Source: Octopus vulgaris
Taxonomy: Eukaryota
Direction of reading: 5' to 3'
DNA: 64,000 nt
Assembly (NCBI GenBank): GCA_951406725.2
Contig: OX597817.1
Coordinates: 103,540,001-103,604,000, forward strand
Position 1 is the stretch's first letter; every line of letters begins with the position of its first letter. The notes under the pieces are model-generated. The model saw nothing but the letters and a program-made list of their open reading frames with translations, had not been told where the DNA came from and made no database searches. The translations under genes and the position numbers were made by a program. This document shows, piece by piece, positions 1-64,000 of the stretch.

Positions 1-16
1 AGATCACTATTCAGAT

Positions 17-78
17 GTATTTTTTATGAATATCATCGATTAAAAAAAAACGAAGGTGATGATATTCATAAAAAATAC
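17..78. repeat. Perfect 21-bp inverted repeat (hairpin)
   Basis: gtattttttatgaatatcatc (17-37) is the exact reverse complement of gatgatattcataaaaaatac (58-78). Confidence 0.9.
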
Positions 79-92
79 CTTTCAATAGGCAA

Positions 93-140
93 TTAGGGTT
101 AGGATTAGGATTAGTGTTAGAGTTAGGTTTAGGCTTAAGG
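93..140 (+). repeat. Degenerate interstitial telomere-like (TTAGGG)n hexamers
   Basis: ttaggg ttagga ttagga ttagtg ttagag ttaggt ttaggc ttaagg. Confidence 0.75.
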
Positions 141-205
141 CATTTGATTATAATCTTGTTTTATCGGAGTTGGCTTGAATGGGGGATAAACAACAATATC
201 AACGA

Positions 206-413
206 TATCTTTTTATCTTTTACTTGTTTCACTTATTAGATTGTGGCCATGCTGGGGCACCGCATTGAAGAATTTTTAATCGAATGAATTCCCCCTAGTA
301 CTTTTCTATTTAAGCCTGGTACTTATTCTGTCAGTCTCTTCCGCCGAACCGCTAAGCTGCGGGACGTAAACACACCAACACCGGACAAACGCACATACAC
401 ACGCACACACACA

Positions 414-463
<50 letters not shown>

Positions 464-622
464 CATAAATGTATATATATATAAACAAAGGCTTCTTTCA
501 GTTTACGTCTACCAAATTTACTCATAAGGCTTTGGTCGGTCCGAGGCTCTAGTATAAGACACTTGCCCAAGGTGCCACGCAATGGGACTGAACCAGGAAC
601 CATGAGGTTGGGAAGCAGCTAC
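206..622 (-). mobile_element. tRNA-derived SINE family A (octopus-type, internal microsatellite)
   Basis: The minus strand gives a tRNA-like head (gcttcccaacc..tggttcagtccc), gcaccttgggcaagtgtc, an internal (TA/TG)n and a 3' aacaagtaaaagataaaaaga tail. Homologous copies recur across the window. Confidence 0.85.
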
Positions 623-859
623 TTTCAGTATAAGCTCGTAAAGCCGAGAGAGTAACGTGGTGCCATCGGATTCTGAACTTCTTGTTAATGACAAACTTCT
701 CTTTATTTTACCAAAAGTTATACTAACACAAACAATACAATACAGTAGAGAGATAAATATATACGTATATAAAATCAATACCCAGGATTGTAGAGTTTGC
801 AGTTACAAATTATACCACTAAAGTGAAAGAAGGATCCTTTTGATCCAATGACAGATCTC

Positions 860-1050
860 CTACGTGTCGCTCTTCGAAAAATAGCAGTCAAATCCTCCTC
901 AAATCACACTCAATTTTCTTTCACATAGGGAAGGTCTGACTGGATAAGGTAGTCCCAAAACTTCCGAGTAAAAAGAAAGGAAGAAAGATTATAACCCTGG
1001 CAATAATCCTGTTGATCATTGGGTTGTGATCTAAACAACAATAGCACCAG
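860..1050 (+). mobile_element. SINE-like family C (aaatagcagccaaatctc...aaacaacaa tail)
   Basis: The shared motif recurs at ~9700-9915, 10405-10565, 24735-24950(-), 27440-27615, 28300-28430 and 31790-31965. Confidence 0.6.
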
Positions 1051-1080
1051 CAACAGTAGCAGCAGTGACAATAAACGTAC

Positions 1081-1285
1081 AGCATTTTGAGCAGTGTGAA
1101 CTCGATCAGAGAGACGCACCGAAGCTCTGGTAATATTATACGGTGCAGTAAACCTTCAGCTGGTTGCTCGATACACTATCGACTAATTTGTATGAAATAC
1201 AAAATATCAAAACATAGTAAATTCAAAGTATTAAATTTAGGCAACATAAAGTTAAATAAACACAGACACACACACACACACGCAC

Positions 1286-1346
<61 letters not shown>

Positions 1347-1604
1347 TATCAAAGTATATAGTATTATAAATCAATTACAGCCTATCTTACCAATTGGTTT
1401 CAAAGTGTCTTTTCCATACTTGCCATACACACAGTATTACTTAAACGTACTGTAACGTAAAATCCAGTTTTAGTACCCGGTGTGAAACTGATATGTCGAA
1501 TCAGCTCTAATGGGTCTATAACACTGTATAATTTGATTAATACAGCCTCTTTATTGACAAATATACGAGTACATTTTTTTTCTGACTTATGAAGTCGTAG
1601 ACGA
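1081..1604 (-). other. Two candidate splice-compatible exons (1604-1451, 1175-1081) of an unidentified gene or pseudogene
   Basis: tttacag acceptor, a 154-bp open exon (RLRLHK...FTPGTKTGFYVT) and a GTACGT donor. A second segment (CIEQPAEG...LLKML) also ends in GTACGT and is phase-compatible, but its acceptor is weak. No recognised homology. Confidence 0.3.
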
Positions 1605-1717
1605 CTGTAAATATATGTATACACATGTATATTTATGTCTGTGTATATATGTATGTATGTATACATGCATGTACTTATGTACGTACTTATGTGTGTATAT
1701 ATATACATATATATATA

Positions 1718-1770
<53 letters not shown>

Positions 1771-2401
1771 GAAATATTAAAATAACTAAGTCTCTCTAAA
1801 AGAGAACAGCGGCAGCGTTCCCGGAAAATAATAGTTATCGCCATACTAATATGGCATTCTTATAAAAATAAGAAAAAAGCTGTCCGCTTATTAGCTCCAT
1901 GAGGCCATCGCCTTAAGTTAGCTATTTGATACACAAACTGTATCCATATAACCTTCGAACATGTATGTATGTATGTATGTATGTATGTATGTATGTATGT
2001 ATGTATGTATGTATGTATGTATGAAAATTCTTGAATGAAAGATCAAGGAGACCAGAAACACAAAGAGGACACTCTACGAGACTTTAGAGCGTGTGTGTGT
2101 GTATGTTTGTGTGTGCTTGTGTGTGCACGTGTGTGCGTGTGTCTGTACATGCACGCATGTGTGCGTTACTGAAATAAAATAATTTTAAATAATAGAGAAA
2201 TCAATATAAAGAAGAAAAATCCAATAGTTTTATTCAAAAACTAGATTAACCGTTGATTCTGGCATGACCATCCATCGATTCATTGACAGAAAGTGGATTA
2301 ATATTACCCAATGAACCAATGGTGTAGATACTGAGATAACGATGAAGAAGAAATTTTGTTTGAAGTCATTCTAGAATTATCCTCAATGCGTCTATGTTTA
2401 C

Positions 2402-2476
<75 letters not shown>

Positions 2477-2712
2477 TATGTATGTATGTATGTATTCCTG
2501 ACGTCATAAGAATTTATAAACTTTCGAGAGAACGTGAATAATTCTGTTTTGGAATTAGATCTCAAAGCACATGTACGTAAATATTGCATCGAAAAATCCC
2601 TTTTGCAGAGAAAAAGTCGATGGCTGCCTTCGACATTTTTTTACCTAAAAATGTTTCTGAACCCAATATTTACTTGTCATTTATAGCTTTATATGTACTT
2701 CGAGAACCAATT

Positions 2713-2760
<48 letters not shown>
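1261..2760. repeat. Microsatellite cluster: (CA)n, (TA)n, (TATG)n
   Basis: (CA)n 1261-1342; (TA)n ~1690-1768, 2403-2480, 2716-2758; (TATG)n 1961-2023. Confidence 0.95.
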
Positions 2761-2960
2761 CCTGTGCAATAACAGCATAGTGTACTTTCCAAAGCTCCTC
2801 TCCGTGTATCGGCTATCAAATGTTATCAAACCTCTAGTGAGCCACCAGAACATTTGAGAATCAATTTCTCGAGCCTCCAAAGTTTTATGGATACTGTTCA
2901 TCATCCACATACGAAAGCTATCTTTTCTGATAATCTTCCTATTAATTCACTGCACCTCTT
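2761..2960 (-). pseudogene. Possible decayed Ig-domain exon
   Basis: Across frameshifts it reads EKLILKCSGGS ... TERSFGKYT, resembling Ig B-strand LxC and F-strand DxGxYxC motifs. Multiple stops. Confidence 0.3.
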
Positions 2961-3089
2961 GTGTCCATAGCTTACATATGTGTGAGTGTGTGTGAATGTG
3001 CGCGCGTACATGTAAATATAAAGCAGAGAGAGAGAAAGTCTTTCTTTTAGACATGTTATTTTGAAAACACAATTGTATTACAGGTTCAT

Positions 3090-3915
3090 CATTTAATCAA
3101 GGCTTTTTATATCTTCGTATATATGTTGGAGTCATAAACTATATCAAGTCGCACATGTGCTATCGCATTAATAAACACATTAGTCATTAGTAGTTTGTTC
3201 GCCTGTGTTCATGCTTGCAGTCTGCTATTAATAAGGGTATTTTTGCTTTTACTGTCTGTTGTACATTAGTGTTAGCTTAAGGTTTGATATCGAGGTTTTT
3301 CGATAATGTATTCATCTCCTTTATAATTAGTTTGCAGTAGATTCATATAATACACTTAGAGTACTTTGTGTTATTTTTGATGGATGCCGATGCCGTATCT
3401 AATGGATTTGTTGCATTGTACTCGTGCTTCTATTTTTCTACTAGCCCAGTCTACTGGTTACTTAAGCTAGGCACAGTTGATTTTAGTGTCAAATTTATTT
3501 TGTGATTTCTTTATCTAGTGTTTCCTTTTGCAAGAGCATGTAAATGCTCTTTTAAGAAAGAGCTTTATTGCCCACATAGTGTTTTTGTGTGGTCATTTGT
3601 GTTTCTATAATGCAGTGTCTCTTTGTAATGTCTCTGTAATGCAGTGTCTTTTAACAGTGTCTTTGGTCCAAACGGACGTGATGTTATTTTCTTTATGTGA
3701 ATGTTTATGTACAGAAATGGTGTCATTGTACTGCTCGAAGTTTTAATTGTACCCTAGTTCTTTTTTGTTTTCGTCCTTCCGCTGTGTATGCTACAACACT
3801 TATATCATCCACATATCTGGTGTATGTCACATGTTCGTGTCTTCCTATTCCATTATTTTCTATTATGACTTTCTCATGATCGCAGCTGTTGTGTTGGCCA
3901 TACAAGTACCACACT
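3090..3915 (-). mobile_element. Decayed Penelope-like element (RT/thumb/linker)
   Basis: ORF 3723-3914 contains YTRYVDDISVV (RT catalytic motif). Downstream AIKLFLKRAFTCS resembles the PLE thumb region. Confidence 0.7.
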
Positions 3916-4200
3916 CATTTAGCAAAACAACATGTAATTACAACAGGAAGCATTTGCCATGCCTTATACCACACAACATAAACCAAGCCTAGATCGCAAA
4001 ACATTAGTGGATAACAAATCTATACTTTATAGAATTAACCGCGGAAATAGACAACCATGATGAAAACAACACTAGCGACATAGTACAATACTAAAGTTGA
4101 CAACATGCAACATGCACCAGTTCCAGATATTGATAGGTATCTGACTGATGGTATATAAATTTAATGGTCAAAATATCTAATTTTAACTGTAATGTCTACG
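3915..4200 (+). mobile_element. Inverted PLE 3' segment (GIY-YIG C-terminal remnant, possible hammerhead relic)
   Basis: H..HNI....LVDN..IL-like remnant on +, followed by ctgactgatgg...atggtcaaaatatcta. Highly decayed. Confidence 0.35.
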
Positions 4201-4908
4201 CCAACCATATTGGCTGTGTTTACCATAAATAGGTTGCAACACCACTTTATCCTGGAAAGGTGACTATTGAGATCGGAAAAAATAGAGTTGAGAAAAATAT
4301 ATCCGAGGAACGTTAGTTCTGCATGCTAAAAAGGAGGATTTCTAGAAACCCAGCGAGAGAAAAACAAAACATGTCAAAAGAATGGATAATCTCTAATATA
4401 CGACCAGTGACTGTCTAGCAATATTGCTCGGAACAAGAAAATACCAGAGGTGACGTTGAATTAGAACGCTGTAAGACCTTTTGCCGAAGGTGGAATTGTT
4501 TTATCAAAATATCTGAGTAGAAAGGAGTCAGATAGAGCTCCTCAGCCATACAGATGGTGGTGGGGTTATTTGAGAGAGAAGCACTGAATTCAAATCCCTA
4601 TTGTTCTGTAGGGGGACACTTTGACTGGAAAGGACTGGGAGATGAAAATATTCTCATATGAAATATGAGTTTGATATGGCCCTGTCGTCTCACTTTCTTC
4701 TTATGGCATTGGAACTTCTCCACTTAGAAATGCGAGCTCATTTCAGCATAAACAAAAATAGACACGGGTAGCTTTTGGTACATCATGTTACATTAATTAT
4801 GTCTAAGTTCTGGCTTGAAGGTCTTCTTAGGAGTCAAAAATCCATGAAAAGGAACGATTCGTATCAAATATTATTTGCATTCAAAATCGAGTGGACAGCC
4901 AGCATATC

Positions 4909-5312
4909 CTTTATCTTTTACTTATTTCTGTTACTGAATTGCGGCCATGTTGAGGCACTGCCTTAAGAGTACAGGAGTCTAGAAATCGACTCCCGTAGTT
5001 ATGATTTTTAAAGCCTGATAATTATTCTATCAATCTCCATTTGCTTGACCGCTAAGTTACAGGAGGGGCACAAACAAACCAGCACCGGTTGTCAAGACAC
5101 ACATAGATACACACACAGATACACACGCATCTATCTCTATATATATATACACACAAACGACGGTATTCTTACGGTTTCCGTCTACTAAATCCACTCACAA
5201 GGCTTTGGTCCACCTGGGGCTAAAGTAGAAGGCGCTTACCCAAAGTGCCATACAGTGGGACTGAATCCGGGACCATGTGGTTGGGAAGCAAACTTCTTAC
5301 CACACAACCAGA
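4909..5312 (-). mobile_element. SINE family A copy
   Basis: Homologous to 206-622 (gcggccatgttgaggcac, ccactcacaaggctttggtc, gggactgaatccgggaccatgtggttgggaagc). Confidence 0.85.
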
Positions 5313-5675
5313 CCTAACAATAATCTTTTGAGTTTCACTTCAAATCTTATGTTGAAACAAAGACAATGTGATTGTTATAGTCATTGTAGCCATAAAATAC
5401 ACGCATTGACTCTAATATCCATAATATGTCGAAGTCTTTCATCTTACATTTATAGCTTTTTCACAAACAGTAGTCTCAGTAACTTTGTCATAAACGAACG
5501 ACAAAAGATGTTTGACACTTTATAATAATCTAGTATTAGAGAACATAACTATATGCGCGTGTTTGTAATAACGCTGATGCGTCACAATGTAAGCGTTTTA
5601 TGGATTATATAAATTTATATTTTCGGGTTCCCAACAGTATAGAGAGTCAGTTCAGTAAATAAGAAGCATACTATA

Positions 5676-6068
5676 CCCTTTTCTACTCAAAGTACAAAGC
5701 CCGAAATTTCTGGGAAGGGCGCAAGTCGATCGATCTCAGTATGCAACTAGTACTTAATTTATCGACCTCGATGCATCAAGGGCAAAGTCACCCTGGGCGG
5801 AATTTGAACTTAGAACGGAAAGGCAGACGAAATACCTATTTCTTTATTACCCACAACGGGCTAAACATAGAAGGGACAAACAAGGACAGACATAGGTATT
5901 AAGTCAATTACATCGACCCAGTGCGTAACTGGTATTCATTTATCGACCCCGAAAGGATGAAAGACAAAGTTGACCTTGGCGGAATTTGAACTCACAACGT
6001 AACGACAGACGAAATACGGCTGCGCATTTCGCCCGGCGTGCTAACGATTCTGCAGGCTCGCTGCCTTA
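5676..6068 (-). mobile_element. Two adjacent SINE family B copies
   Basis: Both carry ggcggaatttgaact and atttatcgaccc..aaggatgaaagacaaagt. The head ggcagcgagcctgcagaatcgttagcacgcc is on the minus strand. Confidence 0.85.
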
Positions 6069-6424
6069 AGAAGCATGCTATACCAAGAGTCTAATTATCT
6101 TTAGCTATAAATATATGTAGTCTCCTATTTTAGTAGCAATGAAGTGTTGGCTCATTTATGTAATTCAATTCATCTTTCCCACTTAATTTTCTTAAAAATT
6201 AATTGCGGAGATGACTTTAAAATACACTAGAAGAAATGGAGCAGAAAGAGAGAGGGAGGAAGAAAGAGAGGGGAATGGAGAGAGAGAGAGAGAGAGGAAA
6301 GAGAGAGAAGAGGGAGGGGGAATTGAAAGAGAGAGAAAGGAGAGACAGCGTGAGAGTGAGAAAAAGAAAGAGAAAGAGATTTCAGTTTTCCAGTTGCATT
6401 TTTTTTTTGTATGAATCATTTAAT

Positions 6425-6780
6425 AGGTGCTCTGTTGAAACTTCACCTGATAACAACAGCTCGAAATGTGTTCACGGTTTAGCAATTCGTGGTAATTTGA
6501 TGAGTGAGTTGCACGGCAGTAATTGTAGAGGATTATCCTTAATACGAAGTTGCATTTCTGAGATGTGACTGATATATTTCACATGATTGATGCATTGATA
6601 CATTTAGTCGAGTATCCTTATTTTGACCGTTTAACTTTTCAGCCTTCTTCAGGTACCGTTCTCGGAATGTTTTAATTAATCCATGGGTGCAGATTTGTTT
6701 CCATTCAGTTATTCATGCCAGGGATATTCTCATATTAGTTATTCTCCTACTTGTAGCGTCGCTTGCTCATTCACTTAAAC
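6425..6780 (-). mobile_element. PLE 3' end/pLTR with degenerate hammerhead at 6625-6656
   Basis: The minus strand shows a GIY-YIG-tail-like remnant (..GMN..) and then cCTGAAGAaggctgaaaagttaAACgGTC, the minimal PLE hammerhead pattern with a damaged GAAA. Confidence 0.5.
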
Positions 6781-6794
6781 CCGAATAACACATT

Positions 6795-7005
6795 AGTTTC
6801 AAACTTTGATAAGGCCGGTAATTTTGAGGGAGCAGTAAGCCGATTACGTCGACCTCAGTGCTCAACTGGTACTTATTTTATCGATCCCAAAAGGATGAAG
6901 GGCAAAGTCGACCTCGGCGGAATTTGAACTCAGACCGTGAAGACGAAGGAAATACTACTAAACATTTTGCCCGGCGTTTTATCTATTCTGCCAGCACGCC
7001 GCGTT
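6795..7005 (-). mobile_element. SINE family B copy
   Basis: ggtacttattttatcgatcccaaaaggatgaagggcaaagtcgacctcggcggaatttgaactcag. Confidence 0.9.
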
Positions 7006-7019
7006 AAACCAGAATAACA

Positions 7020-8830
7020 TTATTTGGCTGATGCAGGGATTGAACTCACACTCACTGGCTGTGTTACTCTTAACAAATCTTGTGATGGAAATAAGGAGCT
7101 TTGAGTTTAACTTATTTTGTAGCTGCAGGTTTTATGTTCTTTGTTAATCAAAGGTGCCCATATGGGTTTTTACCCACTTGTTAGGCCTGCCTAGAAGGTT
7201 TCAAAGTCCAGCACACGTGCTGATATTCTTCGTCGTGTTATCTTTCAACGTTGATCCTTATCGATTAACTTAACTTTGTTCCACAAAGGCTGGTGACCAT
7301 ATTTTTCTGTCCACAAATGAGTAGCCATGGTGGATTTTTATATCTCTTCGTGGATTTACAACTTCACAATAATCTTCTACCTTTATTTGTAGCAGAATAG
7401 CTGATCCCACCTTTATATTCACTGTCACAACTTCCTGAAATGGATTACACACTTCTTAGTCATGGTCTCTTCTGATGGAAGCTTTGTTAGGAAGAGATGT
7501 TCCGAAGAGTAAACCAGCTCTGGATACTGGCCTGATGTTTAAACTGCAGATCCTCTTACCAAGTTTGATTATCTCATGTTGATAAAACACTTATGAGTTT
7601 TGATTCTGTACACAGTTATATGGGTGGTGGATATCAAAATTTACGTACTTTCTGGTAGCTCTGGGTTTGAGATTTGCAAATGTGACTCCACTCTGTGTGA
7701 ATTGAACTGAAAGTCTTATTGAGTTCCCATGGTTCAGCAGTACTTACATTTCTTCCTAGTAAGGCCAGTGTATGAAAATGTCCGCAACATAGCTTAAACG
7801 GCAACGACCCTTAAGCCATTTCCATACATATTTGTTTGTCATCTCAAAGCTAAATATTTTTGCTATCTATGTCAGTACCTAAATACAAGTATGTTGTTTG
7901 AACACAGAATGTCAACATGTCTAATAGATTGTCTATTGAGTTACTGATACGTTCTCCAATTGAAAGATCTGATAGCAATTTGTCACAAACCTAAGTGAAC
8001 AGTGTCGCCACTTCCAAACTCAACAAGCAGTTGGAATGTATAGGAGTGCCTTTAATTATGCCGACAAACTTGGGCAGAATTTATATATATATATATGTAT
8101 ATAGACCAGTGACTGATCTATTAGTAGGCTGATTATATCCATTAGTAATTTGATAATATTCCGCACCCTGACAACCGACTATACCTCTTAATTGACTACT
8201 GTTTTTTCCATGAATTTTCGGGAGATTGTATTATATAAACAGCGACCTACTGTAATGTTGATTGAAGAGAGATATCATATCTTACTTTCGGTTATCAGAG
8301 TTGAAAGCTTTCCTTCGGTTACCAAGGCTGGATTATTCTTTTACTTGTAGTAGCTATCGCTCCCCACTAAGTTTGCTAGTTCTTCAATCTGTCCCTCGAC
8401 ACTAGCATTTCAGCCTGTCCATCGCCATTAATGCGTTGAAATTGTCTACTGACAGTATAATTATACTGGTGTCCCTCTGCAGGAATATCAATTTGCCCTT
8501 TTTTATGATATTCAGTCCGAGAGGTTTGCTTTTCTCCAGTGCTTGACTTAGTCTTCATCTCAACCTGTCGCCCTGTGTTAGAGTATGTTTAAAGGAGCCG
8601 ACACAACTAGGCCTTTTACATCAAAGTTTGGGACCCGCTAGATGGTTGTTACGAAGTTGAGGCCTTTGTTTAGCACTGTTCCTTCAAAGGAACAGTATTC
8701 ATCAACTGACATTTACTGATGTTGACGATTTGCACTGGTAGATGGTGAAAACTGTTATGTCTCATACTGCGATTTTTCAAACATTCAAGTTTTCATTTTT
8801 TGACCAGAGTTTAGTCCTTTGGTCAGTCAA
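7020..8830 (-). mobile_element. Near full-span, decayed Penelope (Poseidon-type) element: RT + C-terminal GIY-YIG
   Basis: Ordered motif relics on minus: IVNISK..TVLNKGLNF, LQRDTSIIILSVD, LLSLEVATLFT, LSYVADIFIHWP, LLNHGNSIRLSVQFT, KYVNFDIHHP, V*SISGSCDSEYKG, MATHLWTEK..HQPLWNKVKLID. Confidence 0.8.
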
Positions 8831-8991
8831 ACAGTATATACTCCCATTCAAGGGGAATATACAAGCGGCGTCCCAAGATTATAACTAATAGGAGAAGTCT
8901 TTGGTGTGTACAGTGAAATAAGACAATTTACTTCCTTGGATTTAATAAAGAGGTCGGTTAGAAATTCTGAGAACGTTACAATTAGGACAAG

Positions 8992-9033
8992 CACCCGAAG
9001 AAGGCGAGAGAGTACAACGGTCGAAACGTTATG
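8992..9033 (+). ncRNA. Degenerate minimal type I hammerhead ribozyme (PLE-type)
   Basis: cac CCGAAGA aggc...gtc GAAA CGTT atg: palindromic AACGTT stem III, U4>C in the core and a mismatch in stem I. Confidence 0.55.
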
Positions 9034-9123
9034 AGTATAAGAGCCACGATGAGGCATTAGTTTGAATATATCATTGTATAATAACGAGGTTGGATGTTGC
9101 ACTGACTATTATATGTGTATGTA

Positions 9124-9164
<41 letters not shown>

Positions 9165-11414
9165 CAACAACTGAAACAACTAGAAATAGACAGAAATTTG
9201 AGCGTTCTATAAAAAGAATAATCAATGGTTTAAGTCTTACATGTTCTCTAGAAAAAAAACTTGAGCTTTTTCCCCAACTTGACTTTAATAGATGGCAATC
9301 AAATTGGAACTTAAAGCCTGTAGTTATCTTAAGAAAGAAAAATACGAGGAACTGGAAACCCTAGTTTTGCTGTTGGTTATTGTATAAAAATCTACTAAAT
9401 TTGCTTACCTAAATTAGGTAGCAATTTTCATCGCTCAATTCTCATTTTTTAGAATCAAACTCACACTTCCCTATCTTCTTGTATTCAATATTGAATCTTT
9501 GTTCTTCAGACATTTTTTGATTTCTTCCCACAGAAGCAGTTTCTTTCTTTCTTTTCTTTTTTTTTTTTGACTAATTATGTTTGTTTTCTATTTACCACTT
9601 CCAAGTGGATGCCTATTGCAGCTACTATTTTTGTATTATCCTCTTTTACAAGTGCTACCTTGACATATATCTACACATCTACATCCTCCTACATCAACGA
9701 GCCAACGTAGTTGTCTCTGTGATGTCGCTCGACCTCCTATAAATAGCAGTTATAATCTCCCTCAGATGATACTTTATCATCTAAAGAAAAAACACTTTGG
9801 ATCACACAGCCCTATTATGTCTGAAAAAAAAACCCGAGACGTTCATAGCTGGAATGTGTTTGATCATAGGTGAGTTCAAGCAAAGCTGGCCTATCACTCA
9901 CTGACAACAACGGCACCAAGATATGTTTTGTTACTGTTATTGTTCTTGTTGTTGTTGTTACTTCGACATTCAATACTTCTGTTGCTGTTATTGTTGTTGC
10001 TGCTGCAGCTGCAGTTGCTGCTGTAGCTATTGGTGTCTGCTATTGTCACAGCCACTGCTAATGCTACTGCTGTTGCCGATGCTCAAGCTGCTGCCATCAC
10101 AGCAGTTAATCATGTTGGAACCGGCTCTGATAATTCAACGTCAATTGCATATTTCGGTGCCAGCTGCTGCTGCTGCTCTCAATAAATCACTATTCTTGAT
10201 AAAAGTAGCACGGCAAATCTGGTAACAAAGTTGCTGCTGCTGCTGTTGTCGCTGGTGGTGCTGGTAGTGTGTGCCGCCACTACTAGAGCTGCTGTCACTA
10301 TAACCGATACAGTTATTGCCTACAACTACAGCTGCTGAAGTCCCTGCTTTTGTTTACAATCCAGCTCTTGAGACTGCAGTTATTGCTACTTACGAGTCAA
10401 CAATAAAATCCGTTTGCTAGAAACCGCAGTTAAATTATAGTGTGCCATCTTAAAGGAGAGAAGGAGACAGTCATGTAGTCCTAGAAAGATACAATGGTCA
10501 CAAATGGAAAGATCTTTTGATTACAGACATCTTCTGTCAGGCCTGACTTAGGGCTAAAAACAACAACTGCTGCTATTTATGATGCGGATGTATGTTTCAC
10601 CACAATGCTGATGTTCTTACTCTTACATGTGTGGTGTCATCTTTACTCAAACTAACCATGTGCCTCGTACGAACAATTTTGTTTCCTTCCCATAAATGAA
10701 CTACCGCGCTCGCAATTTTTACATTTTAGAATCGAAGATCTATAAACAAATTGTTTTTTTTTCTTTTTATTTTTTGTCTCTATTAGAATTGCCGTACGTT
10801 AAAATTCAAAAATTCCCAATTGAAATGTCTGTCTTTCATAATAAAAGAAAACAAAAATAAAACTAAACTACCCAGCGGCAGTTGTTAGCAACTTTCGAAG
10901 AAAAAGGGAGATAAGTAATAATTAATAGCTTAGAGTTAATATACATGCCCAGAGGAAGGAAAGTTTGACCTTTATTTGTAGGCAAACGGCAACTATAGAG
11001 GGAACTTGTTTTGGTCTGTTAGGTCAATAATTATTTATATCTCTCTTTCTACGCGTTAAATTCTTTGTCATATTCAAATTATTTGTTGCTATTCGACAAT
11101 CTTGGATAGGCGATATTATGTTAATGAGGCCTAGCAGACAGGAACATGCTCACAGTCATCCCTTGCCTGCAAAGATCTTACTTCTCTTTCTCTATACAGG
11201 TAAATATATTTTGAGATATTTTGAAGTTGTCTTCCCTTTCCTTTAAGAATCACTAACTTTGCCTCTAGGCTTTTGTTTTCTTCTTCTGACTAAGAGGAAT
11301 ATTTCAAGTAAATTAAGCATAAAAATTCTTTTGTGTACAACATTTATACATCGCTACTGAACTTAGTTAACCACATTCAAGTCCATTGGCATATTTAAAT
11401 CATCTCTATCTTAT

Positions 11415-11599
11415 TCGCAGAATCGTTAGCCCGTCGGAAAAAATGTTTTGTACCATTTCGTCTGGCACTTTATGTTCTGAGTTCAAATCCGGCTGAGCTC
11501 AAGTTTGCCTTTCATCCTTTCGAGATCGTTGAATAAAGTACAAGTTGATGTAAGTGACTAATCTCTTAACTAAAATTTCTGACAAAGAAAATTGAATGA

Positions 11600-11600
<1 letters not shown>
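11415..11600 (+). mobile_element. SINE family B copy
   Basis: gcagaatcgttagc...ttctgagttcaaatcc...tttgcctttcatcctttcg. Confidence 0.8.

Positions 11601-11619
<19 letters not shown>

Positions 11620-11676
<57 letters not shown>
11620..11676 (-). repeat. (TAA)n microsatellite (R4/Dong target)
   Basis: Pure (tta)n abutting the 3' end of the R4 copy at 11677. Confidence 0.95.
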
Positions 11677-12318
11677 CCGATTGATTTGCATTTCATTTCA
11701 TATTCCGACCGGGTCTCAACCAGAGACCTAAGGCACGTATATATTGGCTGGAGAGGTACTTCCTGAGAATGTGGGCGGTTGATGTCAACACAATCTTTTC
11801 AGTCTCATAGATTGTTGTTTTCCCAGAGATATGGTAAAAAAAAATTTGTCAGTAACTTTCTTTGATCATTCCTAGTGCACCTGCAACAACAGGGATGGTT
11901 TTGGTCTTAAATTGCCACGTCTTAGATATCTCAATTTCAAGATCCTCATATTTCGACAGTTTTTCAAATTTCTCTGCTGAGATGTTGCAATCAGAAACAC
12001 TGTCATATCAATTAACAGGCATATTTCTTTGTGTTAAGTCTTTGGTGATGATGTCTGGTTGTTAGTATTTATTTGCCTATCTGAATGTATCCCATAATCC
12101 CATAGGATTGGTCACATTTTCTCTTTCAGTGACTGGCTCTGGATGGTGTTCTTAGGGTGTGGGATATCATAGTAACGGCATATGCTCCAGTGCAAGTATT
12201 GACCAATTCGATCATGTCTGATTTTATATTCTGTAGGGGCAAGGACTGAGCAACCGGCAACAATATGGTCAATACTCCCAAGTTTCTCGTTGCAGAGTCT
12301 ACACTTTGTGTCTACGTC
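11677..12318 (-). mobile_element. 5'-truncated R4/Dong retrotransposon (CCHC + RLE endonuclease + 3'UTR), decayed
   Basis: Minus-strand relics CRLCNEK...HIVAGC, RHDRIGQYLHWSIC, PDIITKD, IPVVAGALG, EKIVLTSTAHILRKYLS. Flanked by TAA repeats. Confidence 0.9.
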
Positions 12319-12335
12319 ATTATTATTATTATCAT

Positions 12336-13838
12336 TTTTTTTCCTTCTTTCAAATTTGCTTCCATTTCTTGCCGAGTGTCTTCCCGACTCCTAGGGCAAA
12401 GAAACTCATAGTATACATTGGTAGGCCATTAAACCAAACTCAATAGTTCGTTAATTTTTTTTTTTTTTAAGTTAAATTAAAATACATGAGCAGCAACAGT
12501 TCTCACATCGACAATGCTCTTCTCAATACGTGTGATGTACCAGTTAAGACAATCTTTTGCACTTCTTGCAGGGATGGTAAGCCAGGGATCATTCTCATAT
12601 AATTTTCGGTTCCCTTCTTGATCATTCCTAGTGCTCCTACGATCACTGGTATTGTAACCGCCTTGAGATGCCACATTTTCTCAATTTCAATGAGTAGGTC
12701 TTTATATTTTCTGAGCTTGTCAAACTCTTTCGCTGAGATATTATGATCACAGGGGATGCTCATGTCGATCAATAAGAAAACTTTATTGTTTTGGTCTTTC
12801 ACAACAATATCTGGTTTATTGGCCTTGATGGTTCGGTCTGTATGTACTGGAAAGTCCCACAGAATGGTTACATTTTCTCCTTCAGTTACAGCCTCAGGGT
12901 GGTGATTATACCACTTGTCGGCAGTTTTGATATTGTAATGCCGACTTATTAGCCAGTGTAGATATTGGCCAACTCTGTCATGTCTTAATTTATACTCCAC
13001 TGGTGCTAAGACTTTACATCCAGAGATTAGATGGTCCACTGTTTCAATCATGTCGTTGCAGAATCGGCATTTTGGGTCTGCTCCATTTTTCATCACATTG
13101 GCCTGGTAGTTCCGGGTTAATAGGCTTTGATCTTGAGCAGCCAGGATGAAACCTTCGCTCTCTGCTTTTAGCCCTGAGCTCCGTAGCCACTGATGGGTTT
13201 GCTTCTGGTCAACATCAGCTTGTTTGCTGCGGGTCACATATTTGCCGTGCAGAGGTTTCTCCTCCCACCTATCAGCCAATTGCTCGTGCGCTTTTTTCGT
13301 TGCCATCATTTTCGCCTTCTTTGCAACAATAGTTGCCGTACTTCCCTCGGGTTGTTCAGTTTGGGTATCCTGCATGAGATCAATAGCAAATTTTTTGCTT
13401 TCCTTTATGATAGAATGAAGCTTCTTTCGTCTCTCGTGATTTTCCACGAGCTTTAGCATCCAGTCATTCGATATTTCGAGATATTTGGCCAGTCCAATTG
13501 TGGTTGTTTTGTAAGCTAGTTCAAATTGGATCAGGCCTCGACATCCTTGGGCTCTGGGAAGGTAAAGGCGATCTACGTCTGCCTTTGGGTGGTGCATCCT
13601 ATTACAACTCAGCAGCTAGCGTATTTTCCTATCTATATTCTTTACTTCACTCATATTCCAGTTCAACACATTGTAGCTATAAGTAACAACTGGAACTGCT
13701 AAGGAATTTATAGCTAACACCTTGTTACGTGCATTTAGTTCAGATTTCAGGACTGCACGAACTCTCCTATAACATTCCTTCCTGATCTTCTCTTTCATGC
13801 TTGCATGCTGAATACCAGAGCCTTCATTTATCCCTAAA

Positions 13839-13840
<2 letters not shown>
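12336..13840 (-). mobile_element. 5'-truncated R4/Dong non-LTR retrotransposon, young copy
   Basis: ORFs 13616-13840 (KYLG..RVRAVLKSELNARNK) and 12503-13597, 3'UTR to ~12336, with (TAA)n on both sides. Confidence 0.95.
12503..13597 (-). CDS. R4/Dong ORF C-terminal half: RT thumb, CCHC zinc knuckle, restriction-like endonuclease
   Basis: 364 aa open: HPKADVDRLYLPR..GRGL, WLRSSGLKAESEGFILAAQDQSL, CRFC..ETVDHLISGC, RHD, KPDIVV, LIDMSIP, KYKDL, IVGALG. Confidence 0.93.
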   Translation of the reverse strand: MHHPKADVDRLYLPRAQGCRGLIQFELAYKTTTIGLAKYLEISNDWMLKLVENHERRKKLHSIIKESKKFAIDLMQDTQTEQPEGSTATIVAKKAKMMATKKAHEQLADRWEEKPLHGKYVTRSKQADVDQKQTHQWLRSSGLKAESEGFILAAQDQSLLTRNYQANVMKNGADPKCRFCNDMIETVDHLISGCKVLAPVEYKLRHDRVGQYLHWLISRHYNIKTADKWYNHHPEAVTEGENVTILWDFPVHTDRTIKANKPDIVVKDQNNKVFLLIDMSIPCDHNISAKEFDKLRKYKDLLIEIEKMWHLKAVTIPVIVGALGMIKKGTENYMRMIPGLPSLQEVQKIVLTGTSHVLRRALSM

Positions 13841-13902
<62 letters not shown>

Positions 13903-13930
13903 CATTATTATTATTATCATTATTATTATT
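13841..13930 (-). repeat. (TAA)n microsatellite
   Basis: (tta)n with a few tca variants at the 5' truncation point of the R4 copy. Confidence 0.95.
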
Positions 13931-14115
13931 ACCCGGCAAAATGCTTTGGGGTATTTCGTCTGCCGTTACGCTCTGAGTTCAAATTCCGCCGTGGTCGACT
14001 TCGCCTTTCATCCTTTCGGGGTCGATAAATTAAGTACCAGTCAAGTACTGGGGTCGATGTAATCGACTATCTCCTCCTCCAAAACTGCTTCCCTTGAGTC
14101 AAAATTTGAAGCCAT
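13931..14115 (+). mobile_element. SINE family B copy
   Basis: ctctgagttcaaattccgccgtggtcgacttcgcctttcatcctttcggggtcgataaattaagtaccag. Confidence 0.9.
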
Positions 14116-14479
14116 TATTATTATTAAGGATAAGTTGAAACAATCGCTAAAATCCCTACAGCTTAATTTAACATCTTGGTTAGAACGATCTGAGAGGCGT
14201 AAATTGTGTCATGATGCATCTAAACAGTTTGAGTTGAAGAAGCAAAACAATAAAAGAATTATATCCTGCAGTCAACAGACACGTATGTCTAATCCCAGGC
14301 AAAATCAAAATCATTATTATCCCCATTGTGACTTCATAGTAAAATCCACACCTAGACTCAAAATTACATTTACTCATCCGTCGCAAATAGTTGCAGCTTC
14401 GGTTACTTTAATAATTCTTTTTCTTTTTAAACCCTTTCCTTCAAACACTCATACGTCGAAATCGACGGGAGTGACCATC

Positions 14480-14630
14480 GTTAGGGAGGTGAACCGCCAG
14501 AATCGTTACCTTGCCGGACAAAATGCCTAGCAGCATTTCTTCCGGTTTTACGTTGTGAGTTCAGGTGCCGCAGCGGTTGACTTTGTTTCATCTTTTCGGG
14601 ATCGATAAAACAAGTACCAGTTGAGTTCTG
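14480..14630 (+). mobile_element. SINE family B copy (partial)
   Basis: gggaggtgaaccgccagaatcgttacc...gactttgtttcatcttttcgggatcgataaaacaagtaccag. Confidence 0.75.
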
Positions 14631-15552
14631 ATGAAAACAAGCTCTTACACTAAATGCAGAATGTGCAACCAGCACAGTGAGACAGTTGACCACATCATCT
14701 CTGGCTGTCCAGTTCTAGTCAGATTTGAATATATATACAGACATGACCGAGTAAGCACTCATATCCACTGGACAATATGCCAAGACTGCAACATGAAAAC
14801 TTACAAAAAATGATAAAAACACGTGCCAAAAAACATGTACATGACAATACCCAAGCCACAATCATCTGAGATATACCTCTTCTAACTGACAAATCAAAGC
14901 TAATTGTCCAGGCATAATAATCAAGCATTCGAAAAATACCTGCATACAGATGGACATTTCATGCCTTTCTGACCAAAATACATTGCCCAAAAGAGGTGGA
15001 GAGATTTTCAAAGTACAAAGATCTCAAAATTGAAGCATTTAATGAGAATTTAATGAGAATGAATGCGAAAACAATACTAGCAATAGCTGGAGCATTGGGT
15101 ATGATAAAAAAAAAACGTAAGAATGAAAACGTAGAAGCTATATCAGAACCCTCAACACTACTCAATACCCCAAAAATAGCCCTGCTAGAAACAGCCCACA
15201 CCTTATGCAAGACACTATCAATTCAATTGGACAACCCAAGTATAACAATCTACAAACACAAGGTACACTCTACATGGCAAATATCTCAAAAGATGCACAA
15301 CTCTCGCAACATTTACTCTGCAGGTCGGATACCCAACAGAAGAACATAACTCGCATTACACACACAATACACAATACAAACACTAATACAACAAAACATT
15401 GCAAACGAGCTCCATGGCAATACAACACCGAGAAGAGTTTGTACGCCCCCAACAACAAAAATTTTAAAATGAAACAAGAATACAATACTGAACTCACCTC
15501 AGTAACGCGGAGGTGTATGCAGTAGAAATTTGCCTGAAACTATCACGTCTCA
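14631..15552 (+). mobile_element. Decayed R4/Dong 3' fragment with long 3'UTR
   Basis: CRMCNQHSETVDHIISGC, RHDRV, KYKDLKIE, AGALG, KIALLETAHTL. The 3'UTR is homologous to 61920-62118 and ends at (TAA)n. Confidence 0.85.
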
Positions 15553-15565
15553 AATAATAATAATG

Positions 15566-15641
<76 letters not shown>
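15553..15641 (+). repeat. (TAA)n microsatellite
   Basis: Direct observation. Confidence 0.95.
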
Positions 15642-15642
<1 letters not shown>

Positions 15643-16539
15643 CTAAAAATAGAACAGCAACGAACCATGATAAAACGATGGCAAGAAAAGCCCCTTCATG
15701 GTAAATATTGGACTAAACTAAACGCAAAAGAAATAGACAAAGAAAAATCCCAGCAATGGTTGAGAAGCTCAGGACTCAAAGCAGAGACAGAAGGATTTTT
15801 AATTGCAGCACAAGACCAAAGCCTCCCCACCAGAAATTACCAAAAACATGTAATGAAAATAAATATAACAAGTAACTGCAGAATATGTGGAGATGGACAA
15901 GAAACAATAAATCATATTATCTCTGGCTGCCCAGTCCTGGCTAAGAAGGAATATATTCACAGACATGACAGAGTTGGAACCTACATACACTGGAAGCTAT
16001 GCCAACATTATGGAATAACAACATAAAAAAGATGGTATAGACACACACCAGAAAAGGTCACAGAAAACGAAAAAGCAACCATACTCTGGGATATGCCGAT
16101 ACACACAGATAGAGAAATTAAGCCAACAGACCAGATATAGTTGTCAGAGATCATGAAGAAAAAAAATGCTTTCTAATTGATGTATCACTACCGGCAGATG
16201 ACAACGTTTCTCTAAAAGAAATGGAGAAACTTTCAAAATACAAAGACCTGGAAATAGAGGTAATCAGAATGTGGAATCTAAAAACAGAAACAATTCCTAT
16301 CATAGTAGGTGCATTAGGCATGATAAAAAAATATTCAGACAAATACATAACAAAAACACCAGGACTTACAAACACATATAACATACAGAAAATTGCACTA
16401 CTAGGCACTGCACACATCCTACGCAGAACACTTTCCATACAATAACCATCAGAGCATCACAACAAATCACAGCACATACCCAAGGTACACAGAGCTGCGC
16501 TCGGTAGTGAAGTGAAAGCACGCTATAAAAATAAAACTA

Positions 16540-16541
<2 letters not shown>
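15642..16541 (+). mobile_element. 5'-truncated R4/Dong copy (one stop, one frameshift)
   Basis: WQEKPLHG, LKAETEGFLIAAQDQSL, CRICGDGQETINHIISGC, RPDIV, KYKDLEIE, QKIALLGTAHILRRTLS. Short 3'UTR, then (TAA)n. Confidence 0.95.
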
Positions 16542-16789
<248 letters not shown>

Positions 16790-17282
16790 ATGTTATGTAC
16801 ATTGTTTTGTCTTGGTACAAAAGATAGGCTGCAGCGATTATTCTGCTCAATATCACAGATGTGCATGTCGGTTGTTTGACCTTAATCAATTTAGCATGTC
16901 TCTTAGTGGCTGACAATATATGCACCTCTGATCACGAGCAGAAGTAATGGGGGAGCATTATAACCATGTGTTGAGAGGAATTCTTTGGGGCTTGAATAAT
17001 TCATCTCTGGAAACATGGGTGATTTGTTCATCCTTAAACAAACCTTATCAGGGAGATTTTGAGCAGGATAGTCTACTTGACCTGAAGAAAATTATAACTG
17101 GACTCTCACCTGCAAGGTCATGCGTTGTTTATGTTGATATGAGATCACCATGTTGTGCACATATGCTTGTGATGCATGTGCCAAATGTACCCTTATCACA
17201 CTGGTAGTCATGACGGGTATATTGATCTTCGTATATTTGTACCCCAGTGTCACTTTGATGGGATGCGCTGCTGTCTCACTCA

Positions 17283-17283
<1 letters not shown>
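16790..17283 (+). mobile_element. Non-coding TAA-tailed repeat (probable R4-family 3'UTR or R4-mobilised SINE), copy 1
   Basis: Homologous to 17998-18553, no ORF, ends ctgtctcactcag followed by (TAA)n. Confidence 0.75.
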
Positions 17284-17360
<77 letters not shown>

Positions 17361-17997
17361 GATTCTTTTTATTGGCTACAAGGGCTGACACACATGATTA
17401 GAAAACATAAAGGGACAAAACAGGACGAAAGGTTACAAAGGGTTTTGTCCGTTTGTGAAAAAATCGTGTAAAAACAGTGTAACAATCAAATAATATAACA
17501 ACGAAAAACTCCCAATAGGGGGAGGCGTTACGAAAGGTTCCTGGTGGAAAAACCCATAAAAGCCAACGGGAGCCTGGTCAAAAGTGGGGTAGAGATTCCC
17601 TTTCTCCTTTTATAATACCTTTTTCAATTACAGGTGAAACCTCAGAATTGGTTCATTTATACTGGCCATTCTTGCACAATTCACCCACCTTTCAGAAAAC
17701 TTGCTATCAGACAGCACTCTCCTCTCTAACCTCATCTTCCTTTTCAAATGAAACTTGAAAAAGTTGATGTGGCCTTGACCAAAGAGGAAAGTGTCTGACT
17801 TTAGCCCTTTCAAACGGGTCCACCATACAACCTCTTTCGCCACAGCCACTAGGCACAGGAAAACGGCCTTGCACTCCTTGTTAAAGGAGGTCGGCGGGGC
17901 AGTCTTCACTATGGATTCAGCTGATAGCCGTGTCCGTCCTATACGTGACAGTAGCTGTTCGACATAAACCCATAGTTCAGCAATACTCGGGCACTGG

Positions 17998-17999
<2 letters not shown>
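17361..17999 (-). mobile_element. Tx1/L1-clade LINE 3' fragment
   Basis: QCPSIAELWVYVEQLL..., LVAVAKEVVWWTR, FFKFHLKRK, FSERW. The 3' end is ccaataaaaagaatc. Homologous to 47880-48490 and 56985-57380. Confidence 0.8.
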
Positions 18000-18763
<764 letters not shown>

Positions 18764-18764
18764 T

Positions 18765-19100
18765 ATGACGATTTGAAGAGGAAAAAAACTGAACAACTAT
18801 GACAATTTCAAGTGAGAAATACGAAGTTTGCGGTCAATGAAGAGAGTTGACGTGGTACCAACAGGAAATGGCGCACCAGGAAGTATCAGCACTCAACTAC
18901 CATTATGCCTCAAAAGGATTGGTACAAATGCAAAGGTAGGACACCTACAAAAATCAGCATTGCTTGGAACTGCAAGAAGTCTTCGCAGGGTTCTTGAAGC
19001 ATGAGTAGTAAACAAGTGTTACCTTAGTCTGCTGGCCGTGGACAGCTGACACTTTCCATCATACCCAAGAAAATAAGCCGTGAGTTTGCATCAAATAAAA
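18765..19100 (+). mobile_element. R4/Dong extreme 3' fragment
   Basis: KLNNYDNFK..RVDVVP..HLQKSALLGTARSLRRVLEA*. The 3'UTR (agtaaacaagtgttacc...gctgacactttccatcatacc) is shared with 62760-62860. Confidence 0.85.
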
Positions 19101-19132
19101 ATAATCATAATAATGATGATGATGATGATGAT

Positions 19133-19320
19133 GGTTTCAAATGTTGCCACATGGGCAGCAATTTGGGGGGAGGGGATGAATCGATTACATCGGTCCCAGT
19201 GTTCAACTGGTACTTATTTTATCGACCCCGAAATGATGAAAGGCAAAATAGACATCGGCGGAATTTGAACTCAGACGGTGCAGACGGACAAAATGCCGCT
19301 AAGCATTTTGTCCGGCGTAC
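19133..19320 (-). mobile_element. SINE family B copy
   Basis: actggtacttattttatcgaccccg...cggcggaatttgaactcag. Confidence 0.85.
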
Positions 19321-19778
19321 TGTGGCAAAGAGGCATAATCAGCTATACCGTCCTCAGTTCTTGATTAGTACTACTGAAAAGAGAGAAGCTAAAGCCATTA
19401 TCGGTAGGAATTCAACTCAGTCATTAAGATAGGTAATTAAATATCACAAAGCATTTTGACTGCCGCTGCTCTACTGATTCTGTCACCCATCTCTGATAAT
19501 GATGAATTTTTTCATAAACACAAGGCCTTAATCGGAGTAAAGGTTGAGAAGAGGAGAAAATTGACTGTTATACCGCCCACTGTTTGATAGATACTTATTT
19601 CATCGATACTGAAAAGTAAAAGACAGAGGTGACTCAGTGACAAGTGATTTAAACTCAGAACGTAATGGTAGTAAGTAAATATCGCAGCACATTTTCTCTG
19701 ACACTCTACTGATTCTGCTATCCACTACCTTTCTAGTGCAAATAACTATAAAGAAAAAACAAAACAAAATATATACAG

Positions 19779-20019
19779 ATTGCCCGACACGCAGGCTAAA
19801 AGTGGTTAAACACTCTCCGAATTGATGAGGGTTCAAGAGAAACAGTTCAGAGATATATGGAAAATCCTAAACTGTGAATCTGAATCTAGCTGACTTTCCT
19901 ACATGCCTGAGTTCTCATGTGTAAAATAAATATTAGCAGAACAAGTACGAGCATTCAGATTACAGGTGGTATACTATTACTAAACACTTAAGATTAATTT
20001 TGGAGCTGGCATGATAACG
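19779..20019 (+). pseudogene. Possible decayed Ig I-set exon
   Basis: AG...GTATGT bounded. Across frameshifts it reads TLRIDEGSRETV..ENPK..I*, ILAEQVRA..VYYY..NFGAG, resembling V.EG...C...GNP.P.I.W and DxGxYxC..N..G. The acceptor tract is poor. Confidence 0.35.
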
Positions 20020-20231
20020 GTATGTAAGCCTATTGTAACTAGAGCCATGTCTATTTTTGATACCTCACAACACAGCTATTATTAGATTATGATAGACAGT
20101 TTGAATCAACACAACTATTAATAGATTATGATATGCAGTTTCAGGAGCGTCTATGTGGTCATTTTGATCGGCTAGAAATAGTAACTAAATCTTCCCCTTC
20201 CCCCATCATATCTTACACATTGTGTAATGTA

Positions 20232-21175
20232 TTGAGTTGGCAACTAAGTTTCCCCTGTTTTTTTTAAAGTTTTGGAATTTATTGCGTTTTTAAATTTTGG
20301 AATCTATTTTTTTCGAGAATTCTATTTTTGAATCATTTTGGAATCAATTTTGTTTTTTTTTCTAGTTAATTTTAGTTAATTTTTGTTTATTTTCAGATCA
20401 TTAATTGGGTTCCGCATGTTTTAAGTCACAACAACAAAAATCAACGAGCCACAATCTCCGTTGGTTTGCTTGCTCGTTACCACTCAACTCATGGACACAG
20501 TAAACGATTTCTTTACCGAATCGTTACTGGCGAAGAAAAAATGATGCATGCACATCAATATGAAGCAGCATAAGGAATGGCTTATCCCCAGTATACAAGC
20601 GACACCGCATGTGAAATAAGATCTTCATCCGCGTAAAGCGATGTTGTGCATATGGTGGGAGTGGGAAGGAATTATGCATTAAGAATTGCCCGAACAGAAC
20701 CAAACGGTCAACGCGGAACTCTATGTTCGACAAATAGAACGACTCAACACGGCTATTCAAGAGAAAAGACCTAATCGTCAGCATGGAGTTCTGCTGCTGC
20801 ACGACAATGCACGTTCTCATATCGCCAATAGACCAAGGAAACCATTCAAATGCATGACTGGAAAGTGCTGCCACACACGCCGTACTTTCTTGATTTGGCA
20901 CCAACAGATTTCCTCTTTCGATCTCTTTCAAATACTATGCGCGGAGTTTCGTTCAATACTGATGCAGAATTGAAAGCTTGGTTGGATCAATTTTTCGAGT
21001 CGAAATCGGGTGATTTCTACCAACGAGGTATTGAAAATCTAATTGAATGTTCGGAAGAAGTTGTAAATAACAAGGGTGAATACATTATTGATTAATTAGT
21101 TGTTATTTTTTTTGATTAAACCTTTTTAAAAATTTAACTTTTAAGAAAACAGCGGGAACTTAGTTGCCAACCCAA
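20232..21175 (+). mobile_element. Internally deleted mariner (DD34D; mellifera-like TIR)
   Basis: TIRs ttgagttggcaactaagtttcccctgtttt / aaaacagcgggaacttagttgccaacccaa with TA TSDs. Relics IVTGEEK, LLHDNARSH, PYFLDLAPTDF, GEYIID*. The HTH region is missing. Confidence 0.93.
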
Positions 21176-21774
21176 TACTTCGTGTACATAACGCTTGAAG
21201 AAATATGAGGGTATGTCTGGAATATTTTGATCTTAGTGGAAGAACTTGCTAGAAAACTAAGGTTTGTTAGATGTATAACCCAGTAAAATTATTACTGAAC
21301 TAAAAAAGACTGTACCCTCATAAGAAGATCAATCCAAGAGTAGACAAAATCCAGTGAAAATCAAAAATCAAAAATAAATGGTAAAAGCAACACAACCGAA
21401 GTTAGGATTCAAATGAAAAGCAAACTATTGACAAATGCCCTGGGTTCAGAAAATGTCCGAGAAGAAAGTAATTCCGATAAACTAGCGCTTCTATTGCCAA
21501 ACCTATTCTGTGGTCATCTTCAAAAGATTGAGTTGAAACCAACGGATGTGGAATCTTCGATAATTATCACAACTGCCAAAGTGAGAAATATCGGTTTAGG
21601 TAGGTCATCGGAAATAAGCAGTACTAAATGTCAGAAAATCAAGGTGAAGTTGAAAACCTCTGGCTAGATATGTTCAGTATGTGTTAAGAGATCATGAAAT
21701 GAACTTATCAAAGGTACACGTAATATAACCCAGTAGGGTTACACATGAAACCTAAATAAAGAGGTATCTAAATA

Positions 21775-22966
21775 TCAGGTCATCCCATAAGTTCTGTCCG
21801 AATTTACTTTTTTTAAAATTGAATGAAATTTAATAGTATTTTAGAATGTCTAATAGAATTACAATTTCTTTGATTAAAACCCTTTCTAACATGGAAGTAT
21901 CCAAAGAGCATTTAAGGCACATAATGCTTTATGAGCACAAACTCTGCAGCCGAAGCGACTCGAAACACACACTCAGTTTATGGGAAAGAATGCTTGAATG
22001 AAAGAACTTGCAGAAGATGGTTAGCAAAATTCAGAAGTGGAGATTTCAGCCTTGAAGATGAAGATCGAACAGGACGTCCAGTTGAGTGGCATTACTTGAA
22101 GAAAATCCTGCATTATCAGTTGAAGAATTGGCAATAAAGCTTAGTTCGAACCATACAACTGTTCATCATTATCTTCAACAACTTGGAAAAGTTCCTAAAC
22201 TTGGAAAATGGGTGCCTCATGAATTGTCTGAAAGCGACCGCAAATCCCGAGTTGACATTTGCTCTTCTCTCCATTCTCGTGAACTCATTTCCCCCTTTTC
22301 GGATAGACTTGTGACTGGTGACGAAAAATGGATCTTCTATCGAAATGTTAAACGTCGTAAACAGTGGCTTGGGAAAAGGGAAAAAGCTCAACCACAACCG
22401 TGAAGGGAACTTCATGGAAAAAAGGTTCTTCTCTCTATCTGGTGGGATTGCAAACGAGTAATTCACTTTGAATTGATACTACCTAATGCAACAATCAATA
22501 CTCAAGTCTACTGTCAGCAATTAGAGCGTTTGAACCAAGCTTTAAAGAAAAAAAGATACGCTTTAGTGAATCGAAAAGGAGTGATGTTTCATCAGGACAA
22601 TGCGCGACCACACACTGTAAAGATCACATCACAGAAGATCGAAGAGCTTGGTTGGGAAAAAATTCCTTATCCACCTTATTCTCCCGACCTTGCTCCTTCA
22701 GACTACCATTTGTTTCGTAGTTTACAGAATCATTTGGGGGACATATCTTTCGCAAGCCAGGGGAGGTCGAAACTGACATTTTAGAGTTCTTCGCTTTGAA
22801 ACCAAAAGAATTTTACATTGATGGGATTAAAAAGCTTGTAAATAGATGGAAGGAAGTCATAGATAATCAGGGAAAATACATTGATGATTAAATTTCAATT
22901 CAATATAACATTTGATCACTTGTTTTCTTTATTCAAAATTCGGACAGAACTTATGGGATGACCTGA
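21775..22966 (+). mobile_element. Near full-length mariner transposon with perfect 31-bp TIRs
   Basis: tcaggtcatcccataagttctgtccgaattt at both ends (inverted), TA TSD at 21773-4 and 22967-8. Confidence 0.97.
21891..22891 (+). pseudogene. Mariner DD34D transposase pseudogene
   Basis: MEVSKEHLRHIMLYE, WVPHEL, VTGDEKW, HQDNARPH, YSPDLAPSDYHLF, GKYIDD*. Broken by frameshifts and stops. Confidence 0.95.
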
Positions 22967-22979
22967 TAGTTATTGTTCA

Positions 22980-24450
22980 GTTATTCGACACATTGACTTC
23001 TGGATAATATAACAGGATATGTGTCCAAGTAACGGGGAATGTCGTGCTCCTGAATGAAATTTTACCGAACCCAAGGTCATCAGAGTTAATAGAAAAAAGA
23101 TAGGAGAGAACTCCCAACGGCACTCTTAACAATAGTGAGATCCACCTCGACGCAAGAAATCTGCACACATACAGATCTTAGGTGGTCAGCTTGGAGGTCC
23201 TTATATCATTCGCAGTGAAAGACTTCGCTAATGTCAACTACAAAATAATACATATTAATGATACATAAGTTCTCAAGGGCGATTGATCACGGGTAAATGA
23301 ACAGGAAAGCAAGTCTCCAGGTGATGTGGTCCTTAGTAGGGCATACGGGTAATCACCTGTGAGAAGGAGATATAGTTTTCACAAAAGGGTGGTTGATTTT
23401 ATTGCTTTTCAGCTACTGGAAGTGCGAGCAATAGAGTTGTAGTTGGCAATGTCAGAAAGATGGTACTTCTTGTGGTGTACTGTGGTGTACTTCCAAGGGG
23501 TATGTGTATATATATATACACACATACAAACGTAATAAAATGAAATAACAAAGGAATAAACGATTATATTATGAACTTCATTAGCTTACCGCTGTTTCTG
23601 CTATAGGAGGCAGTAGACTCATATTTGAGTGTCTGTGTAACGCCTTATAGCTTCATCAGAGCCTTGAATATGAAGTACAATTTAGTAGGGAAAAGAATTA
23701 CATTTATGCATACATAAAGAAGTATGTATGTGCATGTGTGCGTATGTGTATATGTATGTATGTGTGTGTGAGAGAGGGGGAGAGACAGCGAGAGAGAGGG
23801 CGAGAGAGAGGGTGAGAGAGAGAGACTGAAAAGTTTGGCGAGGGCAGGAATTAAGTCTATAATGCACCGTTTGAAGATGATGTAAGTGAAGCCGTTGTGA
23901 CTAGCCGCACGAAACAATAATGTCGTTGTGAGAGTGGAGGTGTGGGGAACGTGGAGAAGGTTCGTTTGTTAGGAGTTTCGTTGAACGTGTATAGAGTCAA
24001 GTTAGAGGTGAAACAGGTAGCAAATGCGGAGGGTTTGTCTGCAGGAGTGCTGCTAATAGCTATCTTTGGTGAGACTCTCTTGGTAAGGCTGCAGATTCTG
24101 ATGCAATCTGGTAGGCGGGAAAGTTTGCTTTTCTAACGATAGTATTTGTAGGCGTTGCAGTAGTCTTGCAGGAAGCGAAACATTGCATTGTAACTGAAGA
24201 TATATGGAAGAGCAGCAGAAACCAAAGTTGAATCCTGAGGGATAGGGAAGAGAAACTTCGAGTCGGAAGAAAAGAAATTTGTGGCTGAAATTCAGGTGAG
24301 ACAGAGAACGATGAGTGGTAGGGCGAGTAGATACAAGTTATGCGCCAAATTGGAATATAGAGAGTAGCATGACACTAATATAGATCATGTGGTCTGCATA
24401 ATACTAAAGAGTATGGGTAATGGTCGCTGATCTGCGGACGCTAGGATAGA
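22980..24450 (-). mobile_element. Decayed CR1/Jockey-group LINE fragment (APE end to RT), interrupted at ~23500-23830
   Basis: RAASHNGFTYIIFKRCIIDLIPALAKLF (KA.GPDG..VLK.C..EL...L.KLF), SDIANYNSIARTS (NYRPIALTS), SPGDLL (STGDLL). Confidence 0.7.
23583..23663 (-). ncRNA. Type I hammerhead ribozyme with extended stem II, in a ~200-bp solo pLTR-like insert
   Basis: Minus strand: ggct CTGATGA a GCTATA aggc...gcctcc TATAGC a GAAA CAGCGG TA agct. Stem I GGCU/AGCU, near-palindromic stem III, GUA cleavage triplet. Confidence 0.75.
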
Positions 24451-25050
24451 GGAAACTAATTTAGATTGCTTGTTTTGAGAAATTTTCAGGTTTTTTGTTT
24501 TGTTTTGTATTTTGGCGCGGTGTGATGTATAAAGTGTGTTACACTTTCTAATCCTCACATCAGTTAAAGTTTTACCATATTCCGTGAACTCTTGTTATTC
24601 ATTCAAGGTTGAGATATGTTTTGGTTTGTATTAGTGAAAATCTTTATTGTTGTTATCGTTACTGTCGTAGTCCTCTTCGTCGTCGTTGTCGCCTCCGCCG
24701 CCGCCGCCGCGTTATTATTGTTATTATTGTTTGATTCTCAGCCAGGCCAGATTTTGGCAGCTGCAGCTCTCTATAATCAAAAGCCTTGTAACTATGATCA
24801 TCCAGTCTCTCCTTTAGACATTATGTATTTAGGGGACATTATCCAGTGTGGTTCCTGTTTTTTTTTTAAATTAAGAATGCAGAGTCATAATTTGAAGGAA
24901 ATTTAACAGTTATTTCTAGCAAGCCAACTATCACGTTGATGCTCCCTGTCTCGAATCTATTATTCTATTTTTGTCTATTTTACTGCGAAACTCGCTGAGA
25001 CAAGAAGGAAAGAAGGAGAAAAACTGTTAGGATAAGTTGCACCACTCAAT

Positions 25051-25051
<1 letters not shown>

Positions 25052-25093
<42 letters not shown>

Positions 25094-25137
25094 CACGCTC
25101 TTGCACACACACACACACACACACACACAGACTCTCG

Positions 25138-25179
<42 letters not shown>

Positions 25180-25410
25180 CTCTTTCTCTCACGCACACAC
25201 ACACTCACTCTCTCTCTCGCACACACACACACTCACTCACTCTCTCTCTCTCTCGCACACACACACTCACTCTCTCTCTCTCTCTTACACATACAGTCTC
25301 TCACACACTCTGTCACACACACACTCACACACTCTCTCTCTCACACACACACGCACTCTCTCTTTCGCTCTCTCTCTCCCCCTCTCCCCCTCTCTCTCTC
25401 TCTCTCTCTC
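25052..25410. repeat. Compound (CT)n/(CA)n microsatellite
   Basis: Direct observation. Confidence 0.95.
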
Positions 25411-26704
25411 AGTAAGCTCGCATGCTTTATTAACGGGGGAAAAAGCTCTTTAAAAAATCAAGTTATTAATTTGAATTGAAATTAAAATAAGAATAATAAA
25501 TCTTACAAATTAACAGCGAAGAGGAATGGAATTCTGAAACAACAGCAGCAGTGAAATAGAGAGAAAAGGATTGAGTTTCTGCTATTTCTAGCACGTCTAT
25601 TGACCTGCTAGAAATAGCTGCTAAATTTATTCGTGACAGAACCAGGATGCTGTCGCTGCTTCTGCCGCTGTTGTTGCCGCTGCTGTTACCGCTGCTGCTG
25701 CTGCTACTGCTGCTGCTGCCGCTGGTGTTTGCTAGCTCAAGTCAACCCTTATTAAATGTGTTCTAGGCGTGACCATCCCATCTTTTTGTATATAAGAAAA
25801 CACATCATTCAATGTCTTTTTCTGTAAGGCAATAAAGTAGTGTTCACAAATGGTTTGGCGCGATACGCTAGTTTGTCGCTGCGAAAATATTAAAATTATA
25901 TTTCGAAAATCAAAAAAATATCAACTGAAATTCTAATTACAAAAGTTTTGGCAACTTTACTTCATTCATTTCTATTGTTTGATTTATATTTATAGACTAA
26001 ACAATAGGAATATTTTTTAAAATACATTTTAAAAACTTCATGTTTTAAAGAGAAGCAAAATACTTTTTATTTACTCTAAAGTCTGCCGTGAATGAAGATC
26101 AAGTTTGAGAATACTGAGTTGGGTTGTGATTTCATGGAGGTTTGGCTGTTGTTTCTAGAAGGATGAGCGAGGTGTAGACGTGTAGACTCTCTACTGGTTC
26201 GAGTCTCCTTAAGTATTGGGAAAAGTCTAAGAAGATACAGAGAGGGTAAGAGATAAAGAGAGAGAAAAAAAAACCCGAAGAGACTTTGCAGAGGATGGCT
26301 CATAATTGAATTGTTTTGATATACACGTACGTTTGACGAGTAACTTCGCAAGTATACTTTTGCCATCTGGATAATACCAAGAAATAAGGCACACATACAA
26401 TAATCATAATTTCTTCATACAAAATAATGAAATGAATGCCAATTTTCAAAAGTAAGATATTTATTACCTAAAAGTGAAATTTGAAAAAAGAAACTTTTTC
26501 GTTGTATATTTGCAATAAATATACGTTGATTTAAAAAAAAAAATTATCAACATAATCGCAATCCACAACAAAATTTCATTTAAAAAATGTATATGTATTT
26601 TCAGAAAGTTCTAAGACACATGCAGCACCTCTTATGCTCTCTCTCTCTCTCTCCCTCTCTGTACAGTATGAAGTGTGAGAAATAATCAGCTATAATTAAA
26701 TAGA

Positions 26705-26910
26705 AATTTAAGGCAGAATTCTTAGCATGCCGAACTAAATTATTTGCGGCATTTCGTCCGACTTTTAGTTTTCAAATTTCGCCGAGATCAGCTTTGCTTT
26801 TCATCCTTTTTGAACCGATGAAATAGTATCTGTGGAGCACTGCTGTCAATGTAATCGACTTACCCTTCACCTAAAATTTCAGGCACTTGTGCCTATAGTA
26901 GACAGGATTA
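26705..26910 (+). mobile_element. SINE family B copy (diverged)
   Basis: ggcagaattcttagcatgccg...tttgcttttcatcc...gtaatcgacttaccc. Confidence 0.75.
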
Positions 26911-27619
26911 TTAGATAGAAATTTATTGGGGGGTGGGGGTGAGAGTTTCACTTCACAAACTTTTGTAGCTGTGGAAGAATATTTTTGTAACGACAACACT
27001 TTCAAATCGTAGGTAGCAATTCATGTTTGGTTGTTATTTTGTATCTAAATTAAACCAGTTTTGTTTTTCTTCACAATCTTCTGCAATGTTGGTTTTATTT
27101 CTCAAATCATCGAAACAACAAAGAGAATATCCAGTAATGGAAAAACCCAATAGGTGACTCATGGTTTTAACTGTTCCACGGTAATAGAAAGGAAAATTCC
27201 ATATTACGTCCCTCAATTCAGTTTGGTTGTGTGTGATTAGGCCAAAACCAAAGGCGAGTCCATTAAGGCATTTCTGTGCATTCCCTATGGGCTCTCACAA
27301 ATTTTCTGCTGATTCAATCTTCATATCTAATATTGGTGGAATATTTACCATTCTATTCTTTCACAATTTTATGCAGGTAGATTTGTTTTAAACATACAGG
27401 AACGGTGAATATTATGGGACTTTTTCTCGATGTTGATGCTATTTGTGTTTCCAAATATCTACATAAACAGCAGCCTAATTCTGTCAAATCACGCCTTACC
27501 GTCTCAAGACAGAAAGGAACGCGGAGAGTGTAGTCTTAGATATAGCAGAGGACTGGAATGTCTTTCATCATAGATCTGGCCAATCAGGGTTGGCATGCGA
27601 CTAAACAAATAACAACGAA

Positions 27620-27880
27620 AACAGATATTTGATGACATGTTCGGTGAAACTTTAACATGACAGGGAAAGGTGTCCCTCTTCAACGTCAAGCAACTGCTAA
27701 TCGAAGCATGGCGTAGCAGCTCTGCCAAATGTACAGTCATACAACTAACTATACACCATATTGTAGTTGCCTTCCCCATCTACTGAACATTGTACATTGT
27801 CGCAGCTGTCACGCTATGCTTCATTCAATAAGCCGTTGACTGATGTTGGTTAGCACGTCTTCTTTCTCTGTCGTGGTAAA
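27620..27880 (-). pseudogene. Possible decayed Ig-domain exon
   Basis: Across a frameshift it reads TMYNVQ / DGEGNY / WCIV (L.I.NVQ.DDEG.Y.C-like), followed by LDVEEGHLSLSC. Several stops. Confidence 0.35.
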
Positions 27881-28554
27881 GATTTATCAAAACATTGTTA
27901 TTTAATGAAGAGGATGTAAAGACAAAATAGTTTTTCTCTTTTTCTTTTTCGTTATCCCTCCTCTCTACAGTTTTTTAAAAAAAAATAGAACCGAGGGAAA
28001 CTGAACCAACAAAAGAGTGTTACGCTGTCACTCACCCTGCAAGAAATAACAGCTGAATTTCCCTTAAACTTACCTCAGTGTTACCAAATCTTTTTTTCTC
28101 GCGTCACATATTAGAGCAAATAAAGATATTTTTATGCACAAGTGCATTTTTAAAAATCTAGAATTGTGTGTAAATAGCTATTTATATATATTTATAAATA
28201 TGAAAACAAATAGTTATATATAATTCAAACTATAGAAAATTATTATATACATCTTTACTTAATAAATAACACACAGACATCTAGCTACATAGCATAGCAC
28301 AAGTGTGCGATGACTGCCCTAACGTCTCAAAAAGAAAAAAAATCCAAACGAAAAGTCGAGGTGGTCATATCTGAAATTCCTCAGATCATGAGTCTGCTCG
28401 TTGAAGGCTGGACAGGGACTAAAACAAACCTTCGATGCAGCCTCTGGTTTACTTAATCAGGGTAAGCTTGAAATTAAACAACGTCAACAACAGCTAAAAA
28501 TTACCATCATCATACCCAGTTTCTACTTTTCATTGCTTATGTTATTAATTGTAT

Positions 28555-28972
28555 TTGACACGGCTGTGTGGTTAAGAAGCTCACTGTCGTAGTCAAGAAG
28601 CTTGCTTTACAACCACATGGTTTCGGGTTCCAGACAGACCAATTCCATGTGAGAGAATTTGGTAGACGGAAATTATGTGGGAGCTCGTCGTCGATATATA
28701 TATATATACATATATCTTTTACTTGTCTCAGTCATTAGACTGTGGATATGCTGGAGCACCTCCTTAAAGAATTTTAGTCGAACGAATCAACCCTAGGACT
28801 TATTTTTTAAAACCAGATACTTATTTTATCGGTCTCTTTCGCCGAGCTGCTAAGTTATAGAGATGTAAACACACCAACACAAGTTGTCAAGCGGTGGTGG
28901 TGGACATAGACACAGTCACACACACGCATATTCACGCGCACACGCACACACACATATACATACATACATACG

Positions 28973-29032
<60 letters not shown>

Positions 29033-29552
29033 TATGTGTGTGTGTGTGTGTGTGTGTCTAAACTTTGGGTTGGTTAAAATATGTTTGCGACATATTTCAA
29101 CTTCTAAAGGCAAGTTCATTACAATTACCGTGGAAAAAATATTATCTCATATGTTAAAAAGGTGTAAAAATACCATATCTGTCCAGTGCGACCCCATGTC
29201 GGATTACCAGACGCGTTTCTAGCTCTTTAGCCGTTATCAACGGGAAATACCGAAGAAAGAGAACTCTGGACTGAATTAAAGTCGTAACTTTATCAATAAC
29301 ACAGTCAACAACATTGACTGAGTTGCGCCATTTGACCGCCAGTTAGGAAGAAACTTAGCAGTATCAGCACCAAGCAATGCTTAGGTTTAAGCGACGAGCT
29401 TCTTTCAGTTTTGCACTCACAAGGCTTTGGCCCGAGGCCATAGTAGAAGACACTAGCTCAAGGTACCGCGCAGTGCGGCTGAACCGGAAACCATGTGGTT
29501 GGGAAGCAAACTTCTTACAACATATCCACACCTGCGCCTATATAAATACGTA

Positions 29553-29640
<88 letters not shown>

Positions 29641-29850
29641 TGTGTGTGTTTGTGTGTACGTGTCTTTGTGTTTGTGTTTTTGCCTCATCATTGCTTGGCA
29701 CCTAGTGTTGGGTTACGTCGCATCCTAGTGGTTAGACAAAAGGAGATCGGTCAAAAAGTACTAAACTTCAAAAGTAAACACTGGTAAGGAAGCACTCCAG
29801 CATGGCTGCAGTCCAGTAACTGAAACAAGTAAAAGATAAAAGATTATTCA
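28555..29850. mobile_element. Cluster of SINE family A fragments in both orientations with (TG)n tracts
   Basis: Head 28555-28700(+), tail 28715-28920(-), head 29395-29540(-), tail 29680-29845(+). Confidence 0.8.
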
Positions 29851-30234
29851 TATCGCTTTCTCTATATTCCAGTTATTGCTTGTTTCAAAATCCCATTATT
29901 CTTTGCTGTTTCTTTGCAATGTTTAAAATTTCAGCTTCAATTTAAATTGACATTAAGAGGAATTTAAGTTTAAAGTATTTCTTAATTCAATTATTCTACT
30001 CGTTGATAAAACACTTGAGCTGTGCAGAGAAAGTTTTAAAACTTATTGATTTAAAGGACTTATCAAAATACTTTTTCTGTCACTTCTGAATGAGACGATA
30101 GAGTGGGGCTCGCGAGTTTGCAAAAAAAGGTAAAATTGGAATAATAGATTACCTTTACCTACCTTTACCATTTACTTGTTTCAGTCATTAGACTGCGGTC
30201 ATGCTGGGGATAGATTTATGTCATAATAATAACT

Positions 30235-30440
30235 GTTTCAAATATAGGCACAAGGCCTGAAATTTGGGGGAAGAGAACAAATAGGTTACAACGATCCCAC
30301 TTCTGAATTGGTACTTATTTTATCGATCCTGGAAGGATAAAAAGTAGAGTCAACCTTGGCAGCATCTGAACTCAGATCGTAAAGCCGGAAGAAATGCTGC
30401 ATAGTATTTTGTTTGGTGCAGTAACAATTCCACCAGTTCG
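30235..30440 (-). mobile_element. SINE family B copy
   Basis: ggcacaaggcctgaaattt...ggtacttattttatcgatcc...tgaactcag. Confidence 0.8.
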
Positions 30441-30849
30441 ATGATGATGACGAAGATGATTTTTTTCAAATTTTCGTTGTAAAAATTTGTGACGCTACCA
30501 AAGAGAGAAAATTAAAATACTTTGGACTCTCTCTTATATGAAAAAAAGACAAAAAATGAGTTTTCAAAAGGAATGATAGGAGAGGAAAAAAGAAGTAAGA
30601 ATAATGCGGTCGGATAAAAGCAAGAATCTGCGTGAATCAAGATACAGTGAATGTATAAAGATACTAGAAAAGAGACTGAAATGGTATGCCATGGTATTGA
30701 ACTTATTGAAAGCAAACGACACATGACGTTGATGATCAGCAAAAAAAAATCTGTTAAAAAACTTGATGGTCCTTTTTTTCTTTTTTATATTCCTTAACTT
30801 ATCTGTATTTACTTATATAAAGCCAGAGTAGCTGTCTTAAAGCTTTCCT

Positions 30850-31300
30850 CTTAATGGTGGCACTATAAACTTTGCTTTGTGCATTTGTTAAATGTTTGAG
30901 TCAGAAGTTAAACAATTTATCAATACTAGGAGCTTTCCAATTGATAATTTGAATTAACTTCTTTGAGGATTTCTTCTTTTGTTACATCTGCCAACCTTCT
31001 ACTTCGGAATGTTTCTTTTCTATCCTCAACACTCTCTTGTGTTGTTTATTTATCGTTACCCATTGTTTCTTAGACCTCTTTTATCTTCTTTTCGCTTGTT
31101 TATTCTTTCAGTATTCTTTTGCTTAATTTCCGGCAGTTTTTCTTTAGGCTGAGGATAAAATCGATTTTGTTCATAGAAGAGTTGGCATTTTTCAAAATAT
31201 TTTTTAAACTGTATTTTTGAACCAGGATCTCTTGCTTAAGCCTCACTACTGTCGGTTAATGCGATATTGTATTTTATAAATATCTGGAGTTCATTTTTTT
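30850..31300 (-). mobile_element. Old R4/Dong pre-RT fragment
   Basis: Minus-strand relic ..IGKAPSIDKLFNF*LKHLTNAQ matches the R4 NWKAPGPD..NFWLK motif. Upstream LFYEQNRFY-like remnant. Confidence 0.55.
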
Positions 31301-31984
31301 TTTATCTTGCTTTATCTTGTTTTCTTCAAGTCCCACGTTTATAGTTTAAATTGTATTTTATCCTTTATTATGTAAGTAGTATAAATCATGAAGGGAGTTG
31401 TTAAGTGACATTAAGTAAGGGATAAAGTAAAAGACAGTGTAAGTTTCAGCTTGCTAGTTGATGATCGCGAAGGATGAAGAGAGGGGTGGGAAGTTGCGAT
31501 TCTTGTTGTACACATACAGTATCCCTAATCGATAAAATTCCAATAAAATTTATTGCATGTAGACTTCCCATTCCCGAAACAAAGCATTCTGAATCTTTCA
31601 TCTAAGTAGACCTTACAAATAGCAATTTGGGATTTGTATGAACTGGGTGGCTCATTACCATTTGATTAACTTCACATAAGTGAATCTGAGAAATTCTTAC
31701 AACATCAATTCGGTAACTTTAATATCTGTTCGATAGTTAACTACAATTCTACTGTAGTCAACCTATGGTGTCATAGTTGTGCGGCAAGCAAGGAATGGCT
31801 TTCAAATTTTCATAAAATCACACATTGCCTTCAAATTAATAAGAAAAGAGTGGATAATGTTGATATAGATGCATTGTCTGAAAATAAAATAAGATAGCTA
31901 TGGTTGGGAGGCTTTGATCGAAGATCTTCCTAATCTGAGCTGATTTTCTGCTAAATAACGACAGAGTAAAACTTATCAAGTTTT

Positions 31985-32230
31985 CATGGTAATATTCCAT
32001 CACAACCCTCATATCACTAATGTTGGTGAGGTGGTATGTCTCTTGGAAAGGGCCAAAGCAAGAGTATTCAAAGCCGTCCCTTCTTCCAGTTACGACTACT
32101 TACTCAATACAATCACAAACATTGGCTTATAGGGCGTACAAAGTTCAGCAGGTAATGATTCAGTTTTCTGATACTGCTAACACATTCAAATAACTACGAC
32201 AATCCTTTATTGACATATGGATGCTAACGA
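31985..32230 (-). pseudogene. Possible decayed Ig V-like exon
   Basis: HPYVNKGLS*LFECVSS ... RRDGFEYSCFGPFQETYHLTNISDM. Confidence 0.3.
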
Positions 32231-33717
32231 TAAGGTTTCAAAAATTAGTTGATTTTATCTTTGCCTTTTTTTTAATATTCTGGATGTATTTTGTTGTTGT
32301 TTAACCCCAATCTTGGCATCTCTGTTTAAGGTATTCGGGTCATTTTTAAGGAACCCGGGTATAGCTTCCTTTCAATCTATCGTCTGAAGAAATGAATTTT
32401 AGATTTTAATTATTTATTCTGTGTATGACTGGTATTATAAAGCTGAACAGTAGATGAGTAATTTTATTCACTTTTTGTCTTTTTTTTTTTCAGATATGCA
32501 TAAAAAAACTTAAGCTAAATCTCCGTTTCGCACTGTCAGAAACAAAACAAAACAACAGATAGTAAGAAATTTTGATGACCTGTTAAAACTAAGTCGAATG
32601 TTGCTATTTTTCAGGAGCAGATTTTGCGATAGAATCTGATATAGAAACGAAAGGCAGAATCAACCAAACAAATTGATTTTGCTAATATGCGTGATCAACA
32701 TCCAAAATGATCACAGATAAAATGAGTATTCTGAGTTCAAATATCACTAAAATAAACTCGTTTTCTTCTTAGGGATGAATTAAGCCGAGTAAATAACTGC
32801 ATCATGCTCATCTCCATTTTGTCGTTTTGCACCTATGTTAAGAAATCAATAATTGTCCTATTGATTATGGTATAGGGGTAATTACATGAAAATGACTACC
32901 CAGTTAACTCTTTACGAGCTTTTCTGTTGTCTTTTTAAAAATGACAAAAACTAATTATTAAAATCAATGCATAAAATAGGGGAAAAAAGAAATTCTATCA
33001 TTTGGTTACCCCGCATTAATGACGCTTTTATGTTCTTAGAATTATATTTTTTCAACTCAGCTTCCCATTTAGTGATCTGCAGGTACATACAAACATACAT
33101 ACATACATACATACATACATACATACATACATACATACATACATACATACATACATACATGTATTGAAAAATTGTAATTTTGAATGAGATAACAGTTAAC
33201 CAATGTTTAGAACTTCATGTAAATTGCTATTATCCTAATTCCTATCGAGTATCAAGCATGGTTTTTCTTCCGGTTTTCTTTTGGTATTACGCACATTTAA
33301 ATAGTTTACCGAGTATATATCCAATAATTCTGGTGAGCTGTTTTAAGTTGTTCTTTTTTATTACATCGTCATAAATTACATAAATTTTACACGTGTTTCA
33401 CTACCGGAAGGAAATAGAAATTCAATCCATTATTATTTACTCGTATCCTTTGATTGAGTGTTTTACAGCACAACTATGTAATCTTTTTATAGTAGAAGAC
33501 CATCATTTTTATTTTATAAGCGAAATAAATAAATAAATAAAGAAGGAAAGAAAGAAAGAACGAAAAATTTTGTAGTTAGAATATCTAAAGAAAAGGAGGT
33601 AAGATCAACTCTCAAACTGCTACAAATCAAAGAAAATTCTAAGTTAACCATGCGAGGTGGTTTAGATGGCGCTAATACTGAGAGCGGTGAAGAACTTGGC
33701 AGCCACAGGCATTCTCG

Positions 33718-33754
<37 letters not shown>

Positions 33755-33804
33755 CTTTTCACACCTTCCATATATTGTCCCACACCAGTCCGCATATGTG
33801 TATA

Positions 33805-34018
33805 CGATGGGGTGCTGAAAAGTTCCTGGGTTCAAAGTATCACTAAAGGCCTGGTTGGAGGCCCAACCTTCAGAGTTCTTTTGCATGGCTTAGAAAAACT
33901 GAAAGACCACTGCAGTAAGTGTGTGAATCTGAGAGGAAAACATGTTGAATAAACTCATAATTTAACCGATCCTCCAGAATTTTCTTTTACCCAAAGCGAG
34001 GAACTTTTCAGCATCCCC

Positions 34019-34021
<3 letters not shown>
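33805..34021 (+). mobile_element. Mariner-derived MITE
   Basis: Imperfect TIRs ggggtgctgaaaagttcctgg / cgaggaacttttcagcatcccc. The internal GLEKLKDHCSKCVNLRGKHVE* is a mariner C-terminus. Confidence 0.85.
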
Positions 34022-34059
<38 letters not shown>

Positions 34060-34090
34060 CATACATGTATGTATAATGTGCAAATTCATA

Positions 34091-35438
34091 TCTACTATAT
34101 CAAAGTCAATGTCTTTATGTGTTCATGTGTTACTTATACATTCGAAAACTGCTGCACCGATCATAATGAAATTTGGAACACAAAATTCAAGCCTAGGGAG
34201 AAGGGTAATGCTGCGTGCTTCATACAATTTCATGGACCAAAACTATTGACTGGATCCTTATTATATTTGAAACTTACATTCAATGCATAAAGGCGGGTAT
34301 AATGCAATATGTTTGGTTTGAATTTCAGATGGCTTAAAGGGGGAAGAACCCCCATGAAAATTCATCAATTTTCGATGTCGATGAAATTTCAACCATGGGT
34401 AATTGACTCATCAAGAAGTATTCTCAAAGTTTCCACTTCACATGAGGATTCTAAGACACCCTAATTTTGTCGGTTAAAAAATAAAGTGAACTAGCAGAGT
34501 TACCCGGCGTTGCCTGTGTTACATGCAATTGAAGAATTAGACTTTTTCTGTTATATTTTAGTCATTTCTTTTATGATCCAAAACTACGTCAAAAGTACTA
34601 AATGGATCTTTAGGAAATTTGGAAATTATATTCTATGCATAAGGGCCATAACCCCATGAAAATTCATATATTTAGATACAAATGAAGTAATATTTATAAA
34701 ATTTCATCTTCTTACAAGTTACAAAGACCCCTTCATGGGGACTTAACACCCACAATTTAGTCACTTTATCTAAGCAAAGACGAATACAGTCGTACTCTTG
34801 GAAGCCGTAGGTCACCCGAGCATAAAAGATGAGCATTATTTGTAATTCAATGGTACAACAGTGTAAGAGTTTGCTTTGACATACACTTAGATTGTGATTT
34901 CTGCAATGTGCTGCATAATTGTCAAGTAAATGAGAGGTATCTTTGCTTCCACTGATTCAGTTGCAAAGTGTTGAGTAAAGTTATTTTATTGCAAACCTCC
35001 TTTCAGTCTTTTTATTATCACTGGGTCACACATAGTCCCCACATGGTAACATTGATTTCAAGGCCTTCCCAGATGAGTGACTGGTTATTCAAAGACATTT
35101 ATAGATTGCAAATTTATTCTGTCCAGTTACGTATCAGTATAGTGGTCATTTGCAAACTCCAACTTTCATTTCTCCTTAGCCCTCACGTCACACAGTTGTT
35201 AATGTTTATTTCAGTTGGGTCACTGTAATTTTGGAATATGCGCATAAAAATCAGTCGTATGGGATACATGGGGCACGATTACAATTTTTTTAGGGTGTGT
35301 AAAGAGGGGAAATAACCCTCATCTGCAATTTTGATGAAATTCGAAACATAGGTATTCCAGTTCATTACAGAAAATATAACAGAAAAGTCTAATTCTTCAA
35401 TTGCATGTAACACGGGCAACGCCGGGTAACTCTGCTAG
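34091..35438 (+). mobile_element. Non-autonomous Helitron
   Basis: A|TCTACTATAT 5' end, ccgatcataatgaaatttgg internal motif, subterminal GC hairpin (cgggcaacgccggg), CTAG|T 3' end. Confidence 0.8.
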
Positions 35439-35460
35439 TTCATTTTATTTTTTAACCGAC
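34469..35460. repeat. ~90-bp inverted repeat pair (34469-34558 / 35371-35460)
   Basis: Three differences by eye. It includes the Helitron 3' terminus plus ~22 bp beyond CTAG. ATTTT lies on both outer flanks. Confidence 0.9.
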
Positions 35461-35755
35461 ATTTTTTGAAATACTGGGGCTATTATTTTCTAGAAAGTGT
35501 TTTTTCTATCCCACTCAATGTTATGTTGTATAAATTATTATTGTTGTTGTTGTTGGTGTTGGTGTAGTTGTGGTCGTTGTTGTTGTTGTTGCTGCTGTTG
35601 CTGTTTTTATTAGCTGCAAACCCGTTTGCCAAGCAGTGCACTCAGCACTTCGGCCCTGAATATCTCATTATCTACCCACGAAACTAAGCGATGCATTGTT
35701 GTTGTTTGTTTTCGCCCCAGATATATGTCTATATAATTCCTCTCCCCTCCCTCTC

Positions 35756-35829
<74 letters not shown>

Positions 35830-35830
<1 letters not shown>

Positions 35831-36356
35831 GAGCAAAACGCCCCCCGTCCAATGGACGGTGCTGAATTATATTTGCTGAATAAAAAGCAATCAGTGTTTT
35901 CTTTTCATTAAAAAATAATTAAGAATGCCTTTATTTCAATAAAATTGTGGGTTTTGTTAAACGACGTTAAGGCAAAAAAAATATCTTGAGAAACCAAATA
36001 GTCTTTCATTCCTTCATGCCAAGTTTGAAAAAAATATTTCTTTTGCATTTGACTTTTGGGGTCTCTTAAATATACTGCATTTTGTGGCATTATTTCAAGC
36101 CAGCCGGCTTTTTTGCGCAAACTACACGTGCATTTTTCCCGCGTACGCTGATGTACTTGCGAGTACAAATGCACGTTCCCACGGCTTTATCGATCGCTTT
36201 CTCACCTGGAATCGATTTTTGTAATTTTTTCAAGACTTATACTCGCCCTGATACCGTGGGTATTTACATATCAAATTTGAGCGCAATCGGATGGAGGATG
36301 CCCGAGATCCTAGAAGACACACACACAGACAGACAGAATGGATTTTATATAATAGA
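35830..36356 (-). mobile_element. Second non-autonomous Helitron
   Basis: Minus strand A|TCTATTATATAAA...(ctgt)n...ccgattgcgctcaaatttg, hairpin ccgtcc-att-ggacgg, 3' CTCG|T (variant of CTAG). Confidence 0.75.
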
Positions 36357-36439
36357 TACACACACACACACACACACACATATATATTATATATATATAT
36401 ACCTATATACATCGATATATGTTTTAGTAAGATAATAGT

Positions 36440-36775
36440 ATTACTCTTTTACTTTCTGTGGCCATGCTGGAGCAAATCGATCCCAGGACTTATTCTTTGT
36501 AAGCCTAGTACTTATTCAATCGGTATCTTTTGCCGAACTGCTAAGTTACGGAGCCGTAAACACACCAGCATCGGTTGTCAAGCGATGTTGGGGGGGGGGG
36601 GGGACAAACACAGACACACAACCATATACACGCACACATATATACATACATACATACATACGTACATATATATTCAGTTTCCGCCTACCAAATTGACTCA
36701 CAAGGCTTTGGTCGGCCCGAGGCTATAGTTGAAGACACATGCCCAAGGTGCACTGCAGTGGGACTGAACCCACAC
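36440..36775 (-). mobile_element. SINE family A copy
   Basis: gccatgctggagc...ctaagttacgg...actcacaaggctttggtcggcccgaggctatag...gggactgaaccc. Confidence 0.85.
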
Positions 36776-36788
36776 CCACCCCTACCTC

Positions 36789-37179
<391 letters not shown>

Positions 37180-37393
37180 GTTGGCGTTCCCCAAAAGTAT
37201 ATAACAAATGTTAAATACTTCAGTAAGCTTGCAAACGCACACATATAAAAAGACATGCATATCTACATAAATACATACATACATGCAATAGTAACACACA
37301 TGTAGACACGCATACAAATATACAACTAAACATATACGTAGATATATATATCTACATACATATATTAACATCAAGATACATATATACGCATGC

Positions 37394-37455
<62 letters not shown>

Positions 37456-37469
37456 GCATGCAGACAATC

Positions 37470-38900
37470 CACTGTCCCTTAATACATTATTATAATACTG
37501 AGCGGCATTTTGAAGCTCTGTCTCGTCTGAAGATATGGATGATATATGCCTTCTTATACTACTCGGTTCTTAAGACTTACGGTTGGATGATTTGATTATT
37601 TGTTAATACAAAGTAGCTTTTCATTGGACTTAAAATAGGTTTTAAATTTATCTAACTGCAAATCTAAGTTAATACCTAAGAAATCTACATTATTAAGGTT
37701 ATTTTCTATCGTTATCCGTAAGCCTATTCTTTGGAAGAAAGTAATAAGATTCTTCCTAAGTTTATCTAACTCATGGCCGTTTAAATCACAGCTGACTATA
37801 ATACTGTATAATACTGCATCTATAAAAGGAAATTCTAGAGGCAGGTTATGTAAAACACAGGCTCCTATAAGCATACGCAACCCAGCCCATCATATGCCGC
37901 CATCAGTACAACGAATAAAGAATCCTCGCCCTTTTTAACCGAGGTGGAATCATCATAAAAAAGGAGGGATTTCCTAGCATGCAGGATAATATCTAAATCC
38001 GAGTTATCAATTGTGACATACTGCTTGGCAAAGTCTAATGCTTTAAGAAGTAAAGGCCTGGATATTGACAGGTAAAAATCGACACTATCGAACTGCGTAA
38101 ATTTGCAGTTGTACTAATAGCTAATTCCTTTGAACCAATCGATCACTGACTTACTATTTCCCCAAATCCGTAGATATAATTCTCTATTTAACTTGTTTAA
38201 AATAGAATCTAAAATTTTTTGCTAATAATACCTATTTCAGTTTTAGCTAGGTTAATTAGTCTACATTTGGGTTTTCTATTGAAATTAGCTTTGTGGTCTT
38301 TTAGGTTAATAAAGGGTGGGCGCGGGGAGGGGGAGGCATTCTATCCTATCATTAACTTTAAAATTGTTTGCAATTCTTCTTGATTCTAGATCCACCACTT
38401 TATATAAATTCGCGTCATCTTTTTTGTAGGTGTCTGTAATACTGTTCGAAATTAGACGTTTATAAACATCTTTGTCAACTGCGTATAGGTTTTTTGCTTT
38501 GTCGGAGTTTACGAAAATCTTATTCGAGTTCTTTATGTTTCTAATTTTTTTCTTTCCTATCTCTCTGGAATAGATTGTTGAATTTGTAGAATTTTAATCT
38601 TCTAATAAGCTAAAAAAAAGTTCTTTTTCTAAAGCTTCTAATTTCGAAATAGGTGATGGGTTTTTAGAAGATCTAAATTTGCTGTTTCGTGTGATGGGTT
38701 TTTAGAAGATCTTAATTAGCTGTTCCGTGTCAAAGAAGTATCCTTTCTATCTCATTCTTCGGATAAAATCCTCCGTTTTTCCAATAAGACTTTTGAGGTA
38801 TTGCTTTTGCGCCGGGATAGGTATGTTGTTTAGGGGAAAATCCAATGGGTGGAGTTCTATTTCTTTAAGCAATTTCTTCTTACTTGTGGAGAGTCGCTCG
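37470..38900 (-). mobile_element. Penelope-like element, Naiad-type, 3'-truncated (N-terminus + RT)
   Basis: DFPLNNIPIPAQKQYLKSLIGKTEDFIRRMR*KGYFF, PKCRLIN, VIDWFK, QFDSVDFYLSIS, IILHARKSLLF, ELDKLRKNLITFFQRIGLRITIE..VDFLGINLDL. Confidence 0.85.
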
Positions 38901-39032
38901 AACTTTCTTAAAAAGGAGCGAGTTACACTAAAGTAAGCACATAAATATGAAACGAGGTGGGAAAATTAGTACTCGAATACCGGAGGTAGAGTAATATGCT
39001 TTACTAATAAAGCTGCAAATACATCACAAACT

Positions 39033-39070
39033 CTGTTACTCAGAGCTTCGCGTTCCCGTCCGTCGCACAG
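39033..39070 (-). ncRNA. Degenerate hammerhead in the Naiad 5' pLTR
   Basis: Minus strand: ctgt gcgacgg acgggaacgc gaag CTCTGAG TA acag. Stem I CUGU/ACAG and stem III CUC/GAG are retained; the core is mutated. Confidence 0.55.
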
Positions 39071-39071
39071 T

Positions 39072-39632
39072 TTTGGTTGAGAATAGAACAAAAATAAGGT
39101 TATATGTATAAATATACAATTACATTGATAGATAACATTTGAAAATGGTTTTGTTTCATTGGTCCTTTCAACTAATAGTCTTTTCAATAACCGGTTATAT
39201 GAAATTACAATTACGATATAAAATCATATTGTTATAAAAAAAATCGAAGAAAACCTTAAATCAAAAATTAGCTTTAGTAGAAAGAAAAAGCCTGTATACC
39301 CAGGGTAAATTAATTGATGGTAAAATAATTTTAATTTTAAATTAATTAAAAAGATAAGTCCTTTTAAACGTTTAAACCCAGTGTATACAGGATTTTTCCT
39401 TCTACTAAATCTAATTTTTGATTTAAGGTTTTCTTCGATTTTTATAATATGATTTTAAATCATAATTGTAATTTCATAAAACCGATTACTACAAAGACCG
39501 TTAATTGAAAGGACCAATGGAACAAAACTATTTTCAAATGTGTATCTATCAGTGTAATTGATAGATACACATTTGATAGATGCACATATAACCTTATTTT
39601 TGCTGCGTTCTCACACATATAACCTTATTTTG
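39072..39632. repeat. ~230-bp foldback (inverted repeat) upstream of the Naiad
   Basis: 39075-39305 matches the reverse complement of 39375-39612 (aaaataaggttatatg, aaatcgaagaaaaccttaaatcaaaaattag, cctgtatac), with a ~65-bp AT spacer. Confidence 0.9.
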
Positions 39633-39713
39633 TTAGATTAGATAAATTCGATCAGCTTTGGCCCAGGCCATGTCTAACTTAATAGCTCCACCTGGAAAAA
39701 ATGTATATATATT

Positions 39714-39819
<106 letters not shown>

Positions 39820-39829
39820 AGTGTATGTG

Positions 39830-40150
39830 TATGTAAAGAAGCACTCCGTCGGTTACGACAAGGGTTCCAGTTGATCTGGTCAACGGAACAGCCTGTTCGT
39901 GAAATTAACATACAAGTGGCTGAACACTGACACGTGTACCCTTAATGTAGTTGTCAGGGAGATTCAGTGTGACACAAAGTGTGACGAGGCTGACTCTTTG
40001 AAATACAGATACTACTAATTTTTCCAGCTGAGTGGACTGGAGTAACATGAAATAAAGTGTCTGCACAAGGACAAAACGCGTCGCCGCGAATTGAACTCAC
40101 GACCTTACGATCTTGAGCCGAATACCTTAAGCACGAAGCCACGCGCCTTC
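39830..40150 (-). mobile_element. tRNA-derived SINE (distinct body)
   Basis: Minus head gaaggcgcgtggcttcgtgcttaagg...gtaaggtcgtgagttcaattc (A/B-box-like), with a (CA)n tail. Confidence 0.75.
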
Positions 40151-40201
40151 ACACACATGCGCGCGCGCACGCACACAGACACGTATATATGTATGTATCA
40201 T

Positions 40202-41290
40202 TGGGGGTATCTGCAGAGGTCACCAGAGTCTCGGTTCTTCCTATTTCCAACAATGGAATGAAGCGGATATCAATGGGAGGAAGGCCACGATCCAGGCAGA
40301 AGTGCGAAACCAGGAGGAAGAAAGAAAGTCAAGAGCTGTAGAGTTGGTGTCTCAGTGTGGCTGAACTAAATGAGACCTCCCTAAGACGACGGACCTTTGG
40401 AGACTGGAACCTTTCCGCCTCTCCTTCTTGCTGCGGGTTGTGTATGACACGCTCCCAACACCAACAAACCTGCACAGATGGGCTTGATGGAAGACTAGCT
40501 GCGAAGACTTTGTAGAGAAAGGGGTACACTGGCACACATCTTGATAGGGTGCAGGATAGTACTTTCTTCAGGAGGATACAAGTTATGTCATGATAAGGTA
40601 CTTGCAAAACTCGCTCACATTCTGAAGCAGGAAGTACTCAAGACACATCATCATCAGGTGAACACAACAACAGCAATTAAGTTCGTAAAAGAAGGAGAGA
40701 GGCCAGTAAGGACAACAAGAAAGACACAAAGCTTGCAGCATGAATCCCAGTCATGGAATATGAAAGTGAACTTGGGGGAGAGACTGCAGTTTCCCTAGGT
40801 CGTCCATACAACTCTAAGGTCAGATGTGGTCCTGTGGTCTGAAAAGACCAAGAAAATGATCTTGACTGAGCTCACAGTACCGAGGGAAGAAGGGTGGGAT
40901 CAGCCCCACGAAGTGAAACGTGCCAAGCATGGGAGCCTTCTGTAGGATTGCAGGGAAAAGGGATGGCAGTTATAGTTTTTCCCCGTCACGGTTGGCGCAG
41001 GTGGTTCCCTACTCAATGGGCATGGGGACGCTTACAGTCATTGGAATGAGAGGAAAGGAGCAAAGGTTGGCTGTGTGCAGGATGGGAGAGGCAGCTTAGT
41101 TTAGTTGGAAGCCATGAAGTTTAGCCAGAGAAGTTTAGTTGGAAGCCATGAGGAGATGAGGAGCAGTGATTTGGCCACCACCGCTGAACTACCAACGGTG
41201 GGGTGTTACGGTTTAGTGTCGAAACACCCGGCGAATGTCGGACACTGTCTGATAACATCAGTTCCTCTTGGCCAAAATGCATCCTTTTAG
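40202..41290 (+). mobile_element. Hero-clade (R2 superfamily) non-LTR retrotransposon, 3' fragment
   Basis: LWRLEPFRLSFLLRVVYDTLPTPTNLHRW, LAHILIGC..HDKVLAKLA, IKFVKEGE, LRSDVVLWS..LTELTVP, FPVTVG (RLE endonuclease). Confidence 0.85.
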
Positions 41291-41409
41291 GTATTATTAA
41301 ATAAGTACTGGGGTCGATTCATTCGGTTAAAAATTCTTCATGGTGGTGCCCCAGCATGACCGCAGTCTAATGACAGAAAAAGTAAAATATTAAAGATAAA
41401 ATATTACTC

Positions 41410-41775
41410 TTGAGGGATATTCAAACTCATAGAAAACCCAGCAACACATGTTTCCTTAAAATACCCTATTTTAGCGAGAGGATAACTACATCCATCAGAA
41501 GAGCCATAAGAAGAGAAGGGCTAGACATACAACTAGCCCACTCCGGCCCCTCTCTGAGAAGACACCTCACTAAGAAACGAACAAGGGACAACAATCAATG
41601 TACACTAACAAACTGTCCCATCCGTGACACGCATTTATGCCAAAGGGTTTATGTTGTGTATAGAATACAATGGAACAAATACAAGTTCTATGCGGGTAGC
41701 ACAACAAGACCGTTGCACATCCGCATCAAAGAAGATCTGAACACGAGAGCTTCCTCCTTCAGAAACCATCTAGAC
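41410..41775 (+). mobile_element. PLE GIY-YIG endonuclease fragment with Cys-linker (Neptune-like)
   Basis: LKIPYFSE, CTLTNCPIRDTHLC, VVYRIQ..KFYAGSTTRPLHIRIKE. Confidence 0.85.
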
Positions 41776-41899
41776 GGATATGTAGTTAGGTAGCACTGCT
41801 TCTGCCGTAAGTTCCACCACATTTACTACATGCTATATAAACACCACTTAAGGCCATAAACACACATCCTCGTTGTTCATAAGGTAATTAAGGTGCTGT

Positions 41900-42520
41900 A
41901 TTTGTATTACTATTACGTGTGGGCTGATTCCCAAGTATGCATTTTCTTATGACTAGCCCAGAGTGCGCGAAATGTACACTAAATCCCTTCCTACAGGTCA
42001 CTTCATAGGATACATAAATGATTCTATCTTCAAAGTGTGGCAGTTTCGGTTCATTTGTTTAATCTTACGTACCGGATCTTAGTAGATCACTCTGCTGATC
42101 ATTGTTCCTGCTGAATAGTTTAAACTATCCGTGTCAAGGAGATGGTTTATAATAAATTATCCATTGTGTTTGTTACTAGCTGGTTTGATGGAAGGGTCGT
42201 GCTCATAGATTTCGCAAGTCATCGAAAACCGATGAGGTTGATATGTCATTAATGCTCCTCTTGGACTTCTGTAAGTGAATACTTGCAGGTAAGACATGAG
42301 CAGAGAGGAAATTTCAAGAGGACAGCGTTCTGAGAAAGGAAAGATGTAGTGATTAGTGCGAGCCTAGAAATGGTGAGGAGAAGAGAAACGAATGAGAAGA
42401 GAAATGCTTGAGTTGGGGTGGAATAAGTTCAGCCAACTCCGAGGAGGTTTGATTTGGTAGATTTGTTAATGGAGTTAAAGCTCAAAAGAGAACAGACGAA
42501 ATAAGAAGTGTCTTTAAATG
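41900..42520 (-). mobile_element. Possible decayed PLE N-terminal fragment
   Basis: NLLGVG..IPP and TIKPA..HLLDT relics. Confidence 0.35.
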
Positions 42521-43356
42521 ATACTTCTTAGAGTTGTATAGTTGAGTTTTTTTATCATCTCTTTATCTTATAGTGATATAATTGCTTATACTGTCTTAGT
42601 TTTGGTTTATTTTATTTACACATCGTGTCTCCGATATCACCGGTATGCTATTGAATGCTTTTTCATAAATGCATTTTATTCTAATTTTTTTCCTCTCCTT
42701 ATTGCCTTTAATAATTGAGTGGTTCGCTAATAACTGCTCTTTACAATCACGAATTCATTTACAATATCCCTTCTCAAATAAGTAACTGCTTTCTAGATTA
42801 AAAACATGCTTGAATGCAGAGCTACAGGTTTTGTACTTAGCATCATGTTACTCATCTGCAGTTTATTTTGTGGGAGCATCTCTTGGTGCTTTAATTCGTG
42901 GGAATGAATTGTTTTCTATGCTGTTTTGATATGTCGATTCTGATTAGTTTTAATAACAATTGAATGTTATAACTGCATAACACCAGCTAGTATAACTAAC
43001 ATTCATACATGTATGAATACTAGTAAGGCATTTCAGCGAGAAATAACGAATTTTGCCAATTGCAATAGCTTTCCAGTTGCCTTAAATCTGTACTGTGTTG
43101 GTTAGTTCCTCGTGAGTTATGCTGAGTCACGTTTGTCGTGCTATTACCGTTTTTTTTTTATCTTTCTCTTCTAATCCTATGTGCACTTTGATTGCACGGA
43201 ATGGTTTATTCATATTTTCTCCCAATGCGATTGAACTTCCTTTGATGTTGCTGTGTCATCATATATGTCATTCACTCACTCTTTCTCTTTCTTTCCCTCT
43301 CTCTCTGTCTCTCTGTTTGTCTGCCTATTTCTTTCTTTCTTTCTCTCTCTCTTTTT

Positions 43357-43420
<64 letters not shown>

Positions 43421-43449
43421 ACAGTTGCCAATGTCCCTATACAACTCTT

Positions 43450-43819
43450 TGAGCGTCGGACAAAAATGCTTAGAGGTATTTCTTCCTACCCTTCACTCTG
43501 AGTTCAAATTGCACGTAGATCAACTTTGCCTTTCATCCTTTCGGCTTTGCTAAAATAAAGAGCCAGTTAGGTACTGAGGTTGATGTGATCGACTAAAATC
43601 CATTCCCATAAACTTACTAGCCCTGTGCCAAAAATTTGAAACATTATGATTATTATTATTCCGCCGAGATCGACTTTGCCTTTCATCTTTTCGGGGTCAA
43701 TTAATTAAGTACCAGTGAAACACTGAGTTCGATAAACGACTAGTCCCCTCCTCCAAAATTTCAGGCCTTGTGCTTTTAGTAGAAAGGATTATTATTATCG
43801 TTGTTGTTGTTGTTGTTGC

Positions 43820-43891
<72 letters not shown>

Positions 43892-44280
43892 GGCGGTGAG
43901 GTGGCAGAATCGTCGGCATGCTAGACAAAATACTTAGCGGTATTTCGCCCGTCACTACGGTCTGAGTTCAAATTCCACTGAGGTCGATTTTGCCTTTCAT
44001 ACTTTTGGGGTCGATAAAAATTAAGTACCAGTGGAACAGTGGGTTCGATTTAATTGACACATTCCCCACACCAAAATGGCTGCCCTTGTGGCAAAATTTA
44101 AAACTATTATTATTACTATTGTTACTCTTATTATAAAAGGCGGTGAGGTGGCAGAATCGTTGGCACGCCGGGCAAAATGCTTAGCGGCATTTCGACCGTC
44201 TTACTATTCTGAGTTCAAATCCCGTAATCGACTTAGCAGTTCCCTCGATATTGCTGGCCTTGTGTCAAAATTTTAAATAT
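43450..44280 (+). mobile_element. Tandem cluster of four SINE family B copies separated by (TTA)n
   Basis: Copies at ~43450-43640, 43660-43790, 43890-44105 and 44137-44275. Confidence 0.85.
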
Positions 44281-44399
44281 TATTATTGGCATTATTAGAA
44301 AGACGGTTAGTAAGTTTGTTGTCTGATCTATAAAATTAGTTCGAAAAATTTCAGAAGTAATAAACATGGCAGTAAATTTGAAAGGCAGCGGGCAAAAAA

Positions 44400-47300
44400 T
44401 TTTTGAAGGAGGAGCTGTTTCCGTTTCAATTAAAACTATTTCCTAGACCTGATGTCCAGCGGGGAAGGAGGGCAGGTCATGTAGGATATGTAGCAGCAGT
44501 GGCAAAAGTGTATCGAACAATAAACAACAAAAGCAACTACAACCACAAAAATGAATGTCACAAAGGAAAATACAACTGTAGTTCTACCGACAGCAACACC
44601 GCTGTTGCCAACTCAACTGCGAGCAGCAAGTCTCTAATACCACAACCACCACCACCACCACAACTTCAGCTGTTGACAATGACGAGAGTAATAATACTGC
44701 CGCCTGCACCAACCCCATCATGCACAAACATGCTCACACAGTACCAATCATCTCCCTCACCTCCACCGACCATCGAGTTTGTCAGTACCGAAAGCAGCAA
44801 TAACAGCAAAAGCCACGGCTATGCAGAGCTGCAAACTGGGTCTTTTGGCAGTGCAGCGTGGATATCAGAAAGAAATGAAATACCAATGGAAGACATAATG
44901 CAAGCAAAAAAATTGTGAGGAAGTAAGGATGGAAAATCAGAAAATAGAGGAAATGAGGAGGCTGACAGTAACCTATTGATGCGTAGCTAACAACTTAAAA
45001 TACAGGCAGAAAGATCAACCCAAGTCTTAGTAGGAAGTTACCTGAAATCCGGATCAATATTAGGTTCCCCATTGAGATCGAGAAAAAATAATAATAGATA
45101 ATTAGCTAAATTAAAGATTTACTCGATAGCATTTCTAAAACAATGAGAAAATAATCCATATACCTACATATCTGAGTGATCGTGTGTTAAAATCAGAGTC
45201 ATAGATATGCCTCCAGAAATAAGCATTTGCTGGCTAATGAAGGCCGTTTTGGGAAACATTGAAAATGAGACAAAATATAAGAGGTACACAAGCAATATCT
45301 TGAGAACTGGTTGAAAATATGAAGGAATCTCTTGATCCATTTGGATCAAGAAAGAATTGGAGCTATGTCTAGCCTGATTATTTTGCCGGATTAAAGATTT
45401 CTTTCATGGTGGCAGAGAGCAAAATGCAAAGGTGCAACGTATGTGTTACTTTAAATCAGCAAGGACTTTCTATCTACAGTTAAGTCTCAAAGAAGGAAAG
45501 CCCTCACTGCTGCTGACATCTCCGAAATAACATCAAGAGCAGCATGCAACCACAACAGTAACAACAGCTATAATAACAAACAACAAGAACAAAGTCATCA
45601 TAAACAGCAGCAGAAGTAACAACAACAATAGCAGCACCACAACTAATAGCAGAGGCGCAGGAACCGCACTGACATCAACAATAACAGGACGTGTCACCCA
45701 CCAAAAAGTAAATTTCCTAATTTACTCACCCCCTCCACTCCACAACAAATTACGACACGAACACATATACGTGCAGAAACATCACTATTCTTTGTTTATG
45801 AACAAAGGAAAACAGACAAAGGAAAGTTAAAGGTCACCTAATGCAGAAAACTCTGAGGTTGAATGGAAAGTAGATTGACAACTAGTACCTACACGCATCT
45901 TTCCAGACGCTCAGCGTATGCAGATTAACTTTTTAATTAAACGTCAGACGGTGGAGACAATCGTCAACAACCTGTGCTACTGTTCTTTAAAGAAGGCAAG
46001 TTGAAAAGGTTCTTTAAGTTTTAGCTAGGTAGTAGCAGTAGAGCGAAATATTCAAAGGGTAAGTTTGTGAGTAAATTAGAAATGATTAGGAAAGACGTTG
46101 CGACCAACGTGCTTGCTGAAAGTTTGGCCTTCACTCATTTCTTCAACCTGAAACATAAATATTACATTGTTATAACTAAGGCACGTGCACTAGGAAACGA
46201 AGGAAAGAAAGACGTTCGAGGGATCAGAAGTGTGACAAATTTGCAATTCGGTGTTTGACGGTCTGGGACGAACGGGTGCCATTCGATTCCAAACAGCTGT
46301 GTGCGGTTTTATAGCGACGATTCCCTCGACTCTTCGGAGCGAGTAAGTGGGAAGGAGACGGTAGTGGACATTTGTGCCTACCTCGGCGGAAAATGCGGAG
46401 TGTTTCGGAAGGATGATAACAATAACTGAAATAATGACCGTATTAAGTGGTTGTAACTTAACTTTGATGAAAGCGGTCTTCAAAATTTTGGCCAAAGTGG
46501 TTGCTTCTTGTGGTAAAGAGTGTTGCCGGGAAAGCACAGACATGCGCAATTTATTTCATACATCAAAGAAAAGATAGATAGTAAAGCTAGCTTTGATAGG
46601 GCCCTTTGATCAATCGAAAATTTCTGGTAAGGTCAGATACTTGATGACTGTCCTCAAGACAGCCGGTTTCAGCCCTGTTTAAAGAGACTGGATGGTTGCA
46701 ATGCACAGCGACATTCGCTTACTGATCAGGGTAAATGCTCACTTACTGAAACTGTTTCGAATCCAGCATTCAGTACGTCAGAAGTGTTCTCTCTCACTTA
46801 TTCTGAGCGCATTAGTTTTCGAGCCACTATTGTAGAAACTGAAGGGTTTGTGAAGCATCCAGCTCTGACTGGTGAGCGGGAGAGCCGTATCACTATGTGC
46901 AAACAACGTCACTGTAATAGTGTCGGATACAACGAAAAGCAAGGTGATGGGGAGAAAGACTAACCTGAAAAGTCAGTGATCTTGCAGCTCAGCACCATGG
47001 AAAGGCAGTCCATGTCATCGGACGGAGTCGTAACGCACTAAACAGATGATTTGACTGAGAGGAGTTTGCAAGCAGGGTGACTAGTCTCAAACAGAAATAG
47101 ACTGAGAAAAGGCGGTCCATGACAGATGGAGAACCGAGACTTGGAAACAGCTTGCTTGTGTAAACGCAGTTATTCGAAAACTTCGCATACCAGATGCCAG
47201 TAGGTAGCAGGAGTCATCAGTAGAGAATGCGCACCGTTTCAGGGCCTCTGTTATATGTTACCAGTTGGTCATCTTATTTGGCACTAGTTCTTGTCTGACC

Positions 47301-48490
47301 GAACTGAGACATCGGTTATTTCGCTTTTTGTAGAAACGACGCGTTCCACTAGTCAGAAAGCTCATGTGCTGTTAACGCCAGCTAAATTGATAGTCCTGTA
47401 TGTTATGGCTATTGATATCCAGACATGTGTTGAGGAAGTGGAAGCTACGAAAACTCATTAAAGTAAATTAGAACAGATTTGACAATCTTTTCTCAGGCAT
47501 GTCTTTCCATAGTTTAGCTTCTCACCAGAAATGTAACTTTGAGTTATGTAGTGACCAAGATTGGGCACTTGGCATAGCATCCTGAAAGTTGTCAGGTGCT
47601 CACAGCCTTCTATAAGTCAAGCAGTGCAGTCGCTTGACCTTTCACGTTGGCGTTCTATAGAGTACTAGTTGGGTGGAAGATGACGTCTTCGAAGAAATTC
47701 AAGTCAGTGATAAAAATCTGCTAGCTAGTCCGGAGAACTTTTGGTCCCGAAACTGTAGATAACCTACAGAAGTCGCCGACATGACAGTGCTAACATAGTG
47801 AGGTGGTGAAAAGGGTATTGTGAGTTCGAAAGAAACTATAGGTACAGGAGTGTCGTTAGCCAAGTCTGTTCAAGATAGGTACAGAACGACGAAACCGTTC
47901 TGAAAACATTGCTAATTTGTGGCGTTTTGATGAACAGCTGTCGTCATGAAAGCTATGGATTTGACTATCAGCCGAGTCCATTGCAAAGATTTCTCTCACC
48001 ACCTTCCTTTAACTAGGAAACGTAAGCCATTTTCTTGTCTCGTAGAAATGGCAAAAGAAATTGTGTGGTGGGCTAAACTGAAAGAACTGAGATACATACT
48101 TACAACTTCCAGCAAGTACTCATCAACTTTTTCAAGTTTTACTTGAAGGCAAAGTAAGAAAAGACACGACAAAATTAACTCCAATTGATATAAATATCTC
48201 TCACCGCCTTCTACGTACTCTTTCTTTAGTTTGACAGAACGACCATAACACTGAGGAGACATCACAATGACAGACAGGACACCACAGTGGGGACAAAAAA
48301 CAAAACGAATGAAAATGAAAATGAAATGGCTGCATGGGCCCCACTCCCATGCGGTACCATTTGAACGTTTAAATACACTGTTCATGATCGTTCATTTTCC
48401 CTTTGTTTTTTCCTTATCATTTTTCTCTTTCTTTTTTATAATAAAACAATTTTACATTTTTCCTTTTTCCCCAAATAAAAGAATTTCTCA
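44400..48490 (+). mobile_element. Long decayed Tx1/L1-clade LINE (ORF1 + ORF2 relics)
   Basis: Low-complexity ORF1 with IRVIDMPPEISICWL. ORF2 relics ECFGRMITITEI, DQSK..YLMTVLKTAGF, VNAHL..SVRQKCSLSL..FEPLL, CANNVTVIVSD (YADD), CSR..DETV, AKEIVWW. The 3' end is aataaaagaat. Confidence 0.8.
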
Positions 48491-48509
48491 CATATCTTTC
48501 CTTTTCCTC

Positions 48510-48910
48510 CAGTAGTATAACCAATATCTTTGCTGCTGTCTCCTCCTTCTGCAACTCCTCCTTGAGCTCCTCTTCAAGCTCCTTTCCAATCTCTTTGTCA
48601 ATCAACATTTCACGTTCCTCTCTTCTTACTTTCTTCACAACCTCTTTCTCTACTTCTGTTTTCTTTTTTTGCCTCTCTGACGGAGAGCTTGCTCTTTCAC
48701 TCCTCTTTCTTCTTTTTACTATCGTGAATTCTTCTTCTGTTCTTGTCTCCTTTACCTCGACGTGTACCACTTGGTCCGCACTTTTCTGCTTCTCAGATTG
48801 TTCTCTCTGGGAGTACCTCGCCTTCATGTGGCCTTCCTCTCCACATGCGTAGCATATGGGCAGCCTATCCTCCACCATCACTCTAAGCCTTACATCCTCG
48901 GGCAGAAAGT
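48510..48910 (-). mobile_element. Tx1 ORF1 (gag-like zinc knuckle) fragment
   Basis: RVMVEDRLPICYACGEEGH followed by an E/K-rich coil. Confidence 0.7.
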
Positions 48911-48911
48911 T

Positions 48912-49678
48912 GTGAAATTTGTTTTTGTGATTACGTAATCTGCAATTTTTGTCATGGACAGGAAGCTGGTCCAAAGAGCGAACGTGAAATCTTGCGTTAA
49001 ACTTGAGAAAGTTTGCTACAGAGATATTGAACATGCTTTGGCAAGCTTACAACGACTAGGAAATGGATTGTACGCAATGTTTCGAGTGTCACGGGTGCTT
49101 CAAAAGGTATGACATAGCAACAGCTCAATCAAGATCATGCTCATCGTATTTACGACATCCGCGGTACTGTGCATCGAGAATTCGCCCCCCTCCAGGGCCA
49201 GACGATCAATCGAGAGTTCTACTACGATGTTTTGAAGCCTTTGAGGAAGGACATTCGGCGAAAGTGACCGGATCTGTGGTGCCCGAAGAATTGGATTCTT
49301 CATGACGACAATGCACCTACTTGTCACTGAGTTCTCCTCATTCATGAGTTTCTCGCCCAAAACAACATGATATCGCTTCTGCATCCGCCTTCTTCGCCAG
49401 ATTTGGCACCTGTGGACTTCCATCTTTTCCCCAAGCTGAAAATGCAGCTCAAAGGTCGCCGTTTTAATACAATGGTTGAGATCAAGCCAATCGGAGAAGA
49501 TCCTCGATTCGCTTACGGAAAACGACTTCCAAGCCAGATTCTAAAAGTGGTAAGAACGCTGGGACTGGTGTATTGCTGCGCAAGATGACTATGTCAATGG
49601 AGATGATGTTAACACTTAGGTAAATAAGTTATTTTTTATGAAGCATACCTAGTCCGGGAACTCTTTGATACCACCTCA
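48912..49678 (+). mobile_element. Internally deleted mariner (irritans-like), 5' TIR lost
   Basis: QRANVKSCVKL..ATEILNML, IKIMLIV..GQTINREFY, WILHDDNAP, HPPSSPDLAPVDFHLFPKLK. The 3' TIR is agtccgggaactctttgataccacctca|ta. Confidence 0.85.
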
Positions 49679-50779
49679 TATCAGTTACTACATTGGATGA
49701 CACAAACCCTAATGACGTTACAGTTGGTAATGATGCTGAGGGTATGGATCTGGGTTTTATATTATAAAATTTAGTTCTCAACGAGCGTCATCTATCTATG
49801 TATAACTGAAAAGCAACATATGAACTTTTAAGAGACTCAACTCCCTGGCGATTTTGCTTTGTCAAGTGGAAAAAAAAAAACCTTGGTAAAAGAAAGAAAA
49901 TGCTACCTCAAAAGACCAGATTCGAACCGCGAATTTAGTTTTATAAATATAGATTTGATTAATCTTTATTAAGCTTGGAATTAATCAAAACGTAATGCAA
50001 AGAGATAGTAATACTTTGAAAAAGATTTCTTTGGTAAAAGAAAGACAGCTTTTTTTCCTGTTAATTTATAGTTAAGTGTGGCATGAAAAAATAAAGAAAT
50101 TGAATGGGTTAATCATCAAGTTTCATTTTTTTAAAAACTTTTGTAATAAAATTTCTTTTTGTAACATTTTTTAAGAACATGTTTCTCTTTATCAAGCAAA
50201 AGAACGCTCTTCGATCTGATTAGAATTTGAATCAGGAAATTAAAAAAAGTCCACGTTAAGAAATGTCATTTGTTTCTCGTTTATGACCTTAAAATCCGAC
50301 ATTGGCCTTTCTAAAAAGCATAAAATCAATAACATTGATACTACATGCAGCAATTACATTAATTAATTTTTTCAGCCGCTTCATTTTCGTTTCCTTTCGA
50401 AAACCATTATTCTTTATGTTCAGGTATTTATTTATCCAGTTCATATATTACAGCACTGGAAGCTGCTCTGTCTTTCAAACTTTGCTGATTACACTGAACC
50501 GATAAGCTGTATTACTTACCTATGTAAAGAGTTTGGCAATAAACAAATAAGTAAATAAATGAATAAATAAACTTTTTTCTCTTTCAGCATGATAAATTTT
50601 CCTTGATAGTATATGCACAGTTGTTTTCTGCTCACAATTTAACTATTCAGTGAAGGAATCAATATCAATGTATTATAGAGTAATTTAATGTTCAGCAACA
50701 AATATTTTTTAACACTAGGAGATATTATCTGCGATTGGTATGTCAAAAAGCAGAGTTTTTTTTTATAGTTCATATTCAC

Positions 50780-50985
50780 TAAGGATCATTATAGTTTTGA
50801 GAGTGGGGGAATGCATAACAGATATACATTTCTTTCTTCATAAGATATTGACTGTGATTTGCGACAAAAATATAATACAAAGAGACTTTTAAGATGACAA
50901 AAATGCATTTCAGCCTTACAAGAGAAGCTATAACGATTATTTGTCTAGTTACTTTAAACCTTAGGATCAACGACACTTAACTGAA
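50780..50985 (-). pseudogene. Possible decayed Ig-like exon
   Basis: gattttcag acceptor, then TRQIIVIASLVRLKC ... KKEMYICYA. Confidence 0.25.
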
Positions 50986-51289
50986 AATCTAAGAAACATT
51001 ACATTGAAATAATCCTCAATACAAAACTGGAGAAGCATCTGCCTCAAAATTTAATCAAATCTACCATAAAGATATTTTGCATGTAATCTGATGAAAATTT
51101 TGAGAGGTGCCAACCTAAAACTGTAACATTGATAAGTAAGATCACCCTCAGTCATAACAATCAATGGATATTAAAATCTGGATGAAATCATCTTATATAA
51201 ACATAATACTACACACTTTGCGTAGATTTTCTAGTGATTCCTAAGATCAATATTTGTCTTGCAGTACAAAACCTCTGAAACATGTAAAA

Positions 51290-51510
51290 GACGGATTTTT
51301 ACAGAAGAACCAATTGGCAGAAGACCTCGGCGTAGACTAAGAACGAGATAGTTATATAATATCCTTAGTTTCAATTGGTCACACTTGGGAATCCAGCCGG
51401 AAAGTGTGGTGATGGCTGCTTCTGGTAGAAGCCTATGGAGGAAATGCTTAAGAACTCTACCCCAACAATCCTTCCAGGAAAAGTAAGCGGAAAAGATGGA
51501 TGGATGGATA
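51290..51510 (+). mobile_element. RTE-clade (Rex3/Expander-like) LINE 3' end
   Basis: WSHLGIQ..AASGRSLWRKCLRTLPQQ, then taagcggaaaagatggatggatgga (GATG)n tail. Confidence 0.7.
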
Positions 51511-51699
51511 AAAGCTGTGCTGGATTTGTCGTCCGTTACCGTAATTCTATTTATAGACATAACTGAAATGAAAAGTAAGGCCGTCCAGTTAGTATCTTTA
51601 TCGGAAATTTCACTATAAAGAATATCTTTGTATCCTTTTATCATTATATGTCAGATATCAATCAACAGAAATTATCTAAGGGCTATCATTGTTTTTGTC

Positions 51700-52050
51700 T
51701 ATATTTTACTTTTTACTTCACTCACTGGATTTCGGCCATGCTGGGGCACTGACTAAAAGAGTTTAGTCGAACAATCGGCTCCAGCACTTATTTTAAAGTC
51801 TGATACTTATTATATCCGGCTCTTTTATCAAACCGCTAGGCTACTGCGACGTAATAAAACCAACACCGGTTGGCAAGTGGTGGTGATGAGGGAAACATAA
51901 GTAAACGCATACACATCCACACATATACACATATACATACATATATATACCTATTTATACACATACACACACGATGGACTAGCGTGTATTGGGACCGAAC
52001 CGAAACGGTTGCTAAAGTGAGCTTCTTAATCATACAACTATGCCTGTTCT
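51700..52050 (-). mobile_element. SINE family A copy (diverged)
   Basis: cggccatgctggggcac...aaaccaacaccggttg...gagcttcttaatcataca. Confidence 0.75.
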
Positions 52051-52299
52051 TGGGCTAGAGAAGATAAATTTATTTCCAATAGTTTCCACACATTCTAACA
52101 TTAAAAAAAAACTCTTATAGTTAAAGGAGGCGCATTAATGAAGAATGAACTCAAATTCCATTCACCAATGTTGTAGTTCCAATTATAGATAACAAATTTC
52201 CATCTGTCAGTGAGTCGGTAAAGCAAGGTAAATGCTTTGGATTCCTTATTCAAATTTAGAAGTACATCATAAAAAAGTAATCCTTTCTTCAGTAGATAC

Positions 52300-52470
52300 A
52301 AGGTCTGAAATTTCGGGAGAGGAGCTAGTCGATTACATCGACTGGTACTTACGTCATCAATCCCGAAAGATTGAAAGGCAAAGTCGGCCTTGGCGGAATT
52401 TGAACTGAGAAAGTAAAGATGGACGAAATGCCGATAAGCATCCTAACGATTCTGCCAGCTCACCGCCGTT
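52300..52470 (-). mobile_element. SINE family B copy
   Basis: gaaaggcaaagtcggccttggcggaatttgaact...ctaacgattctgccagctcaccgcc. Confidence 0.85.
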
Positions 52471-53832
52471 ATGATTATAACGCATATGCGGTAAACTTCA
52501 AATTTGTCATCTGTACTCAAGCTTCAATTTTCTCAAACTATTTTTCAGTAGTTTTCCTATATTTGATGAAACTTATCTATATTAAATTCCCTTGTTTAGG
52601 GTGAAATTATCAAACACAACGAATCTTATTATTTCTCAAATTATTCAAACAACAAGGGGTTTCAAAATCTAGGATTGTTGCTTGTGAGACAAGACATAAT
52701 TGAAAAGATTCAATATAGTGTTACCACAACTCGCAGAAAAGTTCTGACAAGTGTCGCAAACGAGAGCATTTGTGCTGTGACTCCAAGAGTAGAGCATAAT
52801 TTATCTAAAACATTTTAAAAGACAATTCATTTTGAGAATGAGCTATCTTCGAATCAAAATTCTCTAGTGAGAATTTATGCCTTTAATATTTTAACAAGTT
52901 ATTCATAGAGAATTTTATACTCGTAACGTCATCTTTTCGAGGGTGTGAGATTAAACACCTTTTCCTTTGCCATCAGGTGCCATATTTGCCGTTTTATATG
53001 CACGTACTCGGCATAGGAAGGAACTCAAATAATTCATAGGGTTTATGAGAGTCTCATAGGGTTTCATATAATGCTCTTATGCATATGATACCGAAGTGGC
53101 GAACTGAAAATAAACTGTTTCACACATGTTATGCAACAAAATAACAGTACTCGACCAAAAACGTTTCCGCTATTATCCCGTTTACGAAGTTTTATTATGC
53201 AAAAACTTTTGCATTACTTACACCCGTTGCTTACTCGGCCGAAAATAATATCTAATTTTTTTCTAATCAGCACCTTTAAACGTAGTGCAATTATTTTTTA
53301 TACTAAAAACACTAGAAATAATCAAATTTACCTTTTTATTACTTAAAAAACTGGTCAGCACCCATTATGATTAAGATAAAAAATTTTCCCCTTTAACTTT
53401 GGCTTTCAAACTTGTTGTATTAAAAGATTTCTCATCAGTTCTATATTTTCTTGAGATCGTGACTCAAAACTTAAGAAAAATATATATAAAAGTCAGTGTG
53501 ATCATACAGCCTCAAGACTTTACTTCAAAACGAATTATGTGCAATTTTGATACGGGTGAGAAGGCCGTTGTGGAAAGCTTTCAAACTGCAGGAAAGGCAG
53601 GAAAGACAACCAATACTCTCAAGAATAGGTAAAAATCTACTGTAACTACAAAGTCAAAGGCTTTGTTAAGATCAAGATCTCGAGATTTTCCCTGAAAGAT
53701 AAATAGAGAAAATCATATCGATTGTCGATATTTCTGACATTATTCTGCACTGGAATTCTGAATAGAATTTCTCTGTTAGAACTAGGAGCTGCTCAGATGC
53801 AATACATGCATGCTATCAACTTTAATAAATTA

Positions 53833-54330
53833 TACTGGTGAACAAAAATTTTCATTGGATATGATTTGGGGTGAGTCAAAATGTTGTTCTGATGCTGACC
53901 GCAAAATTCTTCGGTTTTTCAGTGGTACGTATAATTTTTGAAATAAATAATTGTTTTTGTTTTTTTTTGTTATAAATTATTTATGAAATATTTTGCCTTT
54001 CTGAGATTATTGTCATTAAATCAGTATATTTCATGAATAGAGGAGAAACTTTGTTTGCTATGTTTGTGATATTTTGTGATATTTGTATTGCTAAAACAGA
54101 ACGACGAACCATATATCAAAAATGCGTTGGTTGTCATATATATAACTAAAACAAATAGTGGCTATCACATCATATCTTCTCTCATTTTTGTTCAAGTCGA
54201 GTATATGATTGGTTTTGTCGTACCCAAAAGACTGAGAGAAGGAAAAGCTAACCATGCTGATTGCTATTTTTGTATTGTTTACATAACTGACCTTTCTGCG
54301 AAAAACAAACAAAAGGTATGTATAATCTTT
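53833..54330 (+). mobile_element. Chapaev3 (CMC) DNA transposon, 5' part
   Basis: Terminus-like tactggtgaacaaaa, FVCYVCD, and FVVPKRLREGKANHADCYFCIV..SAKNK (FGVPMVWREP.NH.DDCYFC). Confidence 0.8.
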
Positions 54331-54344
54331 GTTTCAGAAAATAA

Positions 54345-54990
54345 TAATGGCAGACCCTCACCTTTCTCAAGAAATGAAGAGGCATGGTTATAAATGCTGA
54401 GCATAGCGATTTAGAAATATCTCGACTTTTAAAAGTTGCCAAAAGTTTGTAAGGAGCGAAGATGGTAACGTATCACCAGTATCAAAGCATAAAAAAAACA
54501 TTCTAAATGCTCTGAAATCATCAGAACACTTGAATTTATCCAGCAAGTTCAACAGACCATTGATTACAATCCAAGAAAGTCCATGAGATCAGTTGCAAAA
54601 TATCTCCATGTATCAGAAGGAACAGTCAGAAATTTTGTCCGCGATGACATCAAATATAAGTTTTATATGATGAGGAAAGATCAATTTGTCAGAAAAGGCA
54701 AAGGAAAATCACTACATCAGATAAAAACGGCTCTTAAACAAACTGAAAAATCCAGCAGAAGAAGATTTGATTTGGTTTTTCTCAAACGAGAAAAACTTCC
54801 ACCAAGATCAAAAAGTTAACAGAAGAAATGACAGATGGTTATGTGCAGACCCTTCTGAATTTCCAAGTGTTATGCATACAAAATTTCCTGCAACTGTCAT
54901 AGTTTTAGAGGTTGTCAGCAATGAAGGACATGTGGTGCCTCCTTACTTCTTTCCACAATGACTTAGAGTTAATTCTGCCGCCTACATTAT
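54345..54990 (+). mobile_element. maT/DD37D-type Tc1-mariner transposase fragment
   Basis: SMRSVAKYLHVSEGTVR, WFFSNEKNFHQDQKVNRRNDRW, TKFPATVIVLEVVSNEGHVVPPYFF. Confidence 0.8.
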
Positions 54991-54993
54991 ACA

Positions 54994-55509
54994 TATTCAG
55001 AATCCCAAACTTTCCATTTTAAAGACAACACGTATTTCATGACAGTATGTCGGTATTTTTGAGATATAAGGTCTCTAGTTTCAATACTCAATTAGATCGA
55101 CGTACTCCTAATCTTCAGGTCTGGATTCATTATTTTTATTCTTATTTTTATTTCGTATTTTTTATTCGTAGTTTTTATTTGTATTTTTTATTCGTATTTT
55201 TTATCCTCTTTTATTCCTTAAATTTTTATTTCTTTACTTTTTAAGGTTCATTCATATTTTTTTTTCTATTTTTATTCATTAATTTGTAAAGTAAAATTAT
55301 GATAACGATTTTTAGTCAAATAATTTCAATCATCATAGAGTTATATAGAATGTAGATAGAGTAATAAATGGGTAGGATCCAGACCTGAAGATTGGGAGTA
55401 CGTTGATTTAATTGAGTATTGAAACTAGAGATCTTATGTCTCAAAAATACCGACATACTGTCATGAAACACGTGTTGTCTTTAAAATGGAAAGTATGGGA
55501 TTCTAAATA
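54994..55509. mobile_element. Foldback element with ~135-bp inverted arms and an AT-rich spacer
   Basis: 54994-55129 matches the reverse complement of 55375-55509 (e.g. tttccattttaaagacaacacg, catgacagtatgtcggtatttttgaga). Confidence 0.9.
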
Positions 55510-55708
55510 GATATAGTAAGTATCATGTTTGATATTTTATGGTTCGGTCGGGTATAATATCTTTCAATGTTGATTGAGTTGAGGGTGGTTCTGTCTCTAA
55601 AACTACTTTTATATATATGAATAAAATATTGAGAGAAGTTCACTTTAGTACCTTCTTTTGAATGCCTCATTCCTGTGGACTCGGAATTAATCTTCCCTAA
55701 TAATCATA

Positions 55709-55769
<61 letters not shown>

Positions 55770-55771
<2 letters not shown>

Positions 55772-55980
55772 GTGTGTGTGTGTATTTGTGGGGGGTTGAC
55801 CCACCCACGCTTGTCAGCCGGTGTCATTTGTCCCGTTACGTAGGTTTGGTGAAAGTAACCAAAAGGATAAGTATATGACTTTCAAAAAAGTGCTGATATC
55901 GACTTGTTCGATTAAGCATTTCAAGGCGGTGCCTCAGTATGGCTGCAGTCCAATGACTGAAACAAATATAAGATAAGATA
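55770..55980 (+). mobile_element. SINE family A 3' part
   Basis: ggcggtgcctcagtatggctgcagtccaatgactgaaacaa. Confidence 0.8.
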
Positions 55981-55994
55981 TAATTGCTCTGTGA

Positions 55995-56420
55995 GAAAAT
56001 ATTTGTGGAGCAAAGCTCAAGGAAAAAGTACTCGTGGCACTGCAAATCAAAGAATCTTTAAAAGAATTTGAACATACTTTCCATACATTGGAATAAAACG
56101 GTTGGCAAGCTTTTAAATTGATATGATAAACGTTAGTGGGAAATTATAAGTCCCTGGCATTTCGAGATGGAGTTGAGAAGCTTCTTGATATCTAGAAGGA
56201 AATGTATTATAGAATGTCGTAATAATGCACTTTCTACATTCTCATCTAGATTTCTTTCCAAAACGTCTTGTTAAGGTAAGTGCTGTCATGCTATGGAAAC
56301 ACGATATCGCGTATTTTTGAGTGCATATATAACGGCTGATTATTATTGTATGGTATATCGTGACAATCCAGTTCAAGTTTATAAGAAAAACTTTATATTT
56401 GCAACAATTAAATATATGAA
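55995..56420 (+). mobile_element. Chapaev3 transposase, C-terminal part
   Basis: AKLKEKVLVALQIK, WQAFK..LVGNYK, MHFLHSHLDFFP, METRY..ADYYCMVYRD. Confidence 0.85.
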
Positions 56421-56984
56421 AAAAAAATTGTATATGTATTCTTCAACCACATGTATATGTAATTATAACCGAGATATAAAATAAGATTAGAGTTAATTAT
56501 GTATGAATTAATTAAATGTATGACTTGTTTTTCCGTTCAAGCTATAAGCAATTTTGTAGAGAATGTTGTTGAACAGATATTTATTAATAAAACTGAGAAT
56601 ATTTTGGAGTGTTACTTGTTTTGCAAATCACTTGGTCTGAGATTGTCTGTTTAAACTGAAGCAACTATATTTTCAGCATGAAACGCATGGATCATTTTAC
56701 CTTGAGAAGGAATTAATAACTTCTTTGAAAAGTATTATCAGATATGACTGATTGCGGACAATCTAATTGTATTTTCCCTTCGTGTTCGAATTTGTTCTAT
56801 TCGTTGTCCAAATTAAATCCAGTTTAAGGCTCCAAGTGTACTTAGATTGATATTTTTGAAACCAAATGCTCTGGATACGCTATAATTTTGGTTCCTTAAT
56901 TGTATTTAATTATCAATTTTTGCTTCGGCTCCATGTAAAAAGATAGAAAGGTTGAAGTATTCGGATTACAAAATGAACTTCGAT

Positions 56985-57960
56985 AGTAGGGGAAAACATC
57001 ACGCAGGGCCAACCAAGGAACCCCACAGGAACTTTTTTATTATGGCAAGTGGTCTTTTCTTCCACGTTTTCCTTACTCTATAGGCGCATGCTTAGAGTAA
57101 ATCCATTCAATCGGGCCATTCTCGTTACCTTCACCCATTTTTACAAATTTATTGGGCAAGCACCACCCTCTCCACTCTCACCTTCCTTTCCAAATAGAAC
57201 TTGAAAAATTCGATGAGGGCTTGGCCGAAAAGGAAAGTGTCTGCTTTCAGTACTTTCAGTCGCGTCCGCCACACAGCCTCTTGCGGCGCGGCGATCTTCA
57301 GGATGGTGTCGGCTGAGAGCTGAGTCCATCCTATACTGGATATTAACTGTTCGACATCACAAGTCAGCAATGCTCGAATACTGTACAGTCTATATCTGCC
57401 CATATTTATTTCGGAGTTCTTTCTACTTGGGAGTGTGTTACTGCTTCTAGGTTTCAGGGTTTCGCCAACTCACGGCAATGCAGCACCGTCTTCCGTGCAT
57501 TTACCGCCAAAACTTCCGCTGGGATTGCAAATTGTGCTCTCCTTTTATTCACTTTCACAAGTTGTGCCACTTGAGTCAGGTGTGCCTCCTTGTCGTTTAG
57601 GGAGAGCATGAAATATTGTGCTGGTTTTTTCCACCATTCCAAGAAAAGATAACCTACCCTTGGAATCGTCACCTACTTACTTTGTCCTCTTCGTTATTCT
57701 TGGTGCTGCTGATGCCTTTGTTGCTGTTGGTGGTGGTGACTTTGTTGTTTGTGCAAATGTTCTCGTTGTTAAAAACATCTTTACAATTGCTACTGTTGTC
57801 GTTTCCATTGCTGTTTATTATTGTTCTCGAGAAAATGCTCTTTAATGAAGTTCTTGTAAAATGAATCGTTCTTCTTGCTACTTCCTCATTGAATCTTATA
57901 TTACTAATACCAAAATTCCAACAAAGTAGAAAGATAGAAACAGAGAAGAGCATATAAAAT
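56985..57960 (-). mobile_element. Internally deleted Tx1-clade LINE
   Basis: ORF 57149-57403 (VEQLISSIG..LSAD..VWRTRLKVLKADTFLFGQALIEFFKF) is homologous to 17628-17909. The upstream N-rich segment is ORF1-like (weaker). Confidence 0.65.
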
Positions 57961-58090
57961 ACCACAAAAGTCGTATTACCGTGTGACGTAGGGGTCCTTA
58001 TTCAAAGTTTTAACGAAAATTCACAACAGTAAATATATTAGCTATATTAAATCTCTGAGCGAGATATAAACAGTAGCAATACAGAATCAC

Positions 58091-58523
58091 AACATATAAT
58101 TACTAGCCAAGAGTGGTGTTCTTTACAGGGCAGTGCTACTGACGTTTATAGCCCCAGGGAAACATCTTTTCCAACTGGCTAACGCACACATTCTGTGTCC
58201 GATTAGTATTTGCGAGATTTAATATAGCTTATTTCCCCTTTTTCGAGATCAGCCACAGTTTGTCGCTGCAAACGCATATAGTATTTTGCGAGTGGAATGA
58301 GTTTTCATCATTACCTGGTGATTAGCACACGCTGAGGACGGGTAACCACCCAGAAACTCGAGTCTGTGTGTATCACAATGGGAGCGATGGCCTCCCTTCG
58401 CAAATACTAATCGGACACAGAATGTATGTCGTTAGCCAGCTGGAAGAGATGTCTCCCTGGGGCTATAAACGTCAGTAGCACTGTCCTGTATAGGACGTCA
58501 CACTTAGTTGGCAATTATATGTT
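58091..58523. mobile_element. Foldback element (~125-bp inverted arms) enclosing a hammerhead ribozyme
   Basis: 58091-58215 vs the reverse complement of 58398-58523. The inner ~90 bp are highly similar; the outer ~35 bp are colinear but diverged. Confidence 0.9.
58325..58371 (+). ncRNA. Type I hammerhead ribozyme (PLE-type), apparently intact
   Basis: gcacacg CTGAGGA c GGGT aacc ACCC a GAAA CTCGAG TC tgtgtgt: 7-bp stem I, 4-bp stem II, palindromic ACTCGAGT stem III, GUC cleavage after 58364. Confidence 0.85.
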
Positions 58524-58615
58524 TCTAGTAAATATATTCTTTTCAACAAAATATAATAAAAGTTCGGAACCGACAAGACTTACGTCCAATTCAAACGATA
58601 ATGATAATAAAGCGT

Positions 58616-60848
<2,233 letters not shown>

Positions 60849-60876
60849 ATAATAATAATAATAATAATAATAATAA

Positions 60877-62118
60877 GGATCGATTACCGAAAGGCTTTCG
60901 AAAGTATTCTCTACACATGGATCCTAGAAACACTAATCATGATCAAGGTAGTACCAATAATCATAAAATATATAACGCATCCCATGAATAAATGGCAGAC
61001 AGTGCTACAGCTCCAGACAAAAGCGGGACTCATATAAACCAAAGCCAACCCCATTAGAAGAGGAATATTTCAGGGAGACACGCTCGCTCCATTCCTTTTC
61101 TGCTTGGCACTGACATCTTTATCTGACATGCTAAACAGAAATGGATGTGAATATAACTGTTACTGCAAAACAATCAGCCACCTCTTATATATGGATGATC
61201 TAAAACTGTACGCTACAAATGATAAACAGCTGGAAACATTACTACAAATAGTATATGGATTTACCAAAGAAGTAAACATGAAATTTGGCTTAGAAAAATG
61301 TGCCAAAGCAACCTTGAAAAGAAGAAAACTAGTTAAGAGTAGCAACATCACAGTAGATAAAGCAAATGAAATAAGAGAATTAGACCCAAGCCAGACATAC
61401 GAATACTTACGAACGCGTACAAGCTTCCACATGTGAACAAATCAAACTTCGAAGGCACGGTATTTAAATGACTTTCACAAAAGATGCAACAAACCGTGGA
61501 AGGGAACGGTTGTGCTCGGCGATAATACTGTGAAGAGAAAAGGAATAGCGGTGAATTTCATTACATGAGCTTCGAGTAACGCGATACGAAAGAAGCATCA
61601 GCACACATCCAGAGACGGTGTTCTGTCAAAAGGTTAACGCTGCCCAAACGGAATACAAAACATAAAAGAGAACGATGGGCAGATGACGACTACATTAAAC
61701 TGATATATGCATTCAATAATGCAACACTATATCCAAAACATAGAAATAAAAAAAAGAAACATATGGGATAGGGAGGAAAAACAATAAAGATATCAGGAAA
61801 TTGCGAACGTAAGAGGATATATATCTTACGAGAATAGAATGTTCCCAAAACAGAAATAGAGAAACTCAAACAGTAAATATCCAATAAAATGAACCCCCGT
61901 AACTGTACCCTACATATCCAATACCCAACAGAAGATCACGGCTCGCATACAATACAAACACTAATATAACAAATGACTCAAACCAAACACCATAACAAAA
62001 CATACTGATGCAACACAAAAAAAGAAAGAACATACAATGCTGCACACACCTCAATAGCACAGAAGTGTAGAAAGTGACGCAGCAGAAATTTACTTGAAAC
62101 TATCAGATGTCAAAAAAT
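60877..62118 (+). mobile_element. Rearranged R4/Dong pieces: RT core, N-terminal remnant, 3'UTR
   Basis: IDYRKAF, RRGIFQGD, ISHLLYMDDLKLY, FGLEKC (60877-61410); KRERWADDDYIKLIYAF (~61665); 3'UTR shared with 15320-15552. Confidence 0.85.
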
Positions 62119-62149
62119 AATAATGGTGAAGATGGTGATAACAGTGGTA

Positions 62150-62870
62150 AGAAAAAGAAATTTAGAGAGAAACAGAGCACGAAAAAAGCAATGGCATGGA
62201 AAGGAGGAGAAACATACAGTCAGTTTGCAAGAGATACGAGCGCCAAGAAAGATACAGAAGACCGGTGGTCATAAAGGCAGAGGAGTGATTTGAAGATAGC
62301 AACAGAAGCATTTATATGCGTGCCATAAGAACAGGCATTGAGGACAAAATATGTGAAGTGCAGAATTGATAAAACAACTGAAAGCGACAAATGCAGAATG
62401 TGTGCTGAGAGGAGTGAAACAGTGTGGAACATTGTTAGCGAATACCCTAAACTGGCACAAAGTGATTACAAAAGACGACATGACAATGTGGCAAGAATAT
62501 TCGATATAGCATGTCTTGATTACAACAGGACAAAAGAGAAAGAAGAAAAAGTGAACAACTACGATGTATTGAAGTGGGAAAATACTCAGGTTGTGGGAAA
62601 TGAAGTGAGTGGACGTGATACCAATAGCGACTGGCGCGCTTGGAAGCATCAGTATTCAACTATCAACATGGATCCAAAAGATTAGTATAGTAAAAATAGA
62701 ACACCAACAAAAACCATCATCGCTTGAAACTGCAAGGGTTCACCGCTGGATCCTTTGAGCATGATCAGTAAACAAGTGTCACCTTTGACTGCTGGCCGCG
62801 GGCAGCTGACACTTTCCATCATACCCAGGAAAATAATCTGAGAGTTTTCATGAAACAACAACAACGAAAG
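62150..62870 (+). mobile_element. Internally deleted R4/Dong 3' fragment
   Basis: EQALRTKYVKCRID..CRMCAERSETVWNIVSE..YKRRHDNVARI joined to EEKVNNYD. The 3'UTR is shared with 19000-19095. Confidence 0.88.
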
Positions 62871-62871
62871 C

Positions 62872-62963
<92 letters not shown>
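62872..62963 (+). repeat. (TAA)n microsatellite
   Basis: Direct observation. Confidence 0.95.
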
Positions 62964-62964
<1 letters not shown>

Positions 62965-63884
62965 TGATGTATTTAATTTTCACTTTAGTTCCTCAATTTC
63001 TTAGAGATATGGTGTATATTTTAAAAAAGGTTGACATTTTAATAAAACTTTTCGATTAAGATTGAAGAGTGAGATTAAACAATCTTGAATTTGGTTGCAT
63101 GATTTGTTAAACTACATAATCTTATTAACTGTCAACAGTCTTTCATTGGATTTACAATATCATGTTCCGGTATTACTATAGATTGCAAAAATACATTTTC
63201 CTGCTTTAAGCATAGAAATCATTGAACACCAACAGGAATGACTTTTAAACAATAACAGATATGCCTTGTTTCACTTCAGATGTTCCGCAATAGGGATTTT
63301 ATCATTTGATTCTGTCAAATGTAGTCTTTAATTATCAACACTAATATAGAGAAATGTATTTGTAATGTAAATATTTTGTATATTTTCTTAAACTTTACCT
63401 TACCAAACATGATTTACTCTATCATTATTGCAGTTTATGTAGGAAAGGTTAAACTAATTTGTTAACAAATATATATAAAATTTGCTTTCGAGAAGCAGGT
63501 TTCAATTGACTTTTTTTTTTGCCAAATGGAAGATGTTTTTATTTATTTATTTTTTTGTTTATAAAGACAAAAGAATTCATGTTTACATTAAATTAAAGCA
63601 AAGAATTTAATGCTCGCACCCATAGAAGTTTATCTTTTTAATATTATTTTTCTTTTTTTTTTTTTCATACTTATACATAAGGACTGATGCTGCCATTTTA
63701 ATCTGTGTCCTGATGTGTTACAAAAAAAAGTTAAAAGGGATTTTCGTAGGGTTTATAATTTGTTTTTCATTCTTTCAAACTCATACTTATTACTATTTAG
63801 GGAATTGTGCGCTTTACATATTTTTATTTCTCTAGCTATTGTAATAACAGTGTCTCCTATAATTATTATTTATAGCTCTTTAAT

Positions 63885-64000
63885 GGTGGTGGATTGGCAG
63901 AAGGGTTAGATTCATAAAGAATGCCTTGTGGTATTTAGTTACGACTCTTAATGTTTTGAGTTTAAATGTTGCAGAAGTCAAGATTACCTTTCATCCCTCC
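63885..64000 (+). mobile_element. SINE family B copy (diverged, runs off the window)
   Basis: ggtggtggattggcagaagggttag...tttgagtttaaatg...cctttcatccc. Confidence 0.65.

What the first reader, a model, noticed from the sequence alone, without database searches (positions are those of the whole stretch)
58091..58523. Hairpin-framed hammerhead: a ~430-bp non-coding foldback with an apparently intact ribozyme in its loop
Seen: ~125-bp inverted arms enclose a loop containing gcacacg-CTGAGGA-c-GGGT-aacc-ACCC-a-GAAA-CTCGAG-TC-tgtgtgt, which has the type I hammerhead core and all three stems. There is no adjacent PLE ORF. Established: minimal hammerheads with a palindromic stem III mark Penelope-like element pLTRs, are thought to cleave as dimers, and also define non-autonomous retrozymes; PLEs often form inverted pLTR arrangements. 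Inference: this may be a non-autonomous, ribozyme-bearing foldback retroelement that repeat annotators would file as a MITE. Its transcript would be a long dsRNA stem that self-cleaves in the loop.
Basis: partly seen in the sequence, partly recalled or inferred. Interest (0 to 1): 0.8.

Follow-up and report, generated by a model that had tools for sequence, protein, structure and literature searches.

The report
Octopus retrozyme insertion with inverted end
The hairpin is one old insertion of an abundant, roughly 356-base ribozyme-carrying jumping repeat, and its mirror-image arm is the usual by-product of how Penelope-type elements insert, so this is a new example of a known kind and not a new foldback element.

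Summary
In detail: arms 88% complementary, and a type I hammerhead core with predicted cut after C58364 (1 hit in the window, 0 in 300 shuffles). The unit, however, is not arm-ribozyme-arm. Contigs of four public runs show a high-copy family whose right arm is continuous with the ribozyme segment and runs on through a 35-nt stretch back into the unit's start: a closed, ORF-less unit of about 356 nt, a non-LTR-retrozyme-like repeat. The locus (58040-58526) is one direct copy plus a 5'-truncated copy joined head-to-head, with a tail on one side only and a candidate 12-bp target duplication. This is the published anatomy of Penelope-like insertions. None of 32 listed contig pieces bridges this inversion junction; another copy inverts elsewhere. 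This copy is decayed: 11 nt of stem I extension are missing and it is predicted to misfold. Cleavage, circular RNA, full tandem dimers and the helper element were not shown. The scan reported similar inverted hammerhead insertions in two other genomes. New member of a known kind.

The parts
58028..58039 (+). Left copy of a 12-bp direct repeat, candidate target-site duplication
   Evidence: Exact match to 58527-58538; 6 of 4000 window controls and 12 of 20000 shuffles reach 12 bp. Caveat: three runs carry an extra 18-nt near-tandem copy of the adjacent flank.
58040..58055 (-). Outer 3' end of the inverted copy: the first 16 nt of the next unit (inverse of 58214-58229)
   Evidence: Inverted repeat I3. 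Loose ends with mixed flanks at 58043 (26 contigs X1, 19 X7); ends at 58040 continue as unit sequence (23 X1, 40 X10).
58056..58090 (-). 35-nt stretch that links unit end to unit start; with 58040-58055 it forms the one-sided tail (48-51 nt)
   Evidence: Matches the letters between 58523 and 58214 in tandem-junction contigs (table 5c; 28 of 35 by eye for the X1 row).
58091..58215 (-). Inverted, 5'-truncated copy of the unit's 3' part (left arm)
   Evidence: 9 listed differences from the family majority are private to this arm.
58214..58523 (+). Direct copy, 310 of about 356 nt of the unit; no stop-free frame above 60 codons
   Evidence: Joint 58523 to 58214 'goes back 310' in 3, 3 and 2 contigs of X1, X7, X10; frames.
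58318..58376 (+). Type I hammerhead ribozyme motif; predicted cut after C58364
   Evidence: Listed family variants fall at N7 (58336), loop II (58347) and stem I (58365, G.U to G-C).
58376..58377 (+). Site of a net 11-nt loss relative to the family; the lost piece could extend stem I
   Evidence: Loose-end consensus at 58376 in X1, X7, X10 and repeated 11-nt gaps in pieces; pairing with family letters at 58311-58315 read by eye.
58398..58523 (+). Right arm: 3' part of the direct copy, holding a TATA-like motif near 58464
   Evidence: 15 of 32 listed pieces run from the hammerhead segment across 58398 into this arm. Promoter function not tested.
58527..58538 (+). Right copy of the candidate target-site duplication, 3 nt after the arm
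   Evidence: depth falls to single-copy level from 58537.

Best explanation
A single, old insertion of an abundant non-autonomous repeat whose unit is a closed loop of about 356 nt (310 + 35 + 11) with one type I hammerhead: a non-LTR-retrozyme-like derivative of a Penelope-like element (PLE) end, in an octopus-like genome. Shown: unit closure, abundance, insertion anatomy. Inferred: tandem copies are transcribed; hammerheads, probably paired through the palindromic stem III, cut the RNA to monomers that may circularise; a PLE reverse transcriptase/GIY-YIG protein acting in trans nicks AT-rich DNA and primes cDNA at two sites about 50 nt apart. One cDNA became the long direct copy, the other the short inverted copy with the tail; they joined head-to-head at a 2-nt overlap (58214-58215). 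The direct copy reads through the cut site, so its template was uncut multimer or re-ligated circle. The hairpin is a by-product of integration, and this copy has since decayed.
For:: summed depth over the element is about 160 to 5600 times the flank in three runs (ratios; the tool warns this is no copy number); joint 58523 to 58214 in 8 contigs of 3 runs; 30 X10 contigs continue upstream of 58214 into the tail, not the arm; 0 of 32 listed pieces bridge 58214; X10 record 12 is a head-to-head inversion with other breakpoints. Candidate 12-bp TSD. Both arms share one letter (58455/58159) that differs from the family majority (weak). Same anatomy published for PLEs: PMC3846280, PMC8557442; two RT start sites and the tail: PMC11167929. 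Size and 2-bp stem III match invertebrate retrozymes: PMC7229834. A PLE-type GIY-YIG fragment lies in the window, 80-83% identical to Octopus proteins, one with RT plus GIY-YIG.
Against: No contig with two complete units in tandem was seen; only the junction. No helper PLE sharing this end was found: the window's PLE fragment shows no significant DNA or protein match to the element. The tail is 48-51 nt against 30-40 nt in the papers. Only 32 of 8391 pieces, 40 of 216 variant rows and a small part of the joints and loose ends were shown. Rfam did not recognise the motif. The direct copy folds only slightly better than shuffles (z -1.5), where retrozyme circles are described as highly self-paired. 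The left arm carries 9 listed private changes against 2 on the right, unexplained. No empty site was seen.
Confidence: 0.72

Rival explanations
1. Stump of an autonomous PLE: direct plus inverted pseudo-LTR with the ORF lost by 5' truncation; no independent retrozyme life cycle.
For: Identical insertion anatomy. Depth rises towards the 3' end as expected from 5' truncation. PLE proteins exist in octopus. 944 loose-end rows were not shown and could hold an ORF-joined class.
Against: Sequence upstream of 58214 is the unit's own tail and sequence beyond the tail is the unit's own start, in three runs. No PLE coding match in the element.
Confidence: 0.17
2. One reading: arm-hammerhead-arm is itself an amplified foldback retroelement whose transcript is a self-cleaving hairpin.
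For: Very stable hairpin. Left junction shared with runs X1 and X7, so the structure has persisted. Most pieces were not listed.
Against: 0 of 32 listed pieces bridge 58214; listed loose ends at 58214 go into the tail; another inversion has other breakpoints. Arms differ by 12%. The active fold lies 9.7 kcal/mol above the predicted minimum, also in the whole insertion.
Confidence: 0.07
3. An ordinary TIR MITE into which an unrelated hammerhead segment inserted.
For: Long inverted arms with flanking direct repeat; other TIR elements lie in the window.
Against: 15 of 32 listed pieces join hammerhead segment and arm in other copies; the left arm runs on asymmetrically for 51 nt.
Confidence: 0.03

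Closest known systems
Animal non-LTR retrozymes (Cervera and de la Pena 2020, PMC7229834; Li, Clavereau and Pollet preprint 10.64898/2026.07.22.740005)
   Same: Non-coding unit of about 356 nt (mussel units 350-390 bp), one type I hammerhead per unit, 2-bp stem III with tetraloop, head-to-tail junction, candidate TSD longer than 4 bp, PLE in the same genome.
   Different: Seen here as a dispersed monomer with an inverted partner; full tandem arrays, cleavage and circular RNA not shown. No octopus case surfaced in my searches.
Endonuclease-bearing Penelope-like element insertions with inverted pLTR and tail (PMC3846280, PMC8557442, PMC11167929)
   Same: Head-to-head inverted 5'-truncated copy, one-sided tail, AT-rich target, TSD-sized direct repeat, hammerhead upstream of the 3' end, TATA-like motif.
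   Different: No RT/GIY-YIG ORF; the unit closes on itself; tail 48-51 nt rather than 30-40; hammerhead fuller than the minimal PLE type described in PMC6155905.
TIR MITEs / foldback DNA transposons (from general knowledge, no call)
   Same: Looks like long inverted arms around a short core.
   Different: Arms are unequal in extent, arise from one end of the unit, and the junction is not seen to recur.

Membership tests
Type I hammerhead ribozyme | Core CUGANGA / GAAA / UH with stems I-III, stem I open | tested here: met
   0 hits in 300 shuffles. Stem II base has unpaired C and A instead of a direct pair.
Type I hammerhead ribozyme | Match to an Rfam hammerhead model | tested here: not met
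   0 matches.
Type I hammerhead ribozyme | Structure-preserving variation among copies | tested here: inconclusive
   Of 40 shown variant rows, 3 fall inside the motif: N7, loop II, G.U to G-C; none in the invariant core. 176 rows not shown; no alignment of copies, so no covariation test.
Type I hammerhead ribozyme | Self-cleavage | not testable with these tools
   Folding only: active fold +9.7 kcal/mol as monomer, +5.7 as double hammerhead; 0.0 as dimer with the two family letters; 15 unrelated natural motifs gave 3.5-13.5 and 0-20.1.
Non-LTR retrozyme | Non-coding unit of 150-450 nt with one type I hammerhead | tested here: met
   310 + 35 + 11 = about 356 nt; longest stop-free frame 60 codons, no PLE match.
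Non-LTR retrozyme | Tandem repeats with at least two complete units | tested here: inconclusive
   Head-to-tail junction in 8 contigs of 3 runs; no complete dimer listed.
Non-LTR retrozyme | Multi-copy in the genome | tested here: met
   2105-2901 records laid per large run, most under 95% alike; depth far above flank.
Non-LTR retrozyme | Expressed as linear and circular RNA | tested here: inconclusive
   One run guessed to be RNA (X23) holds family pieces; it may be DNA, and contigs cannot show circles.
Penelope-like element insertion | Head-to-head inverted 5'-truncated copy | tested here: met
Penelope-like element insertion | Tail on one end only (30-40 nt in the papers) | tested here: met
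   One-sided extension 58040-58090, but 48-51 nt long.
Penelope-like element insertion | Target-site duplication | tested here: inconclusive
   12-bp direct repeat; no empty site; flank has an 18-nt near-tandem repeat in other runs.
Autonomous Penelope-like element | RT plus GIY-YIG ORF next to the pLTR | tested here: not met
TIR MITE / foldback family | Fixed arm-core-arm layout recurring among copies | tested here: not met
   0 of 32 listed pieces bridge 58214; 8359 pieces were not shown.

The most novel reading that the evidence does not exclude
The locus is a footprint of a Penelope protein copying a retrozyme RNA circle from two priming sites: the direct copy crosses the ribozyme cut site and stops within 16 nt of where the other cDNA began, exactly one circle length away. 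If direct-copy 5' ends pile up at that point genome-wide, this family gives anatomical evidence that animal retrozyme circles are integrated by PLE machinery, and thousands of natural products with which to work out how PLE inversions and tails form.
Probability: 0.25. Interest if true: 0.65.

Novelty: new member of a known kind. Interest (0 to 1): 0.33.

Why it matters
It adds a probable retrozyme family in an octopus-like genome and shows that its copies carry the insertion marks of Penelope-like elements (inversion, one-sided tail). The link between the two has been argued from co-occurrence and phylogeny in the preprint parts that I read; insertion anatomy is an independent line. It also warns that such hairpins can be mis-filed as MITEs. 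The hairpin itself is probably an inert fossil.

Tried and rejected
No whole genome is held, so no genome-wide count was possible. Rfam: 0 matches. ARAGORN: 0 genes in the window. No second copy of arm or loop in the window. Arm pattern in metagenome contigs: 0. No RNA holder listed; X23 has no cover on most of the single-copy flanks, which says nothing about expression. Earlier notes by sequence and by place: none. The window's PLE fragment as parent of the element: no significant match. DIRS-like reading (inverted ends plus internal complementary region; recalled, no call): dropped because the 16-nt repeat is explained by the unit's closure. The dimer energy was mis-specified and was redone. 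One search fetched an unrelated paper from a mis-recalled id; the 2014 paper on PLE hammerheads was not seen. The supplement of PMC7229834 could not be read and may list cephalopod repeats. Four X10 contigs ending at 58364 are a hint only.

Full report
Observation. The arms are at 58091-58215 and 58398-58523, 88.1% over 126 columns, with 14 mismatches and one gap. The region folds at z = -22.0. The loop holds a type I hammerhead motif: core 58332-58338, a 4-bp stem II with an unpaired C and A at its base, GAAA, an 8-nt palindrome giving a 2-bp stem III, predicted cut after C58364, and a 7-bp stem I extended by a bulge and 5 bp. A descriptor written around this motif gives 1 hit in the window and 0 in 300 shuffles. 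Rfam does not recognise it.

Host. No genome is held. A GIY-YIG-type fragment at 41386-41790 is 83% and 80% identical to two proteins named from Octopus bimaculoides; one has RT and GIY-YIG domains, both below Pfam's curated cut-off. So the host is octopus-like and carries PLE-type sequence. That fragment shows no significant match to the element.

The family. 20 of 24 listed runs, under five organism labels, hold part of 57960-58600; none holds half its words and none is on record as RNA. I laid 4 of the 24 (X1, X7, X10, X23) at 80% likeness. Summed depth over 58041-58505 is about 160 to 5600 times the single-copy flank in the three large runs, which the tool says is no copy number, but it shows a high-copy repeat with edges near 58040 and 58530. 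Contigs go from 58523 back to 58214 (3, 3 and 2 contigs in X1, X7, X10; 0 in X23) with 34-38 letters between, which match the reverse complement of 58056-58090 (28 of 35 by eye for the X1 row). Thirty X10 contigs continue upstream of 58214 into that same stretch, and 23 X1 and 40 X10 contigs continue beyond 58040 as the unit's start. The family also has a net 11 nt more at 58376. The unit is therefore a closed loop of about 356 nt with no long frame. Loose ends with mixed AT-rich flanks at 58043 (26 X1, 19 X7 contigs) mark a common 3' end.

The locus. It is a direct copy (58214-58523) and, head-to-head with it, a 5'-truncated copy (58215 down to 58040) that runs 48-51 nt further: a tail on one side only. 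Of 32 listed pieces, 15 join the hammerhead segment to the right arm and 0 bridge 58214 by 31 letters on each side; 8359 pieces were not shown. X10 record 12 is another head-to-head inversion with other breakpoints. So arms are not terminal inverted repeats of a fixed element. The left junction is bridged by single-copy contigs in X1 and X7 (37-38 letters into the element); the X10 contig reaches only 23 letters in, short of the tool's criterion. Of 12 arm sites checked against family majority letters (I dropped two low-share rows at the indel and three tail rows), 9 are private to the left arm, 2 to the right, and 1 is shared by both. The shared site fits one template but could be chance; the asymmetry is unexplained.

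Ribozyme state. Among 40 shown variant rows (176 not shown) those inside the motif are N7, loop II and a G.U to G-C change in stem I. Family letters at 58311 and 58314 could pair with the piece that this copy has lost, extending stem I (read by eye). For this copy the active fold is 9.7 kcal/mol above the predicted minimum, alone or in the whole insertion; as a double hammerhead 5.7; with the two family letters 4.9 and 0.0. Fifteen unrelated natural motifs with the same palindrome gave 3.5-13.5 and 0-20.1, so these figures rank this copy as poor but do not prove inactivity; tertiary contacts are not modelled. The direct copy alone folds at z = -1.5.

Mechanism. Shown: closure, abundance, anatomy. 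Inferred: transcription of tandem copies, cleavage (probably as paired hammerheads), possible circularisation, and integration by a PLE protein in trans from two priming sites. The direct copy crosses the cut site, so its template was uncut or re-ligated RNA. Its 5' end lies within 16 nt of the other copy's 3' end, one unit length away, which a circular template would explain; one locus cannot separate this from chance.

Literature. PMC3846280 (passages): inserts flanked by inverted pLTRs, 8-10 bp TSDs, a 31-bp tail on one pLTR, head-to-head as the most frequent arrangement. PMC8557442 (passages and section 15): inverted 5'-truncated copy and 30-40 bp tail. PMC11167929 (parts 1-2 of 4): two RT start sites define the tail, AT-rich cleavage, hammerhead cleavage not needed in vitro. 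PMC7229834 (passages, sections 13 and 14; supplement unreadable): retrozymes of 150-450 bp, mussel units 350-390 bp. Preprint 10.64898/2026.07.22.740005 (parts 1-3 of 5): retrozymes as non-autonomous PLE derivatives; 1 of 9 tested elements cleaved. PMC6155905 (passages): PLE hammerheads usually minimal. Searches for an octopus or cephalopod case and for a foldback form listed nothing that describes this family, judged from listings; repeat databases and most subscription papers were not searchable, so it may be catalogued. Two earlier notes of this scan describe similar inverted hammerhead insertions in other genomes; they are unchecked and gave me the lead to PMC3846280.

Verdict. Real, and a new member of a known kind: it works like a PLE-mobilised retrozyme; membership rests on size, closure and motif, while tandem arrays, cleavage and circles remain untested. 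Interest 0.33.

Noticed in passing
window 41386-41793 (+): Decayed Penelope-type GIY-YIG fragment, 80-83% identical to Octopus-named proteins; a weak opposite-strand match at 41771-42046.
   Followed up: partly
window 58018: Single-copy contigs of X1 and X10 carry an extra 18 nt that nearly repeats the adjacent flank, and the X7 piece has an 18-nt gap; the window lacks it.
   Followed up: no
window 58364: Four DNA contigs of X10 leave the element at the predicted cut site (or one base later) into unrelated AT-rich sequence.
   Followed up: no
window 58380-58398: The inverted copy begins at the 3' foot of a small hairpin, and several joints fall at 58397-58401; an RT stall site or an alignment effect.
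   Followed up: no
window 54988-55515, 34468-35461, 21769-22972, 20229-21178: Other inverted-repeat-flanked elements; 21769-22972 encloses frames that look like mariner transposase (recalled, not searched).
   Followed up: no
window 39078-39613: 536-bp near-palindrome, 78% self-complementary; my hammerhead scans found no motif there.
   Followed up: partly
L014, L015, L022, L024, L043, L047, L056, L061, L072 and others: An unrelated hammerhead repeat family with the same stem III palindrome, about 1.09-kb period in L022, and inverted end pieces at similar places in four copies.
   Followed up: partly
L003: Two hammerheads in tandem 662 nt apart, 100% identical over 613 nt; possibly a circular or tandem retrozyme-like unit.
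   Followed up: no
window 12503-13978, 58744-61436: Fragments of non-LTR retrotransposons next to AAT microsatellites (Pfam RVT_1 and zf-RVT hits).
   Followed up: no
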